A model generated the notes under the pieces. The model was not told where the DNA came from. It searched no databases and saw only the letters and a program-made list of their open reading frames with translations. A stretch of DNA of 64,000 nt from Candidatus Latescibacterota bacterium. Lineage in GTDB: Bacteria > Latescibacterota > UBA2968 > UBA8231. Of the stretch, positions 1 through 64,000 are shown one piece after another. Location of the stretch: the NCBI GenBank assembly GCA_965204725.1, contig OZ242005.1:3840001-3904000 (forward strand). The letters run 5' to 3'. The number at the start of each line of letters is the position of its first letter. Position 1 is the stretch's first letter. A program made the translations under genes and the position numbers.

Positions 1-1065
1 TGGCAGGGCCTCGCCCGTCGTAGCCGAGACGAACAACTCCAAGCGTCCGTCGCCGTCCACATCGGCCATGCCGTGCAAATGGTGCTGCGGGAAGTCAAAA
101 CGGGTCTCGCCGCTGAGCGCATCGACGCCGACGACATGCCACTGGCCATCGCCTTGGTCGTTGTAGATGCTGTACACCAGTTCAAAGCGCCCATCGCCAT
201 CTACATCAACGAGGGCCTGCGGTTTGGGCCGCACCACTTTGGTTGATTGCGATGGGTCGGGCTGAATGTCGCGCAGCCAGCGCAGGGTCAATTCCGTCCC
301 GTCATTGTCAATGACCTCGGCGTGCATGCTGAAATCAGCCACCACGCCAAATTCGGGATATGGATCGTCGTCGATGTTGGCGGCCCCGAACCAGCCGTAG
401 TTGCGGTACCCGTGGTACTGCAACTGCATTTTGGTTTCCCCGGTGACCCCGTCGAAGACGAGGATGCGATAATGGGTGGCCACGACGATATCGAGCTGGC
501 CATCTGCATCGACATCGACCACTAAGACATTGGGGTCCCAAGTGTTGGTAAAGAACTCGGTCTCCCAGACTACCCGGGCCTCGCCGTTGTTGTATGCGAG
601 CAGCCTGCCTTGCTTGGGATCGGCCCCGCCGTCGCTAAAGGAATTTCCCATCTCAAAGCGCTGCAAGCCCGCCGCCCCGGGCAGGATCTGAGCCACCTTG
701 AAGACGTTGTCCAGCGGCATAGCCACCTCGACGACGCCGAGGTCAAAAATCGGTGGCCCAACCCCCCAATCCCGCCCGTGGCTGCCGATGTAATTAGGAG
801 CTACCGGGGCGGCAAAGGGTAAGGCCACCGAGGCGTCGCCCTTGTGAGCGGCCACTTCCACATAGCCCTCCCAAGCGGCGATGTCGTAGCACCAGCGCTC
901 TTGCGGCGGGCCGTGCATTTGACCGACCCCCGAGGCTTGGCCGCTCATAAAGCGGTCGCCGCGCAGTTGCAGCCACTCGCTCGTTTGCCCGGGCGTCCAT
1001 CCCGCCAGTAGCAGCAAAACCATTGCCGACGCATTTGCTCTACTGTCTTTGGGAAAGCCTATCAT
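1..1065 (-). CDS. FG-GAP/VCBS-repeat secreted protein, runs off window start (partial)
   Basis: Manual spot translation: MIGFPKD...EWLQLRGD..., with DVDADGQLDIV, DVDGDGRFELV and DVDGDGRLELF repeats; absent from ORF track because the stop lies outside the window. Confidence 0.8.
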   Translation of the reverse strand, partial: MIGFPKDSRANASAMVLLLLAGWTPGQTSEWLQLRGDRFMSGQASGVGQMHGPPQERWCYDIAAWEGYVEVAAHKGDASVALPFAAPVAPNYIGSHGRDWGVGPPIFDLGVVEVAMPLDNVFKVAQILPGAAGLQRFEMGNSFSDGGADPKQGRLLAYNNGEARVVWETEFFTNTWDPNVLVVDVDADGQLDIVVATHYRILVFDGVTGETKMQLQYHGYRNYGWFGAANIDDDPYPEFGVVADFSMHAEVIDNDGTELTLRWLRDIQPDPSQSTKVVRPKPQALVDVDGDGRFELVYSIYNDQGDGQWHVVGVDALSGETRFDFPQHHLHGMADVDGDGRLELFVSATTGEALP

Positions 1066-1090
1066 TGGGCATGCCGCTGCGGAGGGGTAG

Positions 1091-2263
1091 TTATAGCGGC
1101 CTATCGGCATTGACCTCGGCCGCGTAGTTGATGCCCGCAAAGCCAAAGCCGAAAAGCCCCAGAAACTCCGTGCGATAACTCTCGATGTCCGACAGAGCTT
1201 TGAGGTTGTCGGTGTTGACTTGCTCCCACAGTGCCGCGACTTCCCGCTGCACATCCTCGCGCATTTCGCGGTCGTCAATGCGGATGCGCCCCTCGGAGTC
1301 GGATTCGGCATCTGCATAGAGGCGATCGGCGAAGAGGCGGTGCATCTGCTCGATGCAGCTTTCGTGGCAGCCTTTTTCCTTCATCACCTTGTACAGCAGC
1401 GAGATATAGAGCGGCACGACGGGGATGGCGGCACTCGATTGGGTCACCATGGCCTTGTTGACGGAGATGTGGGCACGACCGCTTTTGGCTTGCAGACGTT
1501 TGTCGAGTGCCTCGGCCGTCTTTTCTAGGTGGTTCTTAGCTTGGCCGATGGTCCCATCGCGATAGACCGGGTGAGTAACCTCTGGGCCGATATAGGTGTA
1601 AGCGACCGTGCGAACGCCGTCGGCGAGCACACCCGCCTCGTCGAGGGCTTCGATCCACATCTGCCAGTCTTCCCCGCCCATGACCGCGATGGTATGGGCG
1701 ATCTCTTCTGCGCTCGCCGGGTCAATGGCAATGTCGGAGACCTCGCCGGTTTGGACGTGGACGGTCTTGCTGGTATAGGAGTGGCCGATGGGCTTGAGGA
1801 CGGAGCTGAAGTTTTCGCCGGTGCGCGGGTGAGTCCGCCGCGGCGAAGCTAAGCTGTAAACGACCAAGTCAACTTCTTGCAGGTCCTCGCGGATGGCGGC
1901 GATGGTCGCGGCCTTGATCTCGTCGGAGAAGGCATCGCCGTTGATGCTGCGGGCGTAGTGCCCAGCGTTGCGTGCGGCCTCGTGAAAGGCCGCGCTATTG
2001 TACCACCCGGCCGTTGCCGTGCGGTTGCCGGCCGCTGGTCGCTCAAAGAAGATCCCGAGCGTGGCCGCCCCCGCGCCAAAGCAGGTGGCGATGCGCGATG
2101 CAAGCCCGTAGCCGGTGGAAGCGCCGACGACGAGGACTTTTTTGGGGCCGTTGAAGGGGGGGTGGCGTTTGACCGAGTCGATCTGGTCTTGGATGGCGCG
2201 AGCGCAGCCGTCGGGATGGGCCGTAGTGCATATAAAGCCGCGAACTTTGGGTCGGATGATCAT
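1091..2263 (-). CDS. fabV: Enoyl-ACP reductase FabV / trans-2-enoyl-CoA reductase
   Basis: MIIRPKVRGFICTTAHPDGC, GASTGYGLASR, TAGWYN, YSLASPRR, YxxGTIGxAK motifs; start moved to ATG 2263. Confidence 0.93.
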   Translation of the reverse strand: MIIRPKVRGFICTTAHPDGCARAIQDQIDSVKRHPPFNGPKKVLVVGASTGYGLASRIATCFGAGAATLGIFFERPAAGNRTATAGWYNSAAFHEAARNAGHYARSINGDAFSDEIKAATIAAIREDLQEVDLVVYSLASPRRTHPRTGENFSSVLKPIGHSYTSKTVHVQTGEVSDIAIDPASAEEIAHTIAVMGGEDWQMWIEALDEAGVLADGVRTVAYTYIGPEVTHPVYRDGTIGQAKNHLEKTAEALDKRLQAKSGRAHISVNKAMVTQSSAAIPVVPLYISLLYKVMKEKGCHESCIEQMHRLFADRLYADAESDSEGRIRIDDREMREDVQREVAALWEQVNTDNLKALSDIESYRTEFLGLFGFGFAGINYAAEVNADRPL

Positions 2264-2286
2264 GGGATTTCCTTGGTTGAGTAAGC

Positions 2287-4887
2287 CTAGAAGTTGTAGC
2301 TGTACTTTGTGTACCAGAATGCGCCGCCAAAGCCATAAGGGCTGTACTCGCCGAAAGGCCGGCCGACTACAGGCCCCCAATCAGGCCCATCCGTGAGATT
2401 GTCCGGCTCGACATTGAGGAGGTTTTGGACGCCAATAGCGACCGTCGATTGAGGATCTAGCGAGAAGCTGGTCTCGAGGTCGAGCAAAAGGGCGTGACCA
2501 AAGACTTGGGCCGCGGGCCCGAAAGCCCACTCACTCCAAGACTCGTAAAAACTGACGCGCCCGAGGGCAGCCAAATTATCGCTCAGGGCTTGGGTCAGGG
2601 TCAAGTTCCAGCGGTGTCTGGGAAGCCCCTTCTCCAACAGCGTGATGCGTTGGTCGTCGAGCAGGAGCGTATCGTACTGGGTAACTTCGGTGCTCGTGAA
2701 GTTATACGTGTAGCTCAGTTCACCCGCAGCCACGGGAGCCGTGACAACCAAGTCGATGCCTTGGGTGTGCGTTGCAAAGTCGTTGGTGAAAAAGCGAAAC
2801 TCCTGTAGGTTGCGTGCGTTTATGCCCGTAGCCTCCAACTGTTCGATCTGTCCCTCCGTAAGCTGCTTGTCGCTGGAGACCGTCATGCGATCCTCCACCT
2901 CGATGTTGAAGTAGTCGATCGTTAGGCTCAGCGCGTCACTACCCACAACAGCACCCACCGTGAAGTTCTTCGACTTTTCAGGCTCGAGCCCCTTGCCGCC
3001 GACCAGTTCGGCCGCTGAATGCGTGGAAGGAATCGTGCCCTTATTGACCAGTATGAAATTGCCCTCGCTGTCTTCGCCGAATTCGGTCGTCACGTTAAAG
3101 GCGTTTTGCTGGCCGGGGGTCGGTGCCCTAAAGCCGGTGCTGTAGCTGCCGCGCACCTTCAGTTGGTCGGTAAAGCCGTAGTTGGTCGCCAACTTGTAGT
3201 TGGTGGTGCCGCCAAAGTCGTCGAAGTTTTCATAGCGCAACGCACCGGCCAGCAACCAGTTTTCAAGTGGGTAGAGCTCGGCCTCGACATAGAAGGCAGA
3301 ATTGGAGCGGCTCCAAGTGCCGGCCGCAATGGCGGGGAATCCGGGAAAACCATTAGACCCCGAGCTGAAGCCCTGCTCGGCTAGCGGGCCGATTTGCCAA
3401 GACGTGCTGTCGCCCGTCGCGATTTCAAACTCTTCGGTGCGATACTCGGCACCCGCAGCGAGGAACAACTGGTCGTTGATCGGGAGGGTAAAATCGAGGT
3501 TCAAGTTGGTATCCGTCTGGATGTAGTCTCCCGGATCGAACGACGTCGGCGAGTCAGGCCCCAGCGAGGCGTTTACGGTATTGAAAATGAAGAAGTCGGA
3601 GTGATGGCGGCCATAGGAGGCACTTAGATCCCAAGTAATCGTCGGGTTGGGAACCGTTCCTTGAATGCCCAACAAAACGGCGCGATCGGTGGTGTTGCCG
3701 CCAAAGCGAGGCGTGAAGCCTCCCGGTCTGCCGGGGAAACCGCCCTGTGCTTCCCGGAAGGTGAAACAATTGTCGTCGGCAAAAACCTGCTTTAGGAGGT
3801 CGGGGTCCGGCACGTTGTCGATTATGGGCACCGTGGGACAATCGTCCCCCTCGCCCACGCCATCCAGATCGCCTACAAGCAAGGTGTTACCTTCGTCAAT
3901 ACTAAACACGGCCGGCCGCGTATTGGGGTTGCGGAAGTAGAACCCGCCTTCCACCTCCTTGCTGGCATAGTTGGCGTGCCCATACAGCCCGAGGTTGTCG
4001 TTGAGATTCGCGCCGTAGTTGGCGAAGAACTTTATGTCGTTCCTGATGATAGGTTGACCCCAAGGTTGGGCCGGGTCGGCCACGTCGGCATTGCCGGCCT
4101 CTATCAGAGCCGCGGCATCCGCTCGTTGCACGGACCGGTCGGTCTCATCGGCGTTGCCGTACTCTAGGCTGAGGTTGGCCCAAGCATTTTCGCTGCCCAA
4201 GCCGATATTGCCCGCGGCGCTGTAGGTGAAACCATCGCCCGCTTGAAAAATACCGGGCTTAATCTGAAAAGAAGCTCCTTCAGAATGGTCCTTGAGCTGA
4301 AAGTTCAGCACCCCGGCAATGGCGTCGGAGCCGTACTGGGCCGAGGCCCCGTCGCGCAGCACTTCCACCCGCTTGAGGGCAATGGCCGGGATCGGGGAGA
4401 TGTCTGGCCCCTGCGCTGCATCGGAGTAGCCATTACCCAGCCAGTAGATCACAGAGGCGCGGTGGCGGCGCTTGCCATTGACCAGCACGAGCGCATGGTC
4501 CGGTGCCAGTCCCCGCAGATTGGGGGGACGGACGACGGTGGCCGCATCGCTGATCGGCTGGAGCGCGATGTTGTAGGAAGGGACGACGTTTCTCAGCAGG
4601 TCTGGCAGGTCTGTGCCGCCTTGCTTGACGAAATGTTCGCCGCGAACTACGTCGACCGGCACGGCCGAATCCGTCACCGAGCGCGGTTGCCGCGCCCCGG
4701 TCACGACCTGCTCTTCAAGCTCTACTACCCCTTCGAGCATTGCCTCTTCGGCCGGGGCTACCTCCTCTGCTGCGGTCGTATCCTCCTCGGCCACAGCGTT
4801 GAGGGAAAGGGACACAGCGATGCCGAGCGCGAGGGCTGTCGGCTTAAAGAGAGACTTCCGTAGCGTAGCGAGTATATGCAGAGTCAT
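2287..4887 (-). CDS. TonB-dependent outer-membrane receptor
   Basis: Signal peptide, VVTG TonB box, LRGL..LVLVNGKR plug, RVEVLRDGASAQYGSDAIAGVLN, C-terminal YSYNF. Confidence 0.93.
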   Translation of the reverse strand: MTLHILATLRKSLFKPTALALGIAVSLSLNAVAEEDTTAAEEVAPAEEAMLEGVVELEEQVVTGARQPRSVTDSAVPVDVVRGEHFVKQGGTDLPDLLRNVVPSYNIALQPISDAATVVRPPNLRGLAPDHALVLVNGKRRHRASVIYWLGNGYSDAAQGPDISPIPAIALKRVEVLRDGASAQYGSDAIAGVLNFQLKDHSEGASFQIKPGIFQAGDGFTYSAAGNIGLGSENAWANLSLEYGNADETDRSVQRADAAALIEAGNADVADPAQPWGQPIIRNDIKFFANYGANLNDNLGLYGHANYASKEVEGGFYFRNPNTRPAVFSIDEGNTLLVGDLDGVGEGDDCPTVPIIDNVPDPDLLKQVFADDNCFTFREAQGGFPGRPGGFTPRFGGNTTDRAVLLGIQGTVPNPTITWDLSASYGRHHSDFFIFNTVNASLGPDSPTSFDPGDYIQTDTNLNLDFTLPINDQLFLAAGAEYRTEEFEIATGDSTSWQIGPLAEQGFSSGSNGFPGFPAIAAGTWSRSNSAFYVEAELYPLENWLLAGALRYENFDDFGGTTNYKLATNYGFTDQLKVRGSYSTGFRAPTPGQQNAFNVTTEFGEDSEGNFILVNKGTIPSTHSAAELVGGKGLEPEKSKNFTVGAVVGSDALSLTIDYFNIEVEDRMTVSSDKQLTEGQIEQLEATGINARNLQEFRFFTNDFATHTQGIDLVVTAPVAAGELSYTYNFTSTEVTQYDTLLLDDQRITLLEKGLPRHRWNLTLTQALSDNLAALGRVSFYESWSEWAFGPAAQVFGHALLLDLETSFSLDPQSTVAIGVQNLLNVEPDNLTDGPDWGPVVGRPFGEYSPYGFGGAFWYTKYSYNF

Positions 4888-4920
4888 TTTGACCTCCTTA
4901 GAATGGGTGGAACTTCCCGC

Positions 4921-4990
4921 CTAGTATTATGGACCACGGTCAAATACTAGCACCATTAGTTAATAACTTCCATGTAAATATAACATGGAA
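4921..4990. promoter_or_regulatory. Two palindromic candidate operators upstream of the TonB receptor
   Basis: CTAGTATT-N14-AATACTAG (4921-4950) and TTCCATGT-N7-ACATGGAA (4968-4990) in an AT-rich intergenic region. Confidence 0.5.
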
Positions 4991-5021
4991 ATTTCAGAAA
5001 TTCAGCAGTGTTCTCGCTGTT

Positions 5022-6305
5022 TTACTCCCGCACGAACTTCGGCCCACCGGCGCCGTCGTTGACCACGTAGCTGCGCGCTGGAATCGCCGCTTGGTCGGGA
5101 ATGACCAAATCCAGCGGCGACGCGTTCTCAATGACCGTGCCGGCCCCCACCCGCACTCCGGCCCCCAATTTAATCGCTCCGGGCCGCACCTCCCCCGCCC
5201 TGAGCGTACCGATAGAGACCGACACGCCGATCCGACAATCCGGGCCGATTGCGACGATGCCGTTGATTTCGGTGTTGGCCCCAATCGCCGTGCGGTCGCC
5301 CACCTGCACGGGGCCGAAAATCCCGGCATCCGTACCGATAAACACATAGTCGCCGATGGTGGGATGGCGCTGCTGCACCTTGCCGCTGAGGCCGCCCAAA
5401 GTACACGGATAGATATGGCAGCCGTTGCCAATGATACCGGTCTGGCCGGTGGTTATGCCGCGATGGGGATGGTCGAGGAAGTTGGCGTCGCCCATTTGCG
5501 TTTCGGGATGGATGTCGGCTTGATAGTAGCGCCCCCCCAACTCGGCAATGGCCCGCGGCAGCAGGGGCACCGGCCGCCGCGTCAGCCCGGATTCGCCCTG
5601 CACAGGGCCGGAGCGCGTTAGGGCGTGGGCAATATCGTGGTAGAACAGCACTCGCCAGCCCGGATAGGTACTCATCACGAGCTGCATTTGGTAGTCGAAA
5701 ATAAAGTCGCACTCCAGCGCGTCGAGAAAGCGGCGATAGTGGTCGAAGTCGCGGCGGCGAATGGTCTCGTCCAAGGCGGCCCGGAAGTCGATCTTGAGCA
5801 ACTGCTCCTGATTCAACCCGCAGTTGTCGAGCAAATAGGCGTCCCAAACGGCCGGATCCCTCAGCGCGGCAAAGCGGTTCCAGTGGGCGCGGGTCTTGTA
5901 GGCGGGCAATTCCCACAGCAAGCAGCAGGTGTTCATCAGGGCCTTCTCCTCGGCTCCTTCGCTCTCGCCGACCGCCAAAAGCGACTGGGCGATCATCGCG
6001 TAGAGCTGGTCGGCAATCTCGCCGATGGCCTCGTCGAGCGACGGCTTTTGCGGCCTCGCCCCCAAGGCGTTGTGCGACCCCGGGGCGACGCATTCGAGCA
6101 AGTTGCCCAACACCGTTTCGAGCAGGTCGCGATTGACAAACCCGCGCCCAGAACGCTGCGAGAGAATGTCCCGATCCACCGCGTCAATGCGGAGCGCGGC
6201 GACCTCCTCCGAAGTGTAGATCGGGATCAGCCGCTCTAGCAGCCGCTCTAGCAACGCCCACTTGCGGCGTTGATACGAAGTGTTAAAAAGCGTGGAATTG
6301 TTCAT
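5022..6305 (-). CDS. Serine O-acetyltransferase-like (hexapeptide repeat) protein with long N-terminal extension
   Basis: ADIHPETQMG..FLDHPHRG..TGQTGIIG..TLGG..QRHPTIGDYVFIG mirrors the CysE beta-helix. Confidence 0.65.
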   Translation of the reverse strand: MNNSTLFNTSYQRRKWALLERLLERLIPIYTSEEVAALRIDAVDRDILSQRSGRGFVNRDLLETVLGNLLECVAPGSHNALGARPQKPSLDEAIGEIADQLYAMIAQSLLAVGESEGAEEKALMNTCCLLWELPAYKTRAHWNRFAALRDPAVWDAYLLDNCGLNQEQLLKIDFRAALDETIRRRDFDHYRRFLDALECDFIFDYQMQLVMSTYPGWRVLFYHDIAHALTRSGPVQGESGLTRRPVPLLPRAIAELGGRYYQADIHPETQMGDANFLDHPHRGITTGQTGIIGNGCHIYPCTLGGLSGKVQQRHPTIGDYVFIGTDAGIFGPVQVGDRTAIGANTEINGIVAIGPDCRIGVSVSIGTLRAGEVRPGAIKLGAGVRVGAGTVIENASPLDLVIPDQAAIPARSYVVNDGAGGPKFVRE

Positions 6306-6396
6306 CGGTTGCTCCCCATTCTTCCTCCTCATACCTTCTAACGAAACTTACGGAACGCACGTCGGGTTGCAACCCGGCTCATCACAGGGAGAAACC

Positions 6397-7182
6397 ATGC
6401 ACCCGTTTGAATCGCTGATAGTACCCGAAGGCGCGGTCGGCCTCCACTGGTTTGGCCAGAGCACGTTTGGCCTCAAGGACGCGCCGGGGACCATCGTCCA
6501 AGTCGATCCCTACTACCCCCGCGAGCGGCCCGCCGACCGCTTCATCCACGCCCGGCCCCCGCTCCACGAGGCGTCCCTGCACACGGATTTTGTGCTCCTG
6601 ACCCACGACCACGGCGACCACACGTGTCCAGAGTCCATTGCGCGCATTGCCGCGGCCTATCCCGCCGTGCAGATCGTCGGTCCGGCCGAGAGCATCGAGC
6701 GCGTCCGCGCCGCGAGCATTGCCGCCGCAACAACGACGGTTGCCGCCGGCGACGCAGCCGAGTTGGGCACGATGACGGCTCACGCCGTGTACGCCAAGCC
6801 CCCCGAGGGCCTGCCTAGCGACGACATCGCCCCACCCGATGTGACCCACCTCGGCTACGTGCTAGAGGCCAGTGGGGTGCGCGTGTACATCTCCGGCGAC
6901 CCGGTCAACACGTTTGCCGAGCACGAAGCCCTCCTCGCGCCCATCCGCGCCCTAGCACCCGACATCGGGCTGCTGACCAATCACCCCAGCGAAGGGGAAT
7001 TTCCCTTCTTTGCCGGCTCGGCCAAAATGGCCGCAGCGCTCGGCCTCCAAGCCGCGGTGCCGGCCCATTACGCCTGCTTTGTCGCGCGCAACTACGATCC
7101 CCAACAATGGGCGGCCGCGCTCGCCGGGGTCGAGCCGTTGATCATCCCGTACAACCAATCCGCAGTCTATGCGCCCGGCTAG
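6397..7182 (+). CDS. MBL-fold metallo-hydrolase (UlaG-like)
   Basis: WFGQS, VDPY, THDHGDH, YISGD, VPAHY motifs; GGAG upstream of ATG 6397. Confidence 0.88.
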   Translation: MHPFESLIVPEGAVGLHWFGQSTFGLKDAPGTIVQVDPYYPRERPADRFIHARPPLHEASLHTDFVLLTHDHGDHTCPESIARIAAAYPAVQIVGPAESIERVRAASIAAATTTVAAGDAAELGTMTAHAVYAKPPEGLPSDDIAPPDVTHLGYVLEASGVRVYISGDPVNTFAEHEALLAPIRALAPDIGLLTNHPSEGEFPFFAGSAKMAAALGLQAAVPAHYACFVARNYDPQQWAAALAGVEPLIIPYNQSAVYAPG

Positions 7183-7371
7183 CGCACCGGGGCCGGGCAA
7201 CCGCAAAAATCGACTTTGGCCGAAGTGCCGGCGCATTGCCAAATTTTGGGCGCGTAAGGGCGTCCGGCAGCACACCAAATACAAGCCCTACCAACGTGCT
7301 TGGGGTTTGGCGAAAATCCGCTACTCAAGGCAGTACAGGGCCGCGCAAACGGCGAAATTCGTTCAATCCCT

Positions 7372-8555
7372 CAGAGCGACAACACCCAACGTGCGATCCT
7401 TGAGCACGTCCCTAGCGGTTGCCGCGTCCGCTGTATCGCCAGCGACCCCCGGCGGGCGCACGGGTTGCGGCCAAGCCTTGTAATCGCGGACGAACCGGCC
7501 CAATGACCGCAATCGACTGCGGACGCCGTGTATGCCGCTCTGAGTACGGCGTTGGGCAAGGTCCCTAACTCAAGGCTCGTGGCTATTGGCACACGTAGCG
7601 CGGATAGCGGCCATTGGTTTGAACGGCTATTGAAGGACGCCGACTTCTCGCTGTGCCATGCAGCGGACGCCGAAGATGACCCCTTTGACGAATCGACGTG
7701 GCTAAAGGCATGTCCTCAGTTGAAACGCTTGCCCCATCTACTCAAGGCGTTCCGGGAGGAAGCACGAGCGGCCCAACGTGATCCGGCCTTGCTTGCCCAA
7801 TTCAAGGCGTTGCGCTTGAACATGGGCGTCAGCGACGTGGTCGTCCTCTACTTGGTAACTCCTGACGAATGGTTGGCCGTAGAGGACGAAGTAACGACAA
7901 GCGCGAACAAGACCGGCCCTTGTGTTTGGGGCATTGACTTAGGGGCAACTGCGGCAATGAGCGCCGTTGCCGCATACTACCCGGAAACGGGGCGCATGGA
8001 CGCCATCGCAGCATTCCCCAATGACCCGCCGTTGGGCGTCCGGGAGCGTTTCGATGGCGTAAAACCGGGCTTGTATCAGAATATGGCGGATCGCGCCGAA
8101 TTGCTCCTGTTGGGTGACAAGGTGGTTCCGGTTGGGCAACTACTGAACGCCGCGCAACAGCGGTTGGGCTACCCGGACGCCATCGCTTGCGATAGATGGC
8201 GGTTGGGCGAACTAGAGGACGCTATGACGGACGCCGCACTCCTTGCCCCCGTCCAAGCGCGGGGCATGGGCTTTAGGGATGGGAGCGAAGACGTGCGCTT
8301 GTTCAAGACGGCCCTACTATGAAGGGCGCGTAACCCCCGTCCGCTCGCTCCTGCTGCGTTCCGCAGTTTCAGAAACAACGGCTCGTGCAAGACCCGGCGG
8401 GCAATGCGAAGATCGCAAAAAGCGGCGAGGGTGCTAGACGGCGCTATGGCCGCGACGACCCGGCCGTAGCCGGTGTGCTTGCTGTTGCCCTCGCTGAACG
8501 AATGCCGAAGAAGGTGGCCGTAGCGTTTGACCATATTCCGCTTGACCAGCTTTGA
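7372..8555 (+). pseudogene. terL: Phage terminase large subunit, 5'-truncated, with in-frame TGA at 7504 and frameshifts near 8319 and 8378
   Basis: AHGLRPSLVIADEPAQ* (Walker B), VAIGT, WGIDLG nuclease motif, GMGFRDGSEDVR; tail DPAGNAKIAK...GRDDPAVAGVLAV ends at TGA 8553-8555. Confidence 0.85.
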
Positions 8556-8580
8556 CATCACAGAGGACAAACTCTATGGT
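8552..8580 (+). promoter_or_regulatory. sigma70-type promoter P1, overlapped by palindromic site A
   Basis: TTGACA (8552-8557), 17 bp, TATGGT (8575-8580). Confidence 0.7.
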
Positions 8581-8585
8581 CTTGC

Positions 8586-8670
8586 GCGCCCCGGCCTCAT
8601 TGAAGAGACGCCCTTTGACGGGTTGGCGTCAATCCTGTATGCTGGTCGTGCGCCCCGGCCTCATTGAAGG
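8586..8670 (+). CRISPR. Two CRISPR half-repeats (type I-G/I-U-like 3' end); mini-array or solitary repeat units
   Basis: Exact 20-mer GCGCCCCGGCCTCATTGAAG at 8586-8605 and 8650-8669, 64-bp period; ends in ATTGAAG handle; 5' halves degenerate; no cas genes in window. Confidence 0.65.
8615..8643 (+). promoter_or_regulatory. sigma70-type promoter P2 within the inter-repeat spacer
   Basis: TTGACG (8615-8620), 17 bp, TATGCT (8638-8643). Confidence 0.7.
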
Positions 8671-8689
8671 AAGGAAGGGAAGGCCGCCG

Positions 8690-8719
8690 AACCAACGATA
8701 ACTAGAGTTATCGTTGGTT
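8690..8719. repeat. Perfect palindrome with 14-bp arms
   Basis: AACCAACGATAACT-AG-AGTTATCGTTGGTT. Confidence 0.9.
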
Positions 8720-8727
8720 ACAGCACT

Positions 8728-8759
8728 TCGACACCACAGAGTTTGTCCTCTATGGTGTC
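8728..8759 (+). promoter_or_regulatory. Promoter P3 overlapped by palindromic site B, upstream of the LRR gene
   Basis: TCGACA-N17-TATGGT (8728-8756); site GACACCACAGAG-TTTGTC-CTCTATGGTGTC (8730-8759). Confidence 0.6.
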
Positions 8760-8878
8760 CACCTTGACGCCCCAAAGGGCGATTAACAAGCTGCTGTCCG
8801 CTCCCTACCCTATCAGTCTCATACCCTTCGGCGCACTCAAGGCGGGTGCGCCATTAACCCAAACAAGGAGATACTCCT

Positions 8879-9712
8879 ATGTTTAAGTCTTTCAAAAACC
8901 TACTTGGCCTCAGCCTGCTGGCTTTCTTCGGCGTGTGGATGGGGTGCTCGTCCGAATCCTCGCCCGTCAGCCCTTCAAACAAGGCCGTGACGGACGATGA
9001 CGGATCAGCAACACAAGTATCGACGTTTACTGTTTCGACCGAGGTTTCCATTCCCGACGACAGTCTAAGGGTAGCGGTTACTCAAGGACTCTGGGCTTTG
9101 GTGGCAGAAGGGAAACTCGACATTCCTACGGGGTCAAACCCGCTTACAACGGCAAACCTTGCAAAGCTAGAAACGCTTTCCGCTGGCAGCAAAGGGATTG
9201 CGAATTTGAGCGGCCTTGAGCACGCTACCGACTTGAAAAGCCTGAACCTAAACGGGAACAACGTTGAGGACCTAGCGCCTTTGGCCAATCTGACCAAGTT
9301 GGAATATCTGAACTTGGAAAATAATCTCATTCCCCAAACGGGTTATTCTCATTTGGCTAATCTGACCAAGTTGACAAATCTTAGGATAGGCGGCCACAGA
9401 AACGCCGACATTGGCAGCGACACCCTAGAGGTGGTGGTTGAGAACATGACCAAGTTGACCGCTCTAAAGGTGAACCACATGGGGCTTACGGATATTTCTT
9501 TTTTGGAAAAGGAAAATCTGAAAGAGTTGCGATACTTAAACCTAAATGGCAACCGGGAGATTACGAATCTCAAACCGCTTGCTTGTCTGCCGAATCTGAA
9601 CGATTTGCGCGTAGAGAGGGTTGGTGCTGCTTACAACACCGTTACCGGCGAGGTAAATAAACTTCTCCTATTCTTGATAGGGGAAGGGGTATATGTAGAT
9701 TACATTACTTAG
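8879..9712 (+). CDS. Internalin-like leucine-rich-repeat lipoprotein
   Basis: Lipobox-like WMGC, IPDDSLR cap, repeats such as LSGLEHATDLKSLNLNGNNVEDLAPLANLTKL; AGGAG RBS; lower GC. Confidence 0.9.
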   Translation: MFKSFKNLLGLSLLAFFGVWMGCSSESSPVSPSNKAVTDDDGSATQVSTFTVSTEVSIPDDSLRVAVTQGLWALVAEGKLDIPTGSNPLTTANLAKLETLSAGSKGIANLSGLEHATDLKSLNLNGNNVEDLAPLANLTKLEYLNLENNLIPQTGYSHLANLTKLTNLRIGGHRNADIGSDTLEVVVENMTKLTALKVNHMGLTDISFLEKENLKELRYLNLNGNREITNLKPLACLPNLNDLRVERVGAAYNTVTGEVNKLLLFLIGEGVYVDYIT

Positions 9713-9727
9713 CCCCATGCAGTAGAT

Positions 9728-10027
9728 CGTCCTCTACGCAGAGGACGCCCAACGCCCCGTTGCCGCTTGCCGGTGACGGGGCGTTGCTATGCCGCTCCAA
9801 TACGCCGCTCGTTGGCGTCCGCGCACGATAGACCATTGACCGCCCCCGGCGCACGGGCGATATTGGCAATCCTGTCCTTGAGAGAGACAGGTAGCGCGGC
9901 GCGGCTGACCTACCGGCAGAGTAAACCGGGCGCACGGAAAGTGAAGGGCGGCGTTGGTTGGGCCGATTGCGTAAGCGCGGCCACCGGGTCTAACATCCCC
10001 GGCTTCTTGGGCCAACGCCGCTTTTTT
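9728..10027 (+). ncRNA. Candidate structured RNA / hairpin array ending in a three-way junction and U-tract
   Basis: Consecutive stems 9728-9747, 9750-9786, 9871-9891; closing stem 9948-9957/10012-10021 enclosing two hairpins, then T6. Confidence 0.45.
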
Positions 10028-10042
10028 ATGCCTTGCCCCGTC

Positions 10043-10260
10043 CGCCCCCGGATTTTGTGCAGTGAACAACCCAGCTTGGTTTTGTAAATGGCCGTCACCT
10101 GTTTGGGTTGCCAAACTAGTCGAGCACCAACCCCAACATATAGGGCCTGCGTTGGGCCGAAGCGATACAACATATAGGGGTTGACGCCCTTTGGCCGCGC
10201 TTGCCGATCCGCTACGACCGCGCGCCCCCGGATTTTGTGCAGTGAACATTCAAGCTTGGT
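10043..10260. repeat. 38-bp direct repeat, 180-bp period, with nested 12-bp repeats
   Basis: CGCCCCCGGATTTTGTGCAGTGAACA exact at 10043 and 10223 (35/38 overall); CAACATATAGGG at 10134 and 10168. Confidence 0.9.
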
Positions 10261-10431
10261 GGTCAATCGACGACCACTAAACATCCTCATCGAGTAAAAA
10301 TCTTCTCGCTAACGCCCCCCCAAGCCCCAAGCGCCAATACCCCAACTACCCGCCCAAACCGCTTAGGCGGCGTTACAGCGGTCCTCAAGCCCTTGCATGG
10401 GTTATGCCCGTCCACCATCGTCCTTCTCATA

Positions 10432-10755
10432 ATGTCCACTTCGGCAGAGAGAGCAGAAGTCTATCTGACGCGGCGTTGGCAGCGGTTGCGAGCGGACGTC
10501 CTCAAGCGCGCCAACTGGCTTTGTCAGTGCAGCGACTGCCGACAGCATGGCCGGACGAAGCAGGCCGATTTGGTCCACCACGTGGAACGATGGCAAGCGG
10601 CGTCCGGTGACCGGCGGCAAGAGTTGGCTTTCAATCCTGACAATCTCTTGGCCGTCAACTTCGACTGCCATGCTCGCATACATGCAGCGGACGCCCGGAC
10701 GCCCGAAGATCGGGCATGGGCAACCGCCGTTCATTCACTAATCGACGAGGTTTGA
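10432..10755 (+). CDS. Phage HNH endonuclease (gp74-like packaging cofactor)
   Basis: Y..RRWQRLR..VL...WLC, VHHV, NLLAVNFDCHARIH; directly upstream of capsid gene. Confidence 0.88.
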   Translation: MSTSAERAEVYLTRRWQRLRADVLKRANWLCQCSDCRQHGRTKQADLVHHVERWQAASGDRRQELAFNPDNLLAVNFDCHARIHAADARTPEDRAWATAVHSLIDEV

Positions 10756-10759
10756 AGTA

Positions 10760-12013
10760 ATGACCAACTCCCAAAAACTGGCACTTCGGTTAAGCGAGGT
10801 TCGCCAGAAACTCAACGAGCTGCTCGCAATCGACAACCCGAATGACGAGCAGAGGGCCGAACTTGCTCAACTGAGCGGCGAATATCCGGGGCTTGAAACC
10901 CAGTATAGGGCCGCAGTAATCGCGGAAAGCGAAGAAAGCGAAACCCGCACAATCGACGACGACGCCCAAAGCGCGGAATACCGGCAGCTGGTGGACCGGG
11001 TAGAGTTGGGCGCGTATCTCATTGAAGCGGCAACGGGGCGTCCGGTGGACGGGGCCGAACAAGAGTTGCGCGCCGAAGTGTTTGGCGACGACGCCCGACA
11101 GAACCTAGTACCGTGGGAAGCGTTGCTACCCCGTGACGAGGACGAAGATCGCGCCGACAGCCCCGTCAATATCGGCAGCACTTCGGGCGTTGGCGTCAAT
11201 CAGCAAACCATCTTGGCGCGTGTGTTCGCGGATACGGCGGCCATGTTCGCGGGCGTTACTATGCCCAACGTGGGCATTGGGGATGCGTCTTACCCGGTAT
11301 TCGAGGACGGCGCAACCGCCGAATTGACCGCCAAAGGGACGGCCAAAGACGCCGAGGCCGCGACGATTACGGCTAAGGTGCTCAATCCAACTCGCTTGAC
11401 CGCTCGCTACGTCCTCAGAGTAGAGGACGCAAACAGGCTAATGGGCTTAGAAGAAAGCCTACGTGCCGACTTGCGCGGCACGTTGGGCGAACAACTGGAC
11501 AAGCAGATAATCGCTGGGGATGGAACCAGCCCGAACTTCGCGGGGTTTTTCGACGATGGGGCGTCCATTTCTTCGGCTACGGCCCCGACCGCGCAATCCA
11601 AGTACGAGGACGTTGCCGTCCTCGCGGCCAATGCCATTGACGGCAAGTACTGCCGGTCCGCAATGGGCGCGCGGTTGCTTTTCAATGTTACGGGCATACA
11701 GCGGGCGTCCGCGCTATTCCTAACCAACGGCGGGTATTCGGCAGCGGACTATTTGGCCGAACATTCGGGCGGTATCATGGCGTCCGCACACGCCCCGGTG
11801 AAAGCGAGCAAGAAAAGCAAAATCCTGACCTACCGAATGGACCGGGGCGCGGGGAGTGCGGTGTGTCCGGTGTGGCAAGGTCTTGAGATTATCCGAGACC
11901 AATTCAGCGGCGCAATGCGCGGCGAAATCGCCTTGACCGCCATAGCCCTACATTCGTTTGCGATCTTGCGGACCGACGCCTACTACATCCAAGAAATCCA
12001 AGAGGACGCCTAG
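10760..12013 (+). CDS. HK97-fold phage major capsid protein with N-terminal coiled-coil (delta) domain
   Basis: Helical N-terminus, GEQLDKQIIAGDGTSPNFAG, GLEIIRDQFSGA.RGEIALTA; phage gene context. Confidence 0.8.
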   Translation: MTNSQKLALRLSEVRQKLNELLAIDNPNDEQRAELAQLSGEYPGLETQYRAAVIAESEESETRTIDDDAQSAEYRQLVDRVELGAYLIEAATGRPVDGAEQELRAEVFGDDARQNLVPWEALLPRDEDEDRADSPVNIGSTSGVGVNQQTILARVFADTAAMFAGVTMPNVGIGDASYPVFEDGATAELTAKGTAKDAEAATITAKVLNPTRLTARYVLRVEDANRLMGLEESLRADLRGTLGEQLDKQIIAGDGTSPNFAGFFDDGASISSATAPTAQSKYEDVAVLAANAIDGKYCRSAMGARLLFNVTGIQRASALFLTNGGYSAADYLAEHSGGIMASAHAPVKASKKSKILTYRMDRGAGSAVCPVWQGLEIIRDQFSGAMRGEIALTAIALHSFAILRTDAYYIQEIQEDA

Positions 12014-12016
12014 GCC

Positions 12017-12262
12017 ATGTTGGACGAGCCCTTGAACTTGACGAGCGGCGTTTCCAAGTAGCCGAATGGCGCGAAACTCAAGACGGCGTGGTAGTTGAAG
12101 GGGTTGCCGTTCCGTATGCCCCTTCAACTGCCGACATCGCGGGCATGTTCAAGGAGCAATTCTTGCCGGGCGCTTTTGGCGATCTATCGGATGCGGACGT
12201 CCTCGTAAATCGACAGCATGACCGCGCTATGCCCCTTGCCCGTTCCGGCAAAGACGGCGGTG
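12017..12262 (+). pseudogene. HK97 family prohead protease, frameshifted and truncated
   Basis: VEGVAVPY, EQFLPGAF, VNRQHDRAMPLARS; ATG 12017 out of frame; similarity lost after about 12262. Confidence 0.78.
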
Positions 12263-12594
12263 AAACCAGAATACCGCCATCAAAGATCGTGCCTTTTCCG
12301 GTGGGCGGTGAACCAGACAACCGCAAGCGGTTTCAATCGCAACTGAGCAAGGGCGGGATTATCACCATGCCAACCGACAGCGGGTTTCCGTCAGTGCAAC
12401 CGAGCAACGCCAACATTCTACGTCCGGCAACTGTGGGCGCGAATCCTGACCCCTCGCTTGTCGATCTTCGGCAGCAGTTGATGACCAGCGAGATTTTTGC
12501 GTATTGATTCTCTTGGTCTCATTTATTTATACTATGACGCAATTAGCGCGTCGTAGGTTTTAAGTACTCACTTCAAACGCAAGGAGTTAGGATT

Positions 12595-13542
12595 ATGCGG
12601 CGATTTGCAATCGCAGGGGTTTTCAGCCTCGCCCTCGTGGGGGCGGCGAATGCCCAGTTTTTCGATCCGCCGGCCCTCGAGGATCGCAACGGCAGTCAGG
12701 GATTTTGGTTTTACATGCTCGAAGTCCCCGACCCTGGGGCCATCACCATCGATGCCCAGAGCGACGACTGGGCTTGGTTCGACCCGGAGTACACCCTGAC
12801 CATGGACGAGTGGCGCGACGAAGGCGACCGCCCGGCCCCCGACCGCGACGACCTGTTCATCACCACCTTCATGGGCTGGAAGGGCGGCGACGACAACCGC
12901 TGGTACTGCTTTTTGGAAGCGGTTGACGACGTGCTGGCACACGCCGGCACCAATATCGCCCGCTGGGACGGCGACATGCTACAAGTCGGCCTCGATCCGC
13001 AGGATCACGGCCGCGAGCGCAGCCCGGCTTCGGGCTACACCATGGAGTGGCTGATGGCGCCGGGCGACCTCAGCCCGCCGACCAACGTCGCTTTCCGCTA
13101 CACCGAGCAAGAGGCGTGGGCCGAGTACGGCGAATCGCCGTGGATTGAAATGGCCGTGCGCGTCGATCCGCCCGAAGCGTGGGCGGCCGACCTGTGGGCC
13201 GAGGGCGGCACCACGTACTACGAGTGGAGCGTCAAGGTCCTCGCCTTCCAAGAGGACGCCGGCCCATCGGCAAGTGAGGAGTGGCAGCTCGACGCAGTCG
13301 CTGGTGAAGAGGGCACGGGCCTGCCTTTCGCCATGTGGTACGAAGACGGCGAAGGGCCGGATTCGAGCTTCTCGCCCAACGACGACGGCACCCCGGGTGG
13401 CCGCAACGACTGGACTACTCGCGGGCCTGAAGCCTCGGCTCGGCAGTACTACTCCATTGCCAAGCTGCTGCGAGTCGGCGAGTACACCAGTGCCACATCG
13501 GTCGAAGCATCGACTTGGGGCAAGATCAAGGACTCGTTCTAA
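12595..13542 (+). CDS. Secreted acidic protein, possible CBM9/DOMON-like fold, C-terminal TSVEASTWGKIKDSF motif
   Basis: AGGAG RBS, signal peptide, ITIDAQSDDW motif, Trp/Asp-rich. Confidence 0.7.
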   Translation: MRRFAIAGVFSLALVGAANAQFFDPPALEDRNGSQGFWFYMLEVPDPGAITIDAQSDDWAWFDPEYTLTMDEWRDEGDRPAPDRDDLFITTFMGWKGGDDNRWYCFLEAVDDVLAHAGTNIARWDGDMLQVGLDPQDHGRERSPASGYTMEWLMAPGDLSPPTNVAFRYTEQEAWAEYGESPWIEMAVRVDPPEAWAADLWAEGGTTYYEWSVKVLAFQEDAGPSASEEWQLDAVAGEEGTGLPFAMWYEDGEGPDSSFSPNDDGTPGGRNDWTTRGPEASARQYYSIAKLLRVGEYTSATSVEASTWGKIKDSF

Positions 13543-13609
13543 GCAACAAGCACCGCAACACGCAAGAAGCACTCTTAAAATCCCTTTTGAGAACGCTTCG
13601 CAAGAATCC

Positions 13610-13649
13610 GTCGGGCCAATTAGAACCTTAATTGGCCTGACTTCTTTTT
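13610..13649 (+). terminator. Intrinsic terminator
   Basis: GTCGGGCCAATTAG...TAATTGGCCTGAC followed by TTCTTTTT; second hairpin at 13566-13599. Confidence 0.75.
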
Positions 13650-13661
13650 AGGGGGTGCATC

Positions 13662-14378
13662 GTGCATAAACGGCTCTGGGCTTGGTCCTTCCTGTTGATC
13701 CCGTTGGTGGGGGCTTGCGGTCGCTACTTTCACACGCCGCTTCAGCCGGCCAGCCGCCAAGCCGAGGGCATGACCATCAACGACGACGGCTCCATCGCCT
13801 ACGCCCTCGACCGCTTGTCGATAGAGCTCAAGCCCATGACGGACGCGGAATTAAACCGCCTCGCGCCCGGGCCCGACCCGTCGGTCAACCCCTATACCTT
13901 TGGCGAGTGGACTGCCCCGGGCGACACGTGGACGCCGCCGCGCTTTACCGTCTTTCGGCTCAAGGTCAGCAACTATCAATTTCCCAAGGTCGAGATCGAC
14001 CCGCTCAAGGCGCGGATTAGCGCGGCCAACACCCGGCAGTATCAGGTGCTGAGCTACGCCCAATTATACCACTATTTTCGCTCGTATTGGCTGGGCCGCA
14101 CCGGCCAAGGGCGCAAGACCTTTCAGGCCCGCACGGATGCACTCAAGCGGACGCTGTACAGCGGGACCTTAGTTTTCAGCGGCAGCGAAGAACAAGGGTA
14201 TTTGGTCTTTCCCCGCCTCGCCGACGATGTGCGGGCGATCCAAGTACACCTCGAGGACATCGTCTTGCGCTTCGACTATGCGGACGAGCCGGTAGAGGCG
14301 ATTGACCTGAGCTTCTCCTTCCAGCGCGACATCCTGCAAGGGTACGACCCCTCGGCCGCAGTGCGGATCAACCGATGA
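13662..14378 (+). CDS. Hypothetical lipoprotein
   Basis: Lipobox VGAC; ATGA overlap with next gene. Confidence 0.8.
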   Translation: MHKRLWAWSFLLIPLVGACGRYFHTPLQPASRQAEGMTINDDGSIAYALDRLSIELKPMTDAELNRLAPGPDPSVNPYTFGEWTAPGDTWTPPRFTVFRLKVSNYQFPKVEIDPLKARISAANTRQYQVLSYAQLYHYFRSYWLGRTGQGRKTFQARTDALKRTLYSGTLVFSGSEEQGYLVFPRLADDVRAIQVHLEDIVLRFDYADEPVEAIDLSFSFQRDILQGYDPSAAVRINR

Positions 14379-16363
14379 CCGCCTCTGCGCCCAGAGCCGT
14401 CGTCGGCACGGTCCTAGCGGTGCTTGGCGGACTCGTGCCGAGCGGTGCTCAAGTCGAGGTGTGGCACATCGGCAAGGGGGGGCTTTCGTGGGCCTCGCAG
14501 GCCCAAACGCAGATCGGCGCCTTGGACGTCGCTGGCGGCCTACAGCCCTTGCGGCTCCAAGCCGGAGAAAACCTCATCGAGCTGCTCCGCGCTTCGGGCC
14601 AACGCTTTCTCAACGGTCAACCCCGCGACTTCACACTCGGCGGCCAGCCGCGGGCGTGGTCCAACGATGGCTTCTTCAATCAGGTGGCGGGTTCCCTCGA
14701 CCTGATTGACGGCGATCCAACGACCTCCTCATCGGGCGTGTTCAAAACCGCCCAAAGCCAAGCCGGGGCGACCTTCTTCTGGGATTTGGGCGCGCCCTTC
14801 CCGGTCAACCGCATTCGCTTCTTTCCCGCTCCCGACGATGACGCCTTTGTCAAAGCCTTTGAGCTGCGGGTCAACGACGGCGAAACCTTCAACGACATCA
14901 ACCGACCGCAATACGAACTCTTGCGGCGGGTTGATGTCAACCGCGAATCCATCGTAGATATTGAATTTGCTCCCTTGCAGGGCCGCTTCCTCCGGCTGCT
15001 CGTGCTGTCGAAGACGGCGTTCAACATCGCGGAGTTTGAAATCTATGGGCAGGGCTTTGTGCCGGTCGCTAGCTACGAGTCCGCGCTGCACTCCTTTGGC
15101 GGCCCGGTCAACTACGGCCGCTTGCGCATCTACGCGACAAAACTCGGCACGACCGGGGCCGCGACCGCGGCGATTCAGATGCGGACCGGGGCCGACGACA
15201 GCCCGCTGGCGTACTTTCGCCGCGACCGCGACACGGGCCGCCAGCAGGAGGTGCCAGCAGCCGAATACAACACCCGCCTGCCGCGGCGCACCCTGTTCCG
15301 CCAAGACCCGGTCACCGGCGAGCTATTAGAGGAACTAGACCGGGCCGACTATCTCAACCTGCCGGTCGAGGAGCAAGGGCCGGTGCGCGACTTCGTCAAG
15401 GGCGACATCCGCGACGATGTAGCCAACTGGAGCGCGTGGTCGCCGAGTACGCCCATCGCCGGCACGGGCGCGATCTCCGTGCCCATAGAGTTGCCCAGCC
15501 CGCGGGAGTTCATGCAGTTCCGCATCCTATTCGATGGCGACGCTGAAAACGCCGTGCGGATCGACACCTTTCAGGTGGAGTTTTCGCCCGGGCTCGTCGG
15601 CCAAGCGGTCGGCGAGGTCGCGCTCGCCACCGATCCCTTTCCCGCCCGCGGCCTGCTCCAAGTCGAAGGCGGGATCGACACGACCTTTACCTACGACATC
15701 CGCACCGAGTTCGCCGCGGACGCCGTGGGGTATCGCGGCGTCCGCATTGAGGCGTTTCCACCGCCGGTGTTCGAGAGCCTGCACATGGGCGAGCCTCTCG
15801 CGGCCATAGAAGACGTTGCGTGGGCGGCAACCGCCAGCGGCTTCGACGTGTTCTTCGCGCCCATTGCCGCCGACAACAACCAGCCCCTGCGGATAACCTT
15901 CCGCCTGCGGCTTTTGGAGCACAATACTCCGATCAACGCCTATCTGCTCGGGGCGGAGGGCGTCCCACCGCATCCCATTGCCCCGGGCAATGCCAGCCCG
16001 TTGGCGGGCACAGACGCGACCAACGCCTTTGCGACTCAGGCGCGGCCCGAATTGCAACTAGCCCTTTCAGCGGCCATTATCTCGCCCAATGGGGATGGCC
16101 GCAACGATGCAGTCGCCATTGATCTCGTGTTGTCCCAGTTTGCCGCCGCTACCGCAGTGACCGTCGAGATCTTCGACCTCAGCGGCCGGCGGGTGCGCCA
16201 GCTCGTCTCCGAGCTGCGCCCGGCCGGCTTTTACGCGGAAATCTGGGATGGTCGCGACGAACAGGGCGCGTTGGTCTGCCCGGGCCTGTACTTGTGCCGC
16301 GTCGGCGTGGAGGCCGATTTCGACGTGTTTGCCGCTGTAGAGCCTATTGGGGTGGTCTATTGA
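14375..16363 (+). CDS. Secreted protein, discoidin-like region plus C-terminal FlgD-Ig domain (paralog 1)
   Basis: WDLGAPFPVNRIRFFP, AEFEIYG, SPNGDGRND, IFDLSGRRVR..WDGRD..PGLY. Confidence 0.8.
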   Translation: MTASAPRAVVGTVLAVLGGLVPSGAQVEVWHIGKGGLSWASQAQTQIGALDVAGGLQPLRLQAGENLIELLRASGQRFLNGQPRDFTLGGQPRAWSNDGFFNQVAGSLDLIDGDPTTSSSGVFKTAQSQAGATFFWDLGAPFPVNRIRFFPAPDDDAFVKAFELRVNDGETFNDINRPQYELLRRVDVNRESIVDIEFAPLQGRFLRLLVLSKTAFNIAEFEIYGQGFVPVASYESALHSFGGPVNYGRLRIYATKLGTTGAATAAIQMRTGADDSPLAYFRRDRDTGRQQEVPAAEYNTRLPRRTLFRQDPVTGELLEELDRADYLNLPVEEQGPVRDFVKGDIRDDVANWSAWSPSTPIAGTGAISVPIELPSPREFMQFRILFDGDAENAVRIDTFQVEFSPGLVGQAVGEVALATDPFPARGLLQVEGGIDTTFTYDIRTEFAADAVGYRGVRIEAFPPPVFESLHMGEPLAAIEDVAWAATASGFDVFFAPIAADNNQPLRITFRLRLLEHNTPINAYLLGAEGVPPHPIAPGNASPLAGTDATNAFATQARPELQLALSAAIISPNGDGRNDAVAIDLVLSQFAAATAVTVEIFDLSGRRVRQLVSELRPAGFYAEIWDGRDEQGALVCPGLYLCRVGVEADFDVFAAVEPIGVVY

Positions 16364-16377
16364 CCGCTCCGATCAAC

Positions 16378-18414
16378 ATGCGGTGGCTGGTGCTGGTCCT
16401 CGCCCTCAGCGGCCGGGTGGTCGCACAACCGCCCTCGGCTTGGGTCGTGGGCGCGAGCGGCGAGCCGTGGGCCGGGGCCGTAGAACGCTGGATCGCCCTA
16501 GACGACTCCGCGCGCACCGGATCGATTCAGCCGCGGGCCATTCCGCTGGGCCATTCCGTGACGCGCCAACTCGTGCGCACCGGCATTGCCACGACGCAGC
16601 GCAACCTGTTTGGCTATCGCTGGAGCTTGTACAAGGGGCCGCGCCAAATTGAGGCCGACACCTTAGAGGTCGGGTGGCATCCGCGCCTGTGGCTGGGGGG
16701 CGGCACCAATGCCAACGCCCCGGAGGTCATGCGCGGGCTCGTCGACGGCGATGTGCTCACCGCGAGCTTTACCCACCGGGCGCGGGCCGATGGCCGCCCC
16801 AACAGCGTACAGTTCATCACGCTGGACCTCGGCGTCCCCGTGCCGGTAGATAGCATCGTGTTCTTTCCGCCGCAGACCGGGCTGACCAGCGACAACCAGC
16901 GGCAGCGCGAGTTGTTCGCCCGCGCTTATGAGGTCAGCCGGACCAACGTGCCGGTCGAATGGCTGATCTTTGAGGACGAGACCGCATCGACCGGGTCGGC
17001 GGGGTATCACCCCCTCGACGAGGTTCTCGCCAGCACCTTTGCCAACAACACGAGCGTCGTCTCCCTCGCCACCGAGCTGCGCTTTACCCGCTTTCTCCGC
17101 TTCAAGTTCGGGGAAGTCTCCACCACTACCTTGCTCGCCGAAATCGAGGTCTTTGGCCGCGGCTACCCCCAAGAGGCCCGCTACCTCTCCGCGCCCCATT
17201 CTTTCGGCCAAGCCGTGAGCTTTGGGCGGGTCTGGTGGAAATTCACCCGCTATCGCCAATTGCCTTCCGGCGCGGTCACCGCCGACCCCACCGCCCCCGT
17301 CGCGCTAAACGTGCAGACCCGCGCTGGCTTCGACGCCGACCCGAAGACGTACTTCATTTTCGACGACCTCGGCCGGCTGGTGGAAGTCGATGAGAAGACC
17401 TATTTCGCCGCGCCGCGCGTGGTAGAACGGTTTTCCGAGGGGATCGCCGGCTTCCGGGCCAAGCGCGACGACGACGTGGAGAATTGGAACAACTGGTCGG
17501 TCGCCTACCAAGCGTCGGGCGACGAGATCCGCTCCTCGGACGGCGCCGAATTTCTCCAGTTTCGCTTTGTCATCACCACCGAAGACCCGCTGGCCTTTGG
17601 CGTCCTCGACAGCTTGGCTTTTGAGGTCTCGCCCCTGTTGGCCGACCGCGCCTTAGCGGAAATTGCCCTCGACGGACGCGCCGCAACCAACGGCGTTGTC
17701 GAGGTGCCCCTCGGAGTCGTCGAACGCTTTGCCTATCACATTCGCACGGTGGCCGGCCCAACCGAGCGCAGCGGCTTCGACGGCATCGAGTTGGAGGTTC
17801 CGCCAGCCGCGCGCTTCCTCGACCTAACCATCGACGACCAGCCGGCGACCGAGGGCGTGGATTTTTCCCTCGCCGCCCACGACGGGCGTTTGCGCTTCAC
17901 CTTTCCCGCCCCGTTCCGCCAAGACAAGGCGTTTCGCGTGCGCTTTCAAGGCGCGGTCTTTCAGCCGTCGGTCTTTTTGGCCAGCCGCCTTTTTAACACC
18001 TTGGCGGCGGGCTTGCCCCAGTCCGTTGAGGCCGGCGATGCCAACGCCGACGTGGGTAGCAACAGCATCCAAGTCGTCTCCAGCGATGCGGCGCTGGGCA
18101 TTCTCGGGGCGATTGAGTTGTCGGCCCCGGTGGTCACGCCCAACGGCGATGGGACCAACGAGCGGGTCGCGATTGAATTCGATTTGTTCGGCGTCGCCGG
18201 GGGCGCGTTGCGAGTAGAGGTGCGCGACTTGAGCGGCCAGCACCGCGCCGCGATCTTGGCCGCGCCGGCCACAGCCGGGCCGTACGCGCTGCGGTGGGAT
18301 GCGCGGGACGAGCACGGGCAACTCGTCCCCCCAGGGCTGTACCTAATCCGCGTTGAGGTCGAAGTGGATCGCGGCGCGTTCGCCCGCCTAGCCGCGCTCG
18401 GCGTCGCATACTAA
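16378..18414 (+). CDS. Secreted protein, discoidin-like region plus FlgD-Ig domain (paralog 2)
   Basis: LDLGVPVPVDSIVFFP, AEIEVFGRGY, TPNGDGTNE, WDARD..PGLY. Confidence 0.8.
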   Translation: MRWLVLVLALSGRVVAQPPSAWVVGASGEPWAGAVERWIALDDSARTGSIQPRAIPLGHSVTRQLVRTGIATTQRNLFGYRWSLYKGPRQIEADTLEVGWHPRLWLGGGTNANAPEVMRGLVDGDVLTASFTHRARADGRPNSVQFITLDLGVPVPVDSIVFFPPQTGLTSDNQRQRELFARAYEVSRTNVPVEWLIFEDETASTGSAGYHPLDEVLASTFANNTSVVSLATELRFTRFLRFKFGEVSTTTLLAEIEVFGRGYPQEARYLSAPHSFGQAVSFGRVWWKFTRYRQLPSGAVTADPTAPVALNVQTRAGFDADPKTYFIFDDLGRLVEVDEKTYFAAPRVVERFSEGIAGFRAKRDDDVENWNNWSVAYQASGDEIRSSDGAEFLQFRFVITTEDPLAFGVLDSLAFEVSPLLADRALAEIALDGRAATNGVVEVPLGVVERFAYHIRTVAGPTERSGFDGIELEVPPAARFLDLTIDDQPATEGVDFSLAAHDGRLRFTFPAPFRQDKAFRVRFQGAVFQPSVFLASRLFNTLAAGLPQSVEAGDANADVGSNSIQVVSSDAALGILGAIELSAPVVTPNGDGTNERVAIEFDLFGVAGGALRVEVRDLSGQHRAAILAAPATAGPYALRWDARDEHGQLVPPGLYLIRVEVEVDRGAFARLAALGVAY

Positions 18415-18425
18415 ATGGAGGCTCC

Positions 18426-20783
18426 ATGAAAACACGACCGCTAGCGGTTGCTTTCCTCCTCCTCGCGGGCGCGGCGAGCGGCCAGAACCTGCGCTTTGCC
18501 GGGTCGGACTTTGCTTCTTGGGCCCATCCGCAGGGGCTGGTCGAGGTCTTGCCGCAAGGCATTGCGGTGAAGCGCTTTGGGAAGCGGTTCAACGCCGTGG
18601 CCAACGCCCGCGCGTTTTCCGCCCAAGCCATCGGCGAATACGGGCAGCGCTTTGCCCGCACACCGTCCAACCAGCAGCAGGCCGACTTAGCTGGCGACCA
18701 AGACCCCAATACTTGGTGGCAGCCGGATCCAACCACCCCGGTGCAGTCGTGGTGGTTAGAACTGGACTTGGGGCGCTCAGTCGTGGCCGACAAGGTGCGC
18801 GTCCGCTTTCCCAATCGCGCCGGGGCCAAGCCCTTTAATTTTTTCTCGGTGTACGTCAGCCCGGGCATTCCAGTATTCGGCGGCCGGGCCAAGCGCATCG
18901 TCTATCGGCGGCTGGGCCGGCCCATCAACAACAACACCGAGTCCTTGGTCGAGTTCGACCTCAAGACCACCGGCCTCGCCCCAGCCACCGGCGAGCATTT
19001 GAGCGCGAGCGAGGTCCTCAACTTCGACGTGGTGCGCTTCGTGCGCTTTGAAGCGGCTGGCGCGACGCCCGAGGCCGCGCTCGCCGAAATAGAGGTAGAT
19101 GGCATTGGCTTCAACCTCGCCTCCATGGTGCAAACCGAGGATCGCACCGAGCATTGGGGCGGCCGGACGTGGACATCCAAGCACCGCGACTGCGAGGGCT
19201 GCGGCAAGGGCAGCGGGGCCGAGGCCCTCATCGACCAAGACGTGGGATTTCGCGGCTGGAACATCGAGGGCTCAGACAAGGGCAACTGGCGCGATTCAGG
19301 CGTCTGGTCCGTAGTCGATTTCGGCAACGTCTTCCGCGTCGATCGCCTTATATGGCTGCCGATTGTGTCGGGCCGAGGCCCGTTCCTCTACGGCTTCCAG
19401 CGCGACAAGCAGGGCAGTTGGCCTAGCTTCGACTTCTTCGTCTCCGACGGCACCCCCAGCAACCGCGCCGATCCAGTCGTCGAAGGCCCCTTCCACTACG
19501 AATTGCTGTCCTCGGTCGCCAACGAAGGGCGCTATTTGTTCGACTTTGAGTTCGAGCCGCGCCCCCTGCGGCTGCTGTTGTGGCGCGTGACCCAGCCGCA
19601 GCAGTTCCACCGCGCCGCCCAACTGTTCGTCTTTCACAGCGAGGGCTATCCCGCGCAAATCGAGCTGGAGTCCGAGGATATTTTCCTCGGTGGCGCCCGC
19701 AGCCTGCGCTTCGTCGAATGGGACGCCGACCAGCCCCTCGGAACGCGCATTGAAGTGGAAACCCAAACCGGCAACGGCTTCCAGACCGTCCAGCGCTACT
19801 TCCTCGCCAACGGCAAAGAAGTGACCAAACGAGCCTACGAGTCGGCCAAGTCCCGCAACCGCGGCGACATCGTCGAGGAACAGGTCCGCGACGACACTTG
19901 GAGTGCGTATAGCCAGCCCCATCGGTTTTCGGGCCAAGCCTTTCTCTCGCCGTCGCCGCGGCAGTGGTTGCGGGCGCGGGTGCGGCTCATCAGCGACGAT
20001 CCAGCGGCCTTCCCCACCCTGCGCTCGCTCGTGTTTGTAGCCAATGCGCCGGTCATCACGGCGGGCCTGACCGGCCGCATCTTCCCCCGCGAAGCCGCCA
20101 TGGACTCTTTGCAGGTGTTTCGCTACACCATCGCGCCGGTCGCCTTCCGCCGCCAAGACCCCGGGTTCGACCGCGCCCTCATTCTGCTCCCGCCCGGCAG
20201 CGGCTCAGACGCCGCATTCATCAGCGCGTCCGTCGGAGGAGCGGAGGTTGCAGCCACCGGCTCGTTGCGGGGGGATTCGCTGAGGGTGGAACTGCCGCTG
20301 CCGCTGGTGCGGCGGGATTCGGTCGCCATCGCCTTTTCCGCTCGCCTGTCCCACAGCCCCACCGTCTTTAATGCGTTTGTCTTTAACTCGGCCGCCAGCG
20401 ACAACCTCCAAGGCGTGGTCCCCGCTGAGTTCGGCGCCGATTTGGTCTTTGTGCCCGAAGCGGTCGCCGGCGGCTCGTTGATCCGCAACGTCGAGCACAC
20501 TCGTGCAATAACCCCCAACGGCGACGGCGCAAACGACCAATGCGAACTGCAATTCACCGTCGTCAAGACCGAGCAAGCGCCGCAAGTACAGGTCTTTACC
20601 CTAGATGGCCGGCCCGTAGTCAAGCTGGCGAGCCAAGGCTCGCCCGGGCGGCGCGCCCGCTACGTCTGGGATGGCCGGCGCGCCGGCCGGCCGGTGCCAC
20701 CCGGCACTTATGTCCTGCGCGTTGCACTCACAGCCGATGCCCGCGTCGATCGCGTCTATCGGCTCGTGCATGTTGCTTATTGA
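18426..20783 (+). CDS. Secreted protein, two discoidin-like regions plus FlgD-Ig domain (paralog 3)
   Basis: WLELDLGRSV, VDFGNVFRVDR, SPSPRQWLR, TPNGDGAND, WDGR..PGTY. Confidence 0.8.
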   Translation: MKTRPLAVAFLLLAGAASGQNLRFAGSDFASWAHPQGLVEVLPQGIAVKRFGKRFNAVANARAFSAQAIGEYGQRFARTPSNQQQADLAGDQDPNTWWQPDPTTPVQSWWLELDLGRSVVADKVRVRFPNRAGAKPFNFFSVYVSPGIPVFGGRAKRIVYRRLGRPINNNTESLVEFDLKTTGLAPATGEHLSASEVLNFDVVRFVRFEAAGATPEAALAEIEVDGIGFNLASMVQTEDRTEHWGGRTWTSKHRDCEGCGKGSGAEALIDQDVGFRGWNIEGSDKGNWRDSGVWSVVDFGNVFRVDRLIWLPIVSGRGPFLYGFQRDKQGSWPSFDFFVSDGTPSNRADPVVEGPFHYELLSSVANEGRYLFDFEFEPRPLRLLLWRVTQPQQFHRAAQLFVFHSEGYPAQIELESEDIFLGGARSLRFVEWDADQPLGTRIEVETQTGNGFQTVQRYFLANGKEVTKRAYESAKSRNRGDIVEEQVRDDTWSAYSQPHRFSGQAFLSPSPRQWLRARVRLISDDPAAFPTLRSLVFVANAPVITAGLTGRIFPREAAMDSLQVFRYTIAPVAFRRQDPGFDRALILLPPGSGSDAAFISASVGGAEVAATGSLRGDSLRVELPLPLVRRDSVAIAFSARLSHSPTVFNAFVFNSAASDNLQGVVPAEFGADLVFVPEAVAGGSLIRNVEHTRAITPNGDGANDQCELQFTVVKTEQAPQVQVFTLDGRPVVKLASQGSPGRRARYVWDGRRAGRPVPPGTYVLRVALTADARVDRVYRLVHVAY

Positions 20784-20796
20784 GAGGGAATGCCCT

Positions 20797-23442
20797 GTGA
20801 GACGCCGAATTTTCGCCTTACTAATGTGTCCACTCGCATGGATGACGCCGCAAGCGGCAAACGCCCAACGCACCACCGGGTACGACAACCCCTATTACAC
20901 CACGGGCACGGAAGTCTCTCCGGCGACGCTCGTGCCCTCGGTGCGCAAGTGGTACTTGCCGCAGCGGCTGTACGCGCTGTACGACTGGCGTCAAGAGCAA
21001 TACTCCAACTACGCCCGCAACTACTACGAGCGCTACACCGAAGTCTTCTTGGAAGGTTCGCCGTTTTACGACGTGTACGGCGATTACATCACCCAAGGCT
21101 GGCTGGTGTACGACTGGACCGAAGACTACCCAGAGGACAACGGCAGCATTATCACCAAAAATCCGCGCTTTCGGTCGTGGTTCAACAACCTGCTCGTATC
21201 GTCGAGCCATGCCGGGCAGTTCCACTCGGCCCTAATGGTCGGCGACGGCATTCGCACCACCCTGACGCCGCTGACGTTTTCCAAGCCGCGCTTCGACGGC
21301 ATTCAATGGGACCTTACGACCGACAAGTACGCCCTGACCATGCTGTCGTCGCGGGTCAGCAACACCGGAGAAATTTCCGCCAGTGAAGTTGGGGGGGGCG
21401 TCCAGGCCAATACCTTCACCACCCTGATGGCCGCTAGGGGGCGGGTGCAGGTCGGGGATTTTGCCGCCCTCGGCGCGACCTTTGTCAATGCGGCGCATCG
21501 CAACTCCAACCTGCCGTTTGGCGACAACTCGCTCAGCGGCCTGCTCAGCGGCCCGATGAACACCGACTTTGTGCGCTCCATCGTCGTGCGCATTTCCGAC
21601 GATTCGCCCGAAGACGGCGAGGGCGGCGCGCTGCTGTCGCGCTGGCGCGTTTTCGTCAACGGCGTCGAGCACACCAGAGACATCGTGCCCGTGGTGGAGG
21701 GCGGCATTCGCCGCGGCGGCGCGATTGTGGCCAGCGGCCCGGATGTCATCACCCTGACTTATAACATCGAAGACTTCTCCCCGAGCACGGACGACGCCAT
21801 CGACGATTTCCGCGAGATCGAGCGCATTGAGATCGGCCTCGTGCTCGCCAACGACTACAAGGTCGAAGTGACCTCCAACAAGCAGACCAACAACCTCGGT
21901 ACGCCCGTATTCCTGCCGGTGCTGCGCGCGGCCGGCAACGTCAAGGACGGCTCGAATCAGGCGTTTCATCGGTTCAGCTACGGCCTGCCGACCGGGACCC
22001 GCATGTTGGGCTTTGACCTCGCCATTGCCGACCTGCAAGGCTTTGACTTCCGGGGCGAGTTCGTCCGCAACTTTCAGTATCGCCGCTTTCCCAACGAGAA
22101 CATGGCCAAGGACCAGACGCTGGCGACCCACGAGGCCCAAGCCTTCTACGCGACCGCGCAGAAGCGCAGCTATCCCTACACGTTTTTCGCCGAGGTGTTC
22201 AGCATCGACGCGGAGTACTCCACCCGCGCCTTCATCCCCAACGCCGAGGGGCAGGTGTTTTACGACAACGAGCAACGGCACTTGTACGAATTCGTCGATG
22301 ACAACGACGATCAAGACGAGCTGCCAGACTGGACGCGGCGCACGTTTGGCAGCCGCGTCAACACGCGGCAGGGGCAGCAGTTGCTGACCGACGCTGCGGT
22401 GTTCCCGGGCATTGACGAGGACAACGACGACATTTCGGATTTCAACCGGAACTTCAACACCCAGCCCGACTACGAGGAGCCGTTTTTGCGCTTTGACGTG
22501 GACCCGCCGGAGTTTTTGTTCGGCATGGACATGAACAGCAACGGCGTCATCGACCGCTTTGAGGACGACGGGGAAGCCGATTACCCCTACAAGCGCGGTC
22601 GCCGCGGGTTCAATAGCTATGCAGCCGTCGAAATCCTGCCGAGCACGACCCTCATGCTCGGCTATCTCGACCAGCGGCTGCTAGAAACGGCCCGCGAAAA
22701 CCAAGCCGCGTACCTGCTGCTGACCGCGAAAAAGGAGTTTCCCGCCAAGGATTTCAGCGCGTGGCTGATTGCCAATCCGCGCAAGGTCCGCGACGACATT
22801 CCCGACGATGTGCTGTTGTGGCGCGATCTGCCCGGCACGCGGGGCCGCTCGGTTTTCACGCGCGACATTCTGCCGGCCCGCGACGCCTTCGTCAACACCA
22901 CGTACCTCGAACTACACTACGACCGCTACCTGCCCTTGACGGCCAAGGTCAAACACGAATTCTATCGGCAGTTGGGGAATCGGGAAGGCGAGTTGCGCGA
23001 CCAGCGTTTCTTGGGCATTGTCGCCAAAGGGGAGTACTCCACCCACATTCGCGGCTGGACTTTAGTGCCCAAGTGGAAACAGCTTTACAACAGCCGGGTG
23101 CCGGCCCAGCGCAGCGCGCTCAAAATCCGCGAACTAACGGAAATTTTTTCCCTGCAAGCCGTGCGTAGCATCAACCGAAACATGCGCTTCATCGTCGGGG
23201 CCGAGTGCGAGCTGTTCAACAACCTCCGCCCCGAGCCAGACCCCCTGCCCTCGGGCTACCTCCTCGACGGCACGACGTGGGTGCTCGCCGGCCAAGTCGC
23301 CAACGACTCCGCGTACTTGGGCTACGCCCTGACGACGAATATCGGGGCGCGCTGGATTCGCAACGACCTCGACGGGTCGCCAGCCTCGTCCGAGCTGCTC
23401 TCCTTCATCACGGTGTACGCGGGCTTGGGCACCGATCGCTAA
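20797..23442 (+). CDS. Large exported hypothetical protein, possible outer-membrane beta-barrel with acidic Ca-binding-like loops
   Basis: GTG start after GAGAGGGA; alternating aromatic strands near C-terminus; DDNDDQD, DEDNDD, DMNSNGVID. Confidence 0.7.
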   Translation: MRRRIFALLMCPLAWMTPQAANAQRTTGYDNPYYTTGTEVSPATLVPSVRKWYLPQRLYALYDWRQEQYSNYARNYYERYTEVFLEGSPFYDVYGDYITQGWLVYDWTEDYPEDNGSIITKNPRFRSWFNNLLVSSSHAGQFHSALMVGDGIRTTLTPLTFSKPRFDGIQWDLTTDKYALTMLSSRVSNTGEISASEVGGGVQANTFTTLMAARGRVQVGDFAALGATFVNAAHRNSNLPFGDNSLSGLLSGPMNTDFVRSIVVRISDDSPEDGEGGALLSRWRVFVNGVEHTRDIVPVVEGGIRRGGAIVASGPDVITLTYNIEDFSPSTDDAIDDFREIERIEIGLVLANDYKVEVTSNKQTNNLGTPVFLPVLRAAGNVKDGSNQAFHRFSYGLPTGTRMLGFDLAIADLQGFDFRGEFVRNFQYRRFPNENMAKDQTLATHEAQAFYATAQKRSYPYTFFAEVFSIDAEYSTRAFIPNAEGQVFYDNEQRHLYEFVDDNDDQDELPDWTRRTFGSRVNTRQGQQLLTDAAVFPGIDEDNDDISDFNRNFNTQPDYEEPFLRFDVDPPEFLFGMDMNSNGVIDRFEDDGEADYPYKRGRRGFNSYAAVEILPSTTLMLGYLDQRLLETARENQAAYLLLTAKKEFPAKDFSAWLIANPRKVRDDIPDDVLLWRDLPGTRGRSVFTRDILPARDAFVNTTYLELHYDRYLPLTAKVKHEFYRQLGNREGELRDQRFLGIVAKGEYSTHIRGWTLVPKWKQLYNSRVPAQRSALKIRELTEIFSLQAVRSINRNMRFIVGAECELFNNLRPEPDPLPSGYLLDGTTWVLAGQVANDSAYLGYALTTNIGARWIRNDLDGSPASSELLSFITVYAGLGTDR

Positions 23443-24573
23443 TATAGCCGTCCTAAGTGGATTGCTATAGAACCCAGCCAAAAGAGTGCATAGCGAGTTT
23501 TTTTCGTGAAGCTATCTGATAAATACCCGAATCGGTGAAAATCGCCTTTCGCCCTCCTCCGATGCGTTCTTGACACGCCTCCTCTTTGGCGTTCTCTTAT
23601 GCTTGTAGCTCTGAAGCGGAGCGCACTGTTCCGCCCGTCGGACGGACCGGAAGATGAGAAACTACCCCCCATTGGCGATGCCGTTGCCGCTGGCCCAACC
23701 CGCCGCGCCGACCCCCTCGTACTACCAGTGCCAAGATTTTACTTTCAATAAATGCTGTAAGTCTTTGAAAAACAGGCAGTTATCCCCCCCCCCTTTTCCG
23801 TTAGACTACGATCTTTTAGCACTACTCAAAGGCTGGATGATCGCTTCGCTGATGCGCGGCGATTGGGCAAAACGACCGTCCCTCGGGGCCGGACCGCCGA
23901 AATCGCAGGGGCCGTGGGGTGATTGAAAAGAGCGGTAAGCTGCTGTTGGTCGTTGCCAGTTTGGCCGTTAGTGCGCTCGTGGTTGAAGTCTCTTTTTGGC
24001 TCCTCGCTCAGGCCGAGCCGATCTATCCCATGATCGATTACTATACGGACGAGCCAAGCCTTCGTTTGATGTGCTACGACGACCACTTTGCGGGTACGCC
24101 CGACTGGGATCTACGGCGGGCACACCCGTTTGGGGAGTTGACCCATTGGTATAATGCCAACAGAGATCCCGCCCTCGCCAATCTATCGCCGCGCAAAGTG
24201 CCCAATGCCATTGAGGTACGCTACAACGAAACCAGAATGCGCGAGCGGCCTATGGCTGCGTTCGATGCGGGGCGGGACAAAATCGTCGTGTTGGTTGGCG
24301 ACTCCTTCTGCTTTGGTCAAGGGGTGCGGGTGGTGGATCGCTTTTCAAATGTCTTGGAGACCCGCTTAAATCGGGAGTACCCCGCCGAACGCTATCGCAT
24401 CTTCAATGCCTGTAGGCGGGGCAGGAATATCGAGCGGATCGCCGAGTTCATGGAGCATTATGTCGAGTACTTTGCTCGGGTTGATCGCGTCGTGTATTCG
24501 TTTGTCCTAAACGATCCAATAAGAAGAGGGCGTCTGGAGGAGTGGAGAAAAGAATTGTTGGAAGGTGAATTTA

Positions 24574-25502
24574 GAGGCTGTCTGAAAACTCCATTTTCTA
24601 TTTGATTCTTTTGAGTAACAGGTGGATCATAGCAATCTGGATCAAGGCTTCGCTATGGCGGGTCAACACCTCATAATCTCGGGCATGACGGCGCGAGTTC
24701 ATCACCCATGCCAAGGTACGCTCGACGACCCAACGGCGTTTGAGTACGGTAAATCCGGGGCCTTGTTTGGCGACGACTTCCAAGTCAATCTTGTGCGTCT
24801 TTTTTAGGTTGGCCACCCATGTTCGGATCGCCTCGCCTCGATAGCCGCCATCGCCCCACAGTTTGCGTAACCGGGCTACGCCGGACGTCCCCAAGCGGGT
24901 CAACACCTGCTGCAAGCCGTCTCGATCGGATACATCGGCGGCGGTGACCACCACCTGTCGAAGCAAGCCTGAGGCGTCGACCAGCAGATGCCGTTTTCGG
25001 CCTTGAACCTTCTTGCCCGCGTCGTAACCGGTTGTTTTACCATGGGTTGCCGTTTTGATGGTCTGACTATCGATACAGCCCGCCGAGGGCGTGGCCGGCC
25101 GGCCGTTGCGGCGGCGTTCCTGCTGGGTGAGCCGTTCCAACACCCGCGGCCAGACCCCGTGCCGGCTCCAGCGACGGAAGTAATCATACACCGTTTTCCA
25201 CGGGCCAAAACAAGCCGGTAACAACGCCCAAGGACACCCCGTCTTGTTCAGATACAAAAGCCCGTTGACGATCGGACGCCGATCCCGCGGCGGCCGACCC
25301 GGACCGTTGGGGCGCCACCGCGGAGCCGGCAGCAACGGTTCGATCTGCTGCCATTGCACATCGGTTACATCGGTTGCATATTGGCCACTGGGCGTACTCA
25401 TCATACGAGCCTTTCTGTTCAGATTTTGTGGTGAAACCTGAATATGGCCTGATGAGTACGCCGATTCAAATACGACTACATAATGGGTTTTCAGACAGCC
25501 TC
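24574..25502 (-). mobile_element. IS5 family (IS1031-like) insertion sequence
   Basis: 16-bp TIRs GAGGCTGTCTGAAAAC / GTTTTCAGACAGCCTC; TTA target duplication at 24571-24573 and 25503-25505. Confidence 0.95.
24598..25404 (-). CDS. IS5 family transposase
   Basis: YATDVTDVQW, IDSQ, GYDAGKKVQGRKRH, DGGY, RWVVERT. Confidence 0.95.
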   Translation of the reverse strand: MMSTPSGQYATDVTDVQWQQIEPLLPAPRWRPNGPGRPPRDRRPIVNGLLYLNKTGCPWALLPACFGPWKTVYDYFRRWSRHGVWPRVLERLTQQERRRNGRPATPSAGCIDSQTIKTATHGKTTGYDAGKKVQGRKRHLLVDASGLLRQVVVTAADVSDRDGLQQVLTRLGTSGVARLRKLWGDGGYRGEAIRTWVANLKKTHKIDLEVVAKQGPGFTVLKRRWVVERTLAWVMNSRRHARDYEVLTRHSEALIQIAMIHLLLKRIK

Positions 25503-25997
25503 TTAACGATTTTATGCACTCGGGGTCTCGGTCCAAGGCAGACTCCGCCCGATTTTTGGCGGGACGGAACAGCTATACCGTGCGTTGGTTTGCCCGGCGC
25601 TTGCAGCGGCGGCAGATCGCCGGCGATACCGTTGAATGGTATCGACAACTCTACACCAACAACCCCCAGTGGCCCCAGACCCAGCAGTTGCTCCGCCGGA
25701 TGAAGAAGTATTGCTCGGCGAAGGGGATTGCCTTCTCTTTAGTCGTCTGGCCTATATTCTACCAACTGGACGCTTATCCCCTAACAGAGGTACACGAAAT
25801 CATTGAGGCTGTGGCGCGGCAAGAGGGGATCCACCACGTGGACTTGCTCCCGCTATTCGCTGGCAAGGACGCCCGGGACTATTGGGTTCACCCGACGGAT
25901 TTTCATCCCAACAGTCGGGCACACGCCGAGGCAGCGGCTTTTCTGTACGACGCCATTCCTTGGTAGTACGGCGTCTAAAGGGGCGAGTTCGCGAAAC

Positions 25998-26028
25998 GGG
26001 GCCTCACTTTTGAGAGAGGTCCCCTTTT
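25998..26028. terminator. Hairpin terminator between convergent genes
   Basis: GGGGCCTC...GAGGTCCCC followed by TTTT. Confidence 0.55.
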
Positions 26029-26063
26029 GCTACTCTATAAGCAACTGCTTTAGCGGTCAGAGT

Positions 26064-27422
26064 TCACTCAAACGCTTTCTCTAACGCCGCTGGAAACACG
26101 TGTATTTGGCTTCCATACTCTTTTCGCAACTCGGCCAATAGCGCGTCCATGGCCTCGGTTTCGGCCCGTTGCCGCAGGGCCGCGCGAATGCTCTCCCGCA
26201 CCAAAGCAAAATCCGCTACCCGGCCATCGGCGCGGGTAAACGCATCGAGGTGCTGGTCGTAAAAGGCTCGCACCGCTTCGTCGCCGATTTCCCCGACCTG
26301 CTCGGCCTCGGCTTGGTAGAGCCGCTTGACCAACAGCGCGTCTCGTTCCCGTGCGACGCTGGCGCGGATAGCCGCATCGTCGGCGATCCCCAATTTGCGA
26401 GCTTCCGCCACCATGATCTGCTTGCCAGCGAGGTTATCGACCGCCTTGTACAGGCGCGCGCTGTCGAGTTCGGCCGGGTGCGGTGCGCGGCCCTGCTCGA
26501 CTAAGGAGAGGTACTCCTGCGCGATGAGCTGGCCGCCGCGCCATGTGAGCAGCGGCGCGTCCCCTCCACCCCACTGCGTCGATTGCGGCGCGATGGCGCG
26601 CAACGCGGCAAAAACCTCCGCGTCCAGTGCCAACTGATACCGCTGGCGCAGGGTGCCGACGTAGTGCTCCATATCGTCGGCCCGGCTCTGGACGAGGGCC
26701 TTTTTCTCGACCCACTCGCGGACCGCGGCAAAATTGACGGGACGCCGTTCCCCAAGCCTGAAGACGTGATAGCCACTCTCGGTCTGCACGGGATCGGGAT
26801 ACACGCTGCCAATGGGCATGGTCGCCAGAGGCACCTTTAGCCCCTCGTACACCTCGCCGATCTTGAACCAGCCGACCCAACCGCCGGGGCCGAAGCGCTG
26901 CTGGATGTTCGGGAGCGAATAGGGCCGGATCAGGGACTCAAAAGGCGTCCCTTCCCCAAGCAGCTCGAGGACGAGCCGGGCCTCTTCTGCGGTGGCGCAA
27001 ACGATGTGCTGGCTGCGCACTTCCACGTCGTATTGCCGTTGGGCAAAAAACGCCCGCAACTCGGCGTCTGAAAACGAATACGACTCCTGCACAGCCTCTT
27101 GCTCGTAGAGCTTTTTCATCAACGCCTTGCGCTCGCTCTTGGCCACGGCTTGAGCGATAGCCGCATCGCGGTCGTACCCGCGCCGCAGGGCCTCGGCAAT
27201 GAGCAATTCCCGCGCAATGACGCCGTCGAGTAGCTCCTGCTTGCCTTGGCTGTTTAGCTCCTCGACGTGGCTATAGCCGGTCTCCCGCAGCTTGCGCGCT
27301 GTGTGCTCAAACTCCTCGACTGATACGCGCTTATCGCCGACGCGCACGACCGTCTCGGCCGCGCTCCGGGCCGCGCTGCCCAAGACGAGGAGCACGAAGA
27401 TGCCAACGAGCGAGTGTTTCAT
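26064..27422 (-). CDS. Peptidyl-prolyl isomerase (PpiC/SurA-like), exported
   Basis: Signal peptide, QHIV..TAEEA, GGWVGW, PVQTESGYHVF. Confidence 0.85.
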   Translation of the reverse strand: MKHSLVGIFVLLVLGSAARSAAETVVRVGDKRVSVEEFEHTARKLRETGYSHVEELNSQGKQELLDGVIARELLIAEALRRGYDRDAAIAQAVAKSERKALMKKLYEQEAVQESYSFSDAELRAFFAQRQYDVEVRSQHIVCATAEEARLVLELLGEGTPFESLIRPYSLPNIQQRFGPGGWVGWFKIGEVYEGLKVPLATMPIGSVYPDPVQTESGYHVFRLGERRPVNFAAVREWVEKKALVQSRADDMEHYVGTLRQRYQLALDAEVFAALRAIAPQSTQWGGGDAPLLTWRGGQLIAQEYLSLVEQGRAPHPAELDSARLYKAVDNLAGKQIMVAEARKLGIADDAAIRASVARERDALLVKRLYQAEAEQVGEIGDEAVRAFYDQHLDAFTRADGRVADFALVRESIRAALRQRAETEAMDALLAELRKEYGSQIHVFPAALEKAFE

Positions 27423-27487
27423 TTTGCCAAAGAACCTCTCAGCGGCACGATAATTATGTAGGATTGTTTGGCACGGCATATACACCG

Positions 27488-28162
27488 CTACCGTGTGATC
27501 TTCGGACCGATGTACACGACATAAAGTGGATCGGCTGCCGTTACAGGCCACGAAAAATGAATGCGGAGAGGAGGGTGGTAATTAACCTTTCCGTGCCAAG
27601 GGCAGAACAGGTCTTTTCCCGGAATATCTGGATGTGGAAACGTCATCTCGGTTTTGAACTTGCTCCGTTCAGTGGGTGATGAAGGAGAAAACCACGCTCG
27701 CTTCCCAGTAAAGTGTTTTTGGTAGAGCTTGTGTCCCTCGGCGGTGCGGTTCCCTGCTGAGTCAAAGCACGTCTTGAGTTGATCTAGTGCCTCAAGGCGG
27801 CTGAGCACGTCTTGGGCAGCCTTAGAGACGAAAGGATACCCTTGGAGCGGGCCAAAGCAATCTGAAGAAAACGTCAACTGCGTACAGCGAGCCTTCGACA
27901 CGTCTGCCAGCATCTCCCACGACGTAATTTGAGGGGATGCCGCACGTAACGCGGCTTCCACCACACGGGCGTCCCGATAGTTGACGACCTCAATCCTTTC
28001 TGCTTCTTCATCGCTCTTTCGCCACTCGGCTGCCACCGGGGAGAAGTCCCACGAAGACGGAATCAGGCTCACGAGACAGGTGCCGATTCCATTCAAACAG
28101 CGATAGGCCGCTTCTCCGATAGCGGTATCGGTAACAACTTTTCCGTTACATTCAAAGTATTC
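27488..28162 (-). pseudogene. 3' part of a hypothetical gene (possible RelE-like C-terminus), 5' end lost at IS
   Basis: Frame open up to the IS end (EYFECNGKVVTDTAIGEAA...WHGKV..LRIHFSW..YVVYIGPKIT). Confidence 0.65.
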
Positions 28163-29006
28163 GAAGCTATCTCATAAATAGTCTGGCCGTGCAAAGTTAG
28201 TGGTATTCCCTTTCGGAGGTATCTCTTATGGATCTTACAGACGAACAGTGGTCGATAGCGTCCCCGCTGCTGCCGGCGTGTCCCAAACGCCGCGATGGTC
28301 GGGGTCGTCCTTGGCGTTGTAACCGGGCGGTGCTCAATGGTATTCTGTGGATTCTCCGCACCGGGGCCCCTGGGCATGACCTGCCTGCTCGCTATCCGTC
28401 CTACCAGACCTGCCATCGTCGATTCCAACAGTGGTCGTCTGATGGCACCTTTGAACATATTCTGCGCACCCTCGCGCACGACTTACATGAGCGGGGGGGC
28501 CTCGATCTGAGCGAATGCTTCATCGACGGCCTGTTTGTCGCGGCGAAAAAAGGGGGGACCAAGTGGGTCCGACCAAGCGGGGCAAAGGTACGAAGCTCAT
28601 GGCAGTGGCAGACCGCGCTGGTCTTCCTATCGCCGTACTCATCCAAAGTGCTTCGCCCCACGAAGTCACCCTCGTAGAAGCCACCTTGGAAAACCGATGG
28701 GTCCAGCCCCGACCACAACGACTCATCGGGGACCGAGCCTACGACTCGGATCGATTGGATGCGAGCCTGGCCAACCAAGGCATTGAGATGATCGCCCCGC
28801 ATCGCCGCAATCGCACGCAGGCCAAAACCCAGGACGGGCGGCGCTTGCGGGGCTACAAAAGACGCTGGAAAGTAGAAAGACTGTTTGCTTGGTTGCAGAA
28901 CTTTCGCCGAATCGGGGTTCGATACGAATACTATGCCGAAAACTACCTCGGCTTTGTACAACTCGGATGCATCCTCATATTGCTACGGTATTTATGAGAT
29001 AGCTTC
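28163..29006 (+). mobile_element. IS5 family (IS427-like) element with two-ORF transposase
   Basis: 18-bp TIRs GAAGCTATCTCATAAATA / TATTTATGAGATAGCTTC; orfA 28228-28677, orfB ending 28997; A6G6 slippery site 28546-28557; GDRAYD, RWKVER. Confidence 0.95.
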
Positions 29007-29889
29007 TCGTCACTTCATAGCCATCCTCAACTCGAGATTCGTCAACTACGTTTTGATCCGGATATTTCCTGATATGCCAATCTATCAATTTATTCGTTTT
29101 TTTTCGATAGACTAAAACATATTCTGTTACAGGTACGGCCTTGTACTGCAACGGATTTCTATCAGCCGCAAATCTTCTGCCTCGTCCCGTTGCCCAGCCA
29201 GCCCCTTCCGGTTTTACCCATATTATGTCATCAATAAACTCAAATCCTTCTTCAATAAAAATTCTATGAAAATCAAAAGGAACAGCTATTCTTTTAGAAG
29301 ACTCACTCCGGCTTGCACGGCGAATAAGCACTGGTGATATATTTATGACAAAAAACCTACCTTCGTTTAGAACCCTATGGCATTGGTGTATTATTTTTTT
29401 CATTTTGAGCAAGTATTCATCGTATTGAATATAATCAGAATACTCGGGTCGAGCATTATAGTAGGGTAGAGAAGTAAAGACAAGATCTATAGATTCAGAA
29501 GGTGTCTGCAAAAGCAACTCCTCACTATCTCCCCAACCAACCGTATTTCTCAATTTTGAAACTCTGGGTACTTCTGTTTTTTTCCGCTTCTTGGTTGTAC
29601 CATTTGCACGGCCGAGTAGCCTCGCCTCTAAGATCTCCTTTTGCGTCGTCTTCTTTTCTTGTATTAAGCTCGTATAAGCATCAATCACAATTTCGCCAAC
29701 CTTATGGCCCCCTTTACCTTTCAAGGGCACCCGCCAGATATGATAGCGATCATCTACTTCTGGAAGTCCAAACTGAATCGCATTTTCGAGATCAATATCT
29801 TTTAGATAATTCACAGAAACTCTCTTCGCATCCTCGACATTTTTTACGCGATACTTTCGTCTATCATAGACTGTTGATTTCTGTAGCAT
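29007..29889 (-). pseudogene. N4/N6 DNA methyltransferase (beta class), 3'-truncated by IS
   Basis: IDLVFTSLPYY (SPPY variant), DDIIWVKP; no HPA/FxGxG half; markedly low GC. Confidence 0.85.
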
Positions 29890-30122
29890 AATACCTCCAA
29901 TAAATCTAGATACTGACCCTGAACAGAGCCAACGGCGTGTTTGATCGCGGGACCCTATATATGGACCGATCTCCGCCGGCCTGAGACAATTAGGAATATA
30001 TTCGCAGAGGTATGAAAGTCAATCTCGGATCGGCGAGATGGTAGAAGTCTAGGGAATGTCTCTGTGCGGAGCGATCTGACATGGGCTAGCGCGATTAACA
30101 GTCTAAGACGAAGCGCGCTGGC

Positions 30123-30994
30123 CTACCGGCGATACTGGTCGAGCGGCCCTCGCCTCGGATCGAAGGTCGTAGCGTGGTTCCACGAAGCGTCGTGCTTGTA
30201 CATCACGTCCCGGATTAGGCGACGGCGGTAGAGGCTGTCGAGGTTGGCGGCGGCCATTTTATCGGGGTCGAAGCGGTCTAAAATCAGCCCGCGCAAGTGC
30301 GTCTCAACTGCGGTGTGCTCGGCTGCACCGGCGAGGTTGTTCCACTCGCCGGGATCGTTCTCCAAGTCAAAAAGCTGTGGCTGGTGGCCGTGGATATAAT
30401 TGTATTTGAACCGGCCCTCGCGGACCATGATGCAGGGGGCACCCACGGCCTCGTGAGCTTGGGCGAAGATGTGGCGTTCAGCTTGCTGGCCCTCAATGAT
30501 TGGCAGGAGGCTGGTGCCATCGTGGGGCAAGCTCGCCTCGGCACCGGCTAATTCGCAAAAGGTCGGCAGCAGGTCGAGGAGTGAGGTCGGCGTTCCGACA
30601 GCGGTGCCGGCCTGCCATTGGTCGGGGAAGCGGACGAGGAGGGGGACTCGGCAGGACCACTCGTAAAAACAGCGCTTCTGCACCATCTCCTTTTCGCACA
30701 ACATATCGCCGTGATCGGAGGTAAAGACCACAACCGTATTGTCGAGGAGGCCCATTTGCTCCAAGGTCGTCAGCAGACAACCGACCTTGTCGTCGAGGTA
30801 CGTCACCAAGCCGTAGTACGCACGGCGCAGGCGGCGCAGGCTCTCGGGCTCGCGCAAGTTGAAGCAAAGCGGACGCCTTCGGCCGCGAGGCGCTTCAAGT
30901 GCGGCGTCTGGACGACCGGGTGGCCGTAGGCACCGGTCAGAGCGGCGATGAGTTGATCGGACATTACGAAGAGGATGTTGGGGCGGTCGGGCAT
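30123..30994 (-). pseudogene. Choline-sulfatase-like sulfatase with internal deletion
   Basis: RPNILFVMSDQ..TPHLKRLAAEGVRF joins out of frame near 30860 to RRAYYGLV..FTSDHG..LFDLENDPGE; CxPxR segment missing. Confidence 0.85.
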
Positions 30995-31032
30995 GGCTTA
31001 GCTCCAGCGATAGGCGGATTGCATGTAAATTT

Positions 31033-32010
31033 TTACGGCCTAAGCAGGCCCTGCAGATAGGCGACCGAGGCTTCGAGTTGGGCCATTTCATACTCTACTC
31101 GGGCCTCGGGGGATTCACCGCGCTCGTGCGGCGTTTGCCAGTCCTCGGGGTCACCAGCCGCCTGATGCAGGGTGCGGATGGCACGTATGGCCTCTGGGAG
31201 CGGTCTGTGGGGAAAGGCCGCCCACCAGTCCTCTTCCAAAAGGCGAATGTGGCGGGCGACACTCGCGCCAAGTTCAATGCAGCCCTCGACATGCGGCACC
31301 TCGCGGTCGAATAGCGCGATGATCTCCGGCCAATCAACGACCCCGTCGCCGATGGCACAGCGCTTGAGGCGATAGCCCGAGGGCGTGGGGTGGACCGCGT
31401 AGTCCTTGATGTGGACGTGTTTGAGGATGGGCAAGATGCGCTTGGCAAAGGATAGGGGATGCTCGCCGACGGCAAGGGCATTGCCTACATCCAAGGTGAC
31501 GCCCAACTGCGGGCTGCCGACTTTTTCGCACAGCGACAGCAATTCCCACGAGCACAGATCTTGGTGGTTTTCAATACCCACCGGAATACCGTATTCCTCG
31601 GCGAGTGGCATGACTTCTTTGAAGGGCTGTACCAAGGCTTCGATGTAAGCCCGCATCCCCTCGGCACCATACTCGGTGCGGTTGCCTTCGAGGAGGCGGC
31701 TGACCGTGGTGCGCACAGCGCGGGCACCGGTTTGGTGCGCGGTCTCAATGGCTTGGCGCAGCGGCGCGATGTCTGCGGCGTAGTTGTCGCCGCCCGTGTC
31801 CAAAAACAGATTGAGACCAGCGCGCGTCTCGGCAAAAACCGCCCGCTCCTCGGGCGAGCAGTCGCCCAGCCATTGGGCTGCGAATTCGACGCTGCGGAGG
31901 CCCTGGTCCTTAGCCAAGCGCGTCAGGCCCTCGGGAGTGTGGGGATCCATGGCGCGACCGGCTTGGCGGTGGACGCCGGTAAAGCTCCAAGCGCAGAGGC
32001 CAATTTTCAT
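31033..32010 (-). CDS. Sugar-phosphate isomerase/epimerase (TIM barrel)
   Basis: IENHQD, LDVGN, HVHIKD, GDGVVDW, IE motifs. Confidence 0.88.
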   Translation of the reverse strand: MKIGLCAWSFTGVHRQAGRAMDPHTPEGLTRLAKDQGLRSVEFAAQWLGDCSPEERAVFAETRAGLNLFLDTGGDNYAADIAPLRQAIETAHQTGARAVRTTVSRLLEGNRTEYGAEGMRAYIEALVQPFKEVMPLAEEYGIPVGIENHQDLCSWELLSLCEKVGSPQLGVTLDVGNALAVGEHPLSFAKRILPILKHVHIKDYAVHPTPSGYRLKRCAIGDGVVDWPEIIALFDREVPHVEGCIELGASVARHIRLLEEDWWAAFPHRPLPEAIRAIRTLHQAAGDPEDWQTPHERGESPEARVEYEMAQLEASVAYLQGLLRP

Positions 32011-33284
32011 GCGCGTCTCGTTTCGGTCAACTGGTCGAGAGGGACGTTTTGCTCGACGCCGGTGGATAGGGTTTTGATCCGCACCTGACCGGCGGCCCAT
32101 TCGTCCGGGGCCAGCAAGACCAGCCGTGCGGCCCCGATCTGATCGGCGCGGCGAAAGGCCCAGCGGACTTTTTTGTCTTCGAGGACCAAGTCAACCGAGC
32201 GGCCGGTCTGCCGCAGTCGGGCCGCCACGTCCATGGCGGCCGGGCGCAGATCGGCGTTGAAGGCAAAGACTAGATCGTCCACGGCCTTGGGGACCGCGGG
32301 CAGCAGCCCTTGTGCTTTGAGCAATTCGACGATGACCGCGTCGCCACAGCCAAAACCGCAGGCCGGTGCGTCTTGGCCGCCAAAAGTCGAAAGCAGGCGG
32401 TCGTAGCGGCCGCCGCCGCAGATGGCGCGTAGATCGCCACCGCGGTCAAAAGCCTCAAAGACGATGCCGGTATAATAGGCCAGCCCCCGCACTAGACTCG
32501 CCTCAAAAGAGAGCCAATCGACATAGCCATAATCAGCGGCCAAGTCGAAGAGACGATGCAATTCGGCAATACCGGAGTGGTCGGTTCCGATTGCGGCCGC
32601 GATCTGGTCGAGTTCGTCCCAAGAGAGGGCCTCGATAATGCGGTCGACCATGCCGCGGTCCAAGCCCAAGGCGGCCATGTCGCCCTCAATGGCTGTGCGC
32701 GGCACCTTTTCCAACTTGTCAATCAGGACGCACACCGGCGCGAACCGGTCGTCGGGTACGCCGAGGCTTTCGAGCAGCCCTTGGAGAATTTTGCGATTGG
32801 ATACCTTAATGCCGACGTCCGCCGGGCCGAGGCCGAGGCCCGCGAAAAAGGTGGTGAGAGCGGCGAGCAACTCGGCCTCTGCGGTCACCGCGGAAACGCC
32901 GACAATGTCCATATTCCACTGATAGTGTTCGCGTCTGCGACCGCGGGTCATGCGCTCGTAGCGCCAACACTGGGGGATGCTGAACCACTTGAGCGGCAGG
33001 GCCAAGGAGCCGCCCTTTTGCAGCACCAACCGGGCCAGCGACGGGGTCATTTCTGGGCGCAGGGCTAGGCGGCGGCCTCCTTTGTCGGCAAAGTTGTAGA
33101 GTTGGTCGGTGATTTCCTCGCCGGCTTTGCGCGTGTAGAGTGCCTCGGATTCCACGACCGGAGCGTCGTACTCTTCAAAGGCGAAGCGAGCCGCCACCGC
33201 GCGAAAGTGGCCCAGCAGCCAGTTGTGCTGGCGCATATCCTCGGGGAAAAAATCGCGGGTGCCGCGGGGTGGAGATAGGTCCAT
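32007..33284 (-). CDS. hisS: Histidine--tRNA ligase
   Basis: PRGTRDF, LRPEMTPSLAR, WRYER, VRGLAYYTG, GGGRYD. Confidence 0.97.
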   Translation of the reverse strand: MDLSPPRGTRDFFPEDMRQHNWLLGHFRAVAARFAFEEYDAPVVESEALYTRKAGEEITDQLYNFADKGGRRLALRPEMTPSLARLVLQKGGSLALPLKWFSIPQCWRYERMTRGRRREHYQWNMDIVGVSAVTAEAELLAALTTFFAGLGLGPADVGIKVSNRKILQGLLESLGVPDDRFAPVCVLIDKLEKVPRTAIEGDMAALGLDRGMVDRIIEALSWDELDQIAAAIGTDHSGIAELHRLFDLAADYGYVDWLSFEASLVRGLAYYTGIVFEAFDRGGDLRAICGGGRYDRLLSTFGGQDAPACGFGCGDAVIVELLKAQGLLPAVPKAVDDLVFAFNADLRPAAMDVAARLRQTGRSVDLVLEDKKVRWAFRRADQIGAARLVLLAPDEWAAGQVRIKTLSTGVEQNVPLDQLTETRRA

Positions 33285-33405
33285 AGCGAGGGTTTCCTAC
33301 AAAATTATCGGGGTAAGGGCAGGCTGCGCTGAGACCGGGCCGAGGGGGCGATCCTTGCGCGATCCTTAGCAGTGATTTTTATGTTTGTCAGGGTGGATTG
33401 ATCCG

Positions 33406-33675
33406 CTAGCCGAACAGCTTTAAGGCTCCGATGAGGCCCCATGTCGCCACTTGCAGAGCAATGACCCAGCGCAAGAGGCTGTTCATCTTGGCTTCAAGCG
33501 ACTCGCGGTAGGCATCGATCTTAGCCTCAAGCACCTCGCGGTTAGCGTCAATTTTAGCTTCAACGCGCCCCAAGCGGACATCGATTTGCTCGACAATGCC
33601 CTCCAGCCGGGCGATGCGTCCCTCGTGATCCAACGGATACGGTCGCTCCGGCGGCTTCTCAGTCATATTGGTCAT
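33406..33675 (-). CDS. Small coiled-coil protein with C-terminal TM helix (DUF1640-like)
   Basis: 11-aa repeats EAKIDAxRExL, hydrophobic tail, AGGAG RBS. Confidence 0.7.
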   Translation of the reverse strand: MTNMTEKPPERPYPLDHEGRIARLEGIVEQIDVRLGRVEAKIDANREVLEAKIDAYRESLEAKMNSLLRWVIALQVATWGLIGALKLFG

Positions 33676-33758
33676 AATCAAAGCTCCTTTCTACGTGCTC
33701 ATTGAACAGGGTGTCCACGAGCGACCTCTATGGTCGCCGGTATAATATCAGGCCGCGA

Positions 33759-34607
33759 CTAGCCCAAAGCAAAGACCGCCTCGCCGACGACGATGGCCAC
33801 AAGCCCTAGCAACATGCCGACTTTGAGCAAGCGGCCGAGGCGGTCGTCGGCCAGCACTGCGCGTTGGCAATACAACTGCCAGAGGACGTAGCCGACCAAG
33901 GCGTGAACCGGCAGCAGGGCCAACGCGTACAGCGCACCGTAAAGGCCCAGGAAAAACGGCATCCAAGTAAATCCAACCAACAGCAAGTACACGAGAGCGG
34001 CCAGCATCCCAGCTCGGGCACGTCCCCACGCAAGAGGCAAGGTGCGCTCGCCGCGGATTGGGTCTCCGGCGACGTCCTCAATGTCCTTGACTATTTCTCG
34101 CCCCAAGTGAAAGAGGAAGGCAAAGAGCGCCGGAATCCACGAGCGGCCTATATCGCCAGCGGCTAGAGCACCATAGGGAAAGGCAGTGGCCCCGATAAAG
34201 GCGACGAGTACATTGCCCCACAGCAGGCTGTTTGTTAAGAAAATAGTATAGAACGCGAGCAAGGCGGCCACGGTTAGGGCAATCGCTCCATGCCAAGGGC
34301 TAAGCCCGAATGCGAGCGCACAGCCGGCTAGGGCGAGGAGCAAACTTTGCATTCGGGCGGCACTCGGGCTGAGGCGACCGGCAGGCAGGGGGCGCAGGGG
34401 GCGATTGATGCGATCAATGTCTATGTCGATCAAATCGTTAAAGGCATTACCGGCGCCGTTGATTAAGGCGGCAGAAAGAGCGGCGAGCACAAGGGCGGGC
34501 CAAGCGGGGAGTTGGTCTGCGGTCAAAGCACCCACGCCGACCGAGAGGGCGGTAATCAGGCCGTTGAGCGGCCTAGGCAGGAGGAAAAAGGCACTGAGTT
34601 GCGACAA
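33759..34607 (-). CDS. UbiA family prenyltransferase (DGGGP synthase-like); start uncertain
   Basis: NDLIDIDIDRINRPLRPLPAG and REIVKDIEDVAGD motifs. Confidence 0.88.
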   Translation of the reverse strand: MSQLSAFFLLPRPLNGLITALSVGVGALTADQLPAWPALVLAALSAALINGAGNAFNDLIDIDIDRINRPLRPLPAGRLSPSAARMQSLLLALAGCALAFGLSPWHGAIALTVAALLAFYTIFLTNSLLWGNVLVAFIGATAFPYGALAAGDIGRSWIPALFAFLFHLGREIVKDIEDVAGDPIRGERTLPLAWGRARAGMLAALVYLLLVGFTWMPFFLGLYGALYALALLPVHALVGYVLWQLYCQRAVLADDRLGRLLKVGMLLGLVAIVVGEAVFALG

Positions 34608-34774
34608 GGGTTTCCGTCTATAGGCAGGTAATTGTCCCCATATAAAAGCAAAGTGCGAAGGGCGTCGCCAAGAGGCGTTTGGCGGCCAAAGTGCGCCGGC
34701 AGATTTGTTCTTGACAGGGCCTAGCGCGCAAAGTACGTTTCCTAACGTTTTGTTTCTCAAAGAGTAAGCTAGCT

Positions 34775-36838
34775 ATGAACTCAATTAAAGGGGCGTTGTG
34801 CGCCTCTCTTTTTTTTAGCGGATTCGCCTTGGCCGATCCGCCCTTGGTCGGCCTGTCTTGGAACGCGCCAAACGAGCTAAGGGCCATCGCCGATCTGAGC
34901 GAGCAAGTGCGCTATGTGGCACGCAACCTAGCTTTTGTCGAGGCCAGCGAAAGCGCGGTCGCGGAGTTCACAAAGCGGGGATTTGCCATCCTGTGCCTCG
35001 ACAGGCCGCAGGCGGGCGACCGCTATTTTGTCACCGCTCACCTCGATCTGCCCCTGCCTCAAGGCGTTGAATTGGTCTTTGTTAGGGGAGGCGAATGGGC
35101 GCTCTTGCGGGTGGGGCCGACCGCCCGCTTGCACGAAGGCCCCTACTTCCTCTGGCCGCTGCCCAACAACTACAGCCTAGACGGATGGTTGGACGCGCCG
35201 AGGCGGGCACCCAAGGCCCTGCAAACCGCCTCGCCGGCCGTGGCGGCCCTTATCGAGGAAGTCGCAGTTGAGCGTTTGCAAGCGCACGTCAACATCCTCG
35301 CGTTGAAAGACCCGGCTTTGGGCAGCGTCCCCGGCAACATGCGCAGCCGCTTTACCGTGCATCCAGAGATACGCGAGTCAGCCGAGTACATCCGCTCGCA
35401 ACTGGCCGCGGCCCTCGGCGACAGAGCGGTCGAGTTGCATCCCTTCCCCATTGCCTCAGAGCGCGTCGTCTTCCACACCTCGCGCCGTGGCAACGAGGGC
35501 CACGCACCGACCGACACCACTGCGTACAACATCATCGGCACCCTGCCGGGCACCGACCCAGAGGCCGGGTACTACATTATCTGCGCTCACTACGACGCCA
35601 CGGGGGTGCGCTCGACCGGCGGCTGGGACTGGATGCGCGAGCCAGCACCCGGTGCCGACGACAATGCCAGCGGCGTGGCCTTGGTCTTGGAAAGCGCTCG
35701 GCTGCTGGCCGCGCAGCAGTTTCCTTGGTCCATCCGCTTTATCGCTTGGTCGGGCGAGGAATTGGGCCTGCTGGGCAGCCAAGCGTACGCCGATTTAGCG
35801 GCCGAGCGCGACGACAAAATTCTCGGCGTGTTCAATTTCGACATGATCGGCTTCAACCATTTGCAGGAGCGGTTGGAGGTGGTGACGAACCCCGGCTCGC
35901 ACTGGCTGGCCGCCGAGATGGAGTCTGCGGCCGAGCGCTACGGCATCGGTCTAGCTATCGACGTGATTGAAGACCCAGGCTCGCGCATCAGCGACCACGC
36001 GCCGTTTTGGAAGTGGGGCTACGACGCAATCGTCGGCATTGAAAACCACCTGCCCACAGACCCAACGACCTACGGTGTGCGCGAGGGGGTCTATCAAATC
36101 AACTCGCAGTACCATACGGTCCTCGATCTACCCGACAGCATTAGCTGGGAGTTGGTGCGCCGCACCACCCAGCTAGCCGTGGCGACGTTGGCCGAGTACG
36201 GGTTGGGAGAAGGCCCGCCGAACTTGGCGGTCTTCACCGGCGATTTGCGCGGCGACCGCACGGACGACCTCCGCGTCCGCGTCAGCAACATCGGGCTGGG
36301 CGCGGTCGCTAGCCGCTTCTCGGTGCGGGTCTCGCAATGCGCCCCAGACTCCAGCCAGTGCCAAGTCATCCACCGGGCACAGGCCCCAGAAGGATTGGCC
36401 CCAGGCGCGAGCGCGGACTTGCGCATTCCCTATCAGCGATTTGGCGAAATGGTCTTTTTGATCGAGGTCGATGCAGAAGGGCAAATCGACGAGGCCAGCG
36501 AGGCGGACAACCGCGTCTTCCAGTACCTGCGCCTAGTGCCGCAGTCGAAGATCGCAGTCTTTCCCAACCCCTTCCGCATCGGCAACGGCCGCGTGCTCCG
36601 CTTCAGCGGCGTACCGCTCAAATCCTCGGTGCGGGTCTTTGGGTCAGCGGGCGATCTAGTGTGGGAAGCAATTGAGGACGACAACGCCCAGAGGCGCTTG
36701 GGGGCCAAGGCCAACGAGGTGCTGTGGTACGGGACGAACCGCACCAACTCGCCCGTGGGCAACGGGGTTTACATCTATGCGATTCACGACCCAGCCGGGA
36801 CCCTGCTAGCGAGGGACAAAATCGCGGTCGTGCGCTGA
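34775..36838 (+). CDS. M28 family peptidase with CARDB-like and FlgD-like C-terminal domains
   Basis: AHYD, PGADDNASG, GEELGL, DMIG, SDH, YHT; VFPNPF...GNGVY. Confidence 0.9.
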   Translation: MNSIKGALCASLFFSGFALADPPLVGLSWNAPNELRAIADLSEQVRYVARNLAFVEASESAVAEFTKRGFAILCLDRPQAGDRYFVTAHLDLPLPQGVELVFVRGGEWALLRVGPTARLHEGPYFLWPLPNNYSLDGWLDAPRRAPKALQTASPAVAALIEEVAVERLQAHVNILALKDPALGSVPGNMRSRFTVHPEIRESAEYIRSQLAAALGDRAVELHPFPIASERVVFHTSRRGNEGHAPTDTTAYNIIGTLPGTDPEAGYYIICAHYDATGVRSTGGWDWMREPAPGADDNASGVALVLESARLLAAQQFPWSIRFIAWSGEELGLLGSQAYADLAAERDDKILGVFNFDMIGFNHLQERLEVVTNPGSHWLAAEMESAAERYGIGLAIDVIEDPGSRISDHAPFWKWGYDAIVGIENHLPTDPTTYGVREGVYQINSQYHTVLDLPDSISWELVRRTTQLAVATLAEYGLGEGPPNLAVFTGDLRGDRTDDLRVRVSNIGLGAVASRFSVRVSQCAPDSSQCQVIHRAQAPEGLAPGASADLRIPYQRFGEMVFLIEVDAEGQIDEASEADNRVFQYLRLVPQSKIAVFPNPFRIGNGRVLRFSGVPLKSSVRVFGSAGDLVWEAIEDDNAQRRLGAKANEVLWYGTNRTNSPVGNGVYIYAIHDPAGTLLARDKIAVVR

Positions 36839-36856
36839 CGCAAAAAAGGCTTGCTC

Positions 36857-37408
36857 ATGGAAACCATCAGCAATTTTGTAACAGCCGCTCGTCTCGTGGA
36901 GCAGCAAGGCGATGGCTACCGCTATGAATTGATTCGCGGGGAGGTAATAAGGATGAGCCCGACCGGAGGCAAACACGGCGTCATTGCCCATCGCATAGGG
37001 CGGTTGCTCGGCAATTGGGCGGAACAACAGGGCATTGGGCTGGTGTTTGCCGCGGAAACCGGATTCAAACTGGCGACCAACCCCGATACCGTGCGCGCGG
37101 CCGATGTGGCCCTCGTGCTAAATGAGCGCATCCCCGCTGCGGGCGTACCCGACAGCTACTGGGAAGGGGCGCCAGATTTGGCGGTGGAAGTGCTCTCTCC
37201 CAATGACAGCGCGAGTGACGTGTTAGACAAGGTGCGCGATTACCTCGCGGCCGGGGCCGAGCAAGTGTGGATCGCAGACCCCAAGAGCAGCGCGGTTTCC
37301 GTGTACCGGTCGTTACAGGATGTGCAGACGCTGACGGAGTGGGAGACGTTAGAAGGGGTCGGAGCCGTAGAAGGCTTTAGGTGTCGGGTTGGGGAGTTTT
37401 TCGTCTAG
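36857..37408 (+). CDS. Uma2 family endonuclease-like protein
   Basis: YELIRG..MSP..H, PDLAVEVLSP, Y..AG..VWIADP. Confidence 0.92.
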   Translation: METISNFVTAARLVEQQGDGYRYELIRGEVIRMSPTGGKHGVIAHRIGRLLGNWAEQQGIGLVFAAETGFKLATNPDTVRAADVALVLNERIPAAGVPDSYWEGAPDLAVEVLSPNDSASDVLDKVRDYLAAGAEQVWIADPKSSAVSVYRSLQDVQTLTEWETLEGVGAVEGFRCRVGEFFV

Positions 37409-37497
37409 CGAGGGCACTTTCTCACTGGGGACATGGGACGCCGAATGTCAAGTATTCGATCGCTGAACATTATGGTTTTGAGAATGCAGAGGAACCC

Positions 37498-38136
37498 TTG
37501 ATTCGCGCAGTTTTGTGGGATAACGACGGCGTACTGGTCGATACCGAGGGGCTGTACTTTCAGGCGGGGCGGGAGGTCATGGCAACGCAGGGTATTGAGC
37601 TGACGCGGGAGGATTTTGTTGAGCAGTCGCTGAAAAAGGGGCAAAGCGTATTTGATTTACTGCCCGATCAAGATGCTGAGTTGGTGGATCGGCTGCGCTT
37701 GCAGCGCAATGCGCGCTACAGCGCGTTGTTGCGGGAACGGGTGCGGGTCTTGGATGGGGTGGTGGAGACGCTCGGGATACTACACGGGCGCGTGCTTATG
37801 GGGGTGGTGACCGGGTCGCGGAAAGATCACTTCGACATTATTCACGCCCAAGCGAATTTGCTCCAGTTTTTCGAGTTCGTGGTCACGCGGGAAGACTACG
37901 AAGAAGCAAAGCCCCATCCCGATGCGTATTTGACGGCCATGCGACTGCATGGGTTGACGCCTGAGACCTGCGTCGTCGTGGAGGATTCTGAACGGGGATG
38001 CGCCGCAGCCGCAAAGGCTGGGTTGCGCGTACTGGTCGTGCCGAATGCGTTGTCGCAACACGGCGATTTTTCGCCGGCGTACAAAGTGCTAGGCTCAGTG
38101 CGAGAGGTGGTAGATGAAGTGGAGCGGTTGCGCTGA
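37498..38136 (+). CDS. HAD family phosphatase
   Basis: WDNDGVLVDTE, KPHPD, VEDSERG. Confidence 0.92.
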   Translation: MIRAVLWDNDGVLVDTEGLYFQAGREVMATQGIELTREDFVEQSLKKGQSVFDLLPDQDAELVDRLRLQRNARYSALLRERVRVLDGVVETLGILHGRVLMGVVTGSRKDHFDIIHAQANLLQFFEFVVTREDYEEAKPHPDAYLTAMRLHGLTPETCVVVEDSERGCAAAAKAGLRVLVVPNALSQHGDFSPAYKVLGSVREVVDEVERLR

Positions 38137-38166
38137 GGGTTATGGACAAAGCCGAACAAGATAAAC

Positions 38167-38865
38167 CTAGCCAAGCCTCACCGGGCAATCCGCACACCGC
38201 TCCCCCGTCCCGCAAAATTCCAATTCACACGTCAGCAGGGCTTCTACCCGCCGCTGCCAGTCGGCTGGGTAGCGCAGGGTTCCTTGCAAGCGGAAGCCGC
38301 TGACCAAAGAGCGCAGCAGGGCAAAGCGCGTCTCGCGGTCGGCGACTTTGGTGCGCACCCGCTGGCGAGCCTCGGCCAAGCAGGCGAGGTACGCAGCAAA
38401 TTCCCCGTCGAAAATTGCTTCGAGGTCTTGCCGCAAGCGGCTCGATAGCGCCGGGCTGGCGTTGGAGGTGGAGATGCTCAGCCGCAGGTGGCCCGGATGC
38501 ACCAAGGCCGCCATGCCAATGTTGGAATAGGCCGGGTTGTCGTAGGAGTTGATCAAGGCTTTGCGCGCCAAGGCGAGTTCATGCACCCGCGCCGTCAGCG
38601 CGTGGTCGCGCACGGTGTTCAACACCAAGAAGACGCCGTCGAGGTCGCCCTCGGCAAAGCAGCGCCGATGGTGGGTGAGGCGTCCGGCCGCAGCCCATTC
38701 GACGAGCGCGGGCGTCGCGCTGGGGCTAACCACCGTCAAGCGCGCACCGGCGGTTAGCAAACGCCGCGCCTTGTCATCGGCCTCGCGCCCGCCGCCGATG
38801 ATCAAGCAGGGCTGCTCCATCACGTCGAGCCCTACCTGAAAATAGGGATTGAGCGGCTCGCTCAC
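38167..38865 (-). CDS. sirC: Precorrin-2 dehydrogenase / sirohydrochlorin ferrochelatase (SirC, CysG N-terminal type)
   Basis: CLIIGGGREA..K, INSYDNP, ISTSNASPALS. Confidence 0.8.
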   Translation of the reverse strand: MSEPLNPYFQVGLDVMEQPCLIIGGGREADDKARRLLTAGARLTVVSPSATPALVEWAAAGRLTHHRRCFAEGDLDGVFLVLNTVRDHALTARVHELALARKALINSYDNPAYSNIGMAALVHPGHLRLSISTSNASPALSSRLRQDLEAIFDGEFAAYLACLAEARQRVRTKVADRETRFALLRSLVSGFRLQGTLRYPADWQRRVEALLTCELEFCGTGERCADCPVRLG

Positions 38866-39284
38866 GCGCCCGAATCGCCGCTTAGGGCCGCGTAGGCTTT
38901 GTCGTCGCCCGCGCCGAATTCGACCGGAAAGCCGAGGGCCTGCCAGCCGCGCTCGGTGGGCGACCCGCCAAAACCGGCGGTGACGTTAGCCACATCCACA
39001 AAACCAGCGGCCGCGAGGGCCTCACAGGCGCGCATGGAACGAGCGCCCGACTGGCAGCCGACGAGGAGCTTGGCATCTGCGGCAAAATGGGCTTGGACCA
39101 CTCGCACGAAATCGGGGTTGGGCACCATGCCCACGGCGTGGCGGTGCAGGATCGGGATGTTGAACGCGCCGGCCGGATGACCGCTCTCGTATTCGGGGAT
39201 AGAGCGGACGTCGATGTAAATCGCACCCGCGTCGCCGGCGAGCAATTCCTTCGCCTCAGTGGGACTGACGTTTCGATAGCTCAC
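38862..39284 (-). CDS. Rhodanese-like protein
   Basis: IDVR..EY..GH..GA.NIP, CQSGARS. Confidence 0.9.
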   Translation of the reverse strand: MSYRNVSPTEAKELLAGDAGAIYIDVRSIPEYESGHPAGAFNIPILHRHAVGMVPNPDFVRVVQAHFAADAKLLVGCQSGARSMRACEALAAAGFVDVANVTAGFGGSPTERGWQALGFPVEFGAGDDKAYAALSGDSGA

Positions 39285-39399
39285 GATACCTCCGTTTGAC
39301 AATGTCTGCTTTGTGGGATTGAATAAAGGTAAGGTTAAGGTAACACACTACTTTACTTTCGCCACCTACAAGCCCCTAGCCCCAGAGGGCCGGAGGAAG

Positions 39400-40524
39400 A
39401 TGATTTTGAACGCATGTCACAGGGCCGGCGTACTGTTGTTGGCGGCAGCTTTGGGGGCTTGCAGCGTGCAAGTGGGCGGGCGCGGCGAGGACGACCGCCC
39501 AGACTCAGCGGCCCAAGCCGACAGCACGGCCGCCGATAGCCTATCCAAGCCCATAGAAGCGGTGCCCGTTGAAGTCGCCCTCGCACACACGGGCGAGATC
39601 TCCGCCCATCTGCTGTTCAACTCGACCATCGAGACCGAGGCGGCCGTCGAGATTTATCCCCAAATCAGTGGCCTCGTCAGCCAACTCAGAGTCGAGGCCG
39701 GCGACCGCGTCGAAGCGGGCGACACCCTCCTCCGCATTGAGGACAAGCAGTTGCGCATCGCCGTTGCGGAGGCCCAAGCCAACTACCACTATCAGCAGAC
39801 CGGCTTCAAGCGCACCGAGGCCATGTTTGAGCGCAACCTCATCAGCGACCAAGAGTTTGAGACCAACAAATACAACTTTGAACAATCTCGCCTCCGGCTA
39901 GCGCGCGCGCGCCTAGATCTAGAATACGCAGCAATCATCGCGCCGTTTTCCGGCGTGATCACCGAGCGCTACGTGCAAGTCGGCGCTCGGGTAGGGCCGA
40001 GCAGCAAGCTCTACGACCTCATCAAGCTCGACGACCTCATTGCCCGCGTCTTCGCGCCCGGCCAGTACCTCACCGCCGTCAGCAACGGCCAGCAGGCCCT
40101 CATCACCTCGGAGTTCTTGCCCGACGAGAAGTTCCACGGCTGGGTCAAGCGCATCAGCCCCGTCGTCGATCCCAAAAGCGGCACCTTCAAGGTCACGGTG
40201 GGCCTGCGCGACCGCTGGGAGTACTTGCGGCCCGGCCTCTTCGTCAACGTGCGCATCATCACCGCCACGCACTCCGACGCCGTGTTGATACCCAAGCAGG
40301 CGGTCGTGTACGATGGCGGCGACCGCTTCGTGTTCGCCGTCAAGGACACCACGGCTACGCGGGTCAAGCTACAGCCCGGGTTTGAGGACGCCGACTTTAT
40401 CGAGGCACTCGCCGGCATCGACTCCGGCACCCCGATCATCGTCGTCGGGCAAAACGGCCTCAAAGACCGCACGCGGGTGCGCGTGGTCAACTCAGCCTCA
40501 GCCGAAGACGCGGGCCAAGGCTAG
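39400..40524 (+). CDS. RND efflux periplasmic adaptor subunit (lipoprotein)
   Basis: LGAC lipobox, IIAPFSGVI, ISPVVDPKSGT, LRPG. Confidence 0.93.
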   Translation: MILNACHRAGVLLLAAALGACSVQVGGRGEDDRPDSAAQADSTAADSLSKPIEAVPVEVALAHTGEISAHLLFNSTIETEAAVEIYPQISGLVSQLRVEAGDRVEAGDTLLRIEDKQLRIAVAEAQANYHYQQTGFKRTEAMFERNLISDQEFETNKYNFEQSRLRLARARLDLEYAAIIAPFSGVITERYVQVGARVGPSSKLYDLIKLDDLIARVFAPGQYLTAVSNGQQALITSEFLPDEKFHGWVKRISPVVDPKSGTFKVTVGLRDRWEYLRPGLFVNVRIITATHSDAVLIPKQAVVYDGGDRFVFAVKDTTATRVKLQPGFEDADFIEALAGIDSGTPIIVVGQNGLKDRTRVRVVNSASAEDAGQG

Positions 40525-40530
40525 GGGGCC

Positions 40531-44364
<3,834 letters not shown>

Positions 44365-44373
44365 GAGGGACCC

Positions 44374-47300
44374 ATGGAAAAGCCGAGCCAGTACCCCCTG
44401 CCGCGCTTTTCGGTCAACCGGCCGGTGACCGTAGTAATGTCGCTAGTCGCATTGCTAGTGGTGGGCTACATCGCCTACACGCGGATCCCCCTGACCCTTT
44501 TTCCCGGAGGCTTTGACTATCCCCGCCTCTTCGCCTGGGCGCACTATCCCAACGCCGGAGCAGTCGAAGTGGAGGAGAAGGTCGTGCATCACCTCGAAGA
44601 GGCCGTCGCCCAAGTCAGCCGGATCAAGCGGATTCGCTCCAACGCCTACAGCGGCGGCGGCAATGTCCAAGTCGAGTTCCAAAAGGGCACCGACCTGCAA
44701 CTCGCTTTTGCCGAGATGAAGGACCGGCTCGACCGAGTCATGCCCGAGCTGCCCGACGAAATCGAGCAACTGTGGGTCCGGCGCTGGGATCAAAACGACA
44801 TTCCGATCATGGAGGGCGCGATCACCTTTGAGGCCCAATACGCCGACCCGCGCCAATTCATTGACGCCTACGTGGAGCCGGCGCTGCGCCGCGTCAATGG
44901 GGTCGGCAACATCGAGCTTTGGGGATCGCCGAGCAAGCAAGTGATCGTCGAGCTGGACCAAAGCAAGGTACACGGCCACCGGGTCAACGTGTTCGAGGTG
45001 CTCAACAGCTTGCGCGCCCAAAACCTCACCGTCCCCGGGGGCTGGGTGATTGAGGGCGGCAAGAAGATCTATGTGCGTTCGGTGGGCCGCTTTGAGAACG
45101 TCGAGGAGATCGCCAACACCGTGGTCGATCCCGAGTACCAGTTGCGGCTGGGCGACATCGCCGAGGTTTCCTATAAGCGGCCGCAGCAAGACTGGGTCAA
45201 CCGCATTGACCGCAAGGAGTCGCTGGCCTTCGGCGTCACCAAGGCATCCGGCGCCAATGTCGTCGAAGTTTCCAACGGGGTGAAGGAAGCACTGGAAGAG
45301 CTAAAAGACCATCCCAAGCTCGAAGGGTTGGACTTCAAGCTGTTCTGGAACCAAGGCGACCAAGTGACCAACTCGGTTGACAATCTCAAAAATTCCGGCC
45401 TGTGGGGTGGGCTGTTCGCGGCCTTGGTGCTCTTTTTCTTTTTACGCGCGGTGCGCATCACCCTGATCATCACCTTGGCGATCCCGCTGTCCATTCTAGC
45501 GACGATTACCGCCCTGTACTTCATAGGCTGGTCGTTGAACATGGCGACGATGATGGGCCTCATGCTGAGCTTGGGGCTGGTGGTTGACAACGCCATCGTC
45601 ATCGTCGAAAACATCTACCGCAAGCGCCAAGAAGGCATCGCCCCACGCCCGGCCTCAATTGAGGGCGCCGGCGAGGTAGGACTTGCGGTGACCATGGCGA
45701 CCCTGACGACCGTGGTGGTCTTCCTGCCCCTGATTCTGATGAGCGACGAGGAAATGTTTTCGTTCTGGATGCTCAGAATCGGCCTCCCGGTCATCGCGGG
45801 GCTGGTGGCCTCGCTGCTCATCGCCCTGATCTTCATCCCGCTTGCCGCGCTCAAGCTGGCGACGAGCAAGGAAAAAAGCGAGCCTCGGATGATCGCTTGG
45901 ACCCGCAAGCACTACGTGCGCTCGCTGGGCTGGGTGCTGAACAATCGCCTCGACGCCTTCGTCATCGCCTTGGTCCTGCTCGCCAGCATCCAGATCCCCA
46001 TGAATGGCATGGATCGCACCGACAGTCAGGAGCGCAACGAGGTGCGGATGGACTTGGCCTTTGAGATGCCTTCGGGCCAGTCGCTGGACCAAGCCGAGCA
46101 GTTTATGGCCGTCGTCGAGGATACGGTGATGGCCCACAGGGCCGAGTACAATGTCGAGATACTCCGCACGTATTTTCGCCGCGGCTGGGGGCGGGTGACG
46201 CTGTTTTTCGCCGAGGGAGAGGACGCGGAGTGGTATCAGGTGGCTTGGGACAATTTGAGCGTCGCGCTGGGCCTGAAGGAACGGGAACACCTCTCCTACA
46301 AGGAGGTCGAACAGGACCTCCGCGAGCGGCTCTACCTGCCGCCGGGCGTCACCTTGCGGGTCAACTGGGAAAACTCCGAACAAGATCCCCGAGTCAACGT
46401 CAGCCTGTATGGCGAGGATACCGAGGTGCTGATCGGACTAGCCGCCGAGGTCGAACGGCGGCTGGAGAGCATCCCCGGCTTGCTGTCGGTCAATACCGAC
46501 ATGGACCGCGGCGGCACCGAGCTACAAGTGCGCCTCAACCGCGACCAAGTGCAGCGCCTCGGCGTGGACCCCCAGATGGTTTCGGGCAGCATTGCCTACG
46601 CACTGCGCGGCACGAATATCAACAAGTTCCACACCGACGACGGCCGCGAAGTCGATATCCGCGTCCAGCTCGCCGAATACGGCAGCCACAGCTTAGACGA
46701 CCTACGCACTCAGCGCTTTCCCACCGCTGATGGCCGCGAAGTCCCCCTCGAATCGCTGGCGGACCTCTATGTCGAGCGCACCCTAGGCAATATCCGGCGC
46801 GAGAACCGGCAGACCATGCTCAATGTCAGTGCCCGCGCCTCTAAGGACCGGGCTCAACATCTCTTCGCCCAAGTCGATCAGGCGATGCAGGGCTTTGAGA
46901 TGCCGCGCGGCTACCGCTGGGACAAAGGCTCTCGCTTTGCGGAGCTATCGGAGCAGGACCAGTCGCGGAAATTCGCCCTTATCATGTCCGTGACCTTTGT
47001 CTTTTTGCTGATGGGGGTGCTCTTCGAGTCGTTCGTGCTGCCGCTGTCGGTGATCGTGTCCATCCCATTCTCCTTCCTCGGCGTTTACTGGATTCTATAT
47101 CTGACGGACACGCCCTTTGAAATCATGTCGATGATCGGCTCGGTAATCCTGATCGGCGTGGTGGTCAACAACGCCATCGTGCTGATCGATTTGGCCAACC
47201 GGCTCCGGGCCGAGGGCAAGTCGCGCTACGACGCGCTGCTGGAGGCCGGCCGCCACCGCTTCCGGCCCATCCTGATGACGACCTTCACCACCGCTTTCGG

Positions 47301-47505
47301 GCTGCTCCCAATGGCCGCGGGCAATTCCAAGATGGTGGGTTTGGCCTACGCGCCGCTGGGCAGGACGATGATCGGCGGTCTGCTAACGGCGATGGTACTG
47401 ACGCTGCTATTGGTGCCGCTGTTTTACACCTTTTTCGATGATTTCCGCACGGCCATGCAGCGGATTATGACATCGGCATTTGGGCGCAAACAGGAGGCGA
47501 CCTGA
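44374..47505 (+). CDS. RND efflux permease (second subunit)
   Basis: GLVVDNAIVIVENI, GVVVNNAIVL, RFRPILMT. Confidence 0.93.
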   Translation: MEKPSQYPLPRFSVNRPVTVVMSLVALLVVGYIAYTRIPLTLFPGGFDYPRLFAWAHYPNAGAVEVEEKVVHHLEEAVAQVSRIKRIRSNAYSGGGNVQVEFQKGTDLQLAFAEMKDRLDRVMPELPDEIEQLWVRRWDQNDIPIMEGAITFEAQYADPRQFIDAYVEPALRRVNGVGNIELWGSPSKQVIVELDQSKVHGHRVNVFEVLNSLRAQNLTVPGGWVIEGGKKIYVRSVGRFENVEEIANTVVDPEYQLRLGDIAEVSYKRPQQDWVNRIDRKESLAFGVTKASGANVVEVSNGVKEALEELKDHPKLEGLDFKLFWNQGDQVTNSVDNLKNSGLWGGLFAALVLFFFLRAVRITLIITLAIPLSILATITALYFIGWSLNMATMMGLMLSLGLVVDNAIVIVENIYRKRQEGIAPRPASIEGAGEVGLAVTMATLTTVVVFLPLILMSDEEMFSFWMLRIGLPVIAGLVASLLIALIFIPLAALKLATSKEKSEPRMIAWTRKHYVRSLGWVLNNRLDAFVIALVLLASIQIPMNGMDRTDSQERNEVRMDLAFEMPSGQSLDQAEQFMAVVEDTVMAHRAEYNVEILRTYFRRGWGRVTLFFAEGEDAEWYQVAWDNLSVALGLKEREHLSYKEVEQDLRERLYLPPGVTLRVNWENSEQDPRVNVSLYGEDTEVLIGLAAEVERRLESIPGLLSVNTDMDRGGTELQVRLNRDQVQRLGVDPQMVSGSIAYALRGTNINKFHTDDGREVDIRVQLAEYGSHSLDDLRTQRFPTADGREVPLESLADLYVERTLGNIRRENRQTMLNVSARASKDRAQHLFAQVDQAMQGFEMPRGYRWDKGSRFAELSEQDQSRKFALIMSVTFVFLLMGVLFESFVLPLSVIVSIPFSFLGVYWILYLTDTPFEIMSMIGSVILIGVVVNNAIVLIDLANRLRAEGKSRYDALLEAGRHRFRPILMTTFTTAFGLLPMAAGNSKMVGLAYAPLGRTMIGGLLTAMVLTLLLVPLFYTFFDDFRTAMQRIMTSAFGRKQEAT

Positions 47506-47508
47506 GAA

Positions 47509-47766
47509 ATGAAAAATTATCACGATGTGAGCGATTTACGTTTTGATGGCAGGTTTATGATGCTGATTATCGACGGCCAACAAAAGCGATTTAACGTAAG
47601 CGATATATCGACTGTACTCGCCGAGGCTTCAAATCGGGAGCGGGCGACTTTTGAAATTTCCCCCTCTGGTTATGGCATTCATTGGCCTCTCCTAGACGAA
47701 GATATTTCTATTGACGGTTTGCTGGGTATCGTCCATACGCCTAAGAAACGAATGCAGATTGTCTGA
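47509..47766 (+). CDS. DUF2442-like small protein
   Basis: GYGIHWPLLDEDISIDGLL motif; low GC. Confidence 0.8.
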   Translation: MKNYHDVSDLRFDGRFMMLIIDGQQKRFNVSDISTVLAEASNRERATFEISPSGYGIHWPLLDEDISIDGLLGIVHTPKKRMQIV

Positions 47767-47783
47767 GTAGAGCGGGCGGATCA

Positions 47784-49268
47784 TCATCGTCCCAAGCGGA
47801 AGATCTCATAAGACACGGAGGGACAGCCGTCACGGTGGCGATCAATTCTCGCGATCAATTCCCGCTGGGGATACCTAGCGCGCAGCGATTCGGGAACCGC
47901 GCTGCCCGTTCGCACGGCGAAGAGCACTTCTTCTGGATAGGGCGTCTCGCGCTGGCTGTAAAAATCTGTCAGGTCTCGGAATCTCGGGTCGTCAACCGTG
48001 TAGTACTCCCGCTCGGCCCGCCCGTAATACGCCAGCGCGAACGGTATGCTATACTGCGTACTCAGTAGCGGCAGCCGTGGAACGACCTCCTCCACATCCG
48101 CGGCCCAGCGACGCCAGCCGCTATACTCGCAGAGCCGTTCCCTCCACGAGTAGGAAGGCTCGCGGGCCTGATCTTCCTGCGACACCAACCCAACATAGCT
48201 TTGGTCCAGCCCGCTGCGCTCGATGAGGTCGCTGTAAAGCGCGGGGTATTTCAGTCCTAGGCCGATGGCGAGCGATTGCAGCAGCCCGGTGGCGACGAGG
48301 GCGACGAGCAGCCAGCGTCTAGGATATACAGCAAAGGCCGCAGGCCACAGGCTCAGCAAGCCCGGCAGCAGCCAGTTGCCCTTGATTTGGCCGCGGCCGA
48401 GCGCGAAAACTAAAAAAGCACCGACCGTACAGAGCGCGGGCAGTAAGGCGAGGAGGTCGCGCCGTTTGATCGCCGGCCCCAAGCCGGCCCAGAGCAGAAA
48501 CAGCAAAAACGGCGACACAAAAAAGAGCGGACTGACCGCAAAGAAGAGTAAGCGTGCGAGAGGATGGCCGAGGTCGTCGATGCGCGAAAGTGTACTCAGG
48601 GTCTGAGGCAGGTAGAAGCCAGTGCTGAACTGGGCGTAAGTCAGCGGTGCGGCGACTGCGAAGGCGGGCAGTAGGAACGCGGCGAGTCGGTGCCAACGCT
48701 CCTTCCTTTGGTTCCCGAGCGCGATCCACAGGCCCAACCCGCCGACGAGAAAGGCCCCCGAGTACTTGCAGAGGACAGCCAAACCCGCCGCTAGACCCGT
48801 GCATATATAGGGCCGGAGTGCGTTGGTTGCGGCGGCCCGCCGCGCCATGCACAGGGCCAGTAGCCAACAAGGGACTAAGAAGCCATCGGGATGTAGGTAG
48901 GAGCTGGTGTGCCAAGTCCAGTGGCTGAGCGCGAAGGCCGCGGCCGCCCACAGTGCCGGTTGCTTGGCGAGGCCCTGTATCCTGCAAAGCCAATAGACGA
49001 GCGCGGTAGAAAACGCACCCAACAAAGCGGACGGCAGCCGCAGAAACCATTCTTGGTGCGGGTAGAGCGCGTGGGTCAGCTTGAAGACGGCCAAGGGCAA
49101 GAGCGCGTACGAGGCGTCGAGGTGCTGGCCCCAATACCAGTAAACGGCCTCGTCCTTGCCCAGCTCCACCTCGGCGACCAGCCAGAGCTTGAGCAAAGTA
49201 TAGATGCCCAGCAGGGACAACAGATTGACGCTGTTGAGGCCGCCGCGTATATTGTGAAACCCGAACAC
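47784..49268 (-). CDS. ArnT/GT39-like membrane glycosyltransferase; start uncertain
   Basis: DEAVYWYW, LRLPS, PDG, GLAVLCKY; multiple TM helices. Confidence 0.82.
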   Translation of the reverse strand: MFGFHNIRGGLNSVNLLSLLGIYTLLKLWLVAEVELGKDEAVYWYWGQHLDASYALLPLAVFKLTHALYPHQEWFLRLPSALLGAFSTALVYWLCRIQGLAKQPALWAAAAFALSHWTWHTSSYLHPDGFLVPCWLLALCMARRAAATNALRPYICTGLAAGLAVLCKYSGAFLVGGLGLWIALGNQRKERWHRLAAFLLPAFAVAAPLTYAQFSTGFYLPQTLSTLSRIDDLGHPLARLLFFAVSPLFFVSPFLLFLLWAGLGPAIKRRDLLALLPALCTVGAFLVFALGRGQIKGNWLLPGLLSLWPAAFAVYPRRWLLVALVATGLLQSLAIGLGLKYPALYSDLIERSGLDQSYVGLVSQEDQAREPSYSWRERLCEYSGWRRWAADVEEVVPRLPLLSTQYSIPFALAYYGRAEREYYTVDDPRFRDLTDFYSQRETPYPEEVLFAVRTGSAVPESLRARYPQRELIARIDRHRDGCPSVSYEIFRLGR

Positions 49269-49302
49269 AGCAACAATTTTCAGAGTTGTGGAGAATGGTT
49301 TA

Positions 49303-49911
49303 ATGGCCAAAAAAGACGAAGATTTGCTCAAGACCCTCCAAGAAAAAAACCTAGAGCAGAGCCTGTACAAAGCGCGCAAAATTTTCCTTTGGTCCGACGT
49401 CAACGACGAGTCGGCCAAGGATGTGGTCACCCGCCTGCTCTCGCTAGACGCCGAAGACCCAACCGCAGAAATCGTCCTCTACATCAACAGTCCCGGCGGC
49501 TCGGTCTCCGATGGCATGGCCGTTTACGACGCCATGCTGGCGATTCAGGCTCCTGTTTCCACTGTGTGCATGGGCATGGCGATGAGCATGGGGTCGTTTC
49601 TGCTGTCGGCTGGCGAGCCGGGGCGTCGCTTCGCTTGGCCACACGCCCGGATTATGATCCATCAGCCGAGCCTCCTACACACCATCACCGGCACGGCGAT
49701 CGACCTCGACATCCGCGCCAAGGAGACGATCCGCTTGCGCGAAGAGCTAAACGCACTCTACGCCAAGCACACCGGCCAAGCGGTCGAAAAAATCGCCAAG
49801 GACACGGACCGCGACTTTTTTATGTCGGCTGGGGAAGCCAAGGCGTACGGCCTGCTCGACGACATAATCACCACCACGGCGCCCTCGCCCAACGGGTACT
49901 CCAAAAGGTAG
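49303..49911 (+). CDS. clpP: ATP-dependent Clp protease proteolytic subunit
   Basis: YINSPGGSV, AMSMGS, RIMIHQP, DRDFFMSA.EA..YGL. Confidence 0.95.
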   Translation: MAKKDEDLLKTLQEKNLEQSLYKARKIFLWSDVNDESAKDVVTRLLSLDAEDPTAEIVLYINSPGGSVSDGMAVYDAMLAIQAPVSTVCMGMAMSMGSFLLSAGEPGRRFAWPHARIMIHQPSLLHTITGTAIDLDIRAKETIRLREELNALYAKHTGQAVEKIAKDTDRDFFMSAGEAKAYGLLDDIITTTAPSPNGYSKR

Positions 49912-49965
49912 CACCGTCCCTTCGTGGTTTGCTCATCGCGCCGGTCCCAATCGGGGCCGGCGTTT

Positions 49966-50772
49966 TTATTGGCAACTCGGGCAATAGAAGGTGTTGCGAC
50001 CTCCCAAGTACAAGCTCTCAACTGGCGAGTCGCAGACTCGGCAGTCCTCGCCTTGGCGGCCGTACACATAGAGCCGCTGCTGAAAGCGTCCACCCGCCCC
50101 CGCTCCCTGATAGTCGCTGATGGTCGTGCCGCCTTGGTCAATGGCGGCGCGCAGCACCTTTTTGATCTCTTGGGCGAGCACGGCCAAGCGCGGCGGGTCG
50201 AGGGCTGCGGCCGGAGTCGCCGGGTGAATGCGCGCCCGGAAGAGGGCCTCGCTGGCGTAGATATTGCCCACTCCGACGACCGTGCGATGGTCCATAATGA
50301 CGTTCTTGATCGGGCTTTTGCGCCGCTGGCACTGGGCGTGGAGATAGCGGGCGTTGAAGGCGCGGGAGAGAGGCTCGGGGCCGAGGTGTTGCAAGTACCG
50401 GCACGTGTGCTCCTCGCCCGCGTCGAGCACCCGCACTAGGCCAAAGCGCCGCGGATCGTTGAACACCACAGCCCCCCCGTCGGCAAACTCAAAGCCCACG
50501 TGGTCGTGCTTAGTGCCCCACGGCCGCAGGAGCAGGTTGCCGCTCATGCCGAGATGGACCAAGAGCGTCCGGCCCGCTTGCAGGTCGAGGAGGAGGAATT
50601 TGGCGCGGCGACGAGCGGCCACAAAGCAATCCCCGAGCAAGGAGCGCAACGCGGCCCTCGGCAAAGGCTCGCGCAGGCGTTTCGCACTGACGCGGACGCG
50701 GGTAATCGGCCGGCCCAGCAGGTGGCACTCCATCGCGCTGCGGACGGTTTCGACCTCGGGAAGCTCGGGCAT
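49966..50772 (-). CDS. mutM: Formamidopyrimidine-DNA glycosylase
   Basis: MPELPEVE, HLGMSG, DPRRFG, GVGNIYASE, C-terminal zinc finger. Confidence 0.97.
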   Translation of the reverse strand: MPELPEVETVRSAMECHLLGRPITRVRVSAKRLREPLPRAALRSLLGDCFVAARRRAKFLLLDLQAGRTLLVHLGMSGNLLLRPWGTKHDHVGFEFADGGAVVFNDPRRFGLVRVLDAGEEHTCRYLQHLGPEPLSRAFNARYLHAQCQRRKSPIKNVIMDHRTVVGVGNIYASEALFRARIHPATPAAALDPPRLAVLAQEIKKVLRAAIDQGGTTISDYQGAGAGGRFQQRLYVYGRQGEDCRVCDSPVESLYLGGRNTFYCPSCQ

Positions 50773-50873
50773 GGGCAGAGTATAGAAGCCGCCCGTAGAA
50801 GCGTCAAACATTGCCGACCGGTCTGCGGTTGGTATATTGAAAACCCTCACTCAAAACGCAGGAGCTATTCCTC

Positions 50874-52175
50874 ATGGATCTGACCAAACAACCGCCTCGT
50901 CGCCCTTCCAACGCCCGCGTCGCCGGCCTCGTCGGGCTGGCGCGCATGATCGACAAGGCGCGTGGGCACAACGCCGAGACCATCGGCGCGTTCAAGTATG
51001 GAGACGACTCGGGCCTCGATGTCGAAGTGCTCGAATTTATCAACATGAACGCCGCCGAGTTCGCCGAGGCCGCCGGCAAATTAAGCGATGCGGCCTTGGG
51101 CAAATTGGCCCTAGAAAGAGCGCAGAAAAGCCAAGCGGAGCTCGATGCCTTCAACGAGGAACACCTCGCCCGCGAGCCGCAAGACGAGCTACACGAGCGG
51201 CTGCTCGTCGAGCGGATCGCCCAATACGCCCCAGAGCGCACGGACATCAAGACGGTCTTCGCCTCCATTGAGCTAGACGATTGGGGGGCCTTTCGGGACT
51301 TGGACCTGACCGCCCAGCCGCCGCGCAGCCCGTACCTCCGCAGCGTCTTTGGCGTGATGGGCGCGGCGCGCATGGCCGACAAGGCGCGGGCAGCCACCTG
51401 CGGCACGCTAGGCGCGTATCGCTTTGGTGCCGACTCCAGCCAAGACGCGGCCATTTTGGATTTCTTGGGCGTTGAGGAGGACGCCTTTCGCCAAGCGGCA
51501 TACGAAAATCCCAACGACGACGAACTGAGCGAGTGGATCGCCGACCGCTGCGAGAAGTCGGCTGCGGACAAAAGCGTCTTCAACGCTTGGCGCGCCAACG
51601 TCGGCCGCTACGGCGAGATGCATCAGCGGCTCAAGGTGCGCCGGGCCGAGGTCGCGCCCGAGCGCGGGGACATCGAGACCTTCTTCGACCTGCAAGACCT
51701 CGACGACGAGTTGAGCTTTGGGCTGACGGACTTGCGCCGGCACCCGCCGCGCAGCGCCTTTGACCAGAGCGTTGGCGGCCTTGCCTGCCTAGCGCGGATG
51801 ATCGACAAGTTCCGCGCCAAAGCAGACAACTGTCTCGGGGAGTACTGGTGCGGCGAGGATTCGGGCTTCGACCGTGCGGTTCTGGACTTTCTCGGCTTCG
51901 ACGTGCAGGCTTTCGCCGCGGCCATTGCGTCCAGCCGAACTGACGAGGAACTGGTGGCGCGGCTGGGCGAGTGGCTGGGCGGCAAGAGCGAGGAAGAGAA
52001 GGCGCAGTTTAACCAACGGCTCCTGACCGCCGGGCCGCGCAACGACCGGCAGCAGAGCTTTTTGCGTGCAGCCATTGCCCGGCTCGACGCCTCGCGCACC
52101 GACATCGAGAGCTTTGCGGCCCTGACCCTCCTCGACGACAAGGTCTCCTTTGCAAGGCTCAAGGCCGGCGTCTGA
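50874..52175 (+). CDS. Protein of three tandem DUF5069-like domains
   Basis: Three copies of DL...PPR...ARM.DK.R....G.Y..G.DS..D...L.F. Confidence 0.8.
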   Translation: MDLTKQPPRRPSNARVAGLVGLARMIDKARGHNAETIGAFKYGDDSGLDVEVLEFINMNAAEFAEAAGKLSDAALGKLALERAQKSQAELDAFNEEHLAREPQDELHERLLVERIAQYAPERTDIKTVFASIELDDWGAFRDLDLTAQPPRSPYLRSVFGVMGAARMADKARAATCGTLGAYRFGADSSQDAAILDFLGVEEDAFRQAAYENPNDDELSEWIADRCEKSAADKSVFNAWRANVGRYGEMHQRLKVRRAEVAPERGDIETFFDLQDLDDELSFGLTDLRRHPPRSAFDQSVGGLACLARMIDKFRAKADNCLGEYWCGEDSGFDRAVLDFLGFDVQAFAAAIASSRTDEELVARLGEWLGGKSEEEKAQFNQRLLTAGPRNDRQQSFLRAAIARLDASRTDIESFAALTLLDDKVSFARLKAGV

Positions 52176-52867
52176 TGCCCCGCCCGCTCATCGGCATCAC
52201 CACCAGCCTAAACGCCGACGGCCAGCAAATCCTCGATCCCCAATATGTAGAAGCGGTCGTGCAGGCGGGCGGAGCTCCGCTCGTGCTGCCGATGACCACA
52301 GAACGCGCTGCGCTGCAAGCGGTCTTAGAGCGCATTGACGGTCTGCTGATCACCGGCGGCCCGGGCATTGAGCGCGGCCTGATCGGCACCCTGCCCAACG
52401 ATCTTCCGCCGGTCGCGGCCCAGCGCGACCGTGCCGACCGCTGGAGCTTTGCGGTCGCGCAAGCGCGCCGGTTGCCGGTTTTGGGCATCTGCTACGGAAT
52501 GCAGCTTATCAGCGCCGAGTTGGGCGGCACGATTTGGGCGGACGTGGAAGCCCAACTCGGCGTTGAGCCGCATGCGCGACAGCGAGTTACAGGCGACCGC
52601 ATTGAGCACGATCTCCAAGTTGAGCCGGGCACGGTGCTGGCCGCGCTGAGCCATGCTGGCCCTTCGCGGGTCAACTCCAATCACATACAGGCCATTGACC
52701 GGCCCGGCGCGGGCTTGCATATCAGCGGACGTAGCGGCGATGGCGTCGTGGAGGCGGTTGAGAGCGCGGACGAGCGCTTAATCGGCGTCCAGTTTCACCC
52801 GGAGCTCATGCTTGGGACGATCTGGTCTAAGCTATTCGATCACTTGGTGAGCCGAGCGGCGGGCTAG
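52175..52867 (+). CDS. Peptidase C26 / PuuD-like gamma-glutamyl hydrolase
   Basis: LITGG, LGICYGMQ, VNSNHIQ, VQFHPE. Confidence 0.9.
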   Translation: MPRPLIGITTSLNADGQQILDPQYVEAVVQAGGAPLVLPMTTERAALQAVLERIDGLLITGGPGIERGLIGTLPNDLPPVAAQRDRADRWSFAVAQARRLPVLGICYGMQLISAELGGTIWADVEAQLGVEPHARQRVTGDRIEHDLQVEPGTVLAALSHAGPSRVNSNHIQAIDRPGAGLHISGRSGDGVVEAVESADERLIGVQFHPELMLGTIWSKLFDHLVSRAAG

Positions 52868-52880
52868 GGGTGCTGACTCA

Positions 52881-53858
52881 ATGAAGCAGATTGTGCGACA
52901 ATTGGATATTCTGCGGGAGTTGCAGGCGCGGCGTTACGGGGTGAGTGTTCGTGAACTGGTAGACGAGTACAACGTAGATAGGCGCACCATCCAGCGCGAT
53001 CTGCAAGACCTGCGCGAGATAGGGTTTCTGCTAAACGCAACACGGCGCACCGATCAGCGCATCTACTACCAGCTACAAAAGGACGCCGAACTGCCGCTGA
53101 ACTTCCCGATCATGGAAGTCGCGGCGATGATCTTTGCCGAGCGGTCGGGCATGGGGCTGGTGGGGACTCCGTTTGGCGAGCACCTGCGGTCGGCGATTCG
53201 CCGGCTGACTCAGGCCATGCCCTTGAAGATGCGGCAATTCCTAGAGCGAGCGGCCGAGGCTTATGTGCCGCTGGTGCGCGGGCACAAGCCTTACGAAGGT
53301 GCCCGCGAGATTCTCGAAAACCTACATGACGCCATCCTGCATCGCCGCGTGTGCTGGGTGCGCTACTCCTCGCCCTGGGCGGAGAGTGCCCGGCAGTACA
53401 ACATTGAACCGCTGCGTCTCCTGCCGCATCGGGGCGGTCTATACGTGATCTCGCGGGTGCCTTACTACGACCAGCTCATCACGCAGGCGGTGGATCGCTT
53501 TGAGGCGGTGGAAGTGACCGACAAGGAGTTTGAGCCGCCGGATCACCTGTCGGTTGACGAGCAAGTAAGCAATGCGTTTGGCGTCTCGTTTGAAGAGCCG
53601 ATGGACGTGGTGGTTCGGTTCACCGAGGAGCAGGCACCGTATATATGGGAGCGGGTCTGGCATCCGAGCCAAGCGATTGAAGAATTGGCGGACGGGCGGG
53701 TGGTGCTGCGGCTGCGGGCTGGGGGATTCTACGAGATCAAGAGTTGGGTGTTGAGCTTTGGCGCGGCGGCTGAGGTGCTAGAGCCGGAGGAATTGCGGGC
53801 GGCGGTGCAGGCGGAGATGCGGGCGGCGTTGGGGTTGTATGACGAGGGGGCGATGTGA
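52881..53858 (+). CDS. HTH-WYL-WCX transcriptional regulator
   Basis: RRTIQRDL wHTH, IEPLRL..GGLYV, WHPSQ, EIKSWVLSFG..AEVLEP..LR. Confidence 0.92.
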   Translation: MKQIVRQLDILRELQARRYGVSVRELVDEYNVDRRTIQRDLQDLREIGFLLNATRRTDQRIYYQLQKDAELPLNFPIMEVAAMIFAERSGMGLVGTPFGEHLRSAIRRLTQAMPLKMRQFLERAAEAYVPLVRGHKPYEGAREILENLHDAILHRRVCWVRYSSPWAESARQYNIEPLRLLPHRGGLYVISRVPYYDQLITQAVDRFEAVEVTDKEFEPPDHLSVDEQVSNAFGVSFEEPMDVVVRFTEEQAPYIWERVWHPSQAIEELADGRVVLRLRAGGFYEIKSWVLSFGAAAEVLEPEELRAAVQAEMRAALGLYDEGAM

Positions 53859-54075
53859 TCTGACGAGATCCACGGACAAGGAGAGTTGTTCCTTAGAGAG
53901 TTCCTGTCAGACGTGCCATCCCTCGTAGGCGCGACATGCCACCCCACCAGAAGCCTTCGACGAACCGATCTCCTCTTCCCATCCCACCCCATCAACACCC
54001 GCCTCCCAAGACTCGTCTAAGCACCCTCCTGCGCCGATCTTGGAAAAATTGATTTCCTCGTAAAAAGTTTCCACC

Positions 54076-54094
54076 TGCGACGCGATCTGTCGCA
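54076..54094. promoter_or_regulatory. Candidate WYL-regulator operator
   Basis: TGCGAC-N7-GTCGCA about 45 bp upstream of the 54141 start. Confidence 0.6.
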
Positions 54095-54140
54095 CCTCCT
54101 AGGTAAGTTTCCTTTTCCCACAACCAAAAGGAGGTGTGCA

Positions 54141-54608
54141 ATGCGTATTCGCTTTTCTTTTTTCGTCGCTCTGTTGGCCTTCGGCCTTGTCGCCTGCGAA
54201 GGCCCGGCGGGACCGATGGGGCCGCAAGGGCCGCAAGGCGCAACCGGACCGCCTAGGGAAGGAATCGTCATCGAGCGGCAACTGTCCAATGCCCTCTACG
54301 ACGAGGACGGCACCATCTTCATCGAGGATGACCGGATAACCCCGACGACCTTCCAAGCCCTTTATCTCAAGTTCAAGGCAGCATTACCCGACCTCGGACC
54401 CGACGTAGTAGCATACATGCCGCTAGACTATCTCCTAGTGTCTGCGGTATCGTTCGCCCCCGAAGAGAGCGAGTTGGAGACGCCGGTCCTCGCCATCAGC
54501 GAGGGTATGCTCACGATCGTGGACCCTAATAGGATCCTCCTAGGTCTCGCAGTAGAATCTTTTTTTGACGGAGTAGATATCCATCTGGCGATTTTAGTGT
54601 CCCAGTAG
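54141..54608 (+). CDS. Lipoprotein with short collagen-like Gly-X-Y repeat
   Basis: LVAC lipobox then GPAGPMGPQGPQGATGPP; AGGAGG RBS. Confidence 0.85.
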   Translation: MRIRFSFFVALLAFGLVACEGPAGPMGPQGPQGATGPPREGIVIERQLSNALYDEDGTIFIEDDRITPTTFQALYLKFKAALPDLGPDVVAYMPLDYLLVSAVSFAPEESELETPVLAISEGMLTIVDPNRILLGLAVESFFDGVDIHLAILVSQ

Positions 54609-54635
54609 GCACCATGTCATCTCGGAGAAAAAACC

Positions 54636-55518
54636 ATGCTCAACGCCTACGAACGCCAGCTTATTCTCTTTTACCTCTCCAACGCCGCCGCGCACTTCCA
54701 CCACTCCGTCCGAGGAAAGAGGGAGGAGCTAGCCGAGTGGGTCACCGAGAACCGCGACCTCCTCGCGCTCAGTGACGAGACTGAGGAGCCGGGCGAGCAC
54801 CAAGCGAGCAGCCTCTACGAAAAGGAGTTGTCCGCACGGGAATGGAATCATCTACGGAAGACCCTAGAAGAAGAGTACGCGGCAGCCTGCAAAGGTGGAC
54901 GGAAAGACCGCATAGCCCGACTGCTGCTGCGGCTTGGACAGGAGATGGACCTCGCACCGGAGGACATCGCGCTCATAGAGTTTTGGCTGCACTACGAAAC
55001 GCAGCCGATCTTTGGGTCGCTAGTCGAGTGTTTTGAAAGGGGCCGTCACTATCAGCGATTTTTTAACGTCACGCACCCTGTCCTACCCTGCATTCTCGGC
55101 ATACCGGCTAGCGCATTCCGCGCCCGCTTCACGGCCGATGCACCGCTCGTGAAGTCGGGGCTTGTGTCCGTCAATGACGACAGCGAATTCGAGATCATCA
55201 ATCGACTGCGCCGGCTGGTCTCCGTCCCAGACGACAGCGATCTCGACATGTGTAGCCTGTTGCTCGACGCGGCGACTCCGGGCGAACTGGAGTGGTCGGA
55301 CTTCGACCACGTGGCCGAAGCACGCGACCATATCGAAAAAATGATCAAGGGCGCATTATCCACCGGCAAACCGGGCGTAAACATCTTGGTGTACGGCCCG
55401 CCGGGAACCGGCAAGACCGAGTTTTGTAAGACGCTGGCCGCCCGGCTCGGAGCGAACCTCTATACGGTCGGCGAAGAGGACGAGCGATGCGACCCACGTG
55501 CGCAAGATGGGCTTTTGA
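54636..55518 (+). pseudogene. AAA ATPase, internally deleted after Walker A
   Basis: NILVYGPPGTGKTE, no Walker B; out-of-frame RKMGF* tail at 55501-55518. Confidence 0.72.
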
Positions 55519-55609
55519 AAACCAAAACAGCGTTCCGGGCTTCCGTCCCTCACAAAACTTCCGCTCAACCCACAGGAGATCGGCAGCGTGTGGAGAACAC
55601 TCTAAAAAC

Positions 55610-56998
55610 ATGACCCAAAAACCTATTGATAATCAGCACCTAGAACGGATGCCACCACAGGCTATCGAGGTGGAGCAGGCCATATTGGGGGCGATGATGC
55701 TCGATCAGCACGCCATCGGCCATGCCCTCAAAATCCTTGCCCCAAGCTGCTTTTACAATGCCTCGCACCGCCGGATCTTCGAGGCCATGATCAGCCTCTA
55801 CGAACGCGACTTGGTCGTCGATCAGTTCACCTTGGCCGAAGAGCTCAAGCACCATGACCAACTTGATGACGTCGGTGGAACCTTCTATCTGGCCGAGCTA
55901 GCTGCCAAGGTCTCTACTTCCGCCAATATCGCTGTCCACGTACGGATCGTCCTAGAAAAGGCACTCAGCCGCCAGTTCATTGAGGTCGCCAGTGACATCA
56001 TTGAGCAAACCTACAAAGGCCACGACAGCGTACTAGAGCTAATCAACCGTGCCGAGCAACGCCTTTTTGCCATCAGCGAAAACTGGATTGGAGGTGGGAT
56101 TAGAGGTGGGATTGAGCCGTTGAAAACGATCATGGGCGACGCACTCAAACAGATTGAGCGTACCCACAGCAAGGCTAGGGCAGTCTCTGGGGTAAGTATG
56201 GGGTTTACCGCTCTCAACGAGAGTACCTCTGGTCTCCAGAAGGGCGAGCTGATCGTGCTGGCATCGCGACCGTTCGTGGGCAAGACAGCACTGGCATTGA
56301 CCTTGGCACGCAACGCAGCCGTGGATACCGGGGTCGGGGTAGTGATCTTCAGCCCGCAAATGTCCAAGATGCAGGTAGTCCAGCGCCTGCTCGGTATTGA
56401 GGCCAAGGTTGATTTGCACCATCTCCGCACTGGGCGACTCAGCGAACAAGCGAGGATGCACTTGACGCGCTATGCCGAGCGCCTAGCCCAAGCACCTATC
56501 TTCATCGACGACACGCCCGCCATCCCGATGCCCGAAGTACGGGCCAAGGCGCGTCGGCTGCACCGGGAACACGGGATCGGCCTGATCGTGGTGGACTATT
56601 TACAATTGATGTGTGGACAGGCCAAGACTTCGAGCCACGAGGAGGAAATCGCGCACATTTCGCGCAGGCTAAAGGAACTGGCCGAGGAGTTGGACCTGCC
56701 TGTGCTAGTGCTGGTGCAGCTAGCGTGCTCGGAGGAAGGCTTTACCAGTCCGAGACCTGAGCTATCGGATTTGCCAGCGTTGGGGATCGAGCAAGCTGCC
56801 GACATGGTGATGTTCATCTACCGCCCGGGCATGTACGGGTTCACGTCGCCATCTGGCGAGGGCTTTGAAAATTTTGTCGAGATCATCATCGGCAAGCAAC
56901 GTAACGGCCCTCTTGAATCGATCTCCCTAAAATGGAACAACGGGAGCGCAACCTACGAGTCGCTTATACCTGAGAGACGGATGGTCCCGGAAGAATAG
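55610..56998 (+). CDS. dnaB: Divergent DnaB-like replicative helicase paralog
   Basis: PPQAIEVEQAILG, ASRPFVGKT, IFIDD, VDYLQLM, KQRNGP; several canonical motifs altered. Confidence 0.85.
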   Translation: MTQKPIDNQHLERMPPQAIEVEQAILGAMMLDQHAIGHALKILAPSCFYNASHRRIFEAMISLYERDLVVDQFTLAEELKHHDQLDDVGGTFYLAELAAKVSTSANIAVHVRIVLEKALSRQFIEVASDIIEQTYKGHDSVLELINRAEQRLFAISENWIGGGIRGGIEPLKTIMGDALKQIERTHSKARAVSGVSMGFTALNESTSGLQKGELIVLASRPFVGKTALALTLARNAAVDTGVGVVIFSPQMSKMQVVQRLLGIEAKVDLHHLRTGRLSEQARMHLTRYAERLAQAPIFIDDTPAIPMPEVRAKARRLHREHGIGLIVVDYLQLMCGQAKTSSHEEEIAHISRRLKELAEELDLPVLVLVQLACSEEGFTSPRPELSDLPALGIEQAADMVMFIYRPGMYGFTSPSGEGFENFVEIIIGKQRNGPLESISLKWNNGSATYESLIPERRMVPEE

Positions 56999-57026
56999 AA
57001 TGCTAGCCAATCCTCTTGGTTTATTA

Positions 57027-57128
57027 GCCGAAATCCTCGGCCACCTATAGGACGCGAAGGCACTCGCCGAATTGCTGCGCGCCGAGTGCGAAGCTAAGCC
57101 AAACCACTCGCACAAGATGGGCTTTTGA
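57027..57128 (+). pseudogene. Remnant 3' end of an AAA ATPase gene
   Basis: AEILGHL*DAKALAELLRAECEAKPNHSHKMGF*; shares CAAGATGGGCTTTTGA with 55503-55518. Confidence 0.6.
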
Positions 57129-57180
57129 TTAGGTTCTCGTTATTGACAAGTCGATTACCACTGAATAAGGGAGAACCGAC

Positions 57181-57474
57181 ATGCCTATGAAGAACCCACC
57201 ACATCCCGGCCAAGTCGTGCGCGTGTCCTGTCTGGAGCCGCTCGGCCTCAACGTCACGGAAGGCGCGAAAGTTCTCGGCGTCAGTCGCCAAGCCCTCTCG
57301 AATCTGGTGAATTGTCGTGCTCGCATGTCGGCCGACATGGCGATCCGCCTCGCGAAAGCCTTCGGCTCTACAACGGAGACTTGGATACGGTTACAAGCGG
57401 CCTACGACGTCGCTCAGGCGCAAGCGCGTGAGGACGAGATCGAGGTCGAGCGTTACGAGCCGCAACCCGTTTGA
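57181..57474 (+). CDS. higA: HigA family antitoxin (no adjacent HigB)
   Basis: MKNPPHPG, LGVSRQALS, MAIRLAKAFG..ETW.RLQ..YD. Confidence 0.9.
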   Translation: MPMKNPPHPGQVVRVSCLEPLGLNVTEGAKVLGVSRQALSNLVNCRARMSADMAIRLAKAFGSTTETWIRLQAAYDVAQAQAREDEIEVERYEPQPV

Positions 57475-57617
57475 GATAACAGACCGGTTCTTGAAGGAGC
57501 ATACTAGCCTTCTTGCTGTATGTTACTCGCGAAGGGTAGGCTTTCTGTGATACGGAGGAGTGATCAACTTACGTTACGTACCCTCCCGCTAAAGCGGGAA
57601 TCCAAGGAGTGATTAAT

Positions 57618-58568
57618 ATGCAGAAAGACCGAACCATCTCCCGCGCTCAGGGCTGCTTGTTGGGCCAGCTTGCCGGGGATTCGCTGGGCAGCCTAGTGGA
57701 ATTCCGTAGCCCCGAGGATATTCAGAGCAAGTATCCCGCTGGAGTCCGTGATCTCGCGGACGGCGGGGTCTGGAACACGATTGCCGGGCAGCCGACGGAC
57801 GATTCCGAAATGGCACTCGCCCTAGCCCGAATGCTGGCGAAGCACAATAGATACGACCGAACGCTTGCCTTCACGGCCTATACTCGCTGGTTGGACTCTG
57901 GCCCGTTCGACTGCGGCCACGCCGTCAGAAGCGGTCTTAAGGGAAACGCGATTGGAACCAGCCAAGCGAACGGGGCCATGATGCGGATCAGCCCGCTGGG
58001 CATCTTCGGCGCGAACTACGAATTAGATCAGGTGGCAGAATGGGCGCGCGAGGACGCAGCACTCACGCATCCCCATCCGGTCTGCCAGCAAGCCAACGCG
58101 CTCTACGCCTTGGCCATCGCCTCCGCGGTCCGCGCCGAATGCGAACCGCAGGACCTATACGAGCGGATTCAGATGTGGGCGAGGGACATCCCAACGGAAC
58201 CATCGCTCATGTCGGCCATTGACGGCGCGGCCACAGCACCGCCTGCGGAATATATGCACCAGCAGGGCTGGGTTCTGACGGCGTTCCGCAACGCGCTATG
58301 GCAACTGCTCCACGCCGAGAATCTCGAGGAAGCGGTCGCAGATACCGTCCAGCGAGGCGGAGACACCGACACCAACGCGGCCATCTGCGGAGCGCTGCTA
58401 GGCGCGGTGCATGGCCGAGAATCCGTCCCCGAACGGTGGGTGGACCGAATTTTGAACTGCCGACCCAAGAAAGGGGCTCCCAATGTCCTTCAACCTCGCC
58501 CAGAGTGCTACTGGCCGGTAGATGCGCTAGTGCTTGCTGAGCGTTTGATTCGCCCGCCCGTCGCATGA
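57618..58568 (+). CDS. ADP-ribosylglycohydrolase (DraG/ARH family)
   Basis: GDSLG, TDDSEM, NGAMMRISP, TH, GGDTDTNAAICGAL. Confidence 0.93.
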   Translation: MQKDRTISRAQGCLLGQLAGDSLGSLVEFRSPEDIQSKYPAGVRDLADGGVWNTIAGQPTDDSEMALALARMLAKHNRYDRTLAFTAYTRWLDSGPFDCGHAVRSGLKGNAIGTSQANGAMMRISPLGIFGANYELDQVAEWAREDAALTHPHPVCQQANALYALAIASAVRAECEPQDLYERIQMWARDIPTEPSLMSAIDGAATAPPAEYMHQQGWVLTAFRNALWQLLHAENLEEAVADTVQRGGDTDTNAAICGALLGAVHGRESVPERWVDRILNCRPKKGAPNVLQPRPECYWPVDALVLAERLIRPPVA

Positions 58569-58635
58569 CGACCACCCCTAATCTGTGCGGGTTCGCAACA
58601 AAGGAACTCGCACACTAAACAAGGAGCACAGCAAA

Positions 58636-59688
58636 ATGACACTGCCTAATCTGTACGGATTCGCAACAAAGGAACTCGCACAGGATGCTACCATTTCATA
58701 TCTCTTGGCGTGGGCCGACCCGGCATACCGCGAATCACATCCGCACCTTCACACCCTTGGCACCGAATTATTGCGTTCACTCCTTCAGACGCAAGAAGTG
58801 GTTCTTCCACCGATCGAAACACTTTGTATTAAGACCCAAGTTGACCGGATTGACATTGTCGTGAAGATCAACGCCGGCGAGAATGGAGTCCTTCTGATCA
58901 TCGAAGACAAGGTGAACACCCAAGAGAGGCGGAACCAAATTAAAGAGTATAAAGAGACCGCCGAGGAGAAGTACCGAGGCCAGTATGATCGTTTAGTTGC
59001 GGTATATTTCAAGACGGGAAACGAATCGAAAGCCAGCCTTCCAAATAAAAAAGAATGCGGCCGCTTTATGCGCCGCGACCTGCTAGACGTCCTGAACAAA
59101 TTTCAGGACACGGGAAATACCATCGTGGACGACTTTCGCACCCATCTTCAAAACCGGGAAGACGATACAAACAGGTGGGAATCCGCGAGTTACGACGAGT
59201 GGAAGGGGGGACAACGGGAGTGCGAGGGCTTCTATGCCGAGCTAGAACACAGGTGGGACGGTTGTTGTGGGTGGGGTTATATTGCAAATCCGGCTGGAGG
59301 ATTCCTTGGCTGGTGGTCGAAATACTGGCCTATCGGAACCAAGGATCGGTACACTCTATATATACAGATCCACAATGCACAGCGTTTGACCGTCCGGCTT
59401 GGATCCGGTAAGGCCATGGACAAAGTTCGTGCCCCGTTCATGTACCAAGTTCTCGATGCCTTGAACGAAGAGGCTTTTGACGACATCCACATCGAAAAGG
59501 CGGGGACGTTCAGGGGCGGCGGTGCTGCAGCGGTTGCAGACGTCACGTTTGATGAACAAGGCCCTTGGTTTGCCGTTGACCCCAACGGCGTCGTGAATAT
59601 GGACGCCACGATCGAACGGCTGCGTCGCTTGGAGGAATTGCTGGAAAAAGTTGCGACGCGCTTAACCGAACAGGGGATCGTCAGTTAG
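58636..59688 (+). CDS. PD-(D/E)XK nuclease family protein
   Basis: ATKELAQDA, RIDI...LIIEDK, YFKTG, WGYIANPAGGF. Confidence 0.8.
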   Translation: MTLPNLYGFATKELAQDATISYLLAWADPAYRESHPHLHTLGTELLRSLLQTQEVVLPPIETLCIKTQVDRIDIVVKINAGENGVLLIIEDKVNTQERRNQIKEYKETAEEKYRGQYDRLVAVYFKTGNESKASLPNKKECGRFMRRDLLDVLNKFQDTGNTIVDDFRTHLQNREDDTNRWESASYDEWKGGQRECEGFYAELEHRWDGCCGWGYIANPAGGFLGWWSKYWPIGTKDRYTLYIQIHNAQRLTVRLGSGKAMDKVRAPFMYQVLDALNEEAFDDIHIEKAGTFRGGGAAAVADVTFDEQGPWFAVDPNGVVNMDATIERLRRLEELLEKVATRLTEQGIVS

Positions 59689-59712
59689 TTGCGCGAGCCT
59701 TCGCGATAATGA

Positions 59713-60039
59713 TTATGCCCGCAGCAAACGCCGCTGTAGCAAGGTCTGCATGTCGCGTCGTCCATCGGCGATCAAGAGCACATAGACGTCATTTCCCATC
59801 ACCCGATAAATGATGCGATAGGGCCTAAAAAATATCTCTCGGTATTCCCGAACCCCGATGTCCAGCAATTCCGTCGGATAGCTCCCGCGCTCTGGATACT
59901 CGGATAGGCTGCTGAACGCCTTCTCAATCTGCTTCAGCACATAATCCGCCCGGCCCGGCCCATCATGCCGGTCGATGTAATCGCAGATCGTCTCCAAATC
60001 ATACGTAGCGTCGTCGATCAACTGAACCAAGAACGCCAT
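59713..60039 (-). CDS. RelE/ParE family toxin
   Basis: A..DL..I..YI, PERG, YRIIYRV, DGRRD. Confidence 0.9.
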   Translation of the reverse strand: MAFLVQLIDDATYDLETICDYIDRHDGPGRADYVLKQIEKAFSSLSEYPERGSYPTELLDIGVREYREIFFRPYRIIYRVMGNDVYVLLIADGRRDMQTLLQRRLLRA

Positions 60040-60314
60040 CAGCGACCCTGGTGCCGCTCCCGCAGCCGTGCGACGACCTTGGCGGCCGGTTGCACCTGAC
60101 CTGCTTCGATCTGGCGGCTACCCAGCGCGAGTATCTTGAGCAACGCAACCGTTTCCTGCATCTGCTCGTAGCTGTCGATGTCCTGCATGACCGCCTTGGC
60201 TTCGCCGTTCTGGGTGATGACCAAGGGTTCTGGTTGGTCGCTAAGTGTGCGTACGATCTCAGCGGCGTGGGCCTTGAGATAACTGATCGGCTTGATCTGG
60301 CTGGACAGTTTCAT
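60039..60314 (-). CDS. Phd/YefM family antitoxin
   Basis: IKPISYLK, PLVITQNGEAKAV. Confidence 0.92.
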   Translation of the reverse strand: MKLSSQIKPISYLKAHAAEIVRTLSDQPEPLVITQNGEAKAVMQDIDSYEQMQETVALLKILALGSRQIEAGQVQPAAKVVARLRERHQGR

Positions 60315-60542
60315 GAGCACCTCCGTTTTGGACCAAATATAGACCGAAAACAGGTCAAGAGCAATGTCTGGCTAGTGCTTGATTATCTCATCTCAGCTTG
60401 AGATGTGCGGGCCTTCTTACTGTAATTTTGAACCGCTACTTCAAATTTACACGCTAACTTTACATTCGTTTTTCTCTATTTCCTCTTGATCATTAGCCAA
60501 GATCAAACATATTGTCTCTATATGAAATTAAATGGAGTCAAT

Positions 60543-61148
60543 ATGTCTGGATCAAAGAAAAAACGTCCCGAAGAAATCTTCCGCAGGTACGGCGGCCAAC
60601 TTCGAATGAGCGAGGCCATCGCGCACGGGATTACACGCTACATGCTATATGCCCTCAAGGACAGGGGCGTCATCGAGCCAGTCAGCAGAGGCATCTATCG
60701 GCTGCGGGAACTGCCTCCGCTCGGCAACCCTGATTTGGTCGCGGTGAGCCTTCGCTTCCCCAACGCCATCGTTTGCCTCGTCTCTGCGTTAGCCTACCAT
60801 GGCATCACGACTCAGATTCCCCATGAGATTTCCGTGGCAGTGCCAAGAGACTCGCGGGTGCCGGCACTCAACTATCCGCCCATCCGAGCCCACAGATGCT
60901 CGCAGGCAGCATACGAATCCGGCATTGAAACACATCTGATGGATGGCGTACCCGTCAAAATCTACAGCCGCGAGAAAACCCTAGCCGACTGCTTTAAGTT
61001 TCGCAACAAAATTGGTATGGATGTAGTGCTGGAAGCGTTGAAACTCCACCAGACGCGAAACGGGTTCAACCTCGGCGAACTGCTCAAATACGCCAGCATC
61101 TGTCGAGTGGAAAAGGTGATGCGGCCCTATTTGGAGGCACTGGTATGA
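60543..61148 (+). CDS. abiEi: Type IV TA antitoxin AbiEi
   Basis: RGIYRL, CLVSAL.YHG.TTQIP, EKTLADCFK.RN.IG. Confidence 0.9.
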   Translation: MSGSKKKRPEEIFRRYGGQLRMSEAIAHGITRYMLYALKDRGVIEPVSRGIYRLRELPPLGNPDLVAVSLRFPNAIVCLVSALAYHGITTQIPHEISVAVPRDSRVPALNYPPIRAHRCSQAAYESGIETHLMDGVPVKIYSREKTLADCFKFRNKIGMDVVLEALKLHQTRNGFNLGELLKYASICRVEKVMRPYLEALV

Positions 61149-62047
61149 CGTCTCCCCGCAATGTGTCCGCGTCCGTCCGACAACGCCTCCTCAATCGGTC
61201 CAGAAGTGAGCGAAGGCCATTCAACGAGCTGCTTCAATACTTCGCCATGGAGCGATTCCTCTACCGACTATCCCAATCCGCTCATGCCCATCGATTTGTG
61301 CTCAAGGGCGCGTTGATGCTGAGGGTTTGGGGCTCACCGGAATTCCGTCCGACCATGGACATCGACTTACTTGGCAGGACTCGCAACGCGGAAGCCGACA
61401 TCGTCTCTCAGATGCGGGACATCCTGATGGTCAATGTGGAAACAGACGGACTTGCGTTCGACCCAGATTCTATTCAGACCGAGCGGATCACCGAAGGTGC
61501 GGATTACGACGGGATCAGGATTCGGTTCCTAGGCACACTGGGATCCGCGATAATCCACATACAGATTGACATTGGCTTCGGCGATGTCGTGTATCCCGAT
61601 CCAAAAGAATCGGATTTTCCGACCATATTGAACTTCTCGGCACCGCGATTGTTCTGCTACAGCCGCGAGAGCTCCATCTCAGAGAAGTTTGAAGCCATGG
61701 TCAAGCTAGGTATGCTAAACAGCCGGATGAAGGATTTCTACGACATCTGGTTGATGTCTCGGCGGTTCGACTTTGAGGGTCTCAAGCTGACCCAAGCCAT
61801 TCAGCGGACCTTTGAGCGGCGAAACACGGTGCTGCCCGCGAAAATCGAAGCATTCTCTCAGCCTTTCATCGATGCCAAGCAGAGCCAGTGGGCAGCGTTC
61901 CGCAATAGGCTCCGGCAGGATCACCTGCCCACCTCGTTCGGGGAAATCACGGCTTCGGCGTGCGAATTTCTGTGGCCCGTTGTCGCGGCTCTTTCCTCTG
62001 GGAAATCCAGTCCGACAGACTGGATCGCACCCGGGCCATGGACCTGA
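61145..62047 (+). CDS. abiEii: Type IV TA nucleotidyltransferase toxin AbiEii
   Basis: FVLKGA, RPTMDIDL, DIGFGD, EKFEA, NSRMKDFYD. Confidence 0.92.
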   Translation: MTSPRNVSASVRQRLLNRSRSERRPFNELLQYFAMERFLYRLSQSAHAHRFVLKGALMLRVWGSPEFRPTMDIDLLGRTRNAEADIVSQMRDILMVNVETDGLAFDPDSIQTERITEGADYDGIRIRFLGTLGSAIIHIQIDIGFGDVVYPDPKESDFPTILNFSAPRLFCYSRESSISEKFEAMVKLGMLNSRMKDFYDIWLMSRRFDFEGLKLTQAIQRTFERRNTVLPAKIEAFSQPFIDAKQSQWAAFRNRLRQDHLPTSFGEITASACEFLWPVVAALSSGKSSPTDWIAPGPWT

Positions 62048-62201
62048 GCCGGTATCCTTCCATTAAAATGAAGAAGCCGGCTTGATTATCTCATCTCAGT
62101 TTGAGATGTGCGGGCCTTCTTGCTGTAATTTTGAACCGCTACTTCAAATTATCATGTAATTTTGAATAGCTATTTCAAATTTACACGTTAATTTTAAGTC
62201 C

Positions 62202-63356
62202 ATGTATAAACGAAATCTGGACCTCCCCGCGTCCGGCACCGAGACGTTTTTCCTCTGGGGGCCGCGACAGGCGGGCAAAAGCACCCTGCTAAAACACCAG
62301 TACGCCGATGGCCTGTGGCTCGATCTCCTAAAGGCCGACGAATTCAGGCGGTACGTCGCCAACCCGGAGTTTTTGCGTCAAGAAATTGAGGCGACCGGGT
62401 TCGATCCCAGCCGCCAGATCGTCATTGACGAGATTCAGAAAGTACCGGCACTGCTTGACGAGGTGCATTGGCTGCTCGAAAACCGAGGGTTGAGCTTCGC
62501 CCTTTGCGGCTCCAGTGCTCGCAAGGTGCGGCGCGGCGGGGCCAACCTGCTCGGCGGGCGAGCCGTGCGCTACCAACTGCACGGGCTGACGGCGCGAGAA
62601 CTCGGCGCAGACTTTGACCTCACCCGCCTCCTCAACCACGGCTACCTGCCCCGGATGTACGCCAACGCTCGTCCCGCCCGGTTGCTCGACGCTTACGTCG
62701 CCGACTATCTCAAGGAGGAAGTCGCGGCCGAAGGACTAGTCCGCAACTTGCCCGCGTTTGCCGGGTTTTTGAACGCGGCCGCTCTAGGCGATACCGAAAT
62801 GGTCAACTTCTCCAATATCGCGCGGGAGTGTGGCGTCTCCAGTCACACGGCGAGAGGCTATTACGAGATTCTCGAAGACGCGCTGCTCGGGCGCTGGTTG
62901 CCCGCCTTCCGCAAGCGTCCCAAGCGGCGAGTGGTTGCCGCGTCTAAGTTTTACTTTGCGGATGTTGGAGTGGTCAACCGACTCGCCCGCCGGGGGCAAC
63001 TGCTGGTGGGATCGGAGCTATACGGCAAGGCATTTGAGAACTGGGTATTCCACGAACTGGCCGCGTTTGCCGACTATCAAGCGTTCGAGGGCGAACTAAC
63101 GTATTGGCGTCTAGCCGGCGGGACCGAGGTTGATTTTATCTTGGGCGACATGCAACTCGCGGTCGAGGCCAAGGCGAGCAACCACATCGTCAGCAACCAC
63201 TTGAAAGGGCTGCGTAGCCTAGCAAAGGATCATCCGGGCGTCGGCCGGCGGGTTGTCGCATGCCTTGAACCCCGCGCCCGGCGCACTGACGACGGGATCG
63301 ACATCCTGCCCGCGACCACCTTCGTCCAAATGCTCTGGTGCGGCGACCTCGCCTAA
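62202..63356 (+). CDS. AAA_14 ATPase with DUF4143 domain
   Basis: GPRQAGKST, IDEIQK, CGSS, KFYFADVG, YWR...EVDF...EAK. Confidence 0.9.
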   Translation: MYKRNLDLPASGTETFFLWGPRQAGKSTLLKHQYADGLWLDLLKADEFRRYVANPEFLRQEIEATGFDPSRQIVIDEIQKVPALLDEVHWLLENRGLSFALCGSSARKVRRGGANLLGGRAVRYQLHGLTARELGADFDLTRLLNHGYLPRMYANARPARLLDAYVADYLKEEVAAEGLVRNLPAFAGFLNAAALGDTEMVNFSNIARECGVSSHTARGYYEILEDALLGRWLPAFRKRPKRRVVAASKFYFADVGVVNRLARRGQLLVGSELYGKAFENWVFHELAAFADYQAFEGELTYWRLAGGTEVDFILGDMQLAVEAKASNHIVSNHLKGLRSLAKDHPGVGRRVVACLEPRARRTDDGIDILPATTFVQMLWCGDLA

Positions 63357-64000
63357 GCTAGCCGCTTCCACACATCCGCTTGCTGGCTCTCCACTTGCAC
63401 GAGCCGCGCTTCTTCAAGCACATAACCGCTGAGTTGGCCGCCGTAGATGCAGCCCGAGTCAAGGCCGAGGAGATAGGGGCGGCCAGCGCGTTTTTTGAGC
63501 ACCAAGCCGCCGGGCGCGTCGTGGCCAAAGACGAGCAAGGGATGCACCGGCTCGTAGAAATCGTGCCAACGCGGGCGGGCGAGATCGCTGGAGGGCGGCC
63601 AAGTGCGGATCTTCAGGAATTCGGCGCGGCGGGTGCCTTGTAAGCCCTTTTTCGGGTGGATGCCAGCGTGGACCAAGAGAAAGGCGTCTTCTGCGATGTA
63701 GAGCGGGCACTGCCGAAGCCAAGCGAGAATTTCGCGGTGGACGGGCTGGAGCTGGGCGCGGGTATAGCCTTGATCGGAAAACTTCTCTTTGGGCTTGCGG
63801 CCCTTGGCCAGCGCGGTTAGCTGCTTCAAGAGGCGGGCGTCGTGATTGCCCAACACCATCTCGGCCCCGGTGTCGCGGATCAACTGCCACACCGCTAGCG
63901 GGTCGGGGCCGCGGGAAAAAGCATCGCCGGTCAGCAACAGGCGATCCCGGGCCGCGTCGTAGTCTGCTTTTGCGAGGAGGGCTGCAAACTCGGCGGCGCA
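63353..64000 (-). CDS. Metallophosphoesterase (ApaH/PrpE-like), start outside window
   Basis: GD...RGP, GNHD, VHAG, FGH, LDSGC.YGG.L. Confidence 0.9.
   Translation of the reverse strand, partial: CAAEFAALLAKADYDAARDRLLLTGDAFSRGPDPLAVWQLIRDTGAEMVLGNHDARLLKQLTALAKGRKPKEKFSDQGYTRAQLQPVHREILAWLRQCPLYIAEDAFLLVHAGIHPKKGLQGTRRAEFLKIRTWPPSSDLARPRWHDFYEPVHPLLVFGHDAPGGLVLKKRAGRPYLLGLDSGCIYGGQLSGYVLEEARLVQVESQQADVWKRLA

Follow-up and report, generated by a model that had tools for sequence, protein, structure and literature searches.

Paired palindromic sites around CRISPR-derived half-repeats in a prophage remnant of a Candidatus Latescibacterota bacterium: promoter copies or an inversion switch?

Two palindromic sites, A and B, with oppositely oriented 6-bp cores were noticed in a 64,000-nt stretch of the genome of a Candidatus Latescibacterota bacterium (the window). 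A first-pass annotation had offered two readings for them, an invertible DNA switch and a promoter/operator shared by small RNAs and a leucine-rich repeat (LRR) gene. The question raised by the locus is which of these, if either, the sites represent. When positions 8554-8583 and 8730-8759 were re-read, the letters of both sites were exactly as that annotation had written them. The cores, GACAAA and TTTGTC, are indeed exact reverse complements (6/6), and A agrees with the reverse complement of B at 25/30 positions. As far as the sequence can tell, the two sites are most likely ordinary promoter/operator copies. The features of the locus are collected in Table 1.

Table 1. Features between the terminase fragment and the LRR gene, in coordinates of the window.
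Feature	Position	Strand	Description
TerL C-terminal (nuclease-domain) fragment	7528-8322	+	Pfam TerL_nuclease, E 1.6e-6; PHROG terminase large subunit, E 2.6e-26
P1, promoter-like	8552-8580	+	TTGACA-17-TATGGT, 10/12; -10 ends 5 nt before half-repeat 1
Site A	8554-8583		GACATCACAGAG-GACAAA-CTCTATGGTCTT; 8/12 arm pairs self-complementary
Half-repeat 1	8586-8605	+	20 nt, equal to the 3' stem strand and handle of a widespread CRISPR repeat; Rfam CRISPR-DR16, 15.7 bits
Spacer-like stretch 1	8606-8649	+	contains P2; partly like a mini-array spacer in congener G006
P2, promoter-like	8615-8643	+	TTGACG-17-TATGCT, 9/12; inside spacer-like stretch 1; -10 ends 6 nt before half-repeat 2
Half-repeat 2	8650-8669	+	exact copy of half-repeat 1; Rfam CRISPR-DR16, 17.6 bits
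Spacer-like stretch 2 and hairpin	8670-8725	+	purine-rich, then a perfect 14-bp hairpin, 8690-8703 / 8706-8719, no T-run
P3, promoter-like	8728-8756	+	TCGACA-17-TATGGT, 9/12; about 120 nt before the LRR gene begins
Site B	8730-8759		GACACCACAGAG-TTTGTC-CTCTATGGTGTC; 11/12 arm pairs self-complementary
LRR gene leader	8760-8878	+	from 8780 on common to a third LRR copy
LRR protein, lipoprotein-type N-terminus	8879-9712	+	Pfam LRR_4, E 5.8e-15; N-terminus read from the sequence

Symmetry, rarity and promoter context of sites A and B

A repeat search recovered the two sites in both registers, as an inverted repeat of 27 nt (89% complementary, 152 nt apart) and as a direct repeat of 31 nt (8550-8580 against 8726-8756, 74%). 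Taken without the cores, the arms agree at 21/24 positions in the direct register and at 19/24 in the inverted register. Two positions that break the dyad, a C in the left arm and an A in the right arm, are identical in A and B. The cores agree at 0/6 positions when compared directly and at 6/6 as reverse complements. Since the arms are slightly nearer to each other in the direct register and share their dyad-breaking positions, the core alone is clearly flipped. The chance that two 6-bp cores are exact reverse complements is 1 in 4096.

With up to 2 mismatches, the pattern CACAGAG-N6-CTCTATGG has three matches in the window, which are A, B and B on the other strand. Shuffled versions of the window gave a mean of 0.06 matches, and 0 of 100 shuffles reached three. 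Exact motif matches in the 5.4-Mb genome are A and B only. Looser patterns added one further site in the whole genome, a degenerate one at a paralogous locus (C1:~4094230), which brings the motif to three occurrences. The chromosome has 61 lone 12-6-12 palindromes with at most 1 mismatch, and one shuffle gave 23. What lies above chance is the pairing of A with B; a single 12-6-12 palindrome is not rare.

Each site overlaps the interval between the -35 and -10 elements of a promoter-like match, as the first-pass annotation had stated, with P1 over A and P3 over B, and fills the 17-nt spacer. Three promoter-like matches were found in 8200-9000, all of them on the + strand and with 17-nt spacers, against a mean of 0.3 in shuffles. 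Upstream of tRNAs, sigma-70-type promoters scored at least 9/12 in 24 of 48 cases, compared with 64 of 2000 random 120-nt pieces, and a Bacteroidota-type motif was seen in 1 of 48. These scores indicate that the genome uses sigma-70-type promoters. Together with the three matches where 0.3 were expected, this usage supports the promoter part of the shared promoter/operator model. P2 may not be a working promoter but a copy, in the manner of a spacer, of a target promoter.

Folding of site B gave -15.7 kcal/mol on the + strand (z -4.7; 0/200 shuffles as good) and -22.1 kcal/mol on the - strand (z -6.8), where a G-U pair takes the place of its mismatch. For site A the + strand fold is weak (-6.9 kcal/mol, z -0.9; 39/200 shuffles as good). 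The stability of B would suit sites that act as stem-loops in RNA or single-stranded DNA, with a role as terminator, insulator or processing site where the cassette begins and ends, and the loop flip itself implies that a hairpin formed, at least in DNA. Such a structural role is nevertheless very unlikely. The weakness of A on the + strand argues against it, no T-run follows A or B, and a terminator scan found none at either site. Were P1 and P3 active, the greater part of each site would lie upstream of its own transcript. Compensatory changes are absent among the four sites compared, whose mismatches fall at different positions or at the same unpaired position.

A CRISPR-derived insert in a decayed prophage

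Comparison with other genomes identifies the insert between the sites as CRISPR-derived, with two 3' halves of a type I-G repeat. At 71 loci in other genomes, among them 43 arrays, the 3' half of the repeat is identical to the 20-mer (20/20), which matches the arrays of congeners G004 and G028 at 19/20. The repeats of the congeners are 37 nt long. The G004 array adjoins genes for GSU0053, GSU0054, Cas3 and Cas4-Cas1, and the type I-G marker gene is present in 11/30 congeners. Both Rfam scores in Table 1 are weak and lie below the CRISPR-DR16 cut-off of 35 bits; no known RNA family was found in the window at the gathering score, and a loose threshold returned sub-threshold CRISPR-DR16 and noise. 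The 5' stem strand (CCGGGG...) is missing before both half-repeats and the repeat hairpin is not kept. The cassette resembles a mini-array within the cas locus of congener G006, where GGTCGT precedes the second repeat; here GGTCGTG precedes half-repeat 2. The stretch 8670-8725 with its hairpin is likely the 3' end of the predicted small-RNA cassette.

No Cas1, Cas6_C or GSU0053 was found in the bacterium's own genome. A custom k-mer finder, which is crude and may miss short or degenerate arrays, returned dispersed repeats only as candidate CRISPR arrays there. The spacer-like stretches gave only 9-11-nt matches, about chance level, in four congener cas-locus stretches. A third half-repeat in the LRR leader after site B was considered and rejected; 399/2000 shuffles reach its alignment score. 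The one half-repeat match in viral contigs lies within a coding region and was set aside.

The surrounding genes are those of a decayed prophage. The frame of the TerL fragment is broken after 8322, and comparison with a paralog and with the intact 511-aa TerL at C1:2951345 traced homology in other frames to about 8539. No relative of the TerL fragment was found in viral contigs, metagenome contigs or a phage genome collection, and the phage genome collection also gave no match at the DNA level. The third LRR copy has no palindromic site. The first-pass annotation had seen no cognate protein for the sites, and this stands: the 20 ORFs of 2287-23442 contain no HTH family at E <= 0.01, and a PHROGs scan of 13 ORFs found none either.

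Repeat-derived RNAs on phage elements are described, in the parts of the sources drawn on here, as solitary repeat units or Racr (PMC10651486) and as viral crRNA-like Cracr (bioRxiv 10.1101/2024.10.29.618823). The present locus is like both, to the extent covered by those parts, in that a repeat-derived sequence lies on a phage-derived element (with terminase, HNH and capsid remnants), away from cas genes and right behind a promoter-like site. The order of half-repeat, spacer-like stretch and hairpin also recalls the psiR-psiS-terminator design of CracrVA1, as outlined in that part of the preprint (bioRxiv 10.1101/2024.10.29.618823). Unlike Racr and Cracr, the locus holds only the 3' half of the repeat, and a promoter -10 stands in place of the 5' stem strand. 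It differs further in being of subtype I-G, in a host in which no cas genes were found, and any activity is putative. The term 'I-G' has 0 occurrences in the main text of either source.

Orientation, single-site relatives and recombination

In an invertible promoter switch, a recombinase would flip about 8572-8741 and turn the RNAs and the LRR gene off together. Tyrosine recombinase sites of the loxP/FRT/dif type have 12-bp inverted arms and a 6-bp asymmetric core. The 12-6-12 sites with their identical, opposite cores and the 27-nt inverted repeat suit this geometry, and as in invertible promoters of that type, a segment that carries promoters lies between two oppositely oriented cores, which are about 175 bp apart. 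The predicted inverted product is also as the first-pass annotation described, the -10 of P1 being weakened to TGTGGT and the -35 of P3 removed. Unlike those systems, however, the locus shows one orientation in the contigs, has no nearby recombinase and has unflipped arm asymmetries. Contigs of two runs cover the sites (X1, 933 nt, 7959-8891; X3, 599 nt, 8187-8785), each with 0 differences; they hold the window orientation only, with no strand-changing joint, although contigs can drop minor forms. No serine recombinase was found in the genome (PF00239, no match). Three tyrosine recombinase genes are present (PF00589; C1:717716, 1689344, 3165752), the nearest 683 kb away, and the action of such a distant enzyme in trans is conceivable. 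The asymmetries of the arms stay direct while the core flips, and what varies among relatives is whether the segment is there, not which way it points. We regard the switch proposed in the first-pass annotation as highly improbable.

Two relatives lack the module. A paralogous TerL-fragment/LRR locus in the same genome aligns with window 7766-8539 at C1:4095001-4094230 (84.6% identity) and with window 8738-9785 at C1:4094228-4093187 (78% identity). Because this alignment jumps from 8539 to 8738, the paralog is without 8540-8737. A contig of run X4, from a sponge metagenome, matches 8387-8546 with 2 differences, continues with 24 other letters that include one left arm and core, and then matches 8748-8898. 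Depth was about 0 over 8548-8755 in runs X4 and X5, with the flanks covered. Paralog and X4 contig have one site each in the same place, and the intervening 177-198 nt are absent. Single-site relatives without the module point to gain or loss of DNA, not to flipping. Site B is the counterpart of the lone site in both.

Gain or loss could also come about if the sites were crossover sites at a cassette boundary, used by a tyrosine recombinase (Xer-like or phage) to bring the small-RNA cassette in behind the terminase gene or to take it out. Integron cassettes and plasmid dif modules are thought to move by such crossover, and dif modules are bracketed by Xer sites in opposite orientation. The contrast between one site without the module in the relatives and two sites with it here would fit, as would the cores, which are identical when read on opposite strands, and the arm and core lengths, which correspond to the usual geometry of tyrosine recombinase sites. 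However, a circle integrating at one site leaves two sites with cores in the same orientation, whereas the cores of A and B are opposite. With direct arms and inverted cores, A and B are not paired as whole sites in either the direct or the inverted sense. In 75 other family genomes the site pattern gave 15 matches, all with 3 mismatches, against 13 for a reversed-pattern control; none was found in the 71 half-repeat loci of other genomes, and no recombinase gene lies within 683 kb. The cumulative GC skew, looked at for a link to chromosomal dif, is irregular and gives no terminus. Crossover sites of this kind are quite unlikely. The same low probability applies to small-cassette exchange in the phages of this lineage, in which a trans-acting tyrosine recombinase would insert promoter-bearing anti-CRISPR RNA cassettes behind the terminase gene or remove them.

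Ten site-pattern matches in viral contigs were rejected, their GC content and context being unrelated; the most palindromic of them (L046) lies within a phage structural gene. Two pattern matches in metagenome contigs both lie within unrelated coding sequence. A right-arm-plus-flank pattern had 0 matches in viral contigs. Two candidate homologous loci (L018, L019), which had matched via a short conserved stretch, were also rejected.

The cores vary by lineage (TTTGTC, TGTATC, TGTAAA). Site B and the paralog site agree at 22/27 positions (81%), with flanks at 78%; the arms are no better conserved than the surrounding DNA, and any selection on the dyad is therefore hypothetical. These figures, the fairly common single palindromes and the lack of a regulator gene among the ORFs scanned are what would be expected if A and B were promoter copies by common descent and nothing more, the palindromy being an inherited accident of the spacer to which nothing is bound. 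We consider this unlikely, since an inner dyad (YAGAG-N6-CTCTA, with CC/GG outside) is present in 4/4 sites, and since the near-perfect arm pairing of B comes with a fold well beyond its shuffles on both strands. The four sites include the paralog, in which the promoter spacing is lost: a -35 at 17 nt is absent, and 21 nt separate its TTGACC from TACGGT. The dyad can thus be present where a good promoter is not.

A proposed twice-used promoter unit

The explanation that we favour, and to which we give about an even chance, is that one promoter unit is present twice, as A and as B, and that the dyad embedded in it may be an operator. Most likely, A would drive the CRISPR-repeat-like small RNAs and B the lipoprotein gene, rather than the two forming a DNA flip switch. 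The unit would be a sigma-70-type promoter (-35, 17 nt, -10) whose spacer is filled by the 12-6-12 dyad. B would be the resident copy. It would form the 5' border of an accessory cassette of phage origin (leader and LRR lipoprotein gene) just after the terminase gene, and would start the LRR mRNA near 8763. A would be a second copy, either brought in together with a cassette of about 145 nt or duplicated to serve it. That cassette consists of the two half-repeats, each the 3' half of a type I-G CRISPR repeat, along with both spacer-like stretches and the hairpin. As the -10 of A ends five nt short of half-repeat 1, transcription of the small RNA would start at its repeat-derived portion.

The dyad would most simply be bound by a dimeric regulator from the phage, which would switch both transcripts together. 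It counts against this that the genome has just three copies of the motif, so that any such regulator would need to have been dedicated to it and is now absent. No regulator is encoded in the remnant, and so both promoters are probably unregulated here. Operators in the form of dyads within anti-CRISPR promoters are known for Aca-type repressors. A comparable arrangement is given in the part of PMC6765145 used here, in which Aca2 IR1 of phage ZF40 is an operator dyad with N6 spacing in a phage promoter that drives an anti-CRISPR function. Within that part of the source, a second, related dyad (IR2) is found close to IR1, and the symmetry of the pair is likewise unequal, IR1 being near-perfect and IR2 degraded as B is the better and A the poorer palindrome (PMC6765145). 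Unlike the Aca2 case, no aca or HTH gene follows here, which leaves a putative operator only, and the dyads lie in two separate promoters 176 bp apart instead of in one. The predicted products also differ from those of Aca systems, being RNA and an LRR lipoprotein.

The operator model leaves the exact reverse-complement cores unexplained. The flipped 6-bp core would be a mutational by-product, due either to template switching that turned the hairpin loop over or to the later adjustment of an inverted copy, and is most likely not the mark of a working recombination switch. In the excerpt of PMC6387583 considered here, small hairpin-loop inversions of plastids affect only the loop of a hairpin whose stem is made by inverted repeats of 8-50 bp; quasipalindrome template-switch mutation is reported in E. 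coli in the part of PMC7202029 consulted. If the arms are direct copies, A and B differ exactly by such a flip of the loop, as in the plastid cases of that excerpt (PMC6387583). Unlike those cases, which in the excerpt are mainly from plastids, the flip here would affect one copy of a duplicated bacterial promoter, and the event is read from two sequences only. A search for RNA runs that contain the stretch found none. The transcription starts, the regulator binding and the origin of the core flip are all inferred.

On this account the core flip would be a clean bacterial example of hairpin-loop inversion, one that can mislead into calling a recombination switch. If cassette exchange were true instead, it would account for the relatives with one site as well as for the opposite orientation of the cores, and phages would have a new way of trading RNA-based counter-defence. 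Less ordinary than the sites is what they frame, two half-repeats of CRISPR subtype I-G that are linked to promoters and lie in a prophage remnant. If the promoters are active, this would be a compact natural design, in which the -10 takes the place of the repeat's 5' stem and transcription starts at the half that bears the handle, with no Cas6-type processing. In that case RNA-based anti-CRISPRs or crRNA-like decoys would be extended to type I-G, and the locus would illustrate the way in which cassettes of this kind are built into phage accessory regions.

The paired sites and their prophage setting

As shown in the table, both sites lie inside a decayed prophage. Site A, GACATCACAGAG-GACAAA-CTCTATGGTCTT, and site B, GACACCACAGAG-TTTGTC-CTCTATGGTGTC, had been read correctly in the first-pass annotation, as had the identity of A to the reverse complement of B (25/30 overall, 6/6 in the cores). 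The pattern CACAGAG-N6-CTCTATGG with up to two mismatches has three matches in the window, namely site A and site B, the latter read on both strands; shuffled sequences gave a mean of 0.06 and reached three matches in 0/100. A and B are the only exact matches in the 5.43-Mb genome. Looser patterns added a single site genome-wide, in the paralogous locus at C1:~4094230 (C1, the chromosome). In 75 further genomes of the family no match was found: every hit carried three mismatches, and a reversed-pattern control gave as many. The motif was also absent from 71 half-repeat loci of other genomes. Palindromes of 12-6-12 shape with at most one mismatch number 61 in the chromosome versus 23 in a shuffled copy. 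A single such palindrome is therefore unremarkable; the excess over chance is the related pair, 176 bp apart.

Features of the region, in window positions
Feature	Position	Strand	Description
Terminase part	7528-8322		nuclease-domain part of large terminase; frame-broken at end
P1	8552-8580	+	promoter-like, TTGACA / TATGGT; in site A
Site A	8554-8583		12-6-12 palindrome
Unit 1 half-repeat	8586-8605		20 nt
P2	8615-8643	+	promoter-like, TTGACG / TATGCT; between sites A and B
Unit 2 half-repeat	8650-8669		20 nt
Hairpin	8690-8719		perfect, 14 bp
P3	8728-8756	+	promoter-like, TCGACA / TATGGT; in site B
Site B	8730-8759		12-6-12 palindrome
LRR gene	8879-9712		leucine-rich-repeat (LRR) protein, lipoprotein-type N-terminus
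Multi-copy repeat	9836-10290		right of LRR gene
HNH gene	10393-10755		HNH endonuclease
Capsid gene	10760-12013		capsid protein

At another locus (C1:2951345), an intact terminase of 511 aa stops shortly past the codons matching window ~8539, with an HNH gene directly 3' of it, so the DNA from ~8540 to the HNH gene is accessory DNA behind the terminase gene. No intact phage relative was found in any collection searched, viral/metagenome contigs and phage genomes included. The multi-copy repeat has further copies at C1:1687788, 114519 and 3473398 and an internal 38-nt repeat; the contig depth of sequencing run X1 was ~1331 over it versus ~200 nearby, and the copy at 1.688 Mb lies ~1.2 kb from a tyrosine recombinase gene. 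A dispersed palindromic repeat of ~60 nt (…GGGATCGAGGGCGTCCCGCCCTCGACGAGGGCAAGATGCCCTCGATCC…; ~37 copies genome-wide, e.g. C1:70330-70420) resembles REP-type elements.

Single-site relatives and the flipped core

Window 7766-8539 corresponds to C1:4095001-4094230 at 84.6%, and window 8738-9785 to C1:4094228-4093187 at 78%. This paralog has no counterpart of 8540-8737 and only one site, ACATCCCTAGAG-TGTATC-CTCTACGGTGTC. The two terminase-LRR copies (7766-9785; C1:4095001-4093187) have the same left truncation point: the remnant was already broken when this 2-kb unit was copied or moved. One X4 contig (sponge metagenome by its label) follows 8387-8546 with 2 differences; next come 24 other letters (GCCCTTTAGACCGTAGAGTGTAAA), a left arm plus core, and then 8748-8898, where it has 17 differences and 8 gaps. 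Over 8548-8755, X4 reached a depth of 0.72 at most and X5 one of 0, both flanks being covered. Contigs of X4 resemble each of the two copies and those of X5 the paralog copy. In a third LRR copy (C1:3471421), similarity to the leader begins only at window 8780, and no palindromic site is present. The single-site relatives and this siteless copy indicate that the resident copy is B, which borders the LRR cassette on its 5' side; the second site comes with 177-198 nt of additional DNA in the window genome. That the pair marks cassette boundaries as recombination sites is improbable.

The first of the two models in the first-pass annotation was an invertible switch, which recombinase-site geometry suits and nothing else does. 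Only the window orientation was seen, in contigs that may hide minor forms and so weigh weakly against it: X1 (933 nt, 7959-8891) and X3 (599 nt, 8187-8785) had 0 differences, and no strand-changing joint was listed among contigs over the region. The three tyrosine recombinase genes lie at 0.72, 1.69 and 3.17 Mb, the nearest 683 kb off, and no serine recombinase was matched in the whole genome. Relatives vary in presence or absence of the segment, not in its orientation. Inversion is thus highly improbable.

The arms of A and B agree at 21/24 positions in direct register and 19/24 inverted. Since the two dyad-breaking positions are the same in A and B, the core alone is clearly flipped. Taken as direct copies, the sites have one large difference, an inverted 6-bp loop between 12-bp stems. 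Inverted loops flanked by stem-forming repeats of 8-50 bp are described as common in plastid genomes (PMC6387583), and E. coli is known to acquire mutations by template switching at imperfect palindromes (PMC7202029). In the alternative reading, A arose as an inverted copy and two positions then changed back, one of them the essential A of the -10. The arm counts mildly favour direct copies with loop inversion; neither origin requires a recombinase. The loop flip in these sites is unusual and well defined.

A CRISPR-derived insert

Between A and B are two exact copies, 64 nt apart, of the 20-mer GCGCCCCGGCCTCATTGAAG, which corresponds to a CRISPR repeat's 3' stem strand with its handle. Congener arrays contain GTTTTCCGGGGTTTCTTCGCCCCGGCCTCATTGAAGC 25 times (G004) or a close variant 12 times (G028). 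Other genomes have the exact 20-mer at 71 loci, of which 43 are arrays. The G004 array adjoins GSU0053, GSU0054, Cas3 and Cas4-Cas1 genes, a set we take to be subtype I-G. GSU0053 is present in 11/30 other species of the genus; the window genome gave no GSU0053, Cas1 or Cas6_C match. The 5' stem strand is missing ahead of both half-repeats, which score 17.6 and 15.7 bits with Rfam CRISPR-DR16 (cut-off 35), and the hairpin closes the cassette. No convincing target was found for the two spacer-like stretches in four cas-locus stretches of congeners.

In congener G006, a mini-array of two repeats lies shortly upstream of the cas4-cas1 gene. Repeat 2 of this array and window unit 2 have a common unusual start, GGTCGT-CGCCCCGG, and the array's spacer opens with bases similar to those of unit 1. 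The window module resembles a copy captured from a mini-array of this type. The mini-array (L139:13340-13460, equal to G006:C401 ~31340-31460; also L016:1485-1590) lies inside a type I-G locus. Fourteen nt of its spacer recur at L139:9589, within this locus and upstream of the GSU0053 gene, and 16 nt at L064:16423 in another species, ~230 nt upstream of a 1774-codon frame adjoining a restriction-modification gene. The mini-array resembles a crRNA-like host regulator of CreR/CreA type. A second congener, G004, has a crRNA-like unit in its cas locus: one degenerate repeat with a spacer-like stretch (L063:5570-5640; G004:C3 ~31570-31640), ~500 nt upstream of a 478-codon frame that is first in the run with the I-G cas genes. 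A gammaproteobacterial MAG (L066:1480-1530, CAXXDW010000003.1) has a solitary half-repeat lacking the 5' stem strand, with flanks similar to unit 2 (…CTGGGTCATGC before, GAAGGAAGG after), possibly an independent example of this design.

Near the intact terminase of the window genome, the 5' leader of a different LRR gene contains, in antisense orientation, a solitary repeat-like unit that has a hairpin of its own (C1:2957760-2957800; stem changed on both sides, then TCATTGAAGC). LRR genes therefore neighbour I-G repeat-like sequences at two distinct loci. Genome-wide, the 12-mer GGCCTCATTGAA has 6 occurrences versus 0.49 expected. A full-length solitary repeat with both stem strands and handle, little changed (C1:1209640-1209690), could be what remains of a former CRISPR locus in this genome without those Cas matches.

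Promoter-like sites and the putative operator

A consensus scan of 8200-9000 gave three promoter-like sites versus 0.3 expected, all with 17-nt spacers, and bore out the earlier statement that A and B each overlap a -35/-10 interval. The consensus is valid for this organism: at least 9/12 was scored by 24/48 tRNA upstream regions versus 64/2000 random pieces, and a Bacteroidota-type motif was found in 1/48 only. The -10 elements of P1 and P2 end 5 and 6 nt before the half-repeats, so the predicted RNAs would begin at the repeat-derived part. A search for RNA runs containing the stretch found none.

Cores vary by lineage (TTTGTC, TGTATC, TGTAAA), and all four sites retain the inner arms (YAGAG / CTCTA, CC / GG outside). 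B and the paralog site agree at 22/27, no better than the surrounding 78%, so selection on the dyad is not demonstrated; this suits promoter copies with a functionless dyad, which we consider unlikely. The paralog site keeps the inner dyad and has no -35 at the right distance, which argues that the dyad is not a mere promoter side effect, or was simply inherited.

A dyad in a promoter spacer is in the classical repressor position. Anti-CRISPR promoters are described as bearing such dyads; for Aca2, the halves of IR1 are 6 nt apart, and another repeat of lower symmetry lies close by (PMC6765145). As had been noted, no cognate regulator is visible: no HTH gene was found among 20 ORFs over 2287-23442 or 13 ORFs scanned with PHROGs. 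Any regulator there may have been was the phage's and is now gone. Action of the sites as nucleic-acid hairpins is very improbable. The reading we favour, at an even chance, is that B would drive the LRR gene and A the repeat-derived small RNAs, as copies of one promoter unit whose dyad, a putative operator, probably served a phage regulator coupling both. Expression, binding and activity of the sites and module are predicted from sequence throughout. The module would be a variant of the solitary-repeat or crRNA-like phage RNAs, of subtype I-G, a term with 0 occurrences in the main texts of PMC10651486 and bioRxiv 10.1101/2024.10.29.618823. The sites vary a known type, the promoter with an embedded dyad, and the module they frame would, if the two promoters are active, extend solitary-repeat and crRNA-like RNAs to I-G.

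Follow-up and report, generated by a model that had tools for sequence, protein, structure and literature searches.

What is a pair of truncated CRISPR repeats, each placed behind a promoter-like sequence, doing in a phage remnant of a bacterial genome without CRISPR-Cas? RNA anti-CRISPRs and the crRNA-like regulators of viruses have been discovered only recently, and type I-G is, to our knowledge, the least studied type I system. We analyzed a window of 64,000 nt from Candidatus Latescibacterota bacterium (contig OZ242005.1, positions 3,840,001 to 3,904,000), in which a first-pass annotation had reported a 20-mer, GCGCCCCGGCCTCATTGAAG, at 8586 and 8650 and had proposed that it starts RNAs mimicking type I-G crRNAs. 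Both copies were found on the + strand, and they are the only ones in the window, also with up to three mismatches allowed (Table 1). Shuffled windows gave 0.02 expected matches, and none of 100 shuffles held two or more. A dispersed REP-like repeat, which the annotation had named as one finding that would speak against it, was rejected, because none of the additional near-matches to the 13-nt core in the 5.43-Mb genome has flanks in common with the cassette. One of them spans an open frame's stop codon, and another is located in coding-like sequence.

Table 1. Features of the half-repeat cassette and its neighbors (window positions).
Feature	Position	Strand	Remark
Terminase large subunit fragment, nuclease domain only	7528..8322	+	Pfam TerL_nuclease 1.6e-6
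Putative final 56 codons of terminase-like gene, different frame	8385..8555	+	ORF list
Cassette, ~198 nt	8540..8737	+	Absent from paralogous TerL-LRR junction
P1, promoter-like	8552..8580	+	TTGACA-17-TATGGT, 10/12
Half-repeat 1	8586..8605	+	G + 3' stem arm CGCCCCGG + CCTCATTGAAG; next base A (C in repeats)
Inverted repeat GACGCC (8607-8612) / GGCGTC (8625-8630)	8607..8630	+	Overlaps P2 -35 box; pairs in fold
P2, promoter-like	8615..8643	+	TTGACG-17-TATGCT, 9/12
Half-repeat 2	8650..8669	+	Same sequence as half-repeat 1; next base G
Purine-rich stretch GAAGGAAGGGAAGGCCGCCG	8670..8689	+	20 nt directly after half-repeat 2
Perfect 14-bp hairpin, 8690-8703 / 8706-8719	8690..8719	+	No U tract
P3, promoter-like	8728..8756	+	TCGACA-17-TATGGT, 9/12; native junction sequence, present in paralog too
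LRR gene, putative lipoprotein	8879..9712	+	Pfam LRR_4 5.8e-15

The ending given for type I-G repeats in the annotation belongs to a real family. A collection scan for pairs of ...GGCCTCATTGAAG at CRISPR spacing gave at least 119 loci, and this tail is the constant part of the family. Arrays of the 36-nt repeat ATTTCCGGGGTGGAAACGCCCCGGCCTCATTGAAGC occur in 10 of 30 same-genus genomes, where they have type I-G genes and a Csm module as neighbors; Cas8g1/Csx17, Csb1, Csb2 and Cas4g/Cas1g are encoded at one of these loci. Csb2 was found in 11 of the 30 genomes, and Cas3g scored above the cut-off in 11 of 31, the window's own genome not among them. The half-repeat agrees with the 3' portion of the genus repeat at 19/19 bases, and the 20-mer represents the 3' stem arm and 5' handle of the 36-nt repeat. 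The repeat tail ...GGCCTCATTGAAGC, source of the 8-nt 5' handle, is present in both half-repeats, with A or G and not C as the last handle base. Only 4/16 positions immediately before copy 1 agree with the 5' half of the repeat (hand count), the 5' stem arm is absent upstream of copy 2, and no CCGGGG lies upstream of either copy in the region read. The full 36-nt unit, with its 7-8-bp hairpin 4 nt before the cleavage site, is missing from the cassette, and the half-repeats are spaced 64 nt apart, compared with a period of 72-74 nt in arrays.

We scanned positions 7500-9500 for promoter-like sites, scoring hexamers out of 12 against a sigma70-like consensus, which may not be the phylum's own. 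Three sites were found, all on the + strand, whereas shuffles expect 0.5 +/- 0.8. The results supported the annotated layout, in which each half-repeat follows its own promoter and the "spacer" is itself a promoter: the distance from -10 box to 20-mer is 5 nt for P1 and 6 nt for P2, and P2 lies entirely inside the interval between the copies. Comparison of the two 64-nt units revealed that both promoter hexamers (-35 and -10) are kept, as is the 20-mer (20/20), while the 18 nt between the hexamers match at just 5/18 positions (hand count). P3 was missing from the first-pass list; a palindrome at 8558-8579 inside P1 has a second copy in P3 and occurs at three places in the genome in total. Genome-wide, sigma70-like sites of at least 10/12 number 215 outside long ORFs (19% of the DNA) versus 91 within them (81%), a ten times higher density. 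The transcription start had been predicted at the beginning of the half-repeat. This predicted start does fall on the first base of the 3' stem arm, but not on the handle: the mature 8-nt handle (ATTGAAG-) begins 13 nt further downstream.

The sequences reported downstream of each copy, the GACGCC/GGCGTC pair after copy 1 and the purine-rich stretch with its perfect hairpin after copy 2, were also confirmed. The fold of 8650-8722 gave z = -3.62, and the hairpin at its end is ~75-80% like a terminator hairpin downstream of the paralogous LRR gene (hand count); it probably forms the 3' end of the predicted RNAs. The closing stem of unit 1 with downstream sequence is weak (4+5 bp, z = -0.47), and the idea of a permuted stem in unit 1 was discarded because this fold is not above shuffles. 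Searching Rfam with 7000-10500 at E <= 1 returned no family except one weak, unrelated sRNA match.

We investigated how the cassette is placed in the genome. At the paralog (C1:4094xxx), the flanks of the cassette are contiguous, with 4094230 beside 4094228, and window positions 7766-8539 share 85% identity with C1:4094230-4095001 (82% for the sub-stretch 8348-8539). Contigs of runs X1 and X3, from two studies, contain the cassette with 0 differences, and in those of X4 and X7 it is bypassed, for instance by a joint 8533>8812. No exact copy was found in 167 other sampled genomes of the phylum and no orthologous cassette in the genus; the cassette is known from one strain. The terminase fragment upstream matches PHROG 9 (2.6e-26) at profile positions 337-590 of 812. 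ORF 8385..8555 reads, in translation, as the terminase C-terminus, and its TGA stop (8553-8555) falls within the -35 box of P1. The surrounding island contains a TerL C-terminal piece, an HNH protein and a capsid protein, and it sits among TonB-receptor and T9SS-type genes. The "phage-like element" of the annotation is thus phage-derived, but it is only a remnant with a broken terminase. A tblastx comparison of the island with IMG/VR contigs carrying I-G repeats detected no homology.

Downstream of the cassette lies the LRR gene, which would be a lipoprotein judging by its N-terminus. It has paralogs at C1:4093187-4094228 and C1:3471421-3472710, and a more distant one at C1:2956821-2957746. 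The genome holds a second I-G-like solitary repeat, which adjoins another LRR paralog within a TerL-capsid-protease-portal island, and the sole promoter-like signal there would read the repeat antisense, as an LRR leader. Both I-G-like elements of the genome are thus directly upstream of LRR lipoprotein paralogs, as might be expected of a DNA or regulatory element for the LRR gene that makes no independent RNAs, be it a site of recombination with CRISPR arrays, a lure for the Cas1-Cas2 integrase or a segment of a long 5' leader. In genome G003, a repeat tail, TTGAAG, doubles as a -35-like box for the next gene. We nevertheless consider such an element very unlikely, since the other two close LRR paralogs (C1:4094xxx and C1:3471xxx) are without it, 20 nt is short for recombination, and P1 and P2 are positioned for RNA starts at the half-repeats while the LRR gene retains its own conserved upstream region.

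A matching I-G system, which the annotation expected in the host or its relatives, is present in relatives, as the genus arrays demonstrate, but not in the window's genome. There, Csb2 and Cas1 gave 0 matches, tblastn of 10 Cas proteins gave no match, and neither I-G nor Csm effector genes were found. Candidate CRISPR arrays from a k-mer scan were rejected as LRR, ankyrin and similar coding repeats. The sole remains are a cas3g stub followed by one degenerate repeat (C1:1208534-1209685), 2.6 Mb from the cassette, suggesting that the genome formerly had a matching I-G system. The proposal that the RNAs poison or borrow the host Cascade is therefore not supported for the present genome: with no I-G or Csm effector genes, nothing is left to mimic in it today, and the predicted RNAs would be orphaned because the I-G locus has decayed.

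With the I-G genes lost, the island broken and the cassette strain-specific, the half-repeats might be a relic that is and always was functionless, that is, a captured or rearranged fragment, in the island, of either a CRISPR array or a minimal crRNA gene, next to hexamers that are fortuitous or belong to the LRR gene. Degenerate repeat scraps beside former array sites are indeed abundant in the genus (G003, G014 and G028). We find a relic somewhat unlikely, however, because the 20-mers are identical though the DNA between the hexamers has diverged to the random level, and because they keep the same register behind the -10 boxes in both copies, a register independently repeated in the metagenome contig L316. 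The 64-nt period also differs from that of arrays, and the genome's true array relic is 2.6 Mb distant.

In the search for the same layout in related elements, L316 was found to repeat the register from promoter to half-repeat, and the genus yielded no orthologous cassette. In L316, which is independent of the window, a -10 box is followed after 6 nt by GCGCCCCGG..., as in the cassette. Its full order is TTGATT-16-TATGAT, 6 nt, GCGCCCCGGCCTCATTGAAGC, a 26-nt spacer, ATTTCCGGGGCGC and an intrinsic terminator, and the half-repeat is thereby completed by a spacer, a 5' half-repeat and a terminator. This layout points to an RNA start at the 3' arm as a recurring design. Our half-repeat classifier was noisy, many of its 404 "half" calls being array repeats with 7-bp stems, and only inspected cases were used. 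Three units in public contigs, L316, L300 and L178, share the I-G tail and 3' arm with the window units. In contrast to the window units, which have no such partner, a 5' half-repeat follows a 26-38-nt spacer in all three, so that their ends pair over 9-12 bp (fold z = -3.7, -5.4 and -1.4, respectively). In IMG/VR, 14 contigs carry repeat pairs of the same I-G family, and 10 of them are 2-repeat units.

The split-repeat units show that a guide design exists, and the cassette might likewise encode guides and not decoys. Unit 1 would then be a minimal crRNA-like gene that, in the manner of CreR/CreA and viral Cracr RNAs, steers Cascade to a promoter with a partial match, and unit 2 another short guide, closed off by the hairpin. 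Between the handle of unit 1, whose last base is 8606, and the stretch that pairs with the unit's 5' end, which starts at 8644, there are 37 nt, the spacer length of the family; the unit can be read as a handle, a guide-length segment of ~37 nt and a degenerate 5' arm that lies just before half-repeat 2 and overlaps its start. In the relatives G002 and G006, a conserved first spacer is shared beside a GAAGG-ending repeat, resembling host regulatory mini-arrays. However, the stem that would close unit 1 does not exceed shuffles, and the "spacer" of this unit is occupied by P2. We searched for targets in 277,523 bases of cas loci from 10 relatives, where exact 11-mers from the first three positions of either guide-like segment had no match, and 12-mers taken where the segments begin, allowing 2 mismatches at most and requiring a TTN PAM, matched at about the chance rate. 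The best candidate, a weak lead, matches 11 of the 12 first bases after half-repeat 2 with a TTC PAM within cas4g/cas1g of G013 and G023, but its seed position 4 is mismatched and the site is within a coding region. A look-alike site at ~8766-8793, read from the sequence, is mismatched at positions 1-2. The downstream segments gave 0 matches as exact 20-mers in IMG/VR and short chance matches only in the window's genome. We regard guides as quite improbable.

A mini-CRISPR array for conflicts among mobile elements, with two processable repeats flanking a spacer against another element, was considered as well; the cassette has no full repeats, and no protospacer was found in the window's genome, in IMG/VR (exact 20-mers) or in the relatives' cas loci. 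Among 2,870 spacers collected from relatives, 6 distinct ones gave matches of at least 24 nt to the window's genome and none inside the window; the best (32/33) falls in paralogous chromosomal genes.

The interpretation we favor, to which we give an even chance, is that the cassette is a pair of crRNA-mimic RNA genes of a mobile element, of the Racr or Cracr kind, which arose from a CRISPR repeat and lie in a phage-derived island. Each gene would have a sigma70-type promoter starting transcription at the first base of the repeat's 3' half, and both would share the terminator-like hairpin, giving predicted RNAs of ~137 nt and ~73 nt that start GCGCCCCGGCCUC-AUUGAAG. The role of these RNAs would have been to gain entry to, or to occupy, the proteins with which an I-G Cascade of the host binds crRNA, and perhaps also those of the Csm complex that uses the same repeats, acting on immunity as a decoy or a guide-like regulator, as for Racr and Cracr. 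The cassette probably made crRNA look-alikes against a CRISPR system that the host has since lost, and its genes are probably orphaned in this genome now.

Several observations were counted in favor of these crRNA-mimic genes: the repeat identity, the hexamers and 20-mer kept while the DNA between hexamers diverged, the 5-6 nt register and its recurrence in L316, the extra DNA ending in a terminator-related hairpin, the cas3g stub, the second solitary repeat by an LRR paralog and the 2-repeat units in IMG/VR. Counted against them was the lack of a 5' arm in the units, since Csb2 binds the repeat hairpin and not the 8-nt handle, and type I-G is unusual in that no Cas5 holds the 5' handle, as the text of PMC9638904 describes. 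The 13 extra nt before the handle, its altered last base, the weak stem of unit 1 compared with L316, L300 and L178, the missing effector genes, the absence of a protospacer-like target in the searches above and the restriction of the cassette to a single strain (0 of 167 other genomes of the phylum), with no conservation across species, weigh on the same side.

A wider class of mimics for type I-G and the co-resident Csm, with the 5' end set by transcription, is an unlikely extension of this reading. In its complete form (L316, L300 and L178), the half-repeats would pair across the guide and rebuild the Csb2 stem in permuted order, yielding one guide from ~100 nt of DNA. In its stripped, hairpin-free form, that of the window, a mobile element would retain only the promoter and the 3' half, in tandem, and the RNAs might engage Cas7 or a handle-reading surface without the Cas6 hairpin, poisoning effector assembly. 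If such a class is real, it would offer a hairpin-independent RNA anti-CRISPR route and the first such case for type I-G. Units reduced to the handle-bearing half of the repeat and set exactly at predicted transcription starts raise the question of which part of a crRNA suffices to engage an I-G or Csm effector. An active cassette would be a very small inhibitor or guide scaffold and would imply that repeat mimics can outlast the immune system they target; an inert one would still mark the recent loss of CRISPR-Cas in the lineage.

RNA anti-CRISPRs and viral crRNA-like regulators have been described for types I-B, I-C, I-E, I-F and V-A in the papers cited here. Racrs, RNA anti-CRISPRs from solitary repeat units (Camara-Wilpert et al., Nature 2023, PMC10651486), resemble the cassette in being repeat look-alikes outside arrays, in phage-derived DNA and directly behind a predicted promoter, and in their proposed action, competition for Cas proteins. 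In the main text, which contains no occurrence of "I-G" or "I-U" (the supplementary tables may list I-G candidates), RacrIF1 acts via Cas6f and Cas7f, and candidates were chosen by likeness to the whole repeat in sequence and secondary structure, including the hairpin; the cassette has the 3' half only, twice, and no repeat hairpin. A Racr or solitary repeat unit is further marked by a predicted promoter at most 250 bp upstream and expression as a small RNA, by binding of Cas6/Cas7 with inhibition of interference, and by a location on a virus, prophage or plasmid without linkage to other (partial) repeats. The cassette has promoter-like sites and lies in a phage-derived remnant, yet as two tandem partial repeats. 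About 90% of the hosts there carry CRISPR-Cas, unlike the host of the cassette.

Cracrs, viral crRNA-like regulatory RNAs (Liu et al., bioRxiv 10.1101/2024.10.29.618823), are phage or plasmid RNA genes from degenerate repeats, at times stacked and with short spacers, much like the cassette; one V-A Cracr consists of a single repeat, a spacer and a terminator. By the definition in that text, a Cracr matches a cas or creT promoter at 9 or more PAM-proximal positions, and no such target was found for the cassette in the cas loci searched from 10 relatives. They are listed there for V-A, I-F, I-E, I-C and I-B, with no occurrence of "I-G" in the text, although supplementary tables may list I-G candidates. 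At the 3' end, which a second repeat or a terminator defines in Cracr, CreR and CreA, the cassette has a terminator-like hairpin without a U tract and no 5' half-repeat. In host mini-arrays and standalone repeats such as CreA and CreR, as described in the texts of PMC9458426 and PMC10120712, the first degenerate repeat keeps little beyond the source of the 5' handle, as in the cassette, and of the 235 I-G loci in Table 1 of PMC10120712, 46% have a repeat-like sequence and 4% a mini-array. Such host elements are located within CRISPR-cas loci, and a second repeat supplies their 3' handle. The cassette, in contrast, is part of an island of phage origin, at a distance of 2.6 Mb from the cas remains, and carries the 3' half twice without any 5' half. 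The use of solitary repeats by mobile elements as RNA anti-CRISPRs or crRNA-like guides, named in the first-pass annotation, is thus a described phenomenon. The tandem layout, which the annotation did not know from any described system, is a variant and not a new category, because solitary repeat RNAs and viral crRNA-like RNAs have already been described.

The cassette (window 8540-8737, about 198 nt) contains the 20-mer GCGCCCCGGCCTCATTGAAG. The first-pass annotation had described the 20-mer as occurring twice, each copy behind its own promoter-like site, and this was borne out: the copies begin 5 nt (P1, copy 1) and 6 nt (P2, copy 2) after the -10 boxes. No third copy was found in the window with up to 3 mismatches allowed; 0.02 matches were expected from shuffled sequences, none of 100 of which held two or more. 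Between 7500 and 9500 the promoter scan gave three sigma70-like sites, each on the + strand, where shuffles predicted 0.5 +/- 0.8. P1 and P3 both enclose the palindrome CCAYAGAG-N6-CTCTRTGG, whose three sites genome-wide are P1, P3 and one paralog. After copy 2 come 20 purine-rich nt and then, at 8690-8719, a perfect 14-bp hairpin; this hairpin is about 75-80% like a terminator hairpin 3' of the paralogous LRR lipoprotein gene (hand count).

Features of the cassette region and split-repeat units in other contigs
Feature	Sequence or layout	Location	Strand	Source
Half-repeat 1	GCGCCCCGGCCTCATTGAAG	window 8586-8605	+	sequence search of window
Half-repeat 2	GCGCCCCGGCCTCATTGAAG	window 8650-8669	+	sequence search of window
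P1	TTGACA-17-TATGGT	window 8552-8580	+	promoter scan
P2	TTGACG-17-TATGCT	window 8615-8643	+	promoter scan
P3	TCGACA-17-TATGGT	window 8728-8756	+	promoter scan
Inverted repeat after copy 1	GACGCC/GGCGTC	window 8607-8612 / 8625-8630		
Single-guide split-repeat units	3' half-repeat / 26-38-nt spacer / 5' half-repeat	L316:774-912; L300:1636-1715; L178:11280-11372		

Sequence comparison confirmed that the 20-mer is the 3' half of a type I-G CRISPR repeat. Scanning one genome per species, we found two GGCCTCATTGAAG copies at CRISPR spacing in at least 119 loci, whose 36-37-nt consensus units open with a short 5' stretch, continue with a sequence-variable hairpin of 7-8 bp and close with a constant tail (GG)CCTCATTGAAGC. 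Among 60 relatives scanned, arrays of this tail family were present in 10/30 same-genus genomes and 0/30 others. The repeat of the genus is ATTTCCGGGGTGGAAACGCCCCGGCCTCATTGAAGC; the 20-mer consists of G, the entire 3' arm CGCCCCGG and CCTCATTGAAG, and is identical to it at 19/19 bases, the last repeat base C being A at copy 1 and G at copy 2. The 5' arm is absent upstream of both copies (upstream of copy 1, 4/16 bases agree with the 5' half of the genus repeat by hand count). A further variant in metagenomes, ATCCGGGGCGCGCGCGCCCCGGCCTCATTGAAGC (36 loci), has the exact 20-mer as its 3' half, so the match is to the family as a whole and not just to the genus repeat. Excerpts of PMC9638904 place Csb2 cleavage 4 nt 3' of the hairpin, leaving an 8-nt handle; because this rule fits CCTC|ATTGAAGC here, the orientation of the half-repeats is fixed.

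The arrays of the genus lie beside I-G cas genes, in agreement with the identity given in the first-pass annotation, and the matching array with cas genes that it proposed to seek exists in relatives such as G013, where the array adjoins Cas8g1/Csx17, Csb1/Cas7g, Csb2 and Cas4g/Cas1g, a Csm1-4/CARF module lying between them. Csb2 was found in 11/30 same-genus genomes, Cas3g above cut-off in those same 11, the Csx17 model in 4/30, and the Csm module in 5/10 array loci examined (tblastn).

Loci L140 (G013), L156/L157 (G019), L159 (G014), L142 (G029) and L152 (G023) combine I-G genes, a Csm1-4 module and cas4g/cas1g-cas2 around a single repeat family; a CARF gene accompanies the module in 4/5 (none detected in G019). 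The two effector modules are separated by a small mini-array and, in G014, also by a Phd-type antitoxin gene. Two species, at L162/L163 (G002:C1:6190092) and L141 (G006:C401:31350-31455), share the first spacer AACGCCTTTCGGCATCAAAG..., adjoined by a repeat ending in GAAGG and a second, degenerate one; it is inverted in a third species, at L158 (G028:C1:8197), and the unit may yield a crRNA-like RNA with a regulatory role in the host. A relic repeat, conserved spacer and very degenerate repeat also occur at L326:1480-1600 (G003), L159:11713 (G014) and L158:8269 (G028), just 5' of one conserved gene (product start MNDxExLQYLFDVQGYLVLENV); in G003 the promoter-like site TTGAAG-17-TATATT takes its -35 box from the repeat tail TTGAAG.

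We then searched the window's own genome (2 contigs, 5.43 Mb, 94% complete). It gave no match to Cas1, Csb2 or Csx17, no tblastn hit to ten G013 Cas proteins and no CRISPR array by k-mer scan. A frameshifted cas3g stub in two frames, below the family cut-off, lies at C1:1208534-1209600 (profile positions 2-353 of 854), directly followed by a single degenerate I-G repeat, ATTTCCGGGGAGGAAACGTCCCGGCCTCATTGAAT, at C1:1209651-1209685. The interval C1:1208534-1209685 is what a deleted I-G locus left behind, and the lineage formerly had this I-G system. An anti-CRISPR or guide function is plausible from sequence; it cannot operate in the present genome as it stands, and neither can the earlier proposal of poisoning or borrowing host Cascade, the I-G system being gone save for the stub and one decayed repeat. 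That the cassette is itself an inert relic seems unlikely to us, though of the rival readings it deserves the most weight.

The cassette follows a terminase large-subunit (TerL) fragment that retains the nuclease domain only, with its final 56 codons in another frame and its stop inside the P1 -35 box. On its 3' side come genes for an LRR lipoprotein, an HNH protein and a capsid protein, with TonB-receptor and T9SS-type genes beyond. The suggested phage-like element is thus a phage-derived remnant and not a prophage. At the paralogous TerL-LRR junction C1:4094xxx both cassette flanks are matched (82-85% and 73-78% identity) and contiguous, which marks 8540-8737 as extra DNA. We consider it improbable that the cassette acts as DNA or as leader of the LRR gene. 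Contigs of runs X1 and X3 (two studies) carried the cassette with 0 differences, and those of X4 and X7 held solely cassette-less junctions; among 168 genomes sampled from the phylum, it is unique to this strain.

The LRR lipoprotein gene has four copies (window 8879-9712, C1:4093187-4094228, C1:3471421-3472710, C1:2956821-2957746), three close and one at 68-70% identity, and 3/4 adjoin terminase genes or fragments. At C1:2957765-2957800 (L192:13765-13800) one full I-G-like repeat stands alone, with a hairpin of its own (GG-CTGTGG-TGAAT-CCACGG-CCTCATTGAAGC), 16 nt from the start of a third LRR paralog in a TerL-capsid-protease-portal island; the sole promoter-like site there, TTGACC-18-TAGACT on the opposite strand, would read the repeat antisense, as LRR leader. 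Two multi-copy elements, at window 24570-25507 (about 940 nt, six more copies at 99.7-100% identity) and 28163-29018 (about 850 nt, eleven more full-length copies at 95-97%), look like insertion sequences.

Aligning the two 64-nt units showed that the -35 box, -10 box and 20-mer are kept, with 5/18 matches between the hexamers (hand count), a pattern that fits selection on promoter plus half-repeat and not recent duplication. The sigma70 consensus is probably used in this genome, since sites scoring at least 10/12 have ten times the density outside long ORFs that they have within them. The search for the same layout elsewhere, also proposed earlier, succeeded in metagenome contig L316, which reads TTGATT-16-TATGAT, 6 nt, the I-G 3' half-repeat GCGCCCCGGCCTCATTGAAGC, a 26-nt spacer, ATTTCCGGGGCGC and an intrinsic terminator; we think this the most telling support for a cassette built to be transcribed. 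Folds were computed for L316, L300 and L178 (an IMG/VR contig), whose predicted RNA ends pair in a 9-bp stem (z = -3.7), over 12 bp (z = -5.4) and over 9 bp (z = -1.4, not significant); L056, L091 and L280 are candidate look-alikes. From these layouts and folds, RNAs starting at the I-G repeat 3' arm are predicted to recur, and in the complete split-repeat form the 3' arm is modelled as pairing with the 5' arm located after the guide. Repeat pairs of the I-G tail family occur in 14 IMG/VR contigs, 10/14 as 2-repeat units; at least one of them, L173, bears a cas1 fragment and probably comes from a host.

IMG/VR contig L167 has three tandem units and, about 570 nt from them, a fourth; every unit shows the I-G tail but a hairpin sequence of its own, and the ends are GAAGC, GAAGA and GAAGG.

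Some points do not fit. Neither unit in the window has a 5' arm to pair with, and the unit 1 stem is only 4+5 bp (z = -0.47), formed with sequence just before and overlapping the start of half-repeat 2. Csb2 binds the hairpin, not the handle, and in I-G no Cas5 holds the handle (excerpts of PMC9638904); part of a preprint reports the stem-loop as dispensable for Csb2 cleavage (10.1101/2022.08.19.504415). No target of the downstream segments was found in 277,523 bases of relatives' cas loci, in the own genome or, as exact 20-mers, in IMG/VR. The one lead, within cas4g/cas1g of G013 and G023, matches 11/12 bases beside a TTC PAM; such matches occur at about the chance rate, and seed position 4 is mismatched. 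The matches of at least 24 nt given by 2,870 collected spacers all lie outside the window.

Overall, we see about an even chance that the cassette comprises CRISPR-mimic RNA genes, a decoy being likelier than a guide. A guide-type regulator specifically is rather improbable.

Related systems have already been described: Racr, phage-borne solitary repeats downstream of promoters (PMC10651486); Cracr, viral crRNA-like regulators (10.1101/2024.10.29.618823); and host mini-arrays and standalone repeats (PMC10120712, PMC9458426). "I-G" occurs 0 times in the main texts of PMC10651486 and 10.1101/2024.10.29.618823 and once in PMC10120712, in a table that counts 235 I-G loci, 46% with repeat-like sequence. 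By analogy the cassette would function most like these systems, yet it departs from their definitions: compared with Racr it lacks the repeat hairpin and is not solitary, compared with Cracr no promoter match was found for it in the relatives' cas loci searched, and compared with host mini-arrays it lies outside any cas locus.
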